Counted from the first letter of the stretch, positions 1-49,060 are shown. The stretch: DNA of 49,060 nucleotides from Clostridiales bacterium (GCA_918285425.1 CAKJZE010000049.1:1-49060), one strand, 5' to 3'. Numbers and translations: made by a program. Notes: generated by a model not told the origin, from the sequence alone.

Positions 1-8
1 TAATAGCA

Positions 9-1742
9 TTGATAGTAGTAATCCTAATCATTGTATCAATATACAGTGCATATATTAACAAAAACACAAACTTGGTAAAAAAATACAGTAAAATGTACAA
101 AGAAATTGTATGTTTAAATAATAATTTTCATTTTTATGACATAGATGATAAGTTAAGTTTTAATGCACAAGTTAATTCATTACAGAAATTGCAAAACTTT
201 GATTTCTATACTTACATGTTTAATGTTTTTAAATCAGATTATGAGAAATATTCTGAATTGATAAATAAGGCTGCATACAACGAACATGTATACAATGTAT
301 ATGCAAACGAATACATAAAAATAAAAAATTACATGAGTGAAGCTGATTTTAATAAGATAAATGGTGTAAAAATTAAATATAAAAAATTCAATATATATGA
401 AAGAAAAATATATGCCGACTCGAAATTAAAACAGCCTAATTCTGAAGTTGAAATTATTTGTAAGGTGGAGTATACCAGCCCTGCAGGTACAAATCATTAT
501 TCAAGAACATGTAATTATTCATTAAGAGATTTTAAATCAATGTTTAGAATCACAATACCTAAATTACAAATATCAAGCAAAAAAGAAGAACAAAACGAAA
601 TAGACAAACAGCTTGAAAAATTTGAAAGAATAAAGAAAAGAAATGACAAACGTATAGAAAAACTTGATAGTTTATTAAATAATTATAAGAAATTGTATTC
701 AAATAAAAATTTAGTTACAATTACCGAAAATTTCATTCGTCGTCAAAGATATATTGAAGAAATTGAAAGATTAGCGATAACTTTCAATGGTAATGATAGA
801 CCAACATTTAAAACGGATGATTTTGCAGATAAAAAATATAATCTTATTAGATTTACTTTACAAACAGGTTATAATTATTACAAATCACTAAAAGGGGCTT
901 TTACCCATGTTAATTTTATGGAGGATTTTGAGAAAATAAACATTAACCAACCTGAAATACGCGAGTTGTTTGACGATTCTTATGATGAATATAAAAAAGA
1001 TTATGAGATGTTTAAAGATGTTATGACATTAAAAAGTAATTTATTAAATCAAAAAATAATAAACACCACAGAATTAGAAGCTTACTATTTTTTACTCAGT
1101 GAAACTCAAGAGAAAATACTAAAAGAGGAATATAATAAATATAAGGATCTTTATAATTTTAATGATGAAACTGATGATAAAAAATTCTTTGATCAGCTAT
1201 ATGATATGGGGTTGTCAGATGAGCAAATGGAATATTGTATTGCATTACAATATCATAATAAAAGTCAATATACGTCTTTTGGTTTAAATTTAGAAGATGC
1301 AAAAGAATTTATAGAAGAAAATATAAAATTAAAGAAATCAAAAAAATATCTTGACAATCTTATTTCAAATAAATCAGAGAAGAAAAATATTGCCGATATT
1401 GATCTTATGTCCGGTGCGGAATTTGAAAATTTTGTTGGAGATTTATTCACTAAAATGGGTTATTCAGCGGAAGTAACTAAAACAAGTGGAGACCAAGGCA
1501 TTGATGTCCTTGCAAGAAAAGGTGATACAATTATTGCAATACAGGCAAAGTGTTACAGTGGAGTTGTTGGCAATCATGCCATAATGGAAGCAGTTGCAGG
1601 AGCAAAGTACTATAAAGCAAATCAATGTATGGTTATTACAAACAATTTCTTTACCAAAAGTGCAAAAGAACTTGCAGAAAGCAATAATGTAAAACTTTGG
1701 GACAGAAACATCTTAAAGGAAAAAATGGAAGAATATTTGTAA
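9..1742 (+). CDS. Membrane-anchored coiled-coil protein with C-terminal Mrr_cat-type restriction-endonuclease-like domain (5' end uncertain: frame is open to the window edge, called start is TTG)
   Basis: 577-aa ORF. N-terminal hydrophobic helix IVVILIIVSIYSAYI and a long K/E/N-rich middle. The C-terminus GAEFENFVGDLF...GDQGIDVLARKGDTIIAIQAKCY...VITNNFFTKSAKELA matches the D...QxK core of the Mrr/PF04471 family (recognised from memory). A hairpin terminator follows. Confidence 0.6.
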   Translation: MIVVILIIVSIYSAYINKNTNLVKKYSKMYKEIVCLNNNFHFYDIDDKLSFNAQVNSLQKLQNFDFYTYMFNVFKSDYEKYSELINKAAYNEHVYNVYANEYIKIKNYMSEADFNKINGVKIKYKKFNIYERKIYADSKLKQPNSEVEIICKVEYTSPAGTNHYSRTCNYSLRDFKSMFRITIPKLQISSKKEEQNEIDKQLEKFERIKKRNDKRIEKLDSLLNNYKKLYSNKNLVTITENFIRRQRYIEEIERLAITFNGNDRPTFKTDDFADKKYNLIRFTLQTGYNYYKSLKGAFTHVNFMEDFEKININQPEIRELFDDSYDEYKKDYEMFKDVMTLKSNLLNQKIINTTELEAYYFLLSETQEKILKEEYNKYKDLYNFNDETDDKKFFDQLYDMGLSDEQMEYCIALQYHNKSQYTSFGLNLEDAKEFIEENIKLKKSKKYLDNLISNKSEKKNIADIDLMSGAEFENFVGDLFTKMGYSAEVTKTSGDQGIDVLARKGDTIIAIQAKCYSGVVGNHAIMEAVAGAKYYKANQCMVITNNFFTKSAKELAESNNVKLWDRNILKEKMEEYL

Positions 1743-1830
1743 TTTACTTGACAAATTGTAATTAAAGTTTTAAAAGGATCTTAGAAAGCTCAACGAGGCT
1801 GTTATGAAGGTCTTGATTAAAACGAAATCA

Positions 1831-1866
1831 AAAAGACCAACATAACTAAAATGTTGGTCTTTTTAG
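1831..1866 (+). terminator. Rho-independent terminator after the Mrr-like gene
   Basis: aaaagaccaacat-aactaaa-atgttggtctttt, a perfect 13-bp stem followed by a T-run. Confidence 0.6.
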
Positions 1867-1971
1867 TAAAATCTAGTACGATAATATTTCAACTCCCGTT
1901 AGAATATTATCATACTTCCTTGCAGCCGGTCAAGTGATTTTACGAAAATACATACAAGGAGATAAAATAAT

Positions 1972-2292
1972 ATGGATAAATGTTATATTTGTAAATCATC
2001 TTGTGAAAAACATATTGATTTTGATTATTACTATATAAATTGTCCTAATTGTGTACAATATGTTTTCACTGATATAGATATTTATAAACTTTTAAATATC
2101 TCAAATTATAAATACGATTTAAATAAGTTAAAAGCATATATTGCAAGTCACAAAGCTAATGACCAAGGTCTATTTTTGGGGGAAAGAGAAAAATATAATG
2201 TTTTTATTGAACGAACAAATAAAACATTTTACAAATTAGTAACCCCGGAAGATGTTGAAAATTGGTACAAAAGTTATACTGTAATTAATTAA
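1972..2292 (+). CDS. Small zinc-ribbon-like hypothetical protein
   Basis: 106-aa ORF with an N-terminal CxxC...CxxC pattern (CYICKSSC...CPNC). RBS-like aaggaga lies about 11 nt upstream of the ATG, and a terminator hairpin follows. Confidence 0.45.
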   Translation: MDKCYICKSSCEKHIDFDYYYINCPNCVQYVFTDIDIYKLLNISNYKYDLNKLKAYIASHKANDQGLFLGEREKYNVFIERTNKTFYKLVTPEDVENWYKSYTVIN

Positions 2293-2298
2293 ATTATA

Positions 2299-2327
2299 AA
2301 GCCAAGATTTTTGTTCTTGGCTTTTCT
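2299..2327 (+). terminator. Rho-independent terminator after the zinc-ribbon gene
   Basis: aagccaaga-tttttgt-tcttggctt followed by ttt. Confidence 0.55.
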
Positions 2328-2335
2328 TATACCTA

Positions 2336-2370
2336 ATAAAAAATCCGAGGCGATTATGTTTCGACTCGGA
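2336..2370 (-). terminator. Terminator of the tRNA-Met/tRNA-Glu transcription unit
   Basis: The minus strand reads tccgag-(15 nt)-ctcgga followed by tttttt immediately after the tRNA-Glu 3' end. Confidence 0.5.
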
Positions 2371-2376
2371 CTCCTT

Positions 2377-2451
2377 TGGTAGTCCCAAGGAGAGTCGAAC
2401 TCCTCACTTCGCCGTGAAAGGGCGATGTCTTAACCGATTGACCATGGGACC
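2377..2451 (-). tRNA. tRNA-Glu (anticodon UUC), CCA encoded
   Basis: Minus strand reads GGTCCCATGGTCAATCGGTTAAGACATCGCCCTTTCACGGCGAAGTGAGGAGTTCGACTCTCCTTGGGACTACCA. It folds as a cloverleaf with anticodon loop CTTTCAC and a GTTCGA T-loop, and closely resembles Bacillus tRNA-Glu. Confidence 0.9.
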
Positions 2452-2463
2452 ATATTAAATTGT

Positions 2464-2540
2464 TGGTAGCGGCAGTGGGATTTGAACCTACGACCTACTG
2501 GGTATGAACCAGGCGCTCTAGCCAACTGAGCTATGCCGCC
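2464..2540 (-). tRNA. tRNA-Met, elongator type (anticodon CAU), CCA encoded. A lysidine-modified tRNA-Ile2 cannot be excluded by eye.
   Basis: Minus strand reads GGCGGCATAGCTCAGTTGGCTAGAGCGCCTGGTTCATACCCAGTAGGTCGTAGGTTCAAATCCCACTGCCGCTACCA. The G1-C72 pair argues against an initiator tRNA. Confidence 0.85.
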
Positions 2541-2564
2541 ACGCCGTTTTGTCAACGCTTTCAC

Positions 2565-2593
2565 ATTTTATTATAAAATCTTGATTTTGTCAA
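2565..2593 (-). promoter_or_regulatory. Sigma-A-type promoter for the tRNA pair
   Basis: Minus strand has TTGACA (2593-2588), a 17-nt spacer and TAAAAT (2570-2565), about 25 nt upstream of tRNA-Met. Confidence 0.45.
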
Positions 2594-2671
2594 CATTTTT
2601 ATTAAATATTTTTATCTTTTTACAACAAAATAAAATCAAGTACCTGATTGGTACTTGAATTATTAACTTAT

Positions 2672-4459
2672 TTACTCCAGCTCTTCATCATTTTTATTTA
2701 TTATTTCTTCAGAATTTTGGTTGTTATCCTGCTCTTCATTATTGCCCACATCAAGAATTTCAATATCACCAGTTATGATTTTTTCTTTTCTTTCTTTTGT
2801 GAAACCATCTGATGAAAACAATTTGTAAAAATCATCAAGGCTGCCAGTTATTTCAGCATTTTGTCTTTCTGCTCTGAAAGTGATTTTTATATCTTTATAA
2901 TTTTTCACTTCACCCTGCTTCAGACCGGGTACATAATAATACACACCAAAGCCATTTTCAACATCTTGATGACACATTGCCTCTCTTAAACAAAGCAAAA
3001 CATAAGCTTTTGTTGCTCCAGTATCAGCAATTGGTTTATTATTGAGTTTAAATTTACTTAAATCAAAAGCACTGAAGAAATTGGTTTGTTCTCGGTTTAG
3101 TTCATTAAAACAAGTTGCTGCAAGTAAATCGTCATAAAACGCACTGGTAACAAGCTGATTAAATCCCATCAGGCACACAATGTTAAAGGCAACTTCAAAA
3201 GAAGACCCTGAAAGTTGATCTATATTCATAGTATCCATATTAAGTGATTCAAGTTTAATCATGTTGAAAAATCTTTTACTTTCAACATCAAATTCATGTT
3301 TATTTTTATAAAACTCTTTGATTAAATTATCAGCCTGCAGCTTCAATATCTTTAGAATTTGTGGCGATCTGGCATTTTTATTAATTTTTTCCTGCACAAC
3401 ATCAAAGTCAACTGACAACGCTTTAAGCTTTTTATCAATTTCGAGCATTTTGTTCTTATAATCTTCAATCTCTTTTTCAGTCAAAATTGCAGACTCTTCC
3501 CTTTTTTCAAGCTCTTTTGAAATCAGTTTTTGCAAAGTATAGATAATTGCTGGATTACTTGTTCCTTTTGAAATTTCAAAGTATACTTGATTGTTCGCAC
3601 AAAGTGAAGTTATTATGTCAGCTTTTTGATCAAAACTTAAATTAAAGAAATCTGGAATATACTGAATTCTTGCCTTTATTAAGTTATTTATTCTGTAGAA
3701 ATTTTCCCTGGACACAGAATCAAAAAAATCCTTTAAAGATGATAAAGCTTTATCAACATCTTGATTATTTAAAATATAATTTGCTTGATTTGCCAAATTG
3801 CTTTTTAAATATTCTTTTGCCTTATCATAATCAAACAGAGCATATTTATTTGCAAAAGTTTCAGCAAATCCACGGAGCCACATTTTACTTACTATAAGAT
3901 TATCGTTTGGTCTTCTGAATAACAGATGATTTCCCGCAATATAAGGGGTGTTATGTGCAAAAACATTTCTTACCATAGCTAACTTTTCATTGTCTGAATA
4001 GTAGCCATCATACTTACTTTCAAAGGAAGGATCTTCAGTTGACAACACCAAAACGTCTTGCATTCTTGCGCTGCCTATATGTTGACCAGTTTTGATTAAA
4101 AACTGTCCATCTTGTATTGTTTCAAGTTTAATTACGTGGCTGTAACCTGAAGATGGAACTGTTATATTATATTTTTCCAACAGCTCTTTTTTCTTATCTT
4201 TGCTTAAAACCGACAAAGCAAATTCTCCAGCAAAAATGTCCTGAAGTTCACTTGTACTAAAATCATATTTTTCATAGTTGTTAAGACATAAAAATCCGGA
4301 AGTATAGACCCAAAAATCTTTAAGATGATTTGAGTTAAAATCCGACAAATCAACATCTGTATCAAAGCCGTCATCACTGACCGCATGATAAAGTCTTTCC
4401 AAAAGTTTTATTTGATTTTTTGCAAGTTTACGTCTTTCTTCTGAAACATTAATTTTCAT
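2672..4459 (-). CDS. Hypothetical 595-aa cytoplasmic protein with two HEPN-like Rx4H motifs (putative RNase)
   Basis: Long ORF. I place the start at ATG 4459 (MKINVSEERR) because aaggaaa lies 7 nt upstream; the ORF-track start at 4513 has no RBS. Motifs are VRNVFAHN (nt 3953-3970) and LREAMCHQ (nt 2969-2986), with a coiled-coil-like middle. The CDS is confident; the product call is inference. Confidence 0.5.
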   Translation of the reverse strand: MKINVSEERRKLAKNQIKLLERLYHAVSDDGFDTDVDLSDFNSNHLKDFWVYTSGFLCLNNYEKYDFSTSELQDIFAGEFALSVLSKDKKKELLEKYNITVPSSGYSHVIKLETIQDGQFLIKTGQHIGSARMQDVLVLSTEDPSFESKYDGYYSDNEKLAMVRNVFAHNTPYIAGNHLLFRRPNDNLIVSKMWLRGFAETFANKYALFDYDKAKEYLKSNLANQANYILNNQDVDKALSSLKDFFDSVSRENFYRINNLIKARIQYIPDFFNLSFDQKADIITSLCANNQVYFEISKGTSNPAIIYTLQKLISKELEKREESAILTEKEIEDYKNKMLEIDKKLKALSVDFDVVQEKINKNARSPQILKILKLQADNLIKEFYKNKHEFDVESKRFFNMIKLESLNMDTMNIDQLSGSSFEVAFNIVCLMGFNQLVTSAFYDDLLAATCFNELNREQTNFFSAFDLSKFKLNNKPIADTGATKAYVLLCLREAMCHQDVENGFGVYYYVPGLKQGEVKNYKDIKITFRAERQNAEITGSLDDFYKLFSSDGFTKERKEKIITGDIEILDVGNNEEQDNNQNSEEIINKNDEELE

Positions 4460-4528
4460 AATACATTTCCTTGCAAAAATTATATAATAAAAAAACTGCT
4501 CCGTCAAGAGCAATTTTTATAAGAAAAT

Positions 4529-4813
4529 TTAGTCAATCACGAAAACTTCTTCGTCATCTTTTATCATTCCAAGCTGTTCACGAGCTTGCTGTTCAATATA
4601 GGCATCACTACTTCTTGTCTTGATTCCCTCTTCCAAAGCAATTTGAGTTATGCTTAAATCTTCAATTTGTTTATCAAGACTTGCGTTTTTTGCAGAAAGT
4701 TGACCAGCATGAATATATAGTCCAAAAGAAAGCACAATTAAAGCAAACAGAAAAATTGTTGCAAGAACTGTAATAAGTTTTACCATTTTTGCTGCTTTTG
4801 ATCCAGTCATCAC
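4529..4813 (-). CDS. divIC: Septum formation initiator family protein (DivIC/FtsB-like)
   Basis: 94 aa with a single N-terminal TM, then a coiled coil, then SDAYIEQQAREQLGMIKDDEEVF, typical of the DivIC/FtsB family. It lies downstream of yabP-yabQ as in Bacillus and overlaps the yabQ stop by 4 nt. Confidence 0.75.
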   Translation of the reverse strand: MMTGSKAAKMVKLITVLATIFLFALIVLSFGLYIHAGQLSAKNASLDKQIEDLSITQIALEEGIKTRSSDAYIEQQAREQLGMIKDDEEVFVID

Positions 4814-5154
4814 CCTATATCCTTCCTTTGTTTAGTCAATTTTATAATTTTATTATAAATATTTTTTACAGGTTTTGCAATCAAATTTTCAATAAATATT
4901 TTTTGAAATATTATTCCAATTAAAAAGCATACGGCAAAATACAGCTTAATACTTGCGTAATAATACTTTAAACAAATGACATAAAATATCAGACTTGAAA
5001 ACAATACTGACAGAAAATCCACAATAAAAACAACAAAAAAATTATAGCGCGTCAATTTGACAATTAAATAAAGTATTGTTGTCAATATCCCTGCAAAAAT
5101 TCCCGCCGCCAAAAATAAAATAAGACTATAAAAAGCCCCGCCACTTGCAAGCAT
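4810..5154 (-). CDS. yabQ: Small polytopic membrane protein, YabQ-like (spore cortex biosynthesis)
   Basis: 114 aa and highly hydrophobic. Its position between yabP and divIC matches the Bacillus yabP-yabQ-divIC order. Confidence 0.55.
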   Translation of the reverse strand: MLASGGAFYSLILFLAAGIFAGILTTILYLIVKLTRYNFFVVFIVDFLSVLFSSLIFYVICLKYYYASIKLYFAVCFLIGIIFQKIFIENLIAKPVKNIYNKIIKLTKQRKDIG

Positions 5155-5156
5155 AG

Positions 5157-5429
5157 TTATTTAAAAAGCCTTTTGAAAAAATTTTTGCCCTGCGACTTTA
5201 CTTGATACTTTACGCTTTCCACTTCCCCATCTACGACAAGCAAACCCTCCTCCAAAACCAACTTGCCAACCCGTAAGTCTTTGCCCACACCATAGATCAG
5301 TGAATCTTTAATGCGAATTATAACACATTTGTCAGTTGCACTGAGCACTTCCAAAACACCAGTAACCATCATACGTTTACGTCTTTCAATTGTGATGGTA
5401 TGTGATGATTCAGCCAACTCTTTTTCCAT
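5157..5429 (-). CDS. yabP: Sporulation protein YabP
   Basis: 90 aa. HTITIERRKRMMVTGVLEVLSATDKCVIIRIKD...LVVDGEVESVKY resembles the YabP family signature. Confidence 0.8.
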   Translation of the reverse strand: MEKELAESSHTITIERRKRMMVTGVLEVLSATDKCVIIRIKDSLIYGVGKDLRVGKLVLEEGLLVVDGEVESVKYQVKSQGKNFFKRLFK

Positions 5430-5472
5430 AAAAAAATCCCCCTTAATTTAATTTATAAGGGGAATTATTTAT

Positions 5473-7692
5473 TTATGACAACTTAAAAGTATTTTCCATT
5501 AAGAACTTTTTAAGAAGAGTATTTCTTGTTGCCACGCTTTGATTTTTAACCATATGAAAGATGTTCCCACTTTTACCAATCAAAACAACCATATTTTTTG
5601 CCCTTGTTACCGCAGTATAAAGCAGATTTTTTGTGTAAAGCATAGGATTTCCGCTGACAATTGGAATTATGACAACTTTAAACTCTGATCCCTGACTTTT
5701 ATGCACTGTTATTGCATATGAGTGCACAAGATCTTCAAGTTCAATAAGAGTATAGCCCGCACGCCTGCCATCTTCAAAAGTGACAAACACTTCACCGTTA
5801 TCTGGATTAATTTGATCAATATAACCCATATCACCATTGAACACGCCCTGTCCACCAACAAGCCTTCCGTCCTCTTTTTTAGTCCACTCAAGCTCATAGT
5901 TGTTTGAAATCTGCATAACCTTATCACCCTCGCGATAAAGAGTTGTCTGTGTGCGAAACTCTTTTTTATCTGGCGAGGCAGGATTAAGTCTGTCACGAAG
6001 AAGAACATTAAGATTGTTTGTACCCGCAAGTCCAGACTTTGCAGGAGCGATAACCTGTATATCCTCTGGCGTAATTTCTTTTTTATATCCTGGGATCCTT
6101 CTTCCCACCATATCTACAATTTCATTAGCCACCATCTCTGGCATAAAGGTTGAACTGTGGAAAAAGTCCTCACTTTTTTCTTTAAGATCAGGCATTTCGC
6201 TGTTATTGATGAGATGGGCGTTTATGATAATTTTACTGGTATCAGCCTGTCTGTATATGTGGCTTAAACTTACAACTGGGACCTCTCCACTTTCAATGAT
6301 GTCAGAAAGTACATTTCCAGCACCAACACTCATAAGCTGGTCTTTGTCACCCACCAAAATAAGTCTTGTTCCTGGGCGCACAGCTTTGAGCAGTGCAGAC
6401 GCAACATAAATATCAATCATGCTGACTTCGTCCACAATAACGACGTCAGTATCAAGCGGATTATCTTGATTGCGAGTAAATGAAAGATGACCCCCAACAT
6501 AAGCCATTTCAAGACCACGATGTATGGTTGATGCATGCCTGCCTGTCTGCTCTTCCATACGTTTAGCCGCCCTGCCCGTTGGCGCCAAAAGCATAGTCTT
6601 CATCTTCTGGGCTTTAAAAATATCAAGTATAGCCTTTATAATTGTTGTCTTACCAGTACCTGGCCCACCAGTTATGACTATCACGCCTTCCTTAAAAGCC
6701 TTTGTTATTGCACTCACTTGATTTTTATGAAGTGTTAAGTTATTTACTCTTTCATATTCTTTCAGGTTTTCACTGATGTCAATATTAAGCTCTGACGTAC
6801 TGGAAATAAGTACTTTAAGTTTATCAGCAATATACCTTTCCATGTTGTAAAGTTTAGTTATTGCAACTGCACTTTCATCATTAATTGTCGTGCTTTTTAT
6901 AATTCCCTCAATTTCCAAATTAGTTATCATACTTTGAATTTCGCCTTCATATTCTGCTGGCAAATCCAAAATTCCAGTTGCAATCTCTGCAAGTTTATCC
7001 CTCTCAATCACTGTTGAGCCCTGCGTCTCTGCAAGTTCAGTCAAACAATAGATAATGCCTGCACGTATCCTAAACTGACTGTCTTTTGCTATGCCCATGT
7101 TGAATGCAATTTTATCTGCACTTTTAAAGCCAATACCATCAATGTCTTCAATAAGTCTGTATGGATTTTCTGAAAGTACACTTTTTGTTTTATCTTTATA
7201 GGCATTATAAATTTTGACTGCCATATTTGTTGTTATATCATATTGTTGCAAAAACATGACAGCTTCTTGCATCTTTTTAATGGCACCATATGTTACTGAA
7301 ATATCTTTTGCTTTATTTTCACTTACTCCGCGTACCTTAACAAGTTCAGATGGTGTTTTTTCAATAATTTCAAGCGTTTTTTCTTTAAACATGTTTACAA
7401 TATTTGTGGCAGTCACCGCCCCAACACCAGGAATAAGCCCAGAAGAAAGATATTTTATTATTCCATCAAGCCCAACAGGCTGGCTGACTTCAACCTTTGA
7501 TGCAACAAACTGCATGCCATACTTTGGATTATTGACATATTCACCTTGAAGTTTCACGTATTCACCAACATTAACTGCAGGAAATTTACCCGTGGCAACA
7601 ATATTGGCAAATTCCACAGACACTGAAATGATCGTGTATCCATTTTCACTATTTCTGTATATTATATCTTTAACTGTTCCGTTTAAATTCAT
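5473..7692 (-). CDS. recD2: ATP-dependent RecD-like DNA helicase (RecD2, SF1B)
   Basis: 739 aa with an N-terminal OB-like domain and HhH region. It has Walker A GGPGTGKTT, DEVSM, and C-terminal SYAITVHKSQGSEF...LLYTAVTRAK motifs typical of RecD2. Confidence 0.9.
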   Translation of the reverse strand: MNLNGTVKDIIYRNSENGYTIISVSVEFANIVATGKFPAVNVGEYVKLQGEYVNNPKYGMQFVASKVEVSQPVGLDGIIKYLSSGLIPGVGAVTATNIVNMFKEKTLEIIEKTPSELVKVRGVSENKAKDISVTYGAIKKMQEAVMFLQQYDITTNMAVKIYNAYKDKTKSVLSENPYRLIEDIDGIGFKSADKIAFNMGIAKDSQFRIRAGIIYCLTELAETQGSTVIERDKLAEIATGILDLPAEYEGEIQSMITNLEIEGIIKSTTINDESAVAITKLYNMERYIADKLKVLISSTSELNIDISENLKEYERVNNLTLHKNQVSAITKAFKEGVIVITGGPGTGKTTIIKAILDIFKAQKMKTMLLAPTGRAAKRMEEQTGRHASTIHRGLEMAYVGGHLSFTRNQDNPLDTDVVIVDEVSMIDIYVASALLKAVRPGTRLILVGDKDQLMSVGAGNVLSDIIESGEVPVVSLSHIYRQADTSKIIINAHLINNSEMPDLKEKSEDFFHSSTFMPEMVANEIVDMVGRRIPGYKKEITPEDIQVIAPAKSGLAGTNNLNVLLRDRLNPASPDKKEFRTQTTLYREGDKVMQISNNYELEWTKKEDGRLVGGQGVFNGDMGYIDQINPDNGEVFVTFEDGRRAGYTLIELEDLVHSYAITVHKSQGSEFKVVIIPIVSGNPMLYTKNLLYTAVTRAKNMVVLIGKSGNIFHMVKNQSVATRNTLLKKFLMENTFKLS

Positions 7693-7788
7693 AGAGATAT
7701 GATAATAAAAATAAAAATGTTTGTCAATTATCTTATTGATTTAAAAACATTTTACATATTTTTATAAAATACAAACAAAACTATTATT

Positions 7789-8601
7789 ATGAAAAAGTTT
7801 ACATCATTTTTAAGTATAATTTTATCAATTTTTTTATTCACTCCACACATTTCAGATATTGCTTTGGCACAAAATAACAAACCTATGCTGACAATTATAA
7901 TTGATGATTTTGGTGGCTTTGACCAAAGTGGAGTTGACACCATGCTTTCTGTGGACGCTCCACTTACATGCGCAGTGATGCCAAATCTGGAAAACTCGCT
8001 TGCAAACAGTAAAGCAATTGAAGAAAGTGGCAAAGAAGTTATACTTCACATGCCAATGCAAGCACATGTTCACCTTCCTGAAAGTTGGTATGGCCCAACT
8101 TACATCTGCTCTGGTGACAGTAAAGAAATTGTCTTTCAAAAGATAACAAGTGCACTTGAAAGCGTGCCAAATGCCAAAGGATTTAATATACATATTGGCT
8201 CTGGCGTGTGTCAAAATCCCACAACAATGGGATATGTTTATGACTTTGCAATAAACAACAATTTGCCATTTGTTGACAGCAGGACACACATAAATACCAT
8301 TGCACAAACAGTGGCAAGTCAAAAAAATGTGATCTATCTTGGCCGGGACGAATTTTTAGAGCCAAGTGGAAATAAAAGTTACGAAAGTGTAAAACATCAC
8401 ATAATGGTCGGGGCAAATATCGCCAAAGAAAGAGGACATGCAATCATCATAGGTCACGTAGGGGCTCATGGTGGTGAAAACACAGCAAAGGCGATTGCTT
8501 CATCAATTGAAGAAATAAAGAGTATGGGTATAGAAATTGTACCATTAAGCAAACTTTATGAAAACCTAAATTCCACATTTGTTAACACAGAAAATGAATA
8601 A
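7789..8601 (+). CDS. Divergent polysaccharide deacetylase family protein (YibQ-like), secreted
   Basis: 270 aa with a signal peptide (MKKFTSFLSIILSIFLF). MLTIIIDDFGG...LTCAVMPN...GKEVILHMPMQ matches the PF04748-type pattern. Confidence 0.7.
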   Translation: MKKFTSFLSIILSIFLFTPHISDIALAQNNKPMLTIIIDDFGGFDQSGVDTMLSVDAPLTCAVMPNLENSLANSKAIEESGKEVILHMPMQAHVHLPESWYGPTYICSGDSKEIVFQKITSALESVPNAKGFNIHIGSGVCQNPTTMGYVYDFAINNNLPFVDSRTHINTIAQTVASQKNVIYLGRDEFLEPSGNKSYESVKHHIMVGANIAKERGHAIIIGHVGAHGGENTAKAIASSIEEIKSMGIEIVPLSKLYENLNSTFVNTENE

Positions 8602-8635
8602 ATAAAAAATCCTTTTAGTATTCAAAGGATTTTTG

Positions 8636-9649
8636 TTAAGATTTTTCTTTTTGATCTGGTGCATTATTTTTCATGTTGTTAAGCAATTTTTCACACTCTG
8701 GTATAAATTCTTTATAAGAGCCTTTTGGCCTAAAGTCAGTGTTATATCCAAATTTTCCATTTGCAATTTGCATAAATCCATCTTGAGTCAACACCACATT
8801 TTGTACGGCATTCCCCCACCATTTCTCCCAAGCCAAGATTTCTGCAGTAGGCTCTACCAAATCTTTTGCTGGAGGGTTGACTTTAATATTAAACATTTTA
8901 CCTGCCTGTTGAATTAAGTATTGTAATTGATAATTTTTCATCAAGACTTGATTTTCAAACACAGGGTTTTCTTCTTGAGTATATTGATCATAAATATTTA
9001 AAATTTCTTTTCTTGTAGCAACAATAAGCAAATACATCTCAAGTTCACTTTTTGTCTGCAAGCTTTCCACAAATTCTGGTTTTAAACCTGCTGGATAATT
9101 TCCAACTTTTAACTTCTTGCCTATCTTTTTTATATCATATGAAGGGTGATAAATTTTAACGTCATCAACATTTTCCTTCATCACATACAATATAAATGCA
9201 AGATCATATAAACTTCTTTCAGGATCATAAGTATTCCACATAATTTCATGCATGCCATAACTGCTGTAATACACTTCAAATATAGGGGCAGTAAATATAA
9301 CCTCTCTATCGCCTGATTTTAATTTTGGAGATTTTGAATTTTTATCAACATTCCACATGATTGGATTAAGAGTTTTTACAAGTAACTTTTCTTCATCACG
9401 TCCCGGCGCATTTGTACGCAAGATCATGCTTCTTTGAAAGTTAAAAATGATTTCAACATAAATATTATTTAAATATCCACTGATGCGTCTTTGATCATCA
9501 CTTTCAACAGGCTCTACCTCTATGTCAATGTTATAAATAAACCCATTTTTCTCAAACTGATCGTAAAGATAATCAACAAGGTCATACTCATTGTCAATAT
9601 ATAAATGTCTGTTTATAATGTTGTTTTTTGTTTCCATATTTACACCCAT
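8636..9649 (-). CDS. Hypothetical protein (alternative start ATG at 9637, METKNN)
   Basis: 337-aa ORF with ordinary amino-acid composition. No domain was recognised by eye. Confidence 0.5.
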   Translation of the reverse strand: MGVNMETKNNIINRHLYIDNEYDLVDYLYDQFEKNGFIYNIDIEVEPVESDDQRRISGYLNNIYVEIIFNFQRSMILRTNAPGRDEEKLLVKTLNPIMWNVDKNSKSPKLKSGDREVIFTAPIFEVYYSSYGMHEIMWNTYDPERSLYDLAFILYVMKENVDDVKIYHPSYDIKKIGKKLKVGNYPAGLKPEFVESLQTKSELEMYLLIVATRKEILNIYDQYTQEENPVFENQVLMKNYQLQYLIQQAGKMFNIKVNPPAKDLVEPTAEILAWEKWWGNAVQNVVLTQDGFMQIANGKFGYNTDFRPKGSYKEFIPECEKLLNNMKNNAPDQKEKS

Positions 9650-9706
9650 TACTTACATTATACAACAATAAGTTATATATTTCAAGACCCAATTTAAAAA
9701 GCAGGT

Positions 9707-10561
9707 TTAATCCTGCTTTTCCTCTAAAACAACTTTATCTTTATACGCATATATCTGTATTGTTTTAAGTCCATCATAGACGATTATTGCTTCATATTTC
9801 CCGTTCGAATTCAATGTGACTGCTGCTTCCAGATCTTTTTTAAAATCATCACCATCTAAATGAAAAAATGTTGCAATAATTTCATCTGACTTTTGAGCTA
9901 TTGTTACATTAACGTTACAATCAAACAGACCAAGTTTATCATCAAGTTCATAAATCTCGTTTTGCATAATTTCCCTTAATTTGACAACACAGTTAAAAGT
10001 AAAATTAAAATCATTATATGTTACAGTTGCAACGGCGGCAGTATTGTATTCACCAGACCACGCAATTTCCACAGTTGCATCTTTAAGTTTAACAACTTTC
10101 TCTTCACCATTGCTGTAAAGCACAGTGAAGTCCACATCATCAAGACAGTCATTTTCCCCATCAAATACAACAATGTTTGTTTGCTTTACTGTTGCAGACT
10201 TAATATAAACCGCCTTCACTTCATATTGAAAAGTGAAATTTTGACTTAAGTATGATATAACAAAACTTTTTGTTCCAACAGAAGAGGTGTCAAGCACATT
10301 TCTGTAAACATCACCCAGCTTAAAAGTTTGTGAAGATTGGTCAGAAAAGTTAATTGTAACATCATAAAGCTGAAGATTTATTGCTTCACCAACAAAAAAC
10401 TCATCAGTGTAAAACGCATCTTCAATAACAATACTTTGCACTTGTTTTTGTGTTGAATTGTTATTTGCATTTTCTTTATCTGATCCTGCACATGAGCAAC
10501 ATGTTATAATGACAAACGCAAAAAGAAAAATGTATAATCCCTTCTTAATAAACTTTTTCAT
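9707..10561 (-). CDS. Putative lipoprotein, beta-rich
   Basis: Start placed at ATG 10561 (MKKFIKKGLYIFLFAFVIITCCSCAGS), which gives a signal peptide with cysteines at the cleavage region. The rest is beta-strand-like repeat sequence. Confidence 0.6.
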   Translation of the reverse strand: MKKFIKKGLYIFLFAFVIITCCSCAGSDKENANNNSTQKQVQSIVIEDAFYTDEFFVGEAINLQLYDVTINFSDQSSQTFKLGDVYRNVLDTSSVGTKSFVISYLSQNFTFQYEVKAVYIKSATVKQTNIVVFDGENDCLDDVDFTVLYSNGEEKVVKLKDATVEIAWSGEYNTAAVATVTYNDFNFTFNCVVKLREIMQNEIYELDDKLGLFDCNVNVTIAQKSDEIIATFFHLDGDDFKKDLEAAVTLNSNGKYEAIIVYDGLKTIQIYAYKDKVVLEEKQD

Positions 10562-10633
10562 ATCAAGCAAAATTATACAAATTTCAACAAAATGTGTCAA
10601 TAAATATTCGTCAAAATTCGTCAAAAATTGACA

Positions 10634-11182
10634 TTACTTTTTTGACTCAATATATCTTATAACTTCATTTTTAAACTTTCTTTTACTGCAGTTACCAAGT
10701 ATATAGTGGTCAGCAATACCAATAGGTCCACCTTTTTCAATATTTTCAATCTCTGCAATATCACGCGCAAGCGACTCTTCCGCTGTAAGTGGTCTGAAAG
10801 ACCTTATTGCCAATCTTTCACGACGAAGTGGTGCATCAGTTGCAATGCAAAGCACCTCAAAGTCGTCGCCAAATTTTTCTTTAATTACCTTATATTCACT
10901 CCAAGAATACATGCTTTCAATAACAACATTTCCCTTTTTATGTTCTTTTTCAATCCTTGGCAAGAATATTCTTGCATAAATTCCCTTATCCCCACTTGCA
11001 CGCAACTGTTCTCGCACTTTTTTCTCGTTTTCAGGGTTGATTTCAAGTCCAAGCTCCTTCATTTTCAAAAATGTAGCTTCCCCAAAATAAATTTTTGTCC
11101 AGCCACGTTTTTCAAACTCTTCAACAGCAACACTCTTACCGCTGCCGCACATACCAACAACGGCGATTATCTTATGTCCCAT
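10634..11182 (-). CDS. P-loop nucleotide/nucleoside kinase-like protein (dephospho-CoA-kinase/UPF0200-like)
   Basis: 182 aa with Walker A VVGMCGSGKS at the N-terminus. Size and layout are typical of small nucleotide kinases. Confidence 0.55.
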   Translation of the reverse strand: MGHKIIAVVGMCGSGKSVAVEEFEKRGWTKIYFGEATFLKMKELGLEINPENEKKVREQLRASGDKGIYARIFLPRIEKEHKKGNVVIESMYSWSEYKVIKEKFGDDFEVLCIATDAPLRRERLAIRSFRPLTAEESLARDIAEIENIEKGGPIGIADHYILGNCSKRKFKNEVIRYIESKK

Positions 11183-11262
11183 AGTTTTTCCTCCACTATG
11201 TCAATTATGATAAATAAAAGGCAACTTGTCAACAAATAATTGCATTTTTAGATGATTATAAT

Positions 11263-11291
11263 TTGAAAAATCAGTAAAAATGTTGTATAAT
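11263..11291 (+). promoter_or_regulatory. Sigma-A-type promoter for comFC
   Basis: TTGAAA (11263-11268), a 17-nt spacer and TATAAT (11286-11291). The ORF-track ATG at 11280 lies inside this promoter. Confidence 0.5.
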
Positions 11292-11300
11292 AGCACTGTT

Positions 11301-12038
11301 ATGATAAAAGAAGAGTTAAAACGTAAATTAAATAGTGTGGAAGATTTTTTGTTTCCGGCACACAGTTGCCTTTGCTGTGGATCAGAGTGTGACACTTTTG
11401 ATGGTTACCGCATATGTTCAAGATGTGCACCAAAACTTCGCAAAATTGATCACAACTTTTGCCAAAAATGTGGAACACTTATTAAAGGTGACTATGCCCT
11501 TTGCTTGCACTGCATGGATATTGAAAGACACTTTAACAAAGCAAGATCAATCTATGTCTATGACGAGAATTTTGCTCCAATTATTCTTAAAATGAAGTTT
11601 GGCAAAGCAAAATCACCATCAATTGCAATTGGGAAAATGCTGGCAGACTATTTTGCTGAAAGCGACCTTTTGGGTGAAGTTGTAACTTTTGTACCAATGC
11701 CAACATCTCGTCAAAAAGATCGTGGCTATAACCAAGCAGAAGAAATCTGCAAACAGTTCTCACTTCTAACTGAAATACCTATGGTTGATACACTTAATAA
11801 ACAGGAAACAGCGTATAAACAGGCAAAGCTTGGCTATGATGAAAGGCAACAAAACATTATCAATACTTTCAGCATAAAAGATAAATCCCTTGTGAAAAAC
11901 AAATGCGTACTGCTAATTGATGATGTCATCACAACCGGTGCCACTGTTTCAGAGTGTGCAAAAGTTCTTCTTAAAGCAGGGGCAAAACAAGTTGATGTTC
12001 TTTCTGTTGCCCACACTGCACTTGAATATGATAAGTAA
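11301..12038 (+). CDS. comFC: ComF family protein (double zinc ribbon + phosphoribosyltransferase domain)
   Basis: CLCCGSEC...CSRC and CQKCG...CLHC zinc ribbons plus the C-terminal PRTase motif VLLIDDVITTGAT. Start moved to ATG 11301 because 11280 lies inside the predicted promoter. Confidence 0.8.
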   Translation: MIKEELKRKLNSVEDFLFPAHSCLCCGSECDTFDGYRICSRCAPKLRKIDHNFCQKCGTLIKGDYALCLHCMDIERHFNKARSIYVYDENFAPIILKMKFGKAKSPSIAIGKMLADYFAESDLLGEVVTFVPMPTSRQKDRGYNQAEEICKQFSLLTEIPMVDTLNKQETAYKQAKLGYDERQQNIINTFSIKDKSLVKNKCVLLIDDVITTGATVSECAKVLLKAGAKQVDVLSVAHTALEYDK

Positions 12039-12158
12039 TTCAATTTTTCGTCATAAAAGTTTAATTATAATCAAAATTTACACATAAATAAAAATTGAAT
12101 TTTTCAATATTCTTTACAAATAAACATATTTATTATATTATTTATATGAGGTAGAAAA

Positions 12159-14840
12159 ATGGGACTTATAAATTTCTTTGCTAATTTTGATAACAGAAGA
12201 AGCTTAAAAAAGCTTAATAAAATAGCAATGCAAGTTGAGGCTTTGGAAGAAAAATATTTTTCAATGAGTGATGAAGAACTTAAAAGCCAAACTGACATTT
12301 TAAAAGACAGACTTAAAAAAGGTGAAACTCTTGATGACATTTTGCCAGATGCCTATGCAGTCGTGCGTGAGGCATCTTTCCGTGTGCTTAAAATGAAACA
12401 CTTTCATGTTCAGATAATTGGTGGTATTGTTTTGCACCAAGGCCGTATTGCAGAAATGAAAACTGGTGAAGGAAAGACACTTGTTTCCACCCTTCCTGCA
12501 TATTTAAATGCACTTTCTGGAAAACCTGTGCACATCGTGACAGTAAACGAATACCTTGCGAAACGTGACGCAGAGTGGATGGGAAAAATCCATCGTTTTC
12601 TTGGTCTTAAAGTTGGGGTTGTCTATGCAAACCAACCAAAAGAAGAAAAATGCGAAGCATATAAAGCAGACATAACCTATGGAACAAACAGCGAATTTGG
12701 CTTTGACTATTTGCGTGACAACATGGCACAATCCCGTGCAGAAATGATGATGCGTGGCCTTGAATTTGCTATTGTGGACGAGGTGGACAGTATCTTAATT
12801 GATGAAGCAAGAACTCCCCTTATTCTATCTGGCCCATCAGGTGACAGCAGTGAAGAGTATGAAGTTGCCTGCAGATTTGCAAAATCTCTTAAAAGCTCTG
12901 ACGTAGATATTGATGAAAAGAAAAAGACAATCCACCTGACAGAATCAGGTGTTGCAAAAGCTGAAAGATTTTATCATCTTGACAACCTTTCAGATATGGA
13001 CAATTTGGAAGTTAACCATAACATAAACAACGCTATTCGTGCCCGCTTTATGATGAAACGTGACAACGATTATATCGTTCATGATGGCGAAGTGTTGATT
13101 GTTGATGAGTTCACTGGACGTATCATGGTTGGTCGTCGCTATTCAGATGGATTGCATCAGGCTATTGAAGCAAAAGAGGGTGTTAAAATCAATGCAGAAA
13201 ATAAAACTCTTGCAACTGTAACTTTGCAAAATTTCTTTAAAATGTACACAAAAATAAGTGGTATGACAGGTACTGCCAAAACTGAAGAAGCAGAGTTTAG
13301 AGATATCTATGGCCTTGACGTTGTGACAATTCCAACCAACTCGCCAGTAAAACGTATTGACGCCAATGACAAGTTTTATTTCTCTCATGATGCAAAAATA
13401 AGGGCAATTTGTGAAGATATTAAAGACTGCTTTGAAAGACAACAGCCAGTTCTTGTTGGTACTATAACAGTTGAAAAAAGTGAGGAACTTTCAAAAGCTC
13501 TTCGAAAAATGAAGATACCTCACAATGTTTTAAACGCCAAAAACCACCAAAAAGAAGCAGAAATAATTGCCCAAGCCGGCCGTCTTGGTGCTGTCACAAT
13601 TGCAACTAACATGGCTGGTCGTGGAACAGATATCATGCTTGGTGGTAACAGTGAGTTTAAAGCCAAAGATGCAATGAAAAAACAAGGATTTGAAGAAGAT
13701 ATTATTGAACTTGCTTCTTCATACTTCCCTGTAAAAACTGAAGAAGATCAAAATGCTCGTCAAGTTTATCAAAATCTTAAAGAAGAATTTGACAAAGAAG
13801 TCAAGGAAGAGAAAGAGAAAGTTGTTGAGCTTGGCGGTCTTAAAATAATAGGTACTGAAAGACATGAGTCAAGACGTATTGACAACCAGCTTCGTGGTCG
13901 TTCAGGACGTCAAGGTGACCCAGGATACTCTGTGTTTTACATATCCGCTGATGACGACCTTGCAAGAATTTTTGGCTCTGAAAGACTTAAGAAAATGGCA
14001 GCATTTTTGAAACTTGATGAGGACACTTCAATCAACTGGAGATTCTTTAGTCGCAGTGTTGAAACAGCACAAAAACGTGTTGAAGGTCACAACTTCAGTA
14101 TTCGTAAACAAGTTGTTGAATATGACAACGTGCTCAACCGTCAACGTGAAGAAGTCTATAAAGAACGTAATCGTATTATTGATGGCGAAGATGTGCATGA
14201 TAAAATTTTGCAGATGATCCGCGAAGTAGTTGACCAAACAGTATATGAATACGACAATGACAAACAGCCTGAAGAGGTTGACCAAGATGCCTTTAATGCA
14301 GAGCTTGAACGCAGAATGCTTGAGCCAGGCACTTCATTTATCACTACTGAAACTCTTACAAAATATTCATCACGTGAACTTGCAGAAGAAATTTATGCCC
14401 TTGCAGTCCAAAGATATGAGAAGAAAAAGGAAGAAACCGAGAAACAAGGTGCAGACTTTGCAAAGGTTGAACGCCACTTCTTACTTAACATAATGGACAG
14501 AAAATGGATTGACCATATTGACGATATGGAGCTTCTCCGTCAAGGCGTTGGCCTTCGCGCATATGGAAACAAAAATCCAATCACTGTCTATCAGCAAGAA
14601 GGTTTTGACATGTTTGATGAAATGATCTCCGCAATGCGCAGAGATGTCGCAAATATCTTGATGAGTGTCAAAATCCAAGTTGGTCCAAGACCTGCCCCAC
14701 TCCCTGGTAAAAAATTTCCAAAGCCAAATGCAACAGCCCCACAAGGCACAGTTGTAAACAAAGGCAAACAAATCGGCAGAAACGATCCATGTCCATGTGG
14801 CAGTGGAAAGAAATACAAAAACTGCTGCGGACGTGTTTAA
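12159..14840 (+). CDS. secA: Preprotein translocase ATPase SecA
   Basis: 893 aa with MKTGEGKTLV Walker A, DEVDSILIDEARTPLI, TNMAGRGTDI, and the C-terminal zinc-binding CPCGSGKKYKNCCG. A GAGGT RBS precedes the ATG. Confidence 0.97.
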   Translation: MGLINFFANFDNRRSLKKLNKIAMQVEALEEKYFSMSDEELKSQTDILKDRLKKGETLDDILPDAYAVVREASFRVLKMKHFHVQIIGGIVLHQGRIAEMKTGEGKTLVSTLPAYLNALSGKPVHIVTVNEYLAKRDAEWMGKIHRFLGLKVGVVYANQPKEEKCEAYKADITYGTNSEFGFDYLRDNMAQSRAEMMMRGLEFAIVDEVDSILIDEARTPLILSGPSGDSSEEYEVACRFAKSLKSSDVDIDEKKKTIHLTESGVAKAERFYHLDNLSDMDNLEVNHNINNAIRARFMMKRDNDYIVHDGEVLIVDEFTGRIMVGRRYSDGLHQAIEAKEGVKINAENKTLATVTLQNFFKMYTKISGMTGTAKTEEAEFRDIYGLDVVTIPTNSPVKRIDANDKFYFSHDAKIRAICEDIKDCFERQQPVLVGTITVEKSEELSKALRKMKIPHNVLNAKNHQKEAEIIAQAGRLGAVTIATNMAGRGTDIMLGGNSEFKAKDAMKKQGFEEDIIELASSYFPVKTEEDQNARQVYQNLKEEFDKEVKEEKEKVVELGGLKIIGTERHESRRIDNQLRGRSGRQGDPGYSVFYISADDDLARIFGSERLKKMAAFLKLDEDTSINWRFFSRSVETAQKRVEGHNFSIRKQVVEYDNVLNRQREEVYKERNRIIDGEDVHDKILQMIREVVDQTVYEYDNDKQPEEVDQDAFNAELERRMLEPGTSFITTETLTKYSSRELAEEIYALAVQRYEKKKEETEKQGADFAKVERHFLLNIMDRKWIDHIDDMELLRQGVGLRAYGNKNPITVYQQEGFDMFDEMISAMRRDVANILMSVKIQVGPRPAPLPGKKFPKPNATAPQGTVVNKGKQIGRNDPCPCGSGKKYKNCCGRV

Positions 14841-14873
14841 GCTTAAATTTAGCACATAAGTGCGTTCTTTAAA

Positions 14874-14933
14874 AAATTTCCAGACAGTCATTTACGAAAG
14901 TAAAATCGTGCCTGGAAATTTTTGTTTTTTTTT
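14874..14933 (+). terminator. Probable terminator after secA (long-loop hairpin plus T-run)
   Basis: aaatttccag...(28 nt)...ctggaaattt followed by ttgttttttttt. Confidence 0.5.
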
Positions 14934-15016
14934 ATATTCGAAAACTTAAAATATCTGATTATTATTTGACTAATTTAATAAATCATAGTAAAATTTGCTT
15001 AAAGGAGCATAAACAA

Positions 15017-15781
15017 ATGATACTTGAAGAGTTTGATGAAACAAAAAATTCAACTTTCGATCCGGAAGAGGTCGTAAACGTTATACCTGACTTTCCCAAA
15101 ATCGGAGTTTCTTGTTTTTCTGTTAAATTGTTTAATCAATTAGTAATGAAATTCAACGCAGAAAAAATTACGCAAGTAAAAAACGGCAACGGATTTTTTG
15201 ACATATATAAAATAAAATATGAAGGTAAAGAACTTGCCTTATTTATGTCTGTTATTGGCGCACCTGGTTGTATCGCAGAATATGAGGAACTTTTTGTAAT
15301 GGGACTGGAAAAAATTGTGGTTTTTGGAACTTGCGGGGTGCTTGACAGAAACATTGATGACCTTGCGATAATAATACCAAACTCTGCAGTCCGTGATGAA
15401 GGCACAAGCTATCACTATTTAAAAGCCTCTGACGAAATTGAAGTAAATCCAAAATATAAAGATGTATTTATAAATCTTGTAAAACAACATAACTATACTT
15501 ACATAGTTGGCAAAACTTGGACCACAGATGCAGTTTATCGTGAAACAAGAAAAAAAGTTATGGACAGAAAAAAACGAGGATGCATATGCGTAGAAATGGA
15601 ATGCTCTGCCCTTGCTGCTCTTGCGAAGTTCAGAAATAAAGATATTTTCCAATTTTTCTATGCTGCGGACAACCTTGACAGTGCAAAATGGGACAAAAGA
15701 TCACTTGGCAACGAAGAAAAACTCAGCGATAAAGAAAAAATTGGTCTACTTGCAATCAAGTTCGCAGTAAGTTTGGATTGA
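15017..15781 (+). CDS. Nucleoside phosphorylase (PNP_UDP_1 family, uridine/purine nucleoside phosphorylase-like)
   Basis: Start placed at ATG 15017, preceded by AAAGGAG; the ORF-track TTG at 14966 has no RBS. FGTCGVL, RDEGTSYHY and VEMECSALAALA are motifs of the family. Confidence 0.7.
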   Translation: MILEEFDETKNSTFDPEEVVNVIPDFPKIGVSCFSVKLFNQLVMKFNAEKITQVKNGNGFFDIYKIKYEGKELALFMSVIGAPGCIAEYEELFVMGLEKIVVFGTCGVLDRNIDDLAIIIPNSAVRDEGTSYHYLKASDEIEVNPKYKDVFINLVKQHNYTYIVGKTWTTDAVYRETRKKVMDRKKRGCICVEMECSALAALAKFRNKDIFQFFYAADNLDSAKWDKRSLGNEEKLSDKEKIGLLAIKFAVSLD

Positions 15782-15813
15782 CAATAAAAATAAAATAATA
15801 ATGAGAAACACTT

Positions 15814-16149
15814 ATGACACATAAAATGAAACTTCAGCCGGCACCATTTGAAAGTATAAAGAATGGTTTAAAAACAATAGAAATTCGTCTTTACGATGAA
15901 AAAAGACAACTTGTTAAAATCGGTGACAACATACTTTTTATCAGCAGGACAGATGGTGAAACAATTTTAACCCAAGTTGTTGCGCTTCACAAATTTAAAA
16001 ATTTTGCAGACCTTTACAAAAGTTTTGACAAAGTTGCACTTGGCTACAACATTGATGAGATTGCTAATTCAAACGACATGGCAAAATACTACACAAAAGA
16101 AGATCAAGACAAATACGGCGTTGTCGGCATTGAATTAAAAAATTTATAA
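15814..16149 (+). CDS. ASCH domain protein
   Basis: 111 aa. MKLQPAPFESIKNGLKTIEIRLYDEKRQLVKIGDNILF is a typical ASCH N-terminal beta-barrel pattern. Confidence 0.65.
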   Translation: MTHKMKLQPAPFESIKNGLKTIEIRLYDEKRQLVKIGDNILFISRTDGETILTQVVALHKFKNFADLYKSFDKVALGYNIDEIANSNDMAKYYTKEDQDKYGVVGIELKNL

Positions 16150-16151
16150 AC

Positions 16152-16186
16152 AAAAATCCACAACTAATTAAAATTGTGGATTTTTT
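16152..16186. terminator. Bidirectional hairpin terminator between convergent genes
   Basis: aaaaatccacaa-ctaattaaaa-ttgtggatttttt, with an A-run on one side and a T-run on the other. Confidence 0.6.
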
Positions 16187-16215
16187 ATATTTGCAAATAT
16201 ATATACATATCGCCG

Positions 16216-16246
16216 TTCTGCACTTAGATGAGTGAAATTTAGCCTG
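16216..16246. repeat. Direct repeat copy 1 (TTCTGCACTTAGATGAGTGAAATTT + AGCCTG)
   Basis: The 25-nt core differs at one position from the copy at 16370-16394, and a similar GCCTG/CCCTG tail follows both copies. Confidence 0.8.
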
Positions 16247-16369
16247 CACACTAATCTTGTAAACACTGTTTCCACTTTTCAGGGTAAAGTTTGCGTATAT
16301 AAGAAAGAAACAAGATTGATCGACGCGCGATTTTATATTTAATAAATGAGTGTGTCGAGAAATCAAAGT

Positions 16370-16400
16370 TTCTGCACTTAGATGCGTGAAATTTGCCCTG
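16370..16400. repeat. Direct repeat copy 2 (TTCTGCACTTAGATGCGTGAAATTT + GCCCTG)
   Basis: See copy 1. This copy lies 154 bp downstream and ends 5 nt from the stop codon of the convergent 16405-17748 gene. Confidence 0.8.
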
Positions 16401-16404
16401 AAAA

Positions 16405-17748
16405 TTAGCCTATGATAAATAGTGGTTTTACCCTTAATTTTGACCTGTCCATTCTGAAACCTTCAATTCTGCCGTCGTTACTTATCTTCATTGAAACGCC
16501 ATAATTTGATAATGTTTTTGCCGCTGCAAGACGTCCGCCGCCAGTACTGCCTGCCTCTATCTTTATAATTGCACCCACAGCCATTATATTGCCTTCATAA
16601 TCAACAATAGTTGCACCATCGATTGCAATTAACTCTTGACGAAGTTTACGGCTGAGTTCCTGAAATTTTCGTCCATTTATAATCTTTATAAGTGCTGCAG
16701 ATTTATTGCACCTGTCCTCTTTCAAAAATTCTTCATATGGCTGAATGTCATTCACTTCTTCATCTGTAAGTTTGAAGAAAGATTGGTTTATTGCCTCTTG
16801 CATTTTAAACTCATAGCCGTCTTTAAAAAGTATGTCATCTGCACTGATATGTTTAAGGACATTATACTTATCATTATTATTGACATGCACCAAACATCCA
16901 CCATTTCTTGCAAAAGAAGTGTCAAGTGCGGAAAGATAGATTGCACGGCGAAGTTCCTCAACTTCTCCACTGCGTTCTGCCAGTTTACCAATAATCTCCT
17001 CATGAGAGAAGCACACCCATGCACCATTTCTTTTCGCAAACAAAAGCTGTTTATCTTTAAATACAAGCACATCACCATCTGCATTAAGTCCAACTCCAAC
17101 CTTACTGCCTGTGCAAAGTGAAGCAAGATTAAGATATTCATAAGGCGTAAGCAAATCTTCTTTCACCTGCTTTGTAAACGATTGATACCCCACCAAATAT
17201 CCATCAGAAGATATCTCAATACCAGTATGCGTTCCATCAGACAACAACGCTATAAAATCTTGCTTTAATATTTGTGTTATTTTCATGTTTGGGTTTATGT
17301 CTTTTGGTGCCTTTTTATTTGTTATTATAAATCCAAATTTTGCTTTTTTACCTTCATAAGTCCTAAGACTCCATGTCGTTACAAGTGAAAGCACTTTTTC
17401 AAGAGTTCTGTGCGCACTGGTGGTCAGGGCTTTACAAATTGCACGCTGAATAACAGAACTCTCAAGTCCATGAATATATGCTTTTTCCAGTCCTGCACGA
17501 TAGATGTTTTGCATCTCATCAATAATTGATTTTACAAGTGAAATTTCAAAAGTTTTAAAAGGTTGTACACGCTTTACAATGAAGCGGTAGTCATCGTCTT
17601 TATCAAATTTGACCAAAAGAGACCCACCAGCGCCTTGCGCGACGCACGCGTCCCTTGGTCCAGACTCCTCTTCCCCAACAATTTCAGAGCCTGTGAACAT
17701 AGAGAGTATATTATCTTGTAGAAATGTGGTGAAGCGCTCTCTTTTCAT
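16405..17748 (-). CDS. Hypothetical protein with C-terminal DisA_N/diadenylate-cyclase-like domain (degenerate RHR motif)
   Basis: 447 aa. The C-terminus IAIDGATIVDYEGNIMAVGAIIKIEAGSTGGGRLAAAKTLSNYGVSMKISNDGRIEGF aligns by eye with CdaA LHDGAVIM...GTRHRAAVGISEVTD..VSEETGGVS. DGA is retained, while GTRHR is replaced by GGGRL. Confidence 0.5.
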   Translation of the reverse strand: MKRERFTTFLQDNILSMFTGSEIVGEEESGPRDACVAQGAGGSLLVKFDKDDDYRFIVKRVQPFKTFEISLVKSIIDEMQNIYRAGLEKAYIHGLESSVIQRAICKALTTSAHRTLEKVLSLVTTWSLRTYEGKKAKFGFIITNKKAPKDINPNMKITQILKQDFIALLSDGTHTGIEISSDGYLVGYQSFTKQVKEDLLTPYEYLNLASLCTGSKVGVGLNADGDVLVFKDKQLLFAKRNGAWVCFSHEEIIGKLAERSGEVEELRRAIYLSALDTSFARNGGCLVHVNNNDKYNVLKHISADDILFKDGYEFKMQEAINQSFFKLTDEEVNDIQPYEEFLKEDRCNKSAALIKIINGRKFQELSRKLRQELIAIDGATIVDYEGNIMAVGAIIKIEAGSTGGGRLAAAKTLSNYGVSMKISNDGRIEGFRMDRSKLRVKPLFIIG

Positions 17749-17915
17749 ATTTTAACCCCTGCAAAGTTAACAAAATTCTTTATATATATTCATATTAACA
17801 TACAAAATTGTAAAATTCATCTATTTTTAAGAATTTTTTTGAAAATTTTTAAGTTTTTTCAGACATTTTATTTAATTTTTGCATTTTTTGTTTATTAGCA
17901 GCACTAAAAATTCAT

Positions 17916-17944
17916 TTGACATAAAAATTTTTCTTCTGTACAAT
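17916..17944 (+). promoter_or_regulatory. Sigma-A-type promoter for the hydrogenase gene
   Basis: TTGACA (17916-17921), a 17-nt spacer and TACAAT (17939-17944), 37 nt upstream of the ATG. Confidence 0.5.
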
Positions 17945-17980
17945 AATTATATTAAAGTAAAAGGCGAAATATAGTATTTT

Positions 17981-19252
17981 ATGAAAAAAACAGAAAAAAA
18001 CTTGTGTCCACAAAATGTTTGCGAAAGTTGCGCACATATCCTTAAGGAAAAAAAGATTGATTTTAAAAACTGCAATCTTGCTTGCTTTAGTGGTGAAAGT
18101 TGCCCAAATTTTTATACTAATATTTGCAGCATTTGTGGTGGACCAATATTTCCTGGTTTTAATATTGAAAATCAAGATATAAACATGCTCATCAGCGCAA
18201 TCAACAATCCATCACTTAAAGTCATATTCTTTATTGCCCCATCAGTGCGCGTTGCACTTGGTGATGCTTTTGGATTTGATGCCGGAACAAATATTATTGG
18301 CAAACTTATAGCTTCACTTAAAAAACTTGGCGCATACAAAGTTTTTGATATGAACAGTGCTGCAGATTTCACCATTATTGAAGAAGCAAACGAGTTAAAG
18401 AACAGGCTTGCAAATAATACAAATCTTCCAATGTTCACAAGCTGTTGTCCTGGCTGGGTAAATTTTGCAAAAAAAATGTATCCGGAGTATAAAAACAACC
18501 TTTCCACTTGCAAAAGTCCACAACAGATATTTGGCTCACTTTTGAACACACATTTTGCAGATGTATTCAATATAAAGTCAACAGATATGTTTATTGTTTC
18601 AGTCGTGCCATGCTATGCTAAAAAAATTGAAAGATTGCAGTGCAAAAACTCTGCAAGAGGCTATGATGTTGACCTTGCCATAACCACAACAGAAATTGCA
18701 AAAGTGATTAAAGATGCACAGATAGATTTTGCAAATATTGAAAACTCTGACTTTGACGATTTCTTCGGCAGTGCAACTGGTGCAGGTGCGATCTTTGGAA
18801 ACACTGGAGGTGTTACCGAAGCAGTGCTTCGCACAGCAAATGATCAAATTTCTGGCAAAAATGCACGCACACTTGTGTATAATGCAGTGCGCGGTCTTGA
18901 CGGCATCAGACGTGCTGGCATCAAAATAAGGAACCGAAAAATCAACATTGCAGTTGTCATGGGATTAAAAAATGTAGCCACCGTTATTGAAGAGCTTAAA
19001 ACCGATCCACACAAATATGACTTAATTGAAGTTATGGCTTGCGAGGGCGGTTGCATTGGTGGCCCAGGTCAGCCACATACAACAAATAAAAATGAAACTC
19101 TTACTGCAAGAATAAAAGGTCTTTATGACATAGAAGTTAAATGTGCAAAAAGAAAAGCTCATCAAAACCCAGCACTGCAGAAAGTTTATAATGATTTCTT
19201 TGGATCTGTTGGCAGTGATAAAGCAGAATCATTACTACATAGAAAATTTTAA
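17981..19252 (+). CDS. [FeFe]-hydrogenase catalytic (H-cluster) domain protein with a short Cys-rich N-terminus
   Basis: 423 aa with all three H-cluster motifs: FTSCCPGW, VVPCYAKKIE and EVMACEGGCIGGPGQP. Confidence 0.85.
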   Translation: MKKTEKNLCPQNVCESCAHILKEKKIDFKNCNLACFSGESCPNFYTNICSICGGPIFPGFNIENQDINMLISAINNPSLKVIFFIAPSVRVALGDAFGFDAGTNIIGKLIASLKKLGAYKVFDMNSAADFTIIEEANELKNRLANNTNLPMFTSCCPGWVNFAKKMYPEYKNNLSTCKSPQQIFGSLLNTHFADVFNIKSTDMFIVSVVPCYAKKIERLQCKNSARGYDVDLAITTTEIAKVIKDAQIDFANIENSDFDDFFGSATGAGAIFGNTGGVTEAVLRTANDQISGKNARTLVYNAVRGLDGIRRAGIKIRNRKINIAVVMGLKNVATVIEELKTDPHKYDLIEVMACEGGCIGGPGQPHTTNKNETLTARIKGLYDIEVKCAKRKAHQNPALQKVYNDFFGSVGSDKAESLLHRKF

Positions 19253-19263
19253 AAATTTGAAAA

Positions 19264-19300
19264 CAAAAATGGTTTAACATTTACGTTAAACCATTTTTTA
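19264..19300. terminator. Bidirectional terminator between the hydrogenase and cvpA-like genes
   Basis: aaaaatggtttaac-atttac-gttaaaccattttttt, a 10-bp stem flanked by an A-run and a T-run. Confidence 0.6.
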
Positions 19301-19320
19301 TAACCTTTCAATTATTAATC

Positions 19321-21639
19321 TTAAATACCAAACAAAGCTTTCAGTGCAGCAAGTTGTTCTGGTGTAAGTTTATTTTCATACCCCTCATCACCTTCTGTAA
19401 GGTTTTGATTTTCTTGCAAAGCTTGTTCAATTGCATCTTTTGAATCTTGAGAAAGTGTACTTGTAATATCCAACTCACTTACCATCTCTGTATAGGTTGT
19501 AGTTGTGTTGTCTGTTATAAGATCAAGTATTACACTTGAACCAGCAATACTGTCAATAAGATCACTTGCACTGTCTGCAGTGATTTCAACTTGCTCACCG
19601 TCACCCGCTGAAAGAATTTGACTTGCAACATCAAACACTTCAACAAGTGCACTTATTTCGTTATCAATGTCCATGTCAGCATGTTCTTCATCAGGGTTAA
19701 TAATCTTCGTTATTGTTTCACTGACAATAGGCGCTATCTCTTCTGGCACACCCATTTCTTTAAGTGTATCTGTGTCACCGATAATCTCTGTCACAATATC
19801 TTTAAGTGTATCATCACCAGCAAGGGTTTTAATCACATCTCCAAGATTTTCAAGATTCAAATCCTCAAAATTATCAAGTGATTTCGCAACTTTAAGTGTA
19901 TCGCCAAGTGCTTTAAATGTTTCTTTTAAGCTTACTGTTTCATCAGCCCAAACTTCAAGTAATTTATCTTTAAACATAGCCAATTGTTCAGCATTTTCAC
20001 CAAGAACTTCAGACTCAAATAAAGTTTTAATTAAATCTTGAGAAATACTTGTGATATCCTCTTCACCTTTTTTACCAGCTTTAAGAATAGTTGAATCTCT
20101 TAAGTAATCAAAAGTCTCACCCATAAGCTCAAAGTCAAGTGCTTCAAGTGGATCCTCTACACCGTCAATATCTGCGAAGATCTTTATAAGATTTGAAAAG
20201 ACATTTTGAATTATTGGCTTTTCAATTTCCCAGTTAATATTCTCCGCAAGAATTGTAACTTCCGCAGCATTTTCCTCGCCAAGTGCTTTATATATAACAT
20301 CAAGACCAAAATTTACAAGTTCAGGCATAACATTTTTAAGTGTGTTACTTTCAAGTGCTTTTGAAATTATATCAGCAATAAGGTTTTCATTTCCTTCTGC
20401 AGTGAATACGTCCATCATGTCGCCGCCATCATTCATGGTTTTAAGCAGGTCAGCATTGTTACATATCTTAAGTATATCAATTGATACGTTTACATCATTT
20501 TTAACATTTGCACCCTCATCTGTTGATGTCTTTAAAAGCATTGCATCAAACAATTTTGCTGCAGCAACATTGTTAATATTTGGTTTGCTGATATTGCAGA
20601 ATTTCTCACCATCATACCATTTTTCAGCAGCATATGGCACAATTTCTTTAATGATTGTTCCAAATACTTCATCGTCAAACAGTTCATTTGCAGCTGCCTT
20701 AATTTTATCAAGACATGCATTGTCTTCCATATCCAAGCCACTACTCAAAATAGCCTTAACTTGTGGGAATACATTTGCAACAGATTTAATTTCCGCACGA
20801 ATACTGTATGTCACACCCTTATCTGTAACCGTTGTAAGATTATCAAACATACTTACAGAAAGTTTCTTTACTCCAACAGAGTTCAAAACTTTAACAATCC
20901 AAGTATTGTTAAATGCCTCGGTATATTTATCAACTTCAGTTGCAACTTTTTCAACTTGCTCTATCATCGCATTTTTTTCTTCTGATTCTGTTTCTGATTC
21001 AGCATAGTATACTTCAGGTGCAGCAGCTTCTGCAGATTCCGCAGCTTCTGCCTCTTGATTTTCCTGAATTGCAACTTGAATAACAGGCTGTGCTGTTTCA
21101 ATTATACCAAACATAGGCACCATGCAAACACATGCAATCAAAATTCCTTGAACAGCACCGATAACTGCACCAATAAATTTATGTTTATCTTTGCCAGCCA
21201 TTTTCTTCTTGCTGAAGAATATACCAGCAACGATCCAATAGATAATCATTGAAATCCATTTAAATACAAAGAAGAAAACAATAAACATTGCTACATTTGC
21301 AACCATAACAGGAAGAAATTTTATAAATGCCTCAAGTGTAGGGCTTGCATGTATAAGATCTTCCACAATAGGAATTTTGCGGAGTAAATCCTCAATAAGT
21401 TCTTGCACTGTTATAACTTGCACACCGCCAATATTGATATTTAAATTTGAGATATCAAATTTTAAGACAAAATTTGTTATACTTGGAACTACAAAAAATG
21501 CAAGCACTGCCATACCAAGCACCATAAAGAATCTGATAATAGATTTTGAAAATCCCCTGATCCATCCAAAAACAAATCCTAGTATGATTGCAAGCATGAA
21601 CAAGCTTACAACCGCTGTAGAGACTAATGATACGTTCAT
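19321..21639 (-). CDS. CvpA-family membrane protein fused to a ~570-aa acidic extracytoplasmic/soluble region
   Basis: 772 aa. The N-terminal ~190 aa have 4 TM helices with GWIRGFSKSIIRF, typical of the colicin V production (CvpA) family. The remainder is D/E-rich with no recognised domain. Confidence 0.55.
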   Translation of the reverse strand: MNVSLVSTAVVSLFMLAIILGFVFGWIRGFSKSIIRFFMVLGMAVLAFFVVPSITNFVLKFDISNLNINIGGVQVITVQELIEDLLRKIPIVEDLIHASPTLEAFIKFLPVMVANVAMFIVFFFVFKWISMIIYWIVAGIFFSKKKMAGKDKHKFIGAVIGAVQGILIACVCMVPMFGIIETAQPVIQVAIQENQEAEAAESAEAAAPEVYYAESETESEEKNAMIEQVEKVATEVDKYTEAFNNTWIVKVLNSVGVKKLSVSMFDNLTTVTDKGVTYSIRAEIKSVANVFPQVKAILSSGLDMEDNACLDKIKAAANELFDDEVFGTIIKEIVPYAAEKWYDGEKFCNISKPNINNVAAAKLFDAMLLKTSTDEGANVKNDVNVSIDILKICNNADLLKTMNDGGDMMDVFTAEGNENLIADIISKALESNTLKNVMPELVNFGLDVIYKALGEENAAEVTILAENINWEIEKPIIQNVFSNLIKIFADIDGVEDPLEALDFELMGETFDYLRDSTILKAGKKGEEDITSISQDLIKTLFESEVLGENAEQLAMFKDKLLEVWADETVSLKETFKALGDTLKVAKSLDNFEDLNLENLGDVIKTLAGDDTLKDIVTEIIGDTDTLKEMGVPEEIAPIVSETITKIINPDEEHADMDIDNEISALVEVFDVASQILSAGDGEQVEITADSASDLIDSIAGSSVILDLITDNTTTTYTEMVSELDITSTLSQDSKDAIEQALQENQNLTEGDEGYENKLTPEQLAALKALFGI

Positions 21640-21913
21640 AATTTTCCCTCACTTATTTACTTATTGAGTTAATTATATAACATAAAAAAGAAAAAAACAA
21701 CAATTTTATGGTCATAATTTAAATTATTATATCATTTATATTTAATTATGATTTGAAAAATAAAATAAATTGTCATATACTCAAGAATATAAAAACGTTA
21801 TTTTTCAAAAAAATAAAAAAATATTTTAAAAAGACTTTAAAAACAAAAAACAATGTGTTATAATCAACTCACTTGAATATGAAAAAGATGTTCAACAAAA
21901 CTAAATATTATTT

Positions 21914-22004
21914 GGAGGGATACTCAAGAGGCCAAAGAGGGCACCCTGCTAAGGTGTTAGTACGAGCAATCGTAGCGCGGGTTCAAATCCCGCTCCCTCC
22001 GCCA
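21914..22004 (+). tRNA. tRNA-Ser (anticodon GCU), long variable arm, CCA encoded
   Basis: GGAGGGATACTCAAGAGGCCAAAGAGGGCACCCTGCTAAGGTGTTAGTACGAGCAATCGTAGCGCGGGTTCAAATCCCGCTCCCTCCGCCA, with anticodon loop CTGCTAA. An extended -10 (TGtTATAAT, 21856-21864) lies ~50 nt upstream. Confidence 0.9.
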
Positions 22005-22007
22005 AGC

Positions 22008-22053
22008 ATAACGTAAATCATATGAAAATTGATTTGCGTTATTTTATTTTTTT
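22008..22053 (+). terminator. Terminator after tRNA-Ser
   Basis: ataacgtaaatca-(9 nt)-tgatttgcgttat, a 13-bp stem with one G-U pair, followed by tttatttttt. Confidence 0.6.
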
Positions 22054-22083
22054 GCTATAATAACAGAGAAGGAGAAAAATTTT

Positions 22084-22890
22084 ATGAATCTATTATCTTA
22101 TTATTTTTTTGATTATAAGTACAACATTGATAATTTTACATCAGATTTGTTCAGTATTCCACACATAATTTTCATCATTCTGTCATTAATACTTGTTCCT
22201 ACTATATGCATTTTGCTGCGAAAAACTGATCATAACAAAATTTTAATTTTTTTGAAGATTTTTTCAATTGTCATGGTTGTTCTTGAACTTACAAAAATTT
22301 TTTGGGAAAGTTATTGGGATATATCCACCGGCAGAGGATTTAATTATGGTGGAATTTTGCCTCTTTATACTTGCTCTTTGTTTATTTATTGTTTATTGTT
22401 TTCAGCATGGGGAAAGGGAAAACCAAAAGATTTTTCACTTACATACATAGGCACTATAAGTATGTTGTCTGGCTTAATAGGCCTTATACAATGTAATGGT
22501 CTGAACTGGTATCCATTTTGGACATTCGGGGCGTTTTATTCAATGTTTTTTCATCTGTCTATGTTCGCTGTCGGAACATTTATTCTTGTTACAGGATACA
22601 AAAAACTTGAATGGAAAGATATTATATTTGGTTGGATACCAATGTTATTTCTAGCTCTTGCTGCATTACCAGCAAATTATGAATATGGAGCTGATTATAT
22701 GCAGATTTATGAAGGATCAGGAATCCCACTTTTCAGTACACTTTCAGACAAACTTGCAAGCGTAAATTTACGTTGGATATTTTCTCTTATTATGCTTGCA
22801 GCATATATGATTTTAAGTGGTGTTGTCGTTTGTATCTATAAGCTTATTCAATACCTTATAAATAAAAAACAATTTAAATACAGCAAATAA
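22084..22890 (+). CDS. Polytopic integral membrane protein (possibly YwaF/TMEM164-like)
   Basis: 268 aa with about 7 hydrophobic helices. A GGAGAA RBS precedes the ATG. The family assignment is only a guess. Confidence 0.45.
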   Translation: MNLLSYYFFDYKYNIDNFTSDLFSIPHIIFIILSLILVPTICILLRKTDHNKILIFLKIFSIVMVVLELTKIFWESYWDISTGRGFNYGGILPLYTCSLFIYCLLFSAWGKGKPKDFSLTYIGTISMLSGLIGLIQCNGLNWYPFWTFGAFYSMFFHLSMFAVGTFILVTGYKKLEWKDIIFGWIPMLFLALAALPANYEYGADYMQIYEGSGIPLFSTLSDKLASVNLRWIFSLIMLAAYMILSGVVVCIYKLIQYLINKKQFKYSK

Positions 22891-22988
22891 AATATATACT
22901 ATAACAGTTTGTAAAGAAAATTTCAGTATTAAATTCATTTAAATAAAAAAATAGGCAGACGCCTATTTTTTTGATTAATTGATTGTTT

Positions 22989-23996
22989 TTACATTGACTT
23001 TTCATCTTCCAGAATACATTTTGCAGCATAAATTCTTATCTTATTAAAATCATCATGGAAGGAAGATGTATCATTGTGTAAAACATTGTTGAAATAACGA
23101 TTCAGCACACTCTCACAAAGTGTAGAAACAAATGCACGATAGCTTTTTTGAGCTTCTGATACATACGTAACCCCACGAGAACTTATTTCATTTGGTCTTA
23201 ATCTTAAATTTGAAATACTATGATCACTTTTTGTGCTAAGTTTATCTGTCACCAAAACTAAACCATTTTTTAAATAATATGAGATAAATTTACTTTCCTG
23301 TAGAGCTTTTTTTGACTCTTCACAAATGTCAGTTGTACCATCATAATCATTTAAAAATTTCTCTGGATATTGCTGTTTTACTTTTGCTCTTGTTGACAAA
23401 AACAGATTTTTCCAAACCGGTATTTCATCATAAAATGGAGCCACGTAAAAAACGGTAACATTTTGTTTGATAACTCCACCAGGGGCATAGCAAAAACATT
23501 GAATATGACTCATAAGGTCATCAACTTTGTTTTGATCTTCATTGCACCTGAACAACAAATAGTTTTGCAAGTTTTCCATAATCTCGCCTATAACATTGAC
23601 GCCTGCACTGTGTCCAACAAAAATTAATTTTCCAAGAATGTTTTTTATTTCTTCTTCAGTCTTTGCTTTATCCAATCTTGGCCAAAGTGTTTTGTCAAAA
23701 AAAGACATGGCATTAAATTTTGCACGATCACTTAAAATTATACCATCTCTGCCATTACCTGCAATTTCATCTTCATAGCTTGCCGAAATGATATCCGCAG
23801 TGCTTGGGCTATATTCTTTGAAAAAATTTCCAATAAGTTTTGCATAGCCATTTGCCTCTTTAGTTGTGGCTGTTAAATTACCACCAAATATAAAAATTGC
23901 AGGCTTATTTTCAAGCTTATAATATCCAGGCAAATCTTCCCAGTTATTTCTTGCGCCCATCTTTCTTCTGCCATATTTAAAAGGTATAAAGTCCAT
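22989..23996 (-). CDS. Hypothetical protein with a GHSxG nucleophile elbow (alpha/beta-hydrolase-like)
   Basis: Start placed at ATG 23996 (MDFIPFKYG), preceded by AAGGAG. It has IFIFGGN...LIFVGHSAGVNVIG, and no signal peptide. Confidence 0.45.
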   Translation of the reverse strand: MDFIPFKYGRRKMGARNNWEDLPGYYKLENKPAIFIFGGNLTATTKEANGYAKLIGNFFKEYSPSTADIISASYEDEIAGNGRDGIILSDRAKFNAMSFFDKTLWPRLDKAKTEEEIKNILGKLIFVGHSAGVNVIGEIMENLQNYLLFRCNEDQNKVDDLMSHIQCFCYAPGGVIKQNVTVFYVAPFYDEIPVWKNLFLSTRAKVKQQYPEKFLNDYDGTTDICEESKKALQESKFISYYLKNGLVLVTDKLSTKSDHSISNLRLRPNEISSRGVTYVSEAQKSYRAFVSTLCESVLNRYFNNVLHNDTSSFHDDFNKIRIYAAKCILEDEKSM

Positions 23997-24097
23997 TTGT
24001 TTACTCCTTTTACTCTGTAAAAAATACCACAAAATTTACTTTTTGTCAAGTCACGACTGTTATCTTTCCTTCATGTATTATAAGCTTAATAATCTGC

Positions 24098-24126
24098 AAA
24101 CAAAAAGAGGAGATTTAATCTCCCCT
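24098..24126 (-). terminator. Terminator of the 25498-24137 three-gene operon
   Basis: Minus strand reads ggggagat-taa-atctcctc followed by tttttgttt. The hairpin is better on the minus-strand RNA, where a G-U pair replaces an A-C mismatch. Confidence 0.5.
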
Positions 24127-24136
24127 TTATTTTTTG

Positions 24137-24568
24137 TTACCCTTTGTTTTGCATGGCATCAATTATGTCTTCTACTTTTTCTATTCCGACTTTATTGATG
24201 AATTTTTCAACTTTTTTCACCGCACTACTGTCACTGTGTTTTTTTCCAAGCTCTTTTAAAGATGAAAACAGCTTTTTAAGCAAAGATTTGATGGCAGTGT
24301 TTTCGTATGTACTGTATCCACCAAACACAAATGCAACGGTGGAAATTGCCAAAATGACAAATTCTTGTGACCAAACTGATCCGCACACAACATAAAGCTC
24401 TGCAAGAACAGTAAGCGTTGCTGAAACAATGATGCTTAACATAAAGAATGTGAATCTGTAAAATTTTGGATGATTTGCTTTAAATTTACCAAATGGCAGT
24501 TTAATAAGACCAATAAACGCGAGTACTATGCTTGAAATTATACCGGCATCCATAATTATCTCTTTCAT
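24137..24568 (-). CDS. Small membrane protein (3 TM) with charged C-terminal tail
   Basis: 143 aa. Its start lies 1 nt after the stop of the upstream ORF. Confidence 0.5.
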   Translation of the reverse strand: MKEIIMDAGIISSIVLAFIGLIKLPFGKFKANHPKFYRFTFFMLSIIVSATLTVLAELYVVCGSVWSQEFVILAISTVAFVFGGYSTYENTAIKSLLKKLFSSLKELGKKHSDSSAVKKVEKFINKVGIEKVEDIIDAMQNKG

Positions 24569-24569
24569 A

Positions 24570-24806
24570 TTATTCGTGCACCTCTTCCAAATTGTTTACT
24601 TCTTCCTCTTCCACTACTTCCTCGGTTGATACATTTTCAAGAGCACTTAATATTCTTTTTTCTTTTTCAGCATACTTTTCTTGGATCTGCTTAGTAAAAG
24701 CATCTATTTCTGCTTGTTTATCATTTTCCAAAGCGTCACGCAATGCCTCAAGCTCATCAAAAATTGAATCAAAGCCCTCAAGTGGTTTTCTTATTGTTTT
24801 TGGCAT
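24570..24806 (-). CDS. Small acidic coiled-coil protein (alternative longer form starting at 24920)
   Basis: ATG 24806 is preceded by a perfect AAAGGAGG 8 nt upstream. The longer form would start in an ATGA overlap with the upstream gene. Confidence 0.4.
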   Translation of the reverse strand: MPKTIRKPLEGFDSIFDELEALRDALENDKQAEIDAFTKQIQEKYAEKEKRILSALENVSTEEVVEEEEVNNLEEVHE

Positions 24807-24916
24807 AATTATTTTTCCTCCTTTAATTATTATTACACTTGAAATTTCTTCCAAGATATAACCACAATTATCAATTTGTCTTACAAATGGTGGGCGCAAA
24901 TATTCACCTGATTGAA

Positions 24917-25498
24917 TCATTGAAAACTAACAGCTCCCGTCCATTTAAGGCAAGCAAAAGTCAAAGCGCCAAGACATAAAAGCAAAAGCAAAACGCCAAC
25001 ACAAATAGCCACAAACTTAAGTGCACCTTTTTGATTTTTTATCACATTTAAAAAGATATAAAATGGTGCAAGCGTCCAAAAACAGATAAAATGCATAACA
25101 CAAAACCAAAAGTCATAGCCTATTTCAATCATCTTTTTTTGCCACTTTTTCTTTGGAGCTATACTTTGACCAAATGCTTTATACTGATCTTCAGAAAGTT
25201 CAAATTCTGCCTTATTTTCTTCAAGTTCTGCATTTTTTAGTTGCTTGTTTATCTGCTTTTCTTGCATCTGCAGCCCCTTTTCAATAAGGCGATCTGCACT
25301 TGCATCTATTTTAGCTTTAGTGTCATCATCACTGTCCACACGTTTGGCAATCTGACTGTTAAGTTTAGCTTTAAGTGTCTTATCTGTGTCTTGTGCAATT
25401 ATGGACATCTCTTTAGCTTCCGCCTCTGCCTTGGCCTTAACATAAATATTTTGTTGTTCTTTTATTTCTTTCTCTATTTCTTCAATAGTCTTTTCCAT
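24917..25498 (-). CDS. Coiled-coil protein with C-terminal double TM anchor
   Basis: 193 aa. The K/E-rich N-terminal 125 aa are followed by two hydrophobic helices. A GGGGGA RBS precedes the ATG. Confidence 0.5.
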   Translation of the reverse strand: MEKTIEEIEKEIKEQQNIYVKAKAEAEAKEMSIIAQDTDKTLKAKLNSQIAKRVDSDDDTKAKIDASADRLIEKGLQMQEKQINKQLKNAELEENKAEFELSEDQYKAFGQSIAPKKKWQKKMIEIGYDFWFCVMHFICFWTLAPFYIFLNVIKNQKGALKFVAICVGVLLLLLCLGALTFACLKWTGAVSFQ

Positions 25499-25637
25499 AA
25501 AAAATCCCCCGTCTTACTACTATTTTACAACCAAAATAACTGATTCTCAATTTACAGTGACGCGGAAAAGACATATAAAAATAAAGAAAATATGAAAATA
25601 TCTTCTTTATGTAAAAAATATATGATATAATAAAGAT

Positions 25638-26468
25638 ATGAAAAATATTACAGTAGCAATTTGTTATGATTTTGACAGCACGCTTGCAACAAACAATATG
25701 CAGACCTTTTCTTTTATTCCAAAACTTGGATTAAATCCAGACGAATTTTGGAAGAAAGTTGGAAATTTCACAAAGAAAAATGGATGTGAGCCAACACTTT
25801 CCTATCTTCAAGTCATGATTGAAGAATGTAAGAAAAAAGGTGTAACGCTTACAAAACAGTATCTTACAGATCTTGGCAAAGATATAAAATTTTATGAAGG
25901 TGTCACCACTTGGTTTTCACGCATTAATCGCTATGCAGAGAAAAATAATATAAATCTGGAACATTATATCATCTCTTCCGGAAATAAAGAAATGATTGAT
26001 GGCTGCCGCATATCTAAAGAATTTACAGATGTCTTTGGGTGTGAGTATTTATTTGATAAAAATGGAGTAGCGTATTGGCCAAAAAACATAGTTAACTATA
26101 CACAAAAAACTCAATATCTTTTCAGAATTTGCAAAGGCATAACCGATATCACTGATGAAAAAAGCATCAATAACAAAGTAGATAAAAAGCACATTGAATT
26201 CCGCAATATGATATACATTGGTGACGGAATGACAGACGTGCCATGCATGGCCATCGTTAAAGAAAAAGGTGGAACATCAATTTCAGTTTATACTCCAAAT
26301 CAAAAAAATACAAGCGTTCAACTTTTAAAAGATGACCGTGTGAACTATGCCTGCAAAAGTGATTTCAGAGCAAACAGCCCGCTTGAAAAACTTATAAAAC
26401 AAATACTTGATTGTATCAAGCTGAAAGAAATACTTATCACAAAAGAACAAAGTAAAAAGGTAAAATAA
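25638..26468 (+). CDS. HAD-superfamily hydrolase
   Basis: 276 aa with motif I ICYDFDSTLA (DxDxT) and motif IV IYIGDGMTDVPCM. Confidence 0.75.
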   Translation: MKNITVAICYDFDSTLATNNMQTFSFIPKLGLNPDEFWKKVGNFTKKNGCEPTLSYLQVMIEECKKKGVTLTKQYLTDLGKDIKFYEGVTTWFSRINRYAEKNNINLEHYIISSGNKEMIDGCRISKEFTDVFGCEYLFDKNGVAYWPKNIVNYTQKTQYLFRICKGITDITDEKSINNKVDKKHIEFRNMIYIGDGMTDVPCMAIVKEKGGTSISVYTPNQKNTSVQLLKDDRVNYACKSDFRANSPLEKLIKQILDCIKLKEILITKEQSKKVK

Positions 26469-26471
26469 GTC

Positions 26472-27131
26472 ATGGATAATTTAAATCTTCAAATTGCAGG
26501 TATAACCAATGCCAACGATGCAATTATGTGTGCAGATGCCGGATTTAATATAATTGGTTTTTTGGTGGGGCAAAAACACGAAAGCAACGAATTTATCACC
26601 AAAGAGCTTGCAAAAGAAATAAAAAACGCACTTCCAAAAAATATTAAAACAACACTTATCACCCACCTTGAAAATGCAGATGAAATAATTGAAATTGCAA
26701 AATTTATTGATGTAGATTTTATACAGCTTCACTCATATATAAAAGAAAGTGAAGTCGAAAAAATTAAAATTGCACTGCCGGACAAAAAACTCATCAGGCT
26801 TATTCATATAGCACAAAACGGTGAAATCTTAAATGACATTTCAAAAATGAAATATGTTGACATCTATTTTACTGACAGCATAAATAAAGCAACAAATCAA
26901 GTGGGTGGAACAGGGCTTACACACAGCCTTGAAACAGACAAACGACTTGTCGAAACTCTGAATAAACCCGTTATGATTGCAGGTGGCCTTACGCCAGAAA
27001 ATGTAGCCGCCGCCATAAAGTTTTGTCACCCTTGGGGCGTTGATGTTAACAGCGGTTGCCGCGGTGCAAATGGTGGCCGTGACAAAACCAAAGTCAAAAG
27101 CTTTGTTGAAAATACAAAGCATCAGATATAA
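26472..27131 (+). CDS. trpF: Phosphoribosylanthranilate isomerase (TrpF-like)
   Basis: 219 aa with QIAGITNANDA at the N-terminus, GGTG, and MIAGGLTPENVAAAI...GVDVNSG, typical of PRAI. Confidence 0.75.
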   Translation: MDNLNLQIAGITNANDAIMCADAGFNIIGFLVGQKHESNEFITKELAKEIKNALPKNIKTTLITHLENADEIIEIAKFIDVDFIQLHSYIKESEVEKIKIALPDKKLIRLIHIAQNGEILNDISKMKYVDIYFTDSINKATNQVGGTGLTHSLETDKRLVETLNKPVMIAGGLTPENVAAAIKFCHPWGVDVNSGCRGANGGRDKTKVKSFVENTKHQI

Positions 27132-27178
27132 TAATATTTAACTATTCAATTTTCAAAAATAATTTATTTTTTTCAAAT

Positions 27179-27209
27179 GAAAGACCACGGATGTTCTCCG
27201 TGGTCTTTC
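27179..27209. terminator. Bidirectional terminator between trpF and the S8-like gene
   Basis: gaaagaccacgga-tgttc-tccgtggtctttc, a perfect 13-bp stem. Confidence 0.7.
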
Positions 27210-27213
27210 ATCC

Positions 27214-28416
27214 TTATTTTTCACCGAGTTGTTCTTCAGGTTTATAATTTTTTGCACTTTCAATAACTTTTCCTGGGTTTACAATTTTGAATCCATTTTT
27301 ATTTGTGTCACAAGTTGACTTACAAATGTCAACATATTCATCAAATGTAATATTTGGATTCACTTGCAAACAAAGTGCATAAAGCCCAGCACATTGCGGA
27401 ATTGTCCATGAATAACAATCATCTTGTTCAAATTTATAACCATTATCAGAATAATATTCAGGAACACATTTACCACCACATATAAAATGCATTCGACATT
27501 TTTCCCATGCCTCTTGCGCAGGATTATTTTTATCTAACCAACTCGCCATACGTATATTGTCTATATCATATTTATCTTCATCATAAAATAAATGTCCACA
27601 ATGAAATCCACAGCTTCCAAACTTGTTAGCATCAAAAATAACACAGCCATATTGCTCAATTTTTTTGGTAAGCATTTCAATTGTATTTTTATCTTTATCT
27701 ATCTCTTTATATGCTTTATCTCCCATTCTGTCGATATAATCTTGATCATAAAATAAAGGTCCACTTCTGCTTATAATTTTAATTTGCTCACCATTTTCCA
27801 ACTTTTTCAAAATGTTCTCAAGTATTTTTATTGTATTTTTATTTAATTTCTTAACTTCACCACCACAATCTTGATAATAATGATACGCATTACATTCAGG
27901 GGCAACACCAACTGTTTTTCCACAAAGATTTGCCAAGATACAATCCCCATGAAAATGTGAATAATATTTTTCTGGCTTTTCTATTGATTGATAAGTGATA
28001 CTGCTGTCTTTAATTTCAATATGTTCAGGATTTTGTGGCTTTGAATCAATTGTTGCAACTATTGTGCCTTTACCTGTAATTCCTGCTTTGTGTAATTCTC
28101 GTATGCCAAGCATTGGATCTTTACCATTTTCAATGATTTTTTCAGGATCAAATCCTTTTGGCATCTTGTCTTTTTCTGGCCATTTGGTTGAACTATTGAA
28201 TGTTAATTTTCTTAAATGCTCAACATCAAGTTCTGAAAAATCATAATCTGAAACATCACTCCAACAAAAACCCCACCTTTGAAACATGTCTCTATTTAGA
28301 AAATTATCTGGTATAAGCAGATCGTCTATAAGTTGATTTGTGATTTTATAATCAGATGCATGATTTTTCAACGCATCATTCAATTGACTAACATAGATGT
28401 CACTATACTTTTTCAT
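27214..28416 (-). CDS. Divergent, Cys-rich subtilase (S8)-like protein, no signal peptide
   Basis: 400 aa. GITGKGTIVATIDS is the Asp motif, HFHGDCILANL the His motif, and YSWTIPQCAGLYALCL a Ser-motif-like segment. The three occur in D-H-S order. Confidence 0.4.
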   Translation of the reverse strand: MKKYSDIYVSQLNDALKNHASDYKITNQLIDDLLIPDNFLNRDMFQRWGFCWSDVSDYDFSELDVEHLRKLTFNSSTKWPEKDKMPKGFDPEKIIENGKDPMLGIRELHKAGITGKGTIVATIDSKPQNPEHIEIKDSSITYQSIEKPEKYYSHFHGDCILANLCGKTVGVAPECNAYHYYQDCGGEVKKLNKNTIKILENILKKLENGEQIKIISRSGPLFYDQDYIDRMGDKAYKEIDKDKNTIEMLTKKIEQYGCVIFDANKFGSCGFHCGHLFYDEDKYDIDNIRMASWLDKNNPAQEAWEKCRMHFICGGKCVPEYYSDNGYKFEQDDCYSWTIPQCAGLYALCLQVNPNITFDEYVDICKSTCDTNKNGFKIVNPGKVIESAKNYKPEEQLGEK

Positions 28417-28479
28417 ATATTTCCCTACTCTTTAACAGAATTTTTTTCATTTCTTAACTCCGTCATGGACAGTATAACA

Positions 28480-28495
28480 CTATAGTTAACTATAG
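28480..28495. repeat. Perfect 16-bp palindrome CTATAGTTAACTATAG in a divergent intergenic region
   Basis: Read directly from the sequence. It lies between the S8-like gene (start 28416) and the hisS promoter. Confidence 0.9.
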
Positions 28496-28567
28496 AGTCA
28501 ATATCTTTTTATAATTTTTAAAAATTTTTTTAAATTGGTTTTATATTTTCACAAAATTCCCAATCCC

Positions 28568-28596
28568 TTGACAAATATTATATAAAATGATATAAA
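28568..28596 (+). promoter_or_regulatory. Sigma-A-type promoter for hisS
   Basis: TTGACA (28568-28573), a 17-nt spacer and TATAAA (28591-28596). Confidence 0.5.
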
Positions 28597-28668
28597 ATAA
28601 AGCTGTAAAACAAATATAAAATAACATTTGATAATTGTATTACCAATTTAAAAAAGGCGGAATAAAAT

Positions 28669-29910
28669 ATGAAAACAACACCAGTTAAAGGTTGCCTGGA
28701 CTATCTTCCAAAAGATATGGAACTTCGCGGGCAAGTTATTGAAAGAATATTACAAGCGTATAAGAAAAATGGATTTTTACAGGTTAAAACACCTGTTCTT
28801 GAAAATTTGGAGAACTTGACAAGCGGTGACAGCGGCGACAACAAAAAATGGATGTTTAAAACAGTGAAACGCGGTGCAAAACTTGATTTGACAAAGCCAA
28901 ATCTTACCGAGGACGACATCACAGAAGAGGGGCTGCGTTATGACCTTACTGTTCCACTTGCACGTCTTTTTACAAAGAACAGAAATGACCTCACATTTCC
29001 ATTTAAATCTATACAAATAGACGACAGTTTTAGGGCAGAAAAACCACAAGAGGGACGTAATCGTCAGTTTACCCAATGTGACATAGACATTTGGGGCGAA
29101 CCAACAGTGTTGGGTGAAATCGAAATCATCACAACAATTATGGAAGCATACAAAAACGTTGGTATTACTGACGTTGTTTGCAAAATCTCAAGCAGAAAAA
29201 TTTTAACATCTATTCTTCTTTGGTGCGGTTTTGAACAATCTTCACTTAATGATGTGTGCATCATTATAGATAAACTTGATAAAATTGGTATAGACGGTTG
29301 CAAAAAAGAGCTTATTGAAATGGGCTTTAATGAAAAGTCAATCAATGTACTTGCAAATGCAATTGCAACAATTTCCGCAAATGGACTTCAAGCCTGTGTA
29401 AATTTTGGAGTAAATCAAACAGATATTGGTGAAGTTTCAACTATCATAAATACAGTTTCAAAATTTATGCCACAAAACTATCAGATTAAATTTGACATTT
29501 CAATAGTTCGTGGCCAAGGATACTATACTGGTGCAGTATTTGAAATGTACTGTCCATCAAGCGGTTTCCGCGGGGCAATTGGTGGCGGCGGAAGATATGA
29601 CAAAATGTACTATCGCTTTGCCGGACAAGACGTTCCTGCAGTCGGCTATGGCCTTGGACTTGACAGCGTGCTGTTGGTTCTTTCAAAACTTGGTATAACA
29701 AACCTTTCTGGCAACAAAAAGCTTGCCCTTGTTTACAGACCAGAAGAGCCAATAGAAGATATTATGCAAATCAAAAACAACTTCAAAAAAGAATTTGACG
29801 TTTCCCTCTTCCCATTCCCAAAAAATTTCAAAGAATTCTTGCGTCGTGCAAAACTTAATGGTTTTGATTATTTCGCAAAAACCGATAAACAAATCGTGGA
29901 AGAGATTTAA
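28669..29910 (+). CDS. hisS: Histidine--tRNA ligase, archaeal/eukaryote-like subtype
   Basis: 413 aa with LRYDLTVPLAR, class II motif 2 FRAEKPQEGRNRQFTQCDIDIWG, motif 3 GGGGRYD, and a C-terminal anticodon-binding-like domain. A GGCGGA RBS precedes the ATG. Confidence 0.85.
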   Translation: MKTTPVKGCLDYLPKDMELRGQVIERILQAYKKNGFLQVKTPVLENLENLTSGDSGDNKKWMFKTVKRGAKLDLTKPNLTEDDITEEGLRYDLTVPLARLFTKNRNDLTFPFKSIQIDDSFRAEKPQEGRNRQFTQCDIDIWGEPTVLGEIEIITTIMEAYKNVGITDVVCKISSRKILTSILLWCGFEQSSLNDVCIIIDKLDKIGIDGCKKELIEMGFNEKSINVLANAIATISANGLQACVNFGVNQTDIGEVSTIINTVSKFMPQNYQIKFDISIVRGQGYYTGAVFEMYCPSSGFRGAIGGGGRYDKMYYRFAGQDVPAVGYGLGLDSVLLVLSKLGITNLSGNKKLALVYRPEEPIEDIMQIKNNFKKEFDVSLFPFPKNFKEFLRRAKLNGFDYFAKTDKQIVEEI

Positions 29911-29925
29911 TAGAAAACTTATAAA

Positions 29926-29956
29926 AAATAACTGCATTATTGCAGTTATTTTATTT
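29926..29956 (+). terminator. Terminator after hisS
   Basis: ataactgca-ttat-tgcagttat followed by tttatttat. Confidence 0.55.
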
Positions 29957-29986
29957 ATGCCGCCGCCTTGCGCCGTTTTAAACCTG

Positions 29987-30943
29987 TCAAAACTTAAAGA
30001 CTTTATTATTATTTTTTATTTCTGTTACAATGCCTAAAATACTTGTAATGTCGTCATAGAAATTTTCAAACATACTTTCATCAAAATTCTTTTTATTTTT
30101 AAACTCAAAAAGATTTAATTTTGACATTGTGAAGACAAGTTTATTGTCATACATTGCCAGCTTTAATCCTTTTGTTCTTATGTTCAAAACTTTAAGTTTG
30201 TTTATCAGGTCAGGAGTTAAAACTAAAAATGCTTCAAGCTCTTTGTCTGCATATGTTTTAAGTTCTTTATTAAAATCAACATCTTCAAAATTAATTTTCT
30301 TTGTTCCATTAAGTTCGCAGTTAATGCCAAGTGTACACTTAAACATCACTGGAAAAGTAACATGAGCAAATGCACCTTTAAACACGCTTACAGTATAATG
30401 ATCAATTTCTCTGTGAGAATTTCCATATTGATCCACAACATAATGTACCCTTTCCTCCTGTTTAGTTACAGAAAGATCACTTATATGAAACCATGTGTTA
30501 GATGGTGTATCATCGTCATTTGGAACATTGATTGAAAGCAAGTCTTCCCCGCAGTACTCGTCATATTTATCAGCAAAAGGGCTTTTCTCAAAGACGTCTT
30601 CTGGTATATATTTATCCATTGAATATTCATACTTATAATCTTTCAAAAGAAAGTTTAATATTTTAGGCATAATTTGTTCTTTGTATTTCGACCAATTAAA
30701 TGCGTGGTTATGTCTGACTATAAAATATGATATAAGCATCATAACTGCCATAAAAATAAATAAAACAATTTTCAACATCTGATTTTCCACTGATAAAGCC
30801 AAAATAGTAAAACCAACCGCTTCCAATATAAGCACAACAGATAAAATTATGCCAAATTTTATCTTTGCCTTCCTCAAACCTTCTTTATCGTCATCAGTAA
30901 TTAAAGTTTTTACAAAATCTTGAAATTCTATTTTTGATACCAT
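29987..30943 (-). CDS. Two-TM membrane protein, DUF3137-like, translationally coupled to lemA
   Basis: 318 aa with two adjacent TM helices (aa ~30-75) followed by a ~240-aa soluble domain. Its start overlaps the lemA stop (TAATG). The family call is from memory of the LemA-DUF3137 gene pairing. Confidence 0.45.
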   Translation of the reverse strand: MVSKIEFQDFVKTLITDDDKEGLRKAKIKFGIILSVVLILEAVGFTILALSVENQMLKIVLFIFMAVMMLISYFIVRHNHAFNWSKYKEQIMPKILNFLLKDYKYEYSMDKYIPEDVFEKSPFADKYDEYCGEDLLSINVPNDDDTPSNTWFHISDLSVTKQEERVHYVVDQYGNSHREIDHYTVSVFKGAFAHVTFPVMFKCTLGINCELNGTKKINFEDVDFNKELKTYADKELEAFLVLTPDLINKLKVLNIRTKGLKLAMYDNKLVFTMSKLNLFEFKNKKNFDESMFENFYDDITSILGIVTEIKNNNKVFKF

Positions 30944-31617
30944 TATTTTTTACCACCAAAATTTACAAATGCTGAAATATTCTCACCTGCATCAATTTTA
31001 AACAGCTCTTGTTTTTCAAAACCAAATATAAACGCAAACATATTATTTGGAAATGTTTGAATAAGAGTGTTATATGCATTGACATTGCTGTCATAAATTC
31101 TTCTTGATGCAACAAGTTTGTCTTCCACTGTTGAAAGCTCATCCATAAGACTTTTAAAAAGTGCATCTGATTTCAGTTTTGGGTAATCCTCGGCCAAAAC
31201 TAAAATATGTTTTAACTTTGGCAACATTTTATTTGCAGCTTCCAACTTTTCTTCTTCATTGTTTGTCTTTACTGCTTGATTACGAAGTTTAACAATTTCT
31301 TCAAATACTTTTTCTTCGTGTTTTGCATAACCCTTAACAGTGTTGACAAGATTTGGTATAAGATCAAAACGCAGTTTAAGGTGAATATCAATAAGAGCCA
31401 AACTCTCTTTAACTTTGTTTTTATATCTCACAAGTTTGTTGTATGTTTTTACAATGCCTGTAACAGCAATCAGACCAACAATTAATATAATTGATCCAGT
31501 TATAATTCCCACAACATCTTTATCGCCAATACCCATTGCAAGCATTAAAACGCCAGCCAAAGTAAGCCCAACCGAACATAAACATAAAATCATAATCAAT
31601 GCTGAATTTTTTTTCAT
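30943..31617 (-). CDS. lemA: LemA family protein
   Basis: Start placed at ATG 31617 (MKKNSALIM), preceded by AGAGGTG. It has an N-terminal TM and then YNKLVRYKNKVKESLALIDIHLKLRFDLIPNLVNTVKGYAKHE...RRIYDSNVNAYN, a classic LemA pattern. Confidence 0.85.
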   Translation of the reverse strand: MKKNSALIMILCLCSVGLTLAGVLMLAMGIGDKDVVGIITGSIILIVGLIAVTGIVKTYNKLVRYKNKVKESLALIDIHLKLRFDLIPNLVNTVKGYAKHEEKVFEEIVKLRNQAVKTNNEEEKLEAANKMLPKLKHILVLAEDYPKLKSDALFKSLMDELSTVEDKLVASRRIYDSNVNAYNTLIQTFPNNMFAFIFGFEKQELFKIDAGENISAFVNFGGKK

Positions 31618-31735
31618 AGACACACCTCTTAAATTAATAGTATAATAAAATAAAAAGAAAATCAAACAAATTGCAATAATATTTTACTTTTATGCGTCTT
31701 AAAAACACAATATATAATAATTTTGCATAAAAATA

Positions 31736-31764
31736 TTTACAAAAATCATATTTTATGGTATAAT
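31736..31764 (+). promoter_or_regulatory. Orphan strong promoter-like element with no downstream + strand ORF
   Basis: TTTACA (31736-31741), a 17-nt spacer containing TG at 31756-31757, and TATAAT (31759-31764). Confidence 0.4.
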
Positions 31765-31791
31765 ATATATGTTAAGCAAAATTAAAAATAG

Positions 31792-31821
31792 AAAAGTCCG
31801 AGAGTTTACTCGGGCTTTTTT
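31792..31821. terminator. Bidirectional hairpin overlapping the stop codon of the 31806-32579 methyltransferase
   Basis: aaaa-gtccgag-agttta-ctcgggc-tttttt. On the minus strand it follows the MTase stop, and on the plus strand it lies ~30 nt after the orphan promoter. Confidence 0.6.
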
Positions 31822-32579
31822 AATATGTCCATAACATGAGAGCTTGCACCCAAAAGCTCTTTTTGTTCGCAAACAGATTCCTGATATTCAATAAAAGTCT
31901 TAAAATCCTGTTCGCTCAGCTTATTAATTACTGGTCTTATATAGTCTGTTGCCCCATCAATAGCAATAATTTTATATCTTTTTAAACCGCTTGCACTCTT
32001 CAGTTTATTTATCTCGTTAAGTCTTACATAGCTGTATAAATCTTCTTCTGCATTTGTAACTACAAAATTTTTATCAAGTTTTCCGTCCTTCAAACACTTT
32101 TGTAAATTTCCTTCCTTAAAGGCATAAGTTATCACGGCATACTCGTTCATAAGATACATAATCATTACAAATCCACCAGGTTTAAGAACTCTTTTTGCTT
32201 CATTTATGGCCTTCAACTTGTCATCAAAACTAAAAAGATGATAAAGTGGGCCAAATAGTAATGCAATATCAAAATAATTATCTGCAAATTTCAGCTTAAG
32301 AGCATTACCTTTCACTGCTTTTATTTTGTCATTTTTTTGAGAAATCTGACTGACATTTTTTTGCACAAGCTCAACAGCAGTCACATCATGCCCCATTTGC
32401 GCAAGAGCTGCACTATACCTTCCTGTGCCGGCACCAATATCAATAATTGCCAAATTTTTTCTTTTGCCAATAACTTTGTTTATATACTTCATGGCAATAG
32501 TAAATTCCACCTGTCCATGACGCGATAAAAGGCGTTTATCTTCATTAAATTTGTTGTAATATTTTTCTAAACAATTCAT
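31806..32579 (-). CDS. Class I SAM-dependent methyltransferase
   Basis: 257 aa with motif I IIDIGAGTGRYSAALA and post-I DVTAVE. Confidence 0.75.
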   Translation of the reverse strand: MNCLEKYYNKFNEDKRLLSRHGQVEFTIAMKYINKVIGKRKNLAIIDIGAGTGRYSAALAQMGHDVTAVELVQKNVSQISQKNDKIKAVKGNALKLKFADNYFDIALLFGPLYHLFSFDDKLKAINEAKRVLKPGGFVMIMYLMNEYAVITYAFKEGNLQKCLKDGKLDKNFVVTNAEEDLYSYVRLNEINKLKSASGLKRYKIIAIDGATDYIRPVINKLSEQDFKTFIEYQESVCEQKELLGASSHVMDILKKPE

Positions 32580-32651
32580 TATTTACCATTCCTTTTGTTA
32601 CATTTTATCATACAACAAATTTATTTGCAATATTAAAAGACAAGCAATTAT

Positions 32652-33629
32652 TTAAGTTATAAACCTACCTATAAACTCAAAAACTTTGTTGAAATAGTTT
32701 TCAGGGTCTTGAGACGCACTATACGCATGCGTGGCACCGGCAACTATGAATTTTTCTTTTTCAATTTGACTGTTTGCATCATACACCTTTGTAAGCATTT
32801 CAAGAGGGACAAAAGTGTCTTTATCGCCATGAATAAATAACATAGGAACTTTTGATTTTTGCAGTTGAGCGGTTGCATCCATTTGCTTTAAATTTACACC
32901 AGTTTTCAGCTGTGCATAGGTATTTAAAGCACCCAAAGCAAAACCTCTCAACGGTATGTTGATGAAATTGTCAGCAACATAGGCGTATTGATCATACACA
33001 CTTGAATATCCACAATCCTCAACCGCCACCTTAACATTACTTGGCAAATCTTCTCCACAAGTCATCATCACTGTTGCCGCACCCATAGACACCCCATGCA
33101 AAACTATTTGAGATGTTGGGAATTTGTTTATTATTTTCTCTATCCAACACAATAAGTCCTTGCGGTCAGTATAACCCATACCAACATACTTACCTTCACT
33201 CTTGCCATGTCCTTTTAAATCGGGCAACAGCACATTAAAACCTTGATTATAATAGTTGTAAGCATAAAGACTCATACCTTCTGCCTTATCCCTGTAACCA
33301 TGCACACAAACTGCCCACTTATCTGAATTTGTGTTTTGTTTAAACTCGTAAGCATGTAACCTATAACCATCAAAAGATGTGATATAAACATCTTCTTTAT
33401 CAATTTGATCAAACCAGTCCTTTTGCTGTAATGGTTTAGGCATTTCTATATTTACATTTTTAGGTATATTTGATGTTGTTGCAAACGTCGCATCAAGTGA
33501 AAATGTAAACAAATAGTATCCCAGCGTTAAGTAAACAGACAAAATGAAGAAAATTAAAAAGGTTAGCATAGAAAAAGCAGCCACCAACACCATTCTCATC
33601 TTTTCTTTTTTATAAGAACTTCTCATCAT
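32652..33629 (-). CDS. Membrane-anchored alpha/beta hydrolase (alternative TTG start at 33644)
   Basis: N-terminal TM, then VHGYRD, the nucleophile elbow LHGVSMGAAT, and FIHGDKDTFVP...GATHAY. Confidence 0.7.
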   Translation of the reverse strand: MMRSSYKKEKMRMVLVAAFSMLTFLIFFILSVYLTLGYYLFTFSLDATFATTSNIPKNVNIEMPKPLQQKDWFDQIDKEDVYITSFDGYRLHAYEFKQNTNSDKWAVCVHGYRDKAEGMSLYAYNYYNQGFNVLLPDLKGHGKSEGKYVGMGYTDRKDLLCWIEKIINKFPTSQIVLHGVSMGAATVMMTCGEDLPSNVKVAVEDCGYSSVYDQYAYVADNFINIPLRGFALGALNTYAQLKTGVNLKQMDATAQLQKSKVPMLFIHGDKDTFVPLEMLTKVYDANSQIEKEKFIVAGATHAYSASQDPENYFNKVFEFIGRFIT

Positions 33630-33758
33630 CTTTAGTTTGCCCAAATTTCAAATTTTTAAATATTAAAAAATGATAAATTTATTACAAGTTTTCAGGTATA
33701 AACATACAAAAAGTAAAATGTTATCACTTTCTGGTTTATTTCTAAATATGAAAAATAT

Positions 33759-33787
33759 TTGACATTTAACATAATTCATGCTATCAT
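33759..33787 (+). promoter_or_regulatory. Sigma-A-type promoter of the radical SAM cassette
   Basis: TTGACA (33759-33764), a 17-nt spacer and TATCAT (33782-33787). Confidence 0.5.
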
Positions 33788-33811
33788 ATAAATATAAGAT
33801 TAGAGGGGGCC

Positions 33812-33844
33812 ATGAGTATGAACTTTAAACTTGTAGGAAATTAA
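33812..33844 (+). CDS. Micro-ORF MSMNFKLVGN (10 codons; 8 if started at the second ATG, 33818). Candidate leader or precursor peptide, speculative.
   Basis: GAGGGGG (33803-33809) sits 8 nt upstream of the second ATG. The ORF ends 4 nt before the terminator hairpin, and it is the only ORF in the ~100-nt leader. Confidence 0.2.
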   Translation: MSMNFKLVGN

Positions 33845-33848
33845 AAAT

Positions 33849-33878
33849 GAAACCGATTTAATCGGTTTCTTTATTTTA
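33849..33878 (+). terminator. Intrinsic terminator/attenuator between the promoter and the radical SAM gene
   Basis: gaaaccgat-tta-atcggtttc, a perfect 9-bp stem, followed by tttatttta. It ends directly against the rSAM RBS (taggagaa, 33879-33886), 12 nt before the ATG at 33891. Confidence 0.6.
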
Positions 33879-33890
33879 TAGGAGAATTAA

Positions 33891-35084
33891 ATGGAAAAAT
33901 ATTCATCAATCAGATTAGAAATAACCTCAAAGTGTAACTTAAAATGTTCTTATTGTCATAATGCAAAATATGCAAATAATGCAGAAGACCTTTCTACTGA
34001 AGAAATCTTAAAACTTATAAGAAATCTTAAGAGCTATTATCCAATAAATAAAATTTTACTAACCGGAGGTGAGCCTTTGTGCCAACCAGATTTAGTAAAA
34101 ATTGTTCAAGAAATAACAAACTTAAAAATTAAGCCAGACATGGTTTCAAATGGTACATTGTTAAATAAAAATTTTATAAAAGAATTAGATAATGCTGGTT
34201 TAAAACGTATAAGGTTAAGTATAGACGAAATCGGCAATAAAAGTAAGATTAGGGGGACTTCGTCGCCTAAAGACCTTTGGCTTAAAGTGAAAGAAATACA
34301 AGAAAATTCAAATATTGAAGTTTGTATTCATTCTGTATGTTCTCCAAATAATGTAAATATTTTAGATAAATTATATAAACAAGTTGTTGCTTCTGGGGCT
34401 AAAAGGTGGAGAGTGTTTGACATAGGCTATCAAGGCGGATTTGCAAACGAATACAAAAATTACAATTTAGTTAGATATTATAAAACCTATATTAAAAAAG
34501 CAAGAGCTATACTAAAATCATATATTAAAAATGAAGTATATAAAAAGCTTGACATAGAAATAAGCAATATATTTAGAACAGACTTTTTAAAATTATCGCA
34601 AGAAGATATTGATACACTTAATTTACAAAAAGAATTAGAAATAAAACTTAAAAGTAATCCTTGTGATTATGTAAAAGGTCACCAACTAACTATAAGAAGT
34701 GATGGAAAAGCGTCATTATGTCAATACTACAGGAATTGTATTTTTGACTATAAAAAGAATAGTTTTGACATAGCAAAAACTGTAAAAAATAAACAACCTT
34801 GTACGGAAAATGATATGTTCGTCAAAAATGTACCATATTGTAAAAATTGCAAATACATATTAATGTGCAGTTGTGGCTGCAGATCAAGGGCCGAATTTTT
34901 TACACATAATATTTATGAAGCAGATCCTATTGCATGTTATTTATCAAAAGAAGTTGATAAAAAAATCATGCCATTACTGCCATCAAACATAAAAAATTAT
35001 TATAATGCAATAAAAATCCAATCAGGAACGGAACCAAAATACAATTATAAAGATGTAAAAACTTTTTTAAGGTCACAAAAATGA
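33891..35084 (+). CDS. Radical SAM enzyme with C-terminal SPASM domain
   Basis: 397 aa with CNLKCSYC (CX3CX2C) at residues 14-21 and LLTGGEPL. The SPASM signature is CDYVKGHQLTIRSDGKASLC (CX13GX4C) plus CKNCKYILMCSCGC (CX2CX5CX3C). Confidence 0.85.
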   Translation: MEKYSSIRLEITSKCNLKCSYCHNAKYANNAEDLSTEEILKLIRNLKSYYPINKILLTGGEPLCQPDLVKIVQEITNLKIKPDMVSNGTLLNKNFIKELDNAGLKRIRLSIDEIGNKSKIRGTSSPKDLWLKVKEIQENSNIEVCIHSVCSPNNVNILDKLYKQVVASGAKRWRVFDIGYQGGFANEYKNYNLVRYYKTYIKKARAILKSYIKNEVYKKLDIEISNIFRTDFLKLSQEDIDTLNLQKELEIKLKSNPCDYVKGHQLTIRSDGKASLCQYYRNCIFDYKKNSFDIAKTVKNKQPCTENDMFVKNVPYCKNCKYILMCSCGCRSRAEFFTHNIYEADPIACYLSKEVDKKIMPLLPSNIKNYYNAIKIQSGTEPKYNYKDVKTFLRSQK

Positions 35085-35833
35085 ATAATATTGGATGTAA
35101 ATTAATAATAGATGATTTTGAAAACCCTTCCTATGATATCAACCTTCCTTCACACATAGAATTAAAAGTAAACAAATTTTTATTAAATGATTATAACCTA
35201 AAAAAAATTATTCAGTTTTTGTCTGAAAATAATATTAAATTTTCTTTTCACTTGCCTAAATCATTGTTATATGATAAATCAGACTTTAATACAACAATGA
35301 AATTTATAAAATTTTTATCAAAAATAAAATATACTAATACGATACATTTAATATTTCACTTTAAAGACACACCATTGATTAAAGAGAAAAAATTAAATAA
35401 ACTCTTTTCGTTGGCACCAGAAAATTGTATTTTTCTTTTAGAAAATATTGTTACCCATTATGATGACCAATTTATTAATGATTTACAAAATTTCTTTAAT
35501 TTATATGAAAATTACAACATAAAATTTTGCCTTGATATTGGACATTTATTGTTTTCAAAAAAATTTTTCAATATTTCAGATAAATCAATAAACATATTAT
35601 TAAAAAATGTAAAATCAAAAATATTTGAATTTCATATTCATAATTTTAATGAATCTAAAGATCACCTTATGTTCCATAGTTATGATCAAATATTTGAATT
35701 TTTTAACTTAATATATTTACTAAATTCAAATTGTCCTATTATACTTGAATCAAAACATGAGAACTTCAATCAATTAGAACAAGAATTAAAAAATATAGAA
35801 AAATGGAGGAAAAAATATGAGACCTTTTTATGA
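35081..35833 (+). CDS. Xylose-isomerase-like TIM-barrel protein (sugar phosphate isomerase/epimerase, AP-endonuclease-2 fold family)
   Basis: 250 aa in an ATGA overlap with the rSAM stop. Spaced motifs FSFHLP, FLLENIV, FCLDIGHLLF, FEFHIHNF and IILESKH resemble the metal-ligand pattern of the family. Confidence 0.55.
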   Translation: MNNIGCKLIIDDFENPSYDINLPSHIELKVNKFLLNDYNLKKIIQFLSENNIKFSFHLPKSLLYDKSDFNTTMKFIKFLSKIKYTNTIHLIFHFKDTPLIKEKKLNKLFSLAPENCIFLLENIVTHYDDQFINDLQNFFNLYENYNIKFCLDIGHLLFSKKFFNISDKSINILLKNVKSKIFEFHIHNFNESKDHLMFHSYDQIFEFFNLIYLLNSNCPIILESKHENFNQLEQELKNIEKWRKKYETFL

Positions 35834-36554
35834 TAATGGTAGTTTCGTAGAAATATATGAAACAAACCACTCCGCATTTTCATATAAAAGATCAGAAGTT
35901 ATAAAAAATTTTTTAGAAAACAAAAAAATTAAAGTAAAAAACTGCCTGGATTTAGCGTGTGGAACGGGTCTGTTTCTTAACAACTTTTGTAAAACATGCG
36001 ATTTAACAGGAATGGGACTTGATTTTTCTGAAAAAATGATAAATTTTGCAAATAAAAATGTTAACAACAAAAATTTAACATTTTTACTTGGAGATATGAC
36101 AGACTTTAGCATAAATAAAAAATTTGATCTAATTACGTGTAATTATAATTCAATTAATGAAATTTTAGATGATCAAAAACTAAACAATATGTTTATATGT
36201 TGCTATAATCATTTAAACAATGGGGCTTTTTTCATGTTCGATTTTAACACACCAAGAAAGTATATAGAAGGAAAAAAATATAATTACTACAAAGAAAAAG
36301 ACTTTAACATGGTTGCTGAAAGAATTAAAGAAAAGAATAATCTAGTATTATATAACTACCACATTTACAAAAAAACACATAACAACACTTACATAATTGA
36401 AAACACACAAATGTATGAAAAATTTTTTGAGCCAAAATATATTAAAAAGTTGCTCAAAAATAATGGTTTTAAAAAAATACGCTTTTTAGATGAAAATTTT
36501 AAAAGAACCAATGTAAAAAAATTAAAAAGAATTTTTGTGGTTTGCAAAAAATAA
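35817..36554 (+). CDS. Class I SAM-dependent methyltransferase
   Basis: 245 aa with motif I CLDLACGTGLF, then GLDFS. A GGAGGA RBS precedes the ATG, and the gene overlaps the upstream gene by 17 nt. Confidence 0.75.
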   Translation: MRPFYDNGSFVEIYETNHSAFSYKRSEVIKNFLENKKIKVKNCLDLACGTGLFLNNFCKTCDLTGMGLDFSEKMINFANKNVNNKNLTFLLGDMTDFSINKKFDLITCNYNSINEILDDQKLNNMFICCYNHLNNGAFFMFDFNTPRKYIEGKKYNYYKEKDFNMVAERIKEKNNLVLYNYHIYKKTHNNTYIIENTQMYEKFFEPKYIKKLLKNNGFKKIRFLDENFKRTNVKKLKRIFVVCKK

Positions 36555-36614
36555 TCAACATATTCATACTTAAACATATAATAAAAGCAAATACATATAA
36601 TTTAAAAATAATAA

Positions 36615-36646
36615 TAGGATAAGACAAAAATCTTATCCTATTTTTT
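36615..36646. terminator. Terminator closing the rSAM cassette (may also terminate the convergent tRNA-Arg)
   Basis: taggataaga-caaaaa-tcttatccta, a perfect 10-bp stem, followed by tttttt. Confidence 0.6.
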
Positions 36647-36652
36647 ACTCTT

Positions 36653-36729
<77 letters not shown>

Positions 36730-36759
36730 ATAGGTTAGTGCCTTGTTGCAAGCTAAATT

Positions 36760-36788
36760 AATATAACATATTTATAACTTGTTGTCAA
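36760..36788 (-). promoter_or_regulatory. Sigma-A-type promoter for tRNA-Arg
   Basis: Minus strand has TTGACA (36788-36783), a 17-nt spacer and TATATT (36765-36760). Confidence 0.5.
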
Positions 36789-37008
36789 TTGTATGTATAG
36801 TTGTTACGCTGCAAAATGATGTAAATTTTTAAAGATGATATTAGTTTATTATTGTAAAAATTTATTAAAATGTAAAAACTTAATTATAAATTTAACATAT
36901 TTACTTTTTAAAATTTTGGCCATTTTGCAAAAAATAAAATTGTAATTTTTTTCAACTTTATGCAACTTGTACAAAGAAAAAATTTTTTCATTTTTTTTAA
37001 TTTTTTAT

Positions 37009-37037
37009 TTGACAAATGTTTTTGGTTGGTATATATT
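37009..37037 (+). promoter_or_regulatory. Sigma-A-type promoter for the nrdD operon
   Basis: TTGACA (37009-37014), a 17-nt spacer and TATATT (37032-37037). Confidence 0.5.
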
Positions 37038-37041
37038 GAAA

Positions 37042-37090
37042 CCACAATCTGTTGGGGTGGCTTCCAAAATACAACCACAATATATTGTAT
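37042..37090 (+). promoter_or_regulatory. Two putative NrdR boxes (37042-37057 CCACAATCTGTTGGGG; 37075-37090 CCACAATATATTGTAT)
   Basis: Box 2 matches about 14/16 and box 1 about 11/16 positions of the NrdR palindrome acaCwAtATaTwGtgt, recalled from memory. The boxes are 33 bp centre to centre, lie immediately downstream of the -10, and sit upstream of an RNR gene. Confidence 0.45.
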
Positions 37091-37118
37091 CTATATCACA
37101 TTACAAAGGAGACCAGAT

Positions 37119-39482
37119 ATGATCAAATCTATTATTAAGAGGGATGGAAGAATTGTTGACTATGACATTGCTAAAATTGAAAATGCAATAACAAAAGCAA
37201 TGCTTAGTCTTGGGTATGGTGAGATTAAAGATGTCAAGAAAATGGCAAAAATCACTGAACTTTATTTGTCTGAAAAATTTACAGATAAAATTCCAAGCGT
37301 TGAAGACGTACAAGACACAGTTGAGAGCGTTTTGATGAAAAACGGATATGAAGATGTGGCAAAAGCATACATTTTGTATCGTCGCGATCATGAAAAATTA
37401 CGCAACATTAAGGGTACACTTTTTGACTATAAGGATACAGTTGAAAAATATTTGAATATTGCTGACTGGCGTGTTAAAGAAAACTCTACTGTAACATACT
37501 CTGTCGGTGGACTTATTCTTTCAAACTCTGGTGCAATAACTGCAAACTATTGGCTTAATGACGTGTATGACACAGAAATTGGCCAAGCTCACAAAAATGC
37601 AGATATTCACATTCATGATTTGAGCATGCTTACAGGATATTGTGCAGGTTGGTCACTTAAACAACTTATACAAGAAGGTCTTGGTGGTGTTCCAGGAAAA
37701 ATCACAAGTTCACCAGCATCTCACCTTTCAACACTATGCAACCAAATGGTAAACTTCCTTGGTATTATGCAAAATGAGTGGGCAGGTGCACAAGCATTCT
37801 CTTCTTTTGATACCTACCTTGCTCCATTTGTTAAGATTGATAATCTTTCATACAAAGAAGTTAAACAATGCATACAATCATTTATATATGGCGTAAACAC
37901 TCCATCAAGATGGGGAACACAAGCACCATTCACAAACATAACTCTTGACTGGGTTGTACCTGCAGACCTTGCAGAACTTAACTGCATAGTTGGTGGTAAA
38001 GAGCAAAACTTTAAATACAAAGATTGCGCAAAAGAGATGGCAATGGTCAACAAAGCCTTCATCGAAATCATGATTGAAGGTGATGCTAACGGTCGTGGAT
38101 TCCAATACCCTATTCCAACCTATTCAATCACAAGAAACTTTGACTGGTCAGAGACAGAGAATAACAAATTATTGTTTGAAATGGCAACAAAATATGGAAC
38201 ACCTTACTTCTCTAACTATATCAACAGCGATATGGAACCAAGCGACGTAAGAAGTATGTGTTGCAGACTTCGTCTTGACCTTCGTGAGCTTCGTAAAAAA
38301 TCTGGTGGATTCTTTGGATCAGGTGAAAGCACAGGAAGTGTAGGCGTTGTAACAATCAACATGCCAAGAATTGCATACCTTTCACAAACTGAAGAAGAGT
38401 TCTTTGACAGACTTACAAAGATGATGGACATTTCTGCAAGAAGCCTTAAAGTTAAACGTGAAACCATCACAAAACTTCTTGAAGCAGGACTTTATCCTTA
38501 CACAAAAAGATATCTTGGAACATTTAACAACCACTTCTCTACAATTGGACTTGTTGGTATGAACGAAGCTTGCCTTAATGCAAAATGGATCCAAAAAGAT
38601 ATGACAAATAAAGAAGCTCAAGAATTCACAAAGAAAGTTCTTAACTTCATGAGAAATCGTCTTTCAGACTATCAAGAGATGTATGGTGATCTTTACAACC
38701 TTGAAGCAACACCTGCAGAGTCAACATCATATCGTCTTGCAAAACACGATAAGAAACGTTATCCTGACATCATCACAGCTTCAACAAATGATACTCCATT
38801 CTATACAAACTCAAGTCACCTTCCAGTTGGATACACTGATGATATCTTTAAAGCACTTGATATTCAAGATGATTTACAGACACTTTACACTTCAGGTACT
38901 GTGTTCCATGCATTCCTTGGACAAAAACTTGAGGATTGGAAAGTTACAATGAATCTTGTAAGAAAGATTGCTGAAAACTACCGTTTGCCATACTATACAA
39001 TCAGCCCAACATACTCAATTTGCACAACTCATGGTTATATTGAGGGTGAAAAATATGTTTGTCCTGACTGTGGTAAAACAACTGAAGTTTACAGCAGAAT
39101 TACTGGTTACTATCGCCCTATCGCAAACTGGAACGATGGTAAATCACAAGAGTTTGAACAAAGAAAAGAGTATGACATTGCAAACTCACATCTTACACAT
39201 TCTGGTTGTGCTTGTCACGCAACCACACAGCTTGAAGAAACAGATGTAAACGTTGATCGTCCATTACTTTTCACAACAAAGACTTGTCCAAATTGCAAAA
39301 TGGCAAAGATGCTTCTTGCAAAAGCAGGCGTTGATGTTGAAATCATTGATGCAAACGAAAACGCAGACCTTACAAAACAATATGGCGTTGTTAAAGCACC
39401 AACAATGTTTGTCAAAGTCAATGGTGAAAATGTGAGACTTGAAAATGTTTCAGACATCAAAAAATTCGTAGAAGCTAAATAG
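37119..39482 (+). CDS. nrdD: Anaerobic ribonucleoside-triphosphate reductase (class III, NrdD) with N-terminal ATP-cone and a C-terminal thioredoxin-fold (CPNC) extension
   Basis: Start placed at ATG 37119, preceded by AAAGGAG. The ORF-track start at 36960 covers the promoter and NrdR boxes. Recognised elements are the ATP-cone MIKSIIKRDGRIVDYD, MCCRLRLD, CPDCG, and the glycyl-radical motif SRITGYYRP. About 100 extra aa then follow, containing LLFTTKTCPNCKMAK...VKAPTMFV. Confidence 0.95.
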   Translation: MIKSIIKRDGRIVDYDIAKIENAITKAMLSLGYGEIKDVKKMAKITELYLSEKFTDKIPSVEDVQDTVESVLMKNGYEDVAKAYILYRRDHEKLRNIKGTLFDYKDTVEKYLNIADWRVKENSTVTYSVGGLILSNSGAITANYWLNDVYDTEIGQAHKNADIHIHDLSMLTGYCAGWSLKQLIQEGLGGVPGKITSSPASHLSTLCNQMVNFLGIMQNEWAGAQAFSSFDTYLAPFVKIDNLSYKEVKQCIQSFIYGVNTPSRWGTQAPFTNITLDWVVPADLAELNCIVGGKEQNFKYKDCAKEMAMVNKAFIEIMIEGDANGRGFQYPIPTYSITRNFDWSETENNKLLFEMATKYGTPYFSNYINSDMEPSDVRSMCCRLRLDLRELRKKSGGFFGSGESTGSVGVVTINMPRIAYLSQTEEEFFDRLTKMMDISARSLKVKRETITKLLEAGLYPYTKRYLGTFNNHFSTIGLVGMNEACLNAKWIQKDMTNKEAQEFTKKVLNFMRNRLSDYQEMYGDLYNLEATPAESTSYRLAKHDKKRYPDIITASTNDTPFYTNSSHLPVGYTDDIFKALDIQDDLQTLYTSGTVFHAFLGQKLEDWKVTMNLVRKIAENYRLPYYTISPTYSICTTHGYIEGEKYVCPDCGKTTEVYSRITGYYRPIANWNDGKSQEFEQRKEYDIANSHLTHSGCACHATTQLEETDVNVDRPLLFTTKTCPNCKMAKMLLAKAGVDVEIIDANENADLTKQYGVVKAPTMFVKVNGENVRLENVSDIKKFVEAK

Positions 39483-39490
39483 GAGCAAAT

Positions 39491-40405
39491 ATGTTTGACG
39501 TAATTATTATAGGGGGCGGAATGGCAGGTATGACATCTGCCCTCTATTGTTTAAGAAATAATAAAACTGTTCTCGTCATAGAAAAAGAGGCTGTGGGTGG
39601 ACAAATCGCCAAGTCTCCTAAAGTAGAGAACTACCCAACAATAAAGCAAATTTCAGGCACTGAACTTGCAGACCAGCTGTTTGATCAAATTATGGAGCTT
39701 GGCGCAGAGTTTGAGCTTGACAATGTAAAGCAAATATCAAAAGAAAACAACATTTTTAATGTAGTTACAGAGTACAACACATATCAAGGCAAGTCTGTCA
39801 TCATTGCAACCGGATCAAAACCAAGAATGCTGGGCATTGAAAATGAAGAAAAATTACTTGGCAAAGGCGTTTATTATTGTGCAATCTGTGATGGCCCATT
39901 TTTTGCCGGCCAAGAGGTTGTTTTGATTGGTGACGCCAACAGTGCAATGCAGTATGCTCTTATGCTTTCAGGCTATTGCACAAAGGTTAAAATGATGGCA
40001 CTTTTCGATCATCTTTTTGGTGAAAAAAGCCTTCAAGATGCCGTTAACAGAACTGAAAACATAGAAATTCGCTATAATATGGAAGCCGTTAAATTTATTG
40101 GCGAAGAAAACATAAACAGTGTGCTTTTTAAGGACAAAATCACTGGTGAGGAGGTTGTTTATAACACCCCTGCAGTATTTGTTGCCATTGGACAAGTTCC
40201 TGACAATAAGATCTTTTCAGAGCTTGCCGAACTTGACAAAGCTGGCTATATTGTGGCTGACGAAAAATGCACAACAAAAACTGATGGTTTATTTGTTGCC
40301 GGCGACTGCAGAGTTAAGCAAGTTCGCCAAGTTACAACAGCGATTGGTGACGGAGCTGTTGCAGCTGTATCAGCGTGCAGATACATTGACAGTATGGAGT
40401 TTTAA
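39491..40405 (+). CDS. Thioredoxin-disulfide-reductase-family flavoprotein lacking the canonical NADPH-binding motifs
   Basis: 304 aa with FAD motif IIIGGGMAGMTSA and redox CAICDG. Where E. coli TrxR has GGGNTA and HRRDGFRA, this protein has GDANSA and ALFDHLFG. C-terminal FVAGDC is present. Confidence 0.8.
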   Translation: MFDVIIIGGGMAGMTSALYCLRNNKTVLVIEKEAVGGQIAKSPKVENYPTIKQISGTELADQLFDQIMELGAEFELDNVKQISKENNIFNVVTEYNTYQGKSVIIATGSKPRMLGIENEEKLLGKGVYYCAICDGPFFAGQEVVLIGDANSAMQYALMLSGYCTKVKMMALFDHLFGEKSLQDAVNRTENIEIRYNMEAVKFIGEENINSVLFKDKITGEEVVYNTPAVFVAIGQVPDNKIFSELAELDKAGYIVADEKCTTKTDGLFVAGDCRVKQVRQVTTAIGDGAVAAVSACRYIDSMEF

Positions 40406-40407
40406 TT

Positions 40408-41094
40408 ATGCAAATACTTGGAATTGAAAAAGTTTCAATGGTGGATTTTCCAAATAAAATTGCAACAACCGTATTTACTGGCGGCTGCAATTTTCGTTGT
40501 CCGTTTTGCCATAACTCTGGCATAGTCAAACAAGAGTATTCTGTTGTTGATATAAACGAATTTTTTGAATATCTTGAATCTCGAAAAAAACTGCTTGATG
40601 CAGTGGTTGTCAGCGGCGGAGAACCAACACTTCAAAACGACCTTCCAGAGTTTATTGCAAAGATAAAAGCAATGGGCTATTTGGTAAAACTTGACACAAA
40701 CGGATCAAACCCTTTTATGCTTAAAAATTTACTTGAAAAAAAGCTTGTTGACTATGTGGCAATGGACATTAAAAACAATTTTGAAGATTATGACAAAATA
40801 ACCGGAATCAAAAATATCAATACTGAAAACATTAAAAAATCTTTGGAATTATTACATCAATTTAACACTCCTTACGAGCTTCGTACCACACTTGTTAACG
40901 AGTTTCACAAGGAAGCAAACATAGAAAAACTTGCACAAGACCTTACAGGTGAACATATACTTTATCTGCAAAAATTTGTTGATACTGACACCTGCTTTGA
41001 GCATGGGCTTTCAGAAGTTGACAAGATGACAGCTGTGTACTTCACTGGAATACTTAAAAAGACAATTGACAACGTTCTACTCCGCGGATATTAA
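40408..41094 (+). CDS. nrdG: Anaerobic ribonucleotide reductase activating protein (radical SAM)
   Basis: 228 aa with FTGGCNFRCPFCHN, VVVSGGEPTL and KLDTNG. Confidence 0.9.
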   Translation: MQILGIEKVSMVDFPNKIATTVFTGGCNFRCPFCHNSGIVKQEYSVVDINEFFEYLESRKKLLDAVVVSGGEPTLQNDLPEFIAKIKAMGYLVKLDTNGSNPFMLKNLLEKKLVDYVAMDIKNNFEDYDKITGIKNINTENIKKSLELLHQFNTPYELRTTLVNEFHKEANIEKLAQDLTGEHILYLQKFVDTDTCFEHGLSEVDKMTAVYFTGILKKTIDNVLLRGY

Positions 41095-41112
41095 AATGCC
41101 ATATAAAAAATT

Positions 41113-41146
41113 AAGTCCATAGACAAAGTCTATGGACTTTTTATTT
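41113..41146 (+). terminator. Terminator after nrdG
   Basis: aagtccatagac-aaa-gtctatggactt followed by tttattt. Confidence 0.65.
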
Positions 41147-41258
41147 AAATACAAAAATTTTTAATCTTTGTCATCTTTGATATTTTTTCAAAAACTTTTC
41201 TTAAAAAGTTGACATTGCTCCACATGTAAAACTAAACTTATTAGTGAGGATGAAAAAT

Positions 41259-41735
41259 ATGAAACTTAAAAAAAGTTTTGTTCTTATTTTATTTTTTGTT
41301 AGCATTTTTTGTTTTGTTGGTTGTTCTTCAAATCCAACATCTTCATCACCATCCTTAAAAAGTGGAACAGTAACAATATCAAAATCTAATGCTGCAAGCT
41401 ATGTAAAAAATTTAGAAATTATAGACATTAATAACGTAGGCAACAACGTCACATTTAAATTTAAATTAACATTAAATAGTCAAATTAAATCTATAAGCAA
41501 TGTTAAAATAACTTACTCAGGATTTTTAAAAATCAATTATGTTGCTTCAAATGGCTCAAAATTGCAAAAACAGTGGGGATATGTTTCATTTACATTCAAT
41601 TTTAAAAATTCTCTTGAGTGTATAACCACTAAGACAGTATATAACAATGCAAATCATACAATATCAAGAATTGAGGATGCATCCATAGGGAACAAATATA
41701 TAAGCAGTGCCTCTGGCACAATATCTATTAACTAA
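41259..41735 (+). CDS. Small lipoprotein
   Basis: Start placed at ATG 41259, 8 nt after GTGAGGA. The signal peptide with lipobox is MKLKKSFVLILFFVSIFCFVGC|SSNP. Confidence 0.6.
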   Translation: MKLKKSFVLILFFVSIFCFVGCSSNPTSSSPSLKSGTVTISKSNAASYVKNLEIIDINNVGNNVTFKFKLTLNSQIKSISNVKITYSGFLKINYVASNGSKLQKQWGYVSFTFNFKNSLECITTKTVYNNANHTISRIEDASIGNKYISSASGTISIN

Positions 41736-41751
41736 AGAGAGGAGCAATTTT

Positions 41752-43230
41752 ATGACAGGATTTGACAATGCAAAATATATCAAACTTCAAACAGAGGAAA
41801 TAACCAAAAGAATTAACAATTTTTCCAATAAGCTTTATATGGAAATAGGCGGAAAATTATTTGATGATCTGCACGCTGCAAGAGTTCTTCCTGGCTATGA
41901 TTCTGGAAATAAAATCAAAATTTTAAAGAAATTAAAAGATAAGTGCGAAATAATTTTTGTTATAAGCGCAAAACATATTGAAAAACATAAAGTTCGCGCA
42001 GATTTTTCCATCACTTACGATGCGGAAGTCTTGCGTCAAATTGACAACCTGCGTGCTGAAGGATTGACAGTAAGCAGTATTGTAATTACTCTCTTTACTG
42101 GCCAAGCAGGCGCTCTCGCCTTTGCTGAAAAACTTAAAGCACGTGGTGAAAAAGTATATTTCCACGCACCAACACCAGGTTATCCAAATGATGTGGAAAC
42201 AATTGTAAGTGACAACGGATATGGAGCCAATCCATATATTGAAACAAAAATGCCTCTTGTGGTCATCACTGCACCTGGCCCTGGCAGCGGAAAACTTGGA
42301 ACTTGCTTAAGTCAACTTTATCATGAATATAAACGTGGAGTTAAAGCGGGCTATGCCAAATATGAGACTTTCCCTGTTTGGAATATGGAGCTTAAACACC
42401 CAGTAAATATTGCCTATGAGGCGGCAACTGCCGACCTTGGAGATATCAACATGATTGACAGTTTCCACCTTGCAGCTTATAACAAAATAGCAATAAACTA
42501 TAACCGAGACCTTGAGTGTTTCCCTGTTGTACAAAACATAATTACAAAAATTACAGGAAATCCAAAACTTTATCAATCCCCTACTGACATGGGCGTAAAC
42601 ATGGTTGGATTTTGTATTAAAGACGACAAAGCAGTGCGTCATGCAAGTCAAATGGAGGTTATCCGCAGATACCAAAAATCTCTTGTTGACAAAATCACTG
42701 CCGGTGGGAGCAAAGAGGCTCCAAAACGCATTGAACTTCTTATGAGCCAAATGAACATAAGCCTTGCCGACAGGCCAGTTGTTGAAAAAGTTCGTGAGTA
42801 TGCAAACCAATTTGACATGCCAATTTGTGGCATAGACTTGAAGAAAAAAGTTGTCTATGGAAAGAGTAAAGACCTGCTTTCAGCAAGCGCTGCTGCAGTT
42901 TTAAACGCCTTAAAAGAACTTTCAAAAATTGACGATAAATTTGAGCTTCTTTCCGAACAATTTTTAACCCCAATTTGTGCATTAAAGGAGAATGTTTTAG
43001 GCGTTCGTAAAGGTCAACTAAACTTAAAAGAAGCTTTGATGGTGCTTTCAATCTCAAGTGTTATTAACCCACTTGCAAAAGACGCACTTTCAAAAATTGA
43101 CAAACTTAAAGGTCTTGAAGCACACTCTTCTTGCATACTTGACAAAGAAGAAGAACAAACACTAAAAAAACTTGGTCTTTTCATCACAACTGAACCAATT
43201 TTCTCAAGCAACAACCTTTATCAGTTATAA
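41752..43230 (+). CDS. UPF0371/DUF1846 family protein
   Basis: Start placed at ATG 41752, preceded by AGAGAGGAG. FDNAKYIKLQTEEITKRINNFSNKLYMEIGGKLFDDLHAARVLPGYD is near-identical in pattern to streptococcal UPF0371 N-termini. Confidence 0.8.
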   Translation: MTGFDNAKYIKLQTEEITKRINNFSNKLYMEIGGKLFDDLHAARVLPGYDSGNKIKILKKLKDKCEIIFVISAKHIEKHKVRADFSITYDAEVLRQIDNLRAEGLTVSSIVITLFTGQAGALAFAEKLKARGEKVYFHAPTPGYPNDVETIVSDNGYGANPYIETKMPLVVITAPGPGSGKLGTCLSQLYHEYKRGVKAGYAKYETFPVWNMELKHPVNIAYEAATADLGDINMIDSFHLAAYNKIAINYNRDLECFPVVQNIITKITGNPKLYQSPTDMGVNMVGFCIKDDKAVRHASQMEVIRRYQKSLVDKITAGGSKEAPKRIELLMSQMNISLADRPVVEKVREYANQFDMPICGIDLKKKVVYGKSKDLLSASAAAVLNALKELSKIDDKFELLSEQFLTPICALKENVLGVRKGQLNLKEALMVLSISSVINPLAKDALSKIDKLKGLEAHSSCILDKEEEQTLKKLGLFITTEPIFSSNNLYQL

Positions 43231-43242
43231 AGATAAAATTAT

Positions 43243-43272
43243 AAAAAACTCCATGTTAAATGGAGTTTTTTA
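43243..43272. terminator. Bidirectional terminator between the DUF1846 gene and the giant gene
   Basis: aaaaaactcca-tgttaaa-tggagtttttt. Confidence 0.65.
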
Positions 43273-43284
43273 TTTTTAATTATA

Positions 43285-46200
43285 CTAGTGATCCCATACA
43301 GCATAGAGTGTTAAGTTGCTGTTGACTTTCACAGTATTTATCGCCGACGTACTGTTACTTGCTTGAGACGTTGACCAACCTTTAGTCTTATATGTGTAAG
43401 ACTTAGAGAATATAAACTTATATGTAACTTTTATAGTCGCTGAATATCCAGAAAGATTCATTTGTGTTCCAGCGGCGACATATTGAGTTGCAGGTGCTGT
43501 AGGTGCACTTGTTATCGTTCCGTTGTTTGTCCACCAAGATGGTTTATACCAAGAAACATCAAACTGAACTTTATAATATGTTGTAACGCTGTAATTTGCG
43601 CTTATTGTCAGGTTCTTTGATGGCATTGTTGTTGTGCTATTGTTCCAACCGGTATAAGTGTAAATCTTATATGATCCATCACTATTATTAATTTTTACTG
43701 GAGAAGTTGAAACACTTGGATAACTTATGCTTGCACCAACAAGAACTCTTGTTGAAGACAACTGTCTTGTGATTTGGCCACTTGACGAATTGATATCATA
43801 GAATGTCAAAGTATAATAAGTTAAATATGTTGCCTGTATTGTCAAATCACTTGTAGGCATTGTTGTTACACTTGAATCCCAACCATTAAATACATAATGT
43901 CCGGTCTCACCACCAACTGTTATATCATATTCAGTGTGTGCAAGTGTTGGATATGTTACTGTATCACCTTCAAGCATTGTTGTTGAAACAATAGAGTTAT
44001 TTATTTGTGCAGTTAAAGTGTTGATGTCATAGATATTTAAAGTGTAGTAACCTCTTCTTGAAACTTCATTATAGTTCGCATAGATTGTTACATCGTGGTT
44101 TGGCATTTCTGTCAAATACTCACTGTATCCAACAAAGTTAAGAATTACATGATATTCTCTTGAGCCAACGAATTCATCATATTCAACAACATCTGGAAGC
44201 TCTGGCAATACAACTTCTTCACCATTTGTCTTTGTTTGTGAGACCAGAACTGTTCCGTCATAGTTATAAACTGTCAATGTACTGATATAAACACGTCTTG
44301 AAACATCTTCCTGATACTGTGCAGTTGCAACAATATCACTTGCAAAATTGTATTCAGTAATTGAATTATTATTTTGATCTTTATAACCAATAAAGTCATA
44401 ATAGTATCTTACATTTCCATCTTCCACAACTTGTGTTTCATGTGTTGGCAATACATATACTTCATGATCATTAAGTTCTTTCAAGGTTTGATTTATGCCA
44501 AGCATATCATTAACTATTGAGATTGTATGATATTCTCTTACATACTCATCAAATACAGCGGTAAATTGAACATCTTGTGTCAATGAATAAGCAGTTCCGC
44601 CTGCGTAAACAGCCGATCCATCACTCCAACCTACAAAGGTGTAAACAATATTCATAACACCATTATCAAATGTTGTTTTAGTAATGTTTGGCAAAGTGAT
44701 GTTTGTACCTTCAAGTTGTTTATTATTTGCGACTGCTGTTCCGCCATTGCTGTTAAATGTTGCAGTTCTGTAATATACAACAACTTCTTGCCACAATCCA
44801 TTTATTGTTTTATTGTCGTCAAGGTTGATTGTGACATTTTTACCTATGTTGTTTCCGGCAAGTGCCCAACCAAGGAATGTGTATGTATTTCTTGTTACAC
44901 CATCATCAACAATATAGTCAGCAAGAGCTGAAACAGGTATTTGTGTTCCATCAAGATTTCTTGTAACATAACTGTCTGTACCATTATTGTTATTTACAAC
45001 AAGATCATAGTAGTTAGTTATATTCTCATCAAACACAGCCACAAAGTGAACATCTTGTGTCAAAGTATAAGCAGTACCGCCTGTATAAATGTTTGATCCA
45101 TCACTCCAGCCAGTAAAGGTGTAAATTATTCTTACAATGTTATCATCATATGTCGCTTTTATAATTGTTGGAAGTGTTATCACTGTTCCTTCAAGTTGTT
45201 TATTATTTTGTACTGACGTTCCACCATTGCTGTCAAATGTTGCAGTGCGATAGTAAACAACAACTTCGTTCCATAGTCCAACGATTGTCTTGTTGTCATC
45301 AAGCTCAATTGTAACATTCTTTCCAATATTCACACCACCAAGTGCCCAACCAAGGAATGTGTATGTATTTCTTGTTACACCATCATCAACAACATAGTCA
45401 GAAAGAGCTGAAATATTAACATTTGTGTACTGCAGCTGTTTATATGTTTGATTGTTTGTTCCGTTATTGTTTATAACTGTCAAAGTTTTATAATATTGCA
45501 CTGAAGCAATTTCCCAATGTGCTGTAAGTGTCATATTATTTGCTGGATAGTATGTAAGTGTGCACTTATTTCCATCAGCATCAAACCAGCCAAGGAATGT
45601 ATATGTTGTTCTTGTAACACCATTGTCCACAACCTTTGTTGGTGTTGGAAGAGTCATATTTGAGCCAAGATTTCCACTCAAACTTGAAGCGCCTGTTCCG
45701 CCGTCTTTATTCAATGTGATTGTGATTGTCTTTTTGTTTGTTTGACTGAATGAGCCACTGCCCTCTTTTGCATACTCTCCATATGGATTGTAAGCATAGT
45801 TGTTGATAAAGTTATTTGCAGAAGTGATGTCAACCGCTTGACCAATGTTCTTTAAATAAAGTTTATTACTGCTGTCTGTTTTAAGTGACAATAAGTTGTC
45901 AAGCATCTTCATATCAATATCCATAGCATACAAATAATCTTTATAGCCGGTTGACGCATTATTTGTTGTTGTAAGCGTGATGCTGAGTTCACCTATATCA
46001 TCATTATGAGCAATCTTTTGCAAGTTAAGTTTGATATAGTGGCTGTTGCCTGACTTAGAGTAGCTTAAAATGATGTTTGAATAATCGTCATTTCCGTTAT
46101 AATTCATTGAAACATCAATTGCTTCGTCAATCTTATTCTGAATCATTGACGTAAATCCAAGAAGCCAATTCAAATAGTATTTGATATTATCGATAAGATA

Positions 46201-49060
46201 GCCCGGAGTTATGCGTGTGATTCGTTCATATGATTTATAATCTGCCATAGTTATGCCTAAAAGTTTATACTTATAAGCATCGTCATAGGTTTTAAGATAC
46301 ATCTCGCCATCTTTGTAATAGATTGAAATTGTTCTGTATCTCATTTGAGTAAGGGTTCCGCCTTTCTCATTAGTATTTGCATCATTTACTTCAACAATCA
46401 TTGGGTAATTTGAAAGCGTCAATGATATTATTGGTTTTTTGTTTTCGTCAAGTTTAACACGGAAATCAACATCAATCTTTGCCGCATCTATGCTTGAAAC
46501 TGAAAGCATAACCTTTCCTTGAACAAGATAGTCATTAAGTTGAGATGTGTTAAGGAATGCTTTAATTAAATCCACACTATTTGAAAGATCAATATATGAT
46601 GAAGTTGCACTATTTGAAATTCTTCTTTCAAACACGATCGATGCATTTATATAACTGTTTGTTTCTGCATCTGTGTAAACATTATTAACTTCAAGTTTTG
46701 TTATTCTTCCATTTGCTGTTGAAAGTTTAATTTCGAAATCTTTACCCGTTGTGCTGTTAAATAATGCACTGTCAATAAGAATCGTAAATACACCATCTTT
46801 TAATGTTATGCTCTTTAAATAGTTAAGCATTGTGAATGGATTTCCAAGGTCAATTGCAGGAAGTGATGATTGCAAGTTGCTTGTATCTATTTCAGTTGTA
46901 TCGGCAACCTCACCGATTAAGCTTGCCAGGTTTGGATCAAGACCCATAACTTCAAGTGCCATTGAAAGTACTTGTGACAAACTGTTTCTTGCAATTTTTA
47001 TTCTCATTCCATAGAAATCAATAAAGAATATGTCATCTTGGAAACCAATATTTAAATATCTATCAGACTTACTATTACTTTCATAGAAGTTAACTTTTGC
47101 AAAGAACTCAAGCGGATCTTCTTGAATTGTATTCATCACAGCTGAAATTGCATCAGTGATAACTTTATATGAAACATAATCTCCACTGTTTATATTATCA
47201 AGTATAATATCGTCAAAATCAACAACTGTAATATCAAGATAGTATTGATAATTGTTATCCTCACTACTCTTGTTATAGCCAAGTGTTACCCTGTTAACCA
47301 AATCATCATAGAAGCAACCAATATCAATGCCATATGACAATTTTGCTTGAAGTTCACCTTCACTAAACTCTGCACCCTTTATAATATTGAGATCAAAATT
47401 AGCAAGCATGTTTAGTATCTCATCAATACTGAAATTTAAACTTGTCTCACCTTTAATCACTCTTCTTATGTGGTTAAGATCAATATTTTCTTCCATTCCA
47501 AGCACATTTTTAATTTCAGTTAAAATATCAAAACCAAACTCGTCTTTAATCCAAGCAAACAAAGCTTCATGCTCTTCAAACGTAGCTTTTATCTGCAATC
47601 TGTTGTCCGCTCTGTTGCTTACTCCACCAAGATCCAAATAGAAGACGCCATCAACATAATAGATATTAATATTCAAGCCATTAAATGTGGTTGTCATAAA
47701 TGCAGTAAGCTTCTTGTCTGCAATCTTTAATCCATAGTTTGCAACTATATGATTGATATTTCCATTAAACTTAAAGTCAAATGCAACTTCACCACTAATT
47801 GATCCGTTTTTCACAGTTTCATAGGTTCTTTCTGCAAGATCAGCCAATGACTTGATATCAAGATATGGCACTTTATCTTCTTCGTCCATAAATCCTATAA
47901 TTGATGCAGTCTGATCTATACTTATTGTTAAATCTATATATTTGTCACCAATTTTCAACTTGTCAATCTTTACATAGGTCAAATTGCCATCTGCAATATT
48001 TACGATAATGTCAAGTTTAATTTCAAGACCAATACAAGTAAGATCGACTGAAAGGACAATTTTTTCACTGTCTATCTTAACATTTTCCAAAATTTGACTT
48101 AAAGTATTGTCTATATTAATGTTTATGTCATCTTTAAGATCTTCAAAAGTTTGGTCAAGTCCATCACCAAAGTCATAACCGGCAAATGCCTCTGAAATTG
48201 CTTGTCCACCAAGAATATTAAGTATTCTGTTTATCAGATCATCATATTCATCAGTATCCATATCTGCAAGACCAAGAATCTTGTGCATTGTGTAAAGAAC
48301 TTTATCAGAATCAATTCTTATCTTAAATCCATTGATGTTGGCAAATATGTCAGAATTTTCCAACTTGCCTTGTAAATTAAATATGTTTTGTTTATATCTG
48401 ACTATAAAGTCTGCCAATGCAAGCAATGTATCTTGAGTATGATTTTTATTTATAACGCCAGTAAATCCAAAATCACTTACATATTCATTATTAACTAAAT
48501 CATAAAGATCAAATGTAATATCTGCATTTATGATGTTTGCATTTTCAAGTGCTTTAATATTATCAATAAAGTTAAATACATCAAGGTACTTATCTTCGTC
48601 AACTGTAACAGTTTCAACATCACTTCTGTCAAGATTAATCTTCACTGATCCTTTTACATCGACGTCAAGCTCAAGATTATTAATTTCAAGTGCAACAATA
48701 TTTGAATCGTCAAGCGTAATTGTTATTTGTAAATCTTCTTCAATATCAAGATAGTTTTTATTTATTATTAATTTTATTAAATTTGAATTTATGCTTATAA
48801 CTTTTATTGCATTAATGTCTTCTTCAGTGAATACAGCAATTAAATTTTTAACTGTTCCAATCAGCTTCATTGACAACAAATTGTTTAATATTGCACTTGT
48901 GTCAACACTATCAAATGATACATTATTTGAAATTAATGCAATAATTTTTTCAATATTTTCTTTTTCTGCTTTTACGTATATGTCTTGGAATTTAATGTAT
49001 GCCTCATCATTATAATAAGATAACGCAAGATCAATGTTGTTTCCTTTATAATTTACAAGA
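43285..49060 (-). CDS. Giant (>1924 aa) protein, 5'-partial, with ten C-terminal InlB-type B-repeats (Listeria-Bacteroides repeat)
   Basis: The ORF track starts it at TTG 48879. I translated 48880-49059 in the same frame and found no stop codon, so the gene continues beyond the window. The C-terminal 800 aa contain ten ~80-aa units with the Y-T-F-x-G-W hallmark. Confidence 0.8.
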   Translation of the reverse strand, partial: LVNYKGNNIDLALSYYNDEAYIKFQDIYVKAEKENIEKIIALISNNVSFDSVDTSAILNNLLSMKLIGTVKNLIAVFTEEDINAIKVISINSNLIKLIINKNYLDIEEDLQITITLDDSNIVALEINNLELDVDVKGSVKINLDRSDVETVTVDEDKYLDVFNFIDNIKALENANIINADITFDLYDLVNNEYVSDFGFTGVINKNHTQDTLLALADFIVRYKQNIFNLQGKLENSDIFANINGFKIRIDSDKVLYTMHKILGLADMDTDEYDDLINRILNILGGQAISEAFAGYDFGDGLDQTFEDLKDDININIDNTLSQILENVKIDSEKIVLSVDLTCIGLEIKLDIIVNIADGNLTYVKIDKLKIGDKYIDLTISIDQTASIIGFMDEEDKVPYLDIKSLADLAERTYETVKNGSISGEVAFDFKFNGNINHIVANYGLKIADKKLTAFMTTTFNGLNINIYYVDGVFYLDLGGVSNRADNRLQIKATFEEHEALFAWIKDEFGFDILTEIKNVLGMEENIDLNHIRRVIKGETSLNFSIDEILNMLANFDLNIIKGAEFSEGELQAKLSYGIDIGCFYDDLVNRVTLGYNKSSEDNNYQYYLDITVVDFDDIILDNINSGDYVSYKVITDAISAVMNTIQEDPLEFFAKVNFYESNSKSDRYLNIGFQDDIFFIDFYGMRIKIARNSLSQVLSMALEVMGLDPNLASLIGEVADTTEIDTSNLQSSLPAIDLGNPFTMLNYLKSITLKDGVFTILIDSALFNSTTGKDFEIKLSTANGRITKLEVNNVYTDAETNSYINASIVFERRISNSATSSYIDLSNSVDLIKAFLNTSQLNDYLVQGKVMLSVSSIDAAKIDVDFRVKLDENKKPIISLTLSNYPMIVEVNDANTNEKGGTLTQMRYRTISIYYKDGEMYLKTYDDAYKYKLLGITMADYKSYERITRITPGYLIDNIKYYLNWLLGFTSMIQNKIDEAIDVSMNYNGNDDYSNIILSYSKSGNSHYIKLNLQKIAHNDDIGELSITLTTTNNASTGYKDYLYAMDIDMKMLDNLLSLKTDSSNKLYLKNIGQAVDITSANNFINNYAYNPYGEYAKEGSGSFSQTNKKTITITLNKDGGTGASSLSGNLGSNMTLPTPTKVVDNGVTRTTYTFLGWFDADGNKCTLTYYPANNMTLTAHWEIASVQYYKTLTVINNNGTNNQTYKQLQYTNVNISALSDYVVDDGVTRNTYTFLGWALGGVNIGKNVTIELDDNKTIVGLWNEVVVYYRTATFDSNGGTSVQNNKQLEGTVITLPTIIKATYDDNIVRIIYTFTGWSDGSNIYTGGTAYTLTQDVHFVAVFDENITNYYDLVVNNNNGTDSYVTRNLDGTQIPVSALADYIVDDGVTRNTYTFLGWALAGNNIGKNVTINLDDNKTINGLWQEVVVYYRTATFNSNGGTAVANNKQLEGTNITLPNITKTTFDNGVMNIVYTFVGWSDGSAVYAGGTAYSLTQDVQFTAVFDEYVREYHTISIVNDMLGINQTLKELNDHEVYVLPTHETQVVEDGNVRYYYDFIGYKDQNNNSITEYNFASDIVATAQYQEDVSRRVYISTLTVYNYDGTVLVSQTKTNGEEVVLPELPDVVEYDEFVGSREYHVILNFVGYSEYLTEMPNHDVTIYANYNEVSRRGYYTLNIYDINTLTAQINNSIVSTTMLEGDTVTYPTLAHTEYDITVGGETGHYVFNGWDSSVTTMPTSDLTIQATYLTYYTLTFYDINSSSGQITRQLSSTRVLVGASISYPSVSTSPVKINNSDGSYKIYTYTGWNNSTTTMPSKNLTISANYSVTTYYKVQFDVSWYKPSWWTNNGTITSAPTAPATQYVAAGTQMNLSGYSATIKVTYKFIFSKSYTYKTKGWSTSQASNSTSAINTVKVNSNLTLYAVWDH
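43288..45735 (-). repeat. Array of ten ~80-aa B-repeat units within the giant gene
   Basis: Recurrent YTFLGW / YTFTGW / YTFVGW / DFIGY / NFVGY / VFNGW / YTYTGW / TKGW motifs, each preceded by (Y)Y-x-hydrophobic beta-strand starts. Confidence 0.7.
44530..45489. repeat. Tandem duplication, 2 x 480 bp (two B-repeat pairs)
   Basis: Sequence lines 480 nt apart align base for base over long stretches. For example, 44861-44912 is identical to 45341-45392, and 44701-44760 aligns with 45181-45240. Confidence 0.85.

Follow-up and report, generated by a model that had tools for sequence, protein, structure and literature searches.

In mycofactocin maturation, the extreme C-terminus of the precursor (Gly-Val-Tyr) is the site of the chemistry, and hydrolytic release and tailoring, including methylation, come afterwards. 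An RRE is not universal in radical SAM-dependent peptide modification, and anaerobic sulfatase-maturating enzymes (anSME) work without one. Microcin C starts from a very small gene: mccA comprises seven codons, ends in an Asn codon and is separated by a terminator from the genes for the enzymes (PMC4010828, PMC4231749). Here we analyzed a 49,060-nucleotide stretch of DNA from a Clostridiales bacterium, referred to as the window, in which an eight-codon gene precedes genes for a radical SAM/SPASM enzyme, a TIM barrel protein and a methyltransferase. The cassette is a conserved, apparently undescribed system; in line with what the initial annotation of this DNA had suspected, no description was found in NCBIfam or the searchable literature.

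Cassette layout and the conserved micro-ORF

ORF, Pfam and signal scans showed that positions 33759-36646 comprise three overlapping plus strand genes framed by a promoter and a terminator (Table 1), in full agreement with the earlier description as one unit with signals of its own at both ends. The promoter-like site is the best plus strand match within 33400-37200, and its sequence suggests that it functions as such. The terminator-like hairpin closing the cassette also resides just downstream of the gene for tRNA-Arg. As the latter lies on the minus strand, its 3' end faces the cassette. The reported closeness of the two is real. The same holds true for the dip in G+C content, which was kept when computed over the full region (24.0%; nrdD has 36.9% and the whole window 32.9%). 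When the three cassette genes are compared with the 33 others, their G+C z-scores are -2.0, -4.2 and -3.0. The proposed classic tRNA island, on the other hand, could not be upheld: Pfam detected no integrase among the flanking genes at 27.2-43.2 kb, no second copy of the tRNA-Arg 3' segment was found with up to three mismatches, and the repeat search returned A+T-rich chance repeats only. A horizontal origin of the cassette is plausible from its composition and patchy distribution.

Table 1 Features of the cassette and its surroundings, with positions counted from the first nucleotide of the window
Feature	Position	Strand	Details
Candidate sigma-70-type promoter	33759..33787	+	TTGACA, 17 nt spacer, TATCAT, extended -10 TG; 11/12 matches
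Shine-Dalgarno sequence of the micro-ORF	33802..33809	+	AGAGGGGG; 8 nt upstream of the ATG at 33818
Eight-codon ORF, candidate precursor peptide	33818..33844	+	MNFKLVGN and stop; homologue in 32/32 informative family loci
Terminator-like hairpin (partial terminator or RNA-stabilizing stem-loop)	33849..33879	+	9 bp stem 33849-33869, then TTTATTTTAT
Radical SAM/SPASM gene	33891-35084	+	397 aa
Xylose-isomerase-like TIM barrel gene	35081-35833	+	250 aa
Class I SAM-dependent methyltransferase gene	35817-36554	+	245 aa
Bidirectional terminator-like hairpin closing the cassette	36613..36648 (hairpin 36613-36642)		12-13 bp stem, T-runs on both strands
tRNA-Arg(CCT) (anticodon CCU)	36653-36729	-	3' end 99 nt from the cassette

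The micro-ORF is the sole short ORF in the window that is preceded by a Shine-Dalgarno sequence and ends in GN. An in-frame ATG at 33812 offers an alternative start that would lead to MSMNFKLVGN. In related loci, a micro-ORF ending in Gly-Asn-stop and preceded by a comparably strong Shine-Dalgarno sequence (GGAGG or similar) was present wherever the locus was informative (32 of 32). It consists of eight codons in 30 loci, of nine in one and of 19 in another, and the 19-residue version retains the C-terminal RGN alone. The family consensus reads MD(M/F/L)xTxGN. MNFKLVGN overlaps with the peptides of other loci at M1, N2, F3, G7 and N8 only, and Gly-Asn at the C-terminus is the single invariant part of the peptide across all loci. 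The peptide is under purifying selection. The codons for Gly, Asn and stop differ between loci, while codon differences are synonymous wherever the peptide is identical; for MDMRTAGN, encoded in both L001 and L105, six synonymous differences and no non-synonymous one were counted. The micro-ORF does not always open the operon. It is internal in L090 and L091, and in L090 its start lies 14 nt behind the stop codon of a preceding His-phosphatase gene that belongs to a run of overlapping genes; in L003 and L092 three genes for an ABC-2 exporter are inserted between micro-ORF and radical SAM gene.

In the window, the hairpin at 33849-33869 resides inside the 5' leader, past the micro-ORF and ahead of the radical SAM gene, and has a folding energy of -10.9 kcal/mol (z -3.2). 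Hairpins follow the micro-ORF in all 19 loci tested, with z-scores from -2.4 to -10.9 and unrelated stem sequences. The radical SAM gene is accompanied by the TIM barrel gene, the 8-codon-type ORF and the hairpin in each of the 32 informative related loci. The TIM barrel gene always comes directly after the radical SAM gene, and the two are adjacent or overlapping in 24 of the 24 loci where the contig continues (one of these matches is weak and stems from a chimeric-looking contig) as well as in L119 and L120. The conserved unit is therefore made up of micro-ORF, hairpin, radical SAM gene and TIM barrel gene, and not of the trio of enzyme genes highlighted originally, since the methyltransferase slot varies. 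The suggestion to check whether the upstream micro-ORF co-occurs proved fruitful, because it accompanies every family member.

Enzymes encoded in the cassette

The radical SAM enzyme matches the Pfam Radical_SAM model with an E-value of 4e-24. The CX3CX2C motif for the radical SAM cluster had been recognized correctly and placed one residue too early: it spans residues 15-22 (C15, C19 and C22) instead of 14-21. Both cysteine blocks of the SPASM signature, which had been called complete, were found (C258-X13-G272-X4-C277 and C317-X2-C320-X5-C326-X3-C330), together with a further cysteine, C349. In an alignment of 22 homologues all cluster cysteines, including C349, are invariant. Judged by its sequence, the protein is a full SPASM enzyme with cysteines for two predicted auxiliary 4Fe-4S clusters; a match to the Pfam SPASM model was not reported for it. 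Several of its full-length matches are NirJ2, AhbC and AhbD. As anticipated, the enzyme falls outside every curated family, with NCBIfam scores far under the cut-offs (96 bits for the top model, cut-off 525). Foldseek searches with an AF2 model (pLDDT 91.5) returned SkfB, anSMEcpe (TM 0.67/0.72), SuiB and PqqE as top matches, and BlsE and DesII were among the distant ones. The radical SAM enzyme contains no RRE; with the radical SAM motif beginning at residue 15, there is no space for an N-terminal domain. Likewise, none of the loci examined has a gene call assigned to the PqqD family.

The assignment of the second protein as a xylose-isomerase-like TIM barrel is corroborated by a match to the superfamily model AP_endonuc_2 (2.6e-5), although the 24.5 bits are under the gathering score of 31.1 bits. 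A profile of the TIM family matched the structures of APN1 (9e-9) and endonuclease IV (1.4e-5) in the PDB. The nine metal ligands of endonuclease IV have conserved counterparts in the family, predicted in the window protein as H57, H93, E121, D152, H155, H185, D194, H195 and E223; D194 is replaced by Cys in two members, and the ligands in the C-terminal half align to those of endonuclease IV. The predicted trinuclear metal site suggests a phosphodiesterase-type hydrolase. In all nine TIM members scanned, CbiR was the top NCBIfam match (best E-value 3.5e-14), always under the cut-off, with 43.9 bits against the required 105 (NF041277). The Nfo model was matched by just one of the nine, and no IolE, IolI or sugar-isomerase model matched the family. 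The family is small: a set of 1.84 billion proteins contains 32 representative clusters of it.

The third gene product is recognized by several models for class I methyltransferases, as had been proposed. Among solved structures, it is most closely related to 1y8c and to two N,N-dimethyltransferases of amino sugars, TylM1 and DesVI. Of the other cluster types fetched, a single one (L090/L091) has a homologous methyltransferase, and the protein from L090 is 31% identical over the full length. In most other clusters, the third slot is filled by a GNAT acetyltransferase together with a His-phosphatase, for which the alpha-ribazole phosphatase CobC is the top match (1e-16), or a NUDIX protein. Variant clusters furthermore contain genes for an ABC exporter, TldD/PmbA and an M3-like peptidase.

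A proposed pathway and competing explanations

With little more than even confidence, we read the cassette as a minimal RiPP-type pathway that acts on the C-terminus of the octapeptide. The product would most likely be a tiny peptide carrying modifications, comparable to microcin C or mycofactocin, and possibly an antibiotic, a signal or a cofactor. Transcription from the promoter at 33759 would first provide the eight-codon gene for MNFKLVGN, and the hairpin behind it may serve as a leaky terminator or stabilizer, such that the mRNA for the peptide would exceed that for the enzymes, a situation known from mccA and numerous RiPP precursor genes. The SPASM enzyme, lacking an RRE, could bind the short peptide directly in an anSME-like manner, and radical chemistry would begin at the invariant Gly-Asn. 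The CbiR/endonuclease IV-like TIM barrel would carry out an obligatory second step, most likely hydrolytic or of the phosphodiester type. The variable tailoring enzyme would act last: here the methyltransferase, which among solved proteins is closest to N-methyltransferases, and elsewhere GNAT with His-phosphatase or NUDIX.

A precursor-type gene that is co-located and co-conserved with its maturase is a feature of radical SAM RiPP systems, and it is present in all 32 informative loci. The RiPP-type reading is also favored by the RiPP-style accessory genes in variant clusters and by the radical SAM enzyme, which has all SPASM cysteines and whose model matches peptide-modifying SPASM enzymes best. 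Further points in its favor are the selection on the peptide, the changing place of the micro-ORF within the operon, the constant pairing of radical SAM and TIM genes, the hairpins behind the ORF and the precedent of mccA. Against it stands the lack of an RRE/PqqD-like domain and of any peptidase, exporter or immunity gene in the window's own cluster. The initial annotation was right about these absences in the window; peptidase and exporter genes do occur in variant clusters. Its argument that a missing precursor and a missing RRE point to a small-molecule pathway is weakened because of these genes and because of the conserved Gly-Asn ORF of eight codons in every family member. Phosphatase, NUDIX and HD accessory genes also speak against the RiPP-type reading, since they suggest chemistry on phosphates or nucleotides for which a plain peptide gives no reason, and so does the limited likeness of MNFKLVGN to the peptides of other loci. 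To our knowledge, eight residues are fewer than in any radical SAM RiPP precursor, and we know of no role for AP endonuclease 2-type TIM barrels in peptide maturation.

In addition, regulatory leader peptides are likewise recognized by a short conserved ORF with a terminator behind it, and a peptide of this kind is the main rival. In this reading, the micro-ORF would be a cis-acting stalling sensor, by way of its nascent chain or stop codon, for read-through of the hairpin, the peptide would never be a substrate, and the downstream operon would make or detoxify a small molecule, for example a nucleotide or another phosphodiester-containing compound. We regard this as unlikely, even though the order in the window (promoter, Shine-Dalgarno sequence, short ORF, terminator-like hairpin with T-run, enzyme genes) fits it. 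Here and in many other loci the hairpin starts 4-6 nt past the stop codon, so that a terminating ribosome would touch it and, in the window, may itself occlude the terminator. However, the main hairpin lies 13-31 nt past the stop codon in several loci, out of reach of a stalled ribosome, and many hairpins lack a T-run. Neither of the two full leaders folded offers an alternative antiterminator pairing, and no Rfam element was detected in any leader of the loci. Conservation does peak at the C-terminal residues, beside the peptidyl-transferase center, and GNAT, methyltransferase, phosphatase, NUDIX and ABC exporter genes are also common in resistance and detoxification operons. Against this weigh the 19-residue member that keeps nothing but RGN, the operon-internal ORFs of L090/L091 and those ahead of transporter genes in L003/L092, and the fact that the adjoining enzyme structurally groups with SPASM enzymes that modify peptides.

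Remodeling of a cobamide or tetrapyrrole, with a CbiR-like phosphodiesterase, in other clusters a CobC-like phosphatase, and a NirJ/AhbC/AhbD-like radical SAM enzyme acting on the nucleotide loop of a corrinoid or on a related cofactor, appears quite improbable. The matches that suggest it, i.e., CbiR for nine of nine TIM members, CobC for the His-phosphatase and NirJ2, AhbC and AhbD for the radical SAM enzyme, are all far under the cut-offs (44 vs 105, 61 vs 163 and 88 vs 500 bits). In addition, no locus contains a cobalamin riboswitch or a cob, cbi or btu gene, and the Gly-Asn micro-ORF is left unexplained.

We give still less credence to nucleic acid repair, modification or defense, in which DNA or RNA that is damaged or modified would be the target of an endonuclease IV-like nuclease and the radical SAM enzyme. 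The best solved relatives of the TIM profile are indeed two AP endonucleases, APN1 and Nfo, and PADLOC matched the TIM barrel to the defense candidate PDC-M70B (5e-9) and the radical SAM core to pVip. The pVip match is, however, confined to residues 7-178 of the generic core, the small-molecule phosphodiesterase CbiR is matched by all nine TIM members as opposed to one for Nfo, the methyltransferase matches no DNA methyltransferase model, the neighbors are housekeeping genes rather than defense islands, and the micro-ORF again has no part to play.

The BtrN domain is a Twitch domain, which is shorter than SPASM. The cyclitol or sugar pathway of the initial annotation, in which an O- or N-methyltransferase would join a BtrN-type radical SAM dehydrogenase and an inosose isomerase or dehydratase resembling IolE/IolI, may draw on a superfamily (AP_endonuc_2) that includes IolE and IolI, on amino-sugar N,N-dimethyltransferases as relatives of the third protein and on BlsE and DesII as distant structural matches, but it can practically be set aside: the TIM family is closest to the phosphodiesterases CbiR and endonuclease IV and has the full endonuclease IV ligand set, the radical SAM enzyme has a two-cluster SPASM domain unlike BtrN and a fold that most resembles those of anSME, SkfB and SuiB, the methyltransferase is not a conserved member, and genes for an aminotransferase, sugar kinase, nucleotidyltransferase or glycosyltransferase are not conserved nearby.

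Comparison with known systems

The TIM barrel resembles CbiR and endonuclease IV/APN1 in its top HMM match, its best solved relatives and its nine conserved ligands. It differs in its under-cut-off scores, in the absence of cobamide genes and of a DNA-repair context, and in that the family always shares its operon with the radical SAM enzyme. Identity with CbiR was rejected, given about 44 of the required 105 bits and no cobamide gene or riboswitch nearby. The radical SAM enzyme shares with anSME a similar size, a SPASM domain with two auxiliary clusters and the absence of an RRE, anSME being able to bind short peptides directly, and anSME is the best global structural match of the predicted model (TM 0.67/0.72). 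On the other hand, no anSME model is among the best 25 NCBIfam matches, all of which are far under the cut-offs, and micro-ORF and TIM barrel partners are foreign to anSME systems. Neither a sulfatase gene nor a (C/S)xPxR substrate motif was found among the neighbors. The likeness is one of fold, and identity with anSME was discarded.

With mycofactocin and PQQ, the cassette has in common a SPASM enzyme encoded beside a small peptide gene and no need for an exporter. However, MftC and PqqE require an RRE partner (MftB and PqqD, respectively), which is absent here, and the radical SAM enzyme reaches 58 of 265 bits for MftC (TIGR03962) and 82 of 381 for PqqE. The precursor has eight residues instead of 20-30 and ends in GN, while MftA ends in GVY, and the partner is a TIM barrel instead of MftE/MftD or PqqB/PqqC.

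The cassette differs from microcin C in its core, a SPASM radical SAM enzyme with an AP endonuclease 2-type TIM barrel, and in the penultimate Gly, which is invariant as well. No ThiF/MccB adenylyltransferase appeared in the Pfam lists of flanking genes at related loci or among the window genes at 27.2-43.2 kb, and homologues of MccC, MccF and MccE were not identified. The similarities comprise a very short, directly translated precursor gene (eight codons compared with seven for mccA), an invariable C-terminal Asn (cf. Table 1 of PMC4010828), a hairpin or terminator between precursor and enzyme genes (for mccA see PMC4231749), GNAT, methyltransferase and ABC exporter accessories in some clusters, and accessory enzymes that hint at phosphate or nucleotide chemistry. 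It is possible, and we put this forward tentatively, that the RRE-less SPASM enzyme and a CbiR/endonuclease IV-like metallo-phosphodiesterase turn the Gly-Asn of the octapeptide into a warhead, signal or cofactor linked to phosphate or a nucleotide, which would establish a new minimal class of ribosomal natural products made without a leader peptide. If so, the micro-ORF would be the shortest gene known for a radical SAM substrate, the pairing of enzymes would be unprecedented in peptide maturation, and the cassette would represent a radical SAM counterpart of microcin C that is widespread in gut Clostridia.

Gene order and signals of the cassette

In the window, a micro-ORF of eight codons and a terminator-like hairpin precede the three enzyme genes, and this micro-ORF, which the initial annotation named just in passing, is the key to the cassette. 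Three overlapping ORFs had been claimed and all were found, on the plus strand and with the overlaps as described, and Pfam agrees with their assignment to a radical SAM enzyme, a TIM barrel and a class I methyltransferase (the AP_endonuc_2 match of the TIM barrel is weak, its 24.5 bits falling short of the gathering score, 31.1). A consensus scan recovered the proposed promoter and the closing terminator-like hairpin, and ARAGORN and Rfam confirmed that the 3' end of tRNA-Arg(CCU) is oriented toward the cassette. Both parts of the SPASM signature are there (C258-X13-G272-X4-C277 and C317-X2-C320-X5-C326-X3-C330). The CX3CX2C motif is present too, but it reads C15-X3-C19-X2-C22, one residue off the positions 14-21 originally assigned. 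The dip in G+C persists on full computation: the cassette has 24.0%, nrdD 36.9% and the window as a whole 32.9%. Relative to the other 33 genes, the three cassette genes have z scores of -2.0, -4.2 and -3.0, and G+C is lowered at each of the three codon positions.

The closing hairpin could terminate tRNA-Arg(CCT) as well as the cassette, and a strong minus-strand promoter-like site is located about 30 nt upstream of that tRNA gene. Two neighbouring genes were considered as cassette members and rejected: a second methyltransferase gene (31806-32579), which has normal G+C, is divergently transcribed and is unrelated to the cassette methyltransferase, and an alpha/beta hydrolase gene (32652-33644), also with normal G+C and divergent transcription.

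Positions of cassette features and of related features in the window and in the L-numbered related loci
Feature	Sequence	Position	Strand	Basis or remark
Promoter-like site	window	33759-33787		consensus scan; 11/12 matches, extended -10
Micro-ORF	window	33818-33844		MNFKLVGN
Leader hairpin, terminator-like	window	33849-33869		consensus scan
Radical SAM gene, 397 aa	window	33891-35084	+	ORF call; Pfam Radical_SAM 4e-24
TIM-barrel gene, 250 aa	window	35081-35833	+	ORF call; Pfam AP_endonuc_2 (xylose-isomerase-like TIM barrel)
Methyltransferase gene, 245 aa	window	35817-36554	+	ORF call; several class I methyltransferase models match
Closing hairpin, terminator-like	window	36613-36642		consensus scan
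tRNA-Arg(CCT)	window	36653-36729	minus	ARAGORN and Rfam; 3' end toward cassette
Promoter-like site	window	36760-36788	minus	TTGACA, 17 nt spacer, TATATT, upstream TG
nrdD	window	36960-39482		
Promoter-like site, strong	window	37009-37037		overlaps nrdD extension
Flavoprotein gene	window	39491-40405		
nrdG	window	40408-41094		
Oxidoreductase pair	L001	11444-13706	minus	downstream of cassette; also L102, L105-L109
SAM riboswitch	L090	10616-10699	minus	66 bits
S-adenosylmethionine synthetase gene, truncated	L090	9764-10546		
TIM barrel/acyl-CoA ligase fusion ORF	L101	1665-2813		
Phosphatase split site	L086	~9006		
Phosphatase split site	L088	9364		
Phosphatase split site	L096	~9578		
Phosphatase split site	L102	~4564		
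Phosphatase split site	L105	9477		
Phosphatase split site	L109	~9477		
Phosphatase split site	L111	~6041		
Phosphatase split site	L094	~6453		
Phosphatase split site	L095	9576		
Phosphatase split site	L104	~4937		
Phosphatase split site	L006	~10974		

Conservation of the micro-ORF and the two core enzymes

We fetched 33 related loci, mostly from genome bins of Clostridia and assemblies of gut metagenomes. Of these loci, 32 were informative; L114, a rearranged fragment, was left out. Twenty-two stem from one metagenome scan with the C-terminal radical SAM sub-alignment, several of them labelled human gut, while a contig scan with the full alignment picked generic radical SAM motifs and, among 80 loci listed, contained a true family member in L006 only. 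A micro-ORF with a strong Shine-Dalgarno sequence and ending in Gly-Asn-stop is present upstream in every informative locus, and wherever the contig continues, the next gene after the radical SAM gene, adjacent or overlapping, is that for the TIM barrel. We state with high confidence that micro-ORF, hairpin, radical SAM gene and TIM-barrel gene form a real, conserved and undescribed four-part unit. The trio originally regarded as the unit does recur, since the methyltransferases of the window and of locus L090 are full-length homologues (31% identity, 4e-28), but it does so as a minority variant, and the conserved set is a different one. Curated families, Rfam and a literature search on the enzyme combination and the peptide sequences returned no description, as the initial annotation had supposed for the trio. 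In locus L101, an ORF fuses about 138 TIM-barrel residues to the C-terminal portion of an acyl-CoA ligase; since the near-identical L102 shows the normal TIM-GNAT-phosphatase layout, L101 probably reflects either chimeric assembly or recent rearrangement.

The commonest peptide is MDMRTAGN. Further forms are MDLRTAGN, MDFGTAGN, MNFGTAGN, MDFGTWGN, MDFRTMGN, MDFMTMGN, MDARTTGN and MDMMCRGN, and Gorillibacterium carries a 19-aa form, MAKTKKAGGKRIVFIVRGN. In L001 and L105 the identical peptide is encoded with six synonymous and no non-synonymous changes, and across loci the codons for Gly (GGA/GGT/GGC) and Asn (AAT/AAC) as well as the stop codon vary, so it is the amino-acid sequence that is under selection. 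Downstream of each micro-ORF there is a stable hairpin whose stem sequence changes from locus to locus; its stability was significant in 19/19 loci tested (z between -2.4 and -10.9). The only riboswitch or leader element that Rfam detected in the window cassette and eight related loci was a SAM riboswitch near L090, which is unrelated.

The best-supported reading of the cassette is a minimal RiPP-like pathway, and it appears moderately probable that the octapeptide is the substrate of the cassette enzymes. A serious rival, though in our judgement an unlikely one, is that the micro-ORF encodes a regulatory leader peptide. The canonical terminator 4 nt past the ORF in the window would fit such a role, as would the concentration of conservation at the C-terminus. 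However, no antiterminator alternative emerged in the two full leaders folded, and many hairpins are 13-31 nt away from the stop codon or have no T-run. In L090, moreover, the ORF is positioned inside an operon, starting 14 nt past an overlapping run of methyltransferase, M3-like peptidase and phosphatase genes, and in L003 and L092 three ABC-2 exporter genes separate it from the radical SAM gene.

The radical SAM family comprises 168 clusters at 90% identity, of about 400 aa each. They share 45-54% identity with the window protein, and none bears a specific name. Membership in a characterised family, raised earlier as a possible objection, was not found: every NCBIfam model falls far short of its cut-off, with 96 bits versus 525 for the best. 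The SPASM cysteines C258, C277, C317, C320, C326 and C330 together with C349 are invariant in 22 homologues. The AF2 model is confident (pLDDT 91.5) and best matches SkfB, anSMEcpe (TM 0.67/0.72), SuiB, PqqE and CteB in the PDB, all of them SPASM enzymes that modify peptides or proteins. The enzyme leaves no space for an N-terminal RiPP recognition element (RRE) and no PqqD-like gene is located nearby, in agreement with the initial annotation. In the protein collection, the 90% cluster of the window protein is represented by a 53-aa fragment, which explains why the homologue search gave no self-match.

The TIM-barrel family is small, with 32 representative clusters among 1.84 billion proteins, and a word-indexed homologue search with the window protein returned only itself. 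A single-sequence AF2 model was poor (pLDDT 66), and its weak Foldseek matches were generic xylose-isomerase-like TIM barrels only. In the PDB, the family profile matches APN1 (9e-9) and endonuclease IV (1.4e-5). Its C-terminal metal ligands can be aligned with the endonuclease IV ligands, and across the family alignment each of the nine ligands has a conserved counterpart (H57, H93, E121, D152, H155, H185, D194, H195 and E223). The cobamide phosphodiesterase CbiR is the best NCBIfam match, below cut-off, in 9/9 members scanned; the Nfo and MNIO models were touched by single members only. On these grounds, the protein is most likely a phosphodiesterase-type hydrolase with a trinuclear metal site. 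A cobamide-related role, to which only the sub-threshold best matches point, is very improbable and finds no support in the gene context. The IolE/IolI-like inosose isomerase or dehydratase proposed initially must be rejected for the TIM barrel, the relatives and ligands of which are of the phosphodiesterase type, and the associated idea of a BtrN/inosose cyclitol pathway has little support. The same applies to a role in DNA repair or defence, for which PADLOC gave generic or candidate matches only.

Accessory genes and genomic surroundings

In the commonest layout, found by neighbour-gene clustering in 20 loci, peptide, radical SAM and TIM-barrel genes are followed by genes for a GNAT-like protein of about 230 aa and a His_Phos_1 phosphatase. 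A NUDIX hydrolase takes the place of the phosphatase in L120 and probably also in L110, where a 128-aa ORF occupies that slot. L086 is flanked by HD-domain genes, and in L092 a gene for a TldD/PmbA protease lies after the cluster. The closest solved relatives of the methyltransferase are 1y8c and amino-sugar N,N-dimethyltransferases, and GNAT proteins, which take this slot in other clusters, typically N-acetylate amines; either occupant would thus be suited to capping an amine of the product.

A single additional C splits the His_Phos_1 gene at the identical codon in 11 of 13 related cassettes. The intact sequence is ...AAA TTA GGA..., the split one ...AAA TTA C GGN..., where the additional C creates a 0-frame CGG codon such that a +1 shift is needed to resume Gly-Asp-Leu. 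The codons flanking the split site vary by locus (TTA, CTG, ATA, CTA); for this reason decay or sequencing error seems a poorer explanation of the split than a conserved programmed +1 frameshift. The L090 riboswitch and the truncated S-adenosylmethionine synthetase gene lie about 2.5 kb downstream of the radical SAM/TIM cluster, and this locus may supply SAM locally. A convergent 2-oxoacid:ferredoxin oxidoreductase pair (POR_N/TPP_enzyme_C and POR gamma) follows the cassette in seven loci and may reflect either shared genome ancestry or a functional link, e.g., the radical SAM enzyme being supplied with low-potential electrons.

NrdD homologues place the window within an uncultured Clostridia lineage. 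The closest relative (NrdD 91% identical) has only tRNA-Arg(CCT)-nrdD-trxB-nrdG in common with the window and carries glyS beyond the tRNA, where the window has the cassette; it does not represent a clean empty site, since gene order is otherwise not conserved. The horizontal acquisition suggested initially is plausible in view of the cassette's low G+C, of flanking genes that differ for each cluster type and of the scattered hosts, which comprise several Clostridia lineages and one Paenibacillaceae isolate. A classic, tRNA-directed insertion is not demonstrated: the flanking genes scanned include no integrase, and no second copy of the tRNA 3' end was found. Precomputed Pfam assignments show C-terminal glutaredoxin/thioredoxin-like domains in NrdD of the window and its relatives. 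With these domains, the thioredoxin-reductase-like flavoprotein gene after nrdD and the subsequent nrdG, the operon appears to bring its own reductant system. The long in-frame extension of nrdD, starting at 36960, overlaps a strong promoter-like site, and the relative's 834-aa gene call takes in that extension.

Proposed pathway and comparison with known systems

In a minimal RiPP-like pathway, the octapeptide would be translated directly, without a leader, and the hairpin would keep the peptide message abundant relative to that of the enzyme genes. The RRE-less SPASM enzyme would then perform radical chemistry at the invariant C-terminal Gly-Asn, with the TIM-barrel hydrolase as obligatory second step, and the methyltransferase (window) or GNAT plus phosphatase/NUDIX (elsewhere) would tailor or detoxify the product. 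The phosphodiesterase-like core enzyme and the presence of phosphatase, NUDIX and HD genes among the accessory genes point to an intermediate with a phosphate or nucleotide.

If the octapeptide is indeed the substrate, no smaller gene-encoded substrate would be known for a radical SAM maturase, a SPASM enzyme could recognise a peptide without leader or RRE, and AP endonuclease 2-type TIM barrels would enter peptide natural-product chemistry. Genome-mining tools that need long precursors or RREs would overlook the family. As most loci derive from Clostridia bins or gut metagenomes, the product could matter for microbiome chemistry as an antibiotic, signal or cofactor. Should the micro-ORF be a regulatory leader instead, it would constitute a strongly conserved sensor peptide of eight residues relevant to ribosome-stalling research.

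The closest chemical analogy is mycofactocin, where a SPASM enzyme acts on C-terminal residues and release and tailoring follow, but the mycofactocin family tests fail for the cassette. anSME, which binds short peptides directly, resembles the radical SAM enzyme in architecture. As a precedent for the gene architecture, the microcin C operon comes closest, with a very short precursor gene, a terminal Asn and a terminator before the enzyme genes: mccA has seven codons (MRTGNAN), the terminal Asn is invariant across MccA-like peptides (PMC4010828), and the mccA-mccB terminator sets the peptide:enzyme ratio (PMC4231749). However, MccB/ThiF, the defining enzyme of microcin C, is absent from the cassette. 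We rate the cassette among the radical SAM-dependent ribosomal peptide pathways, unusual in its leaderless precursor of eight residues and its AP endonuclease 2-type partner.
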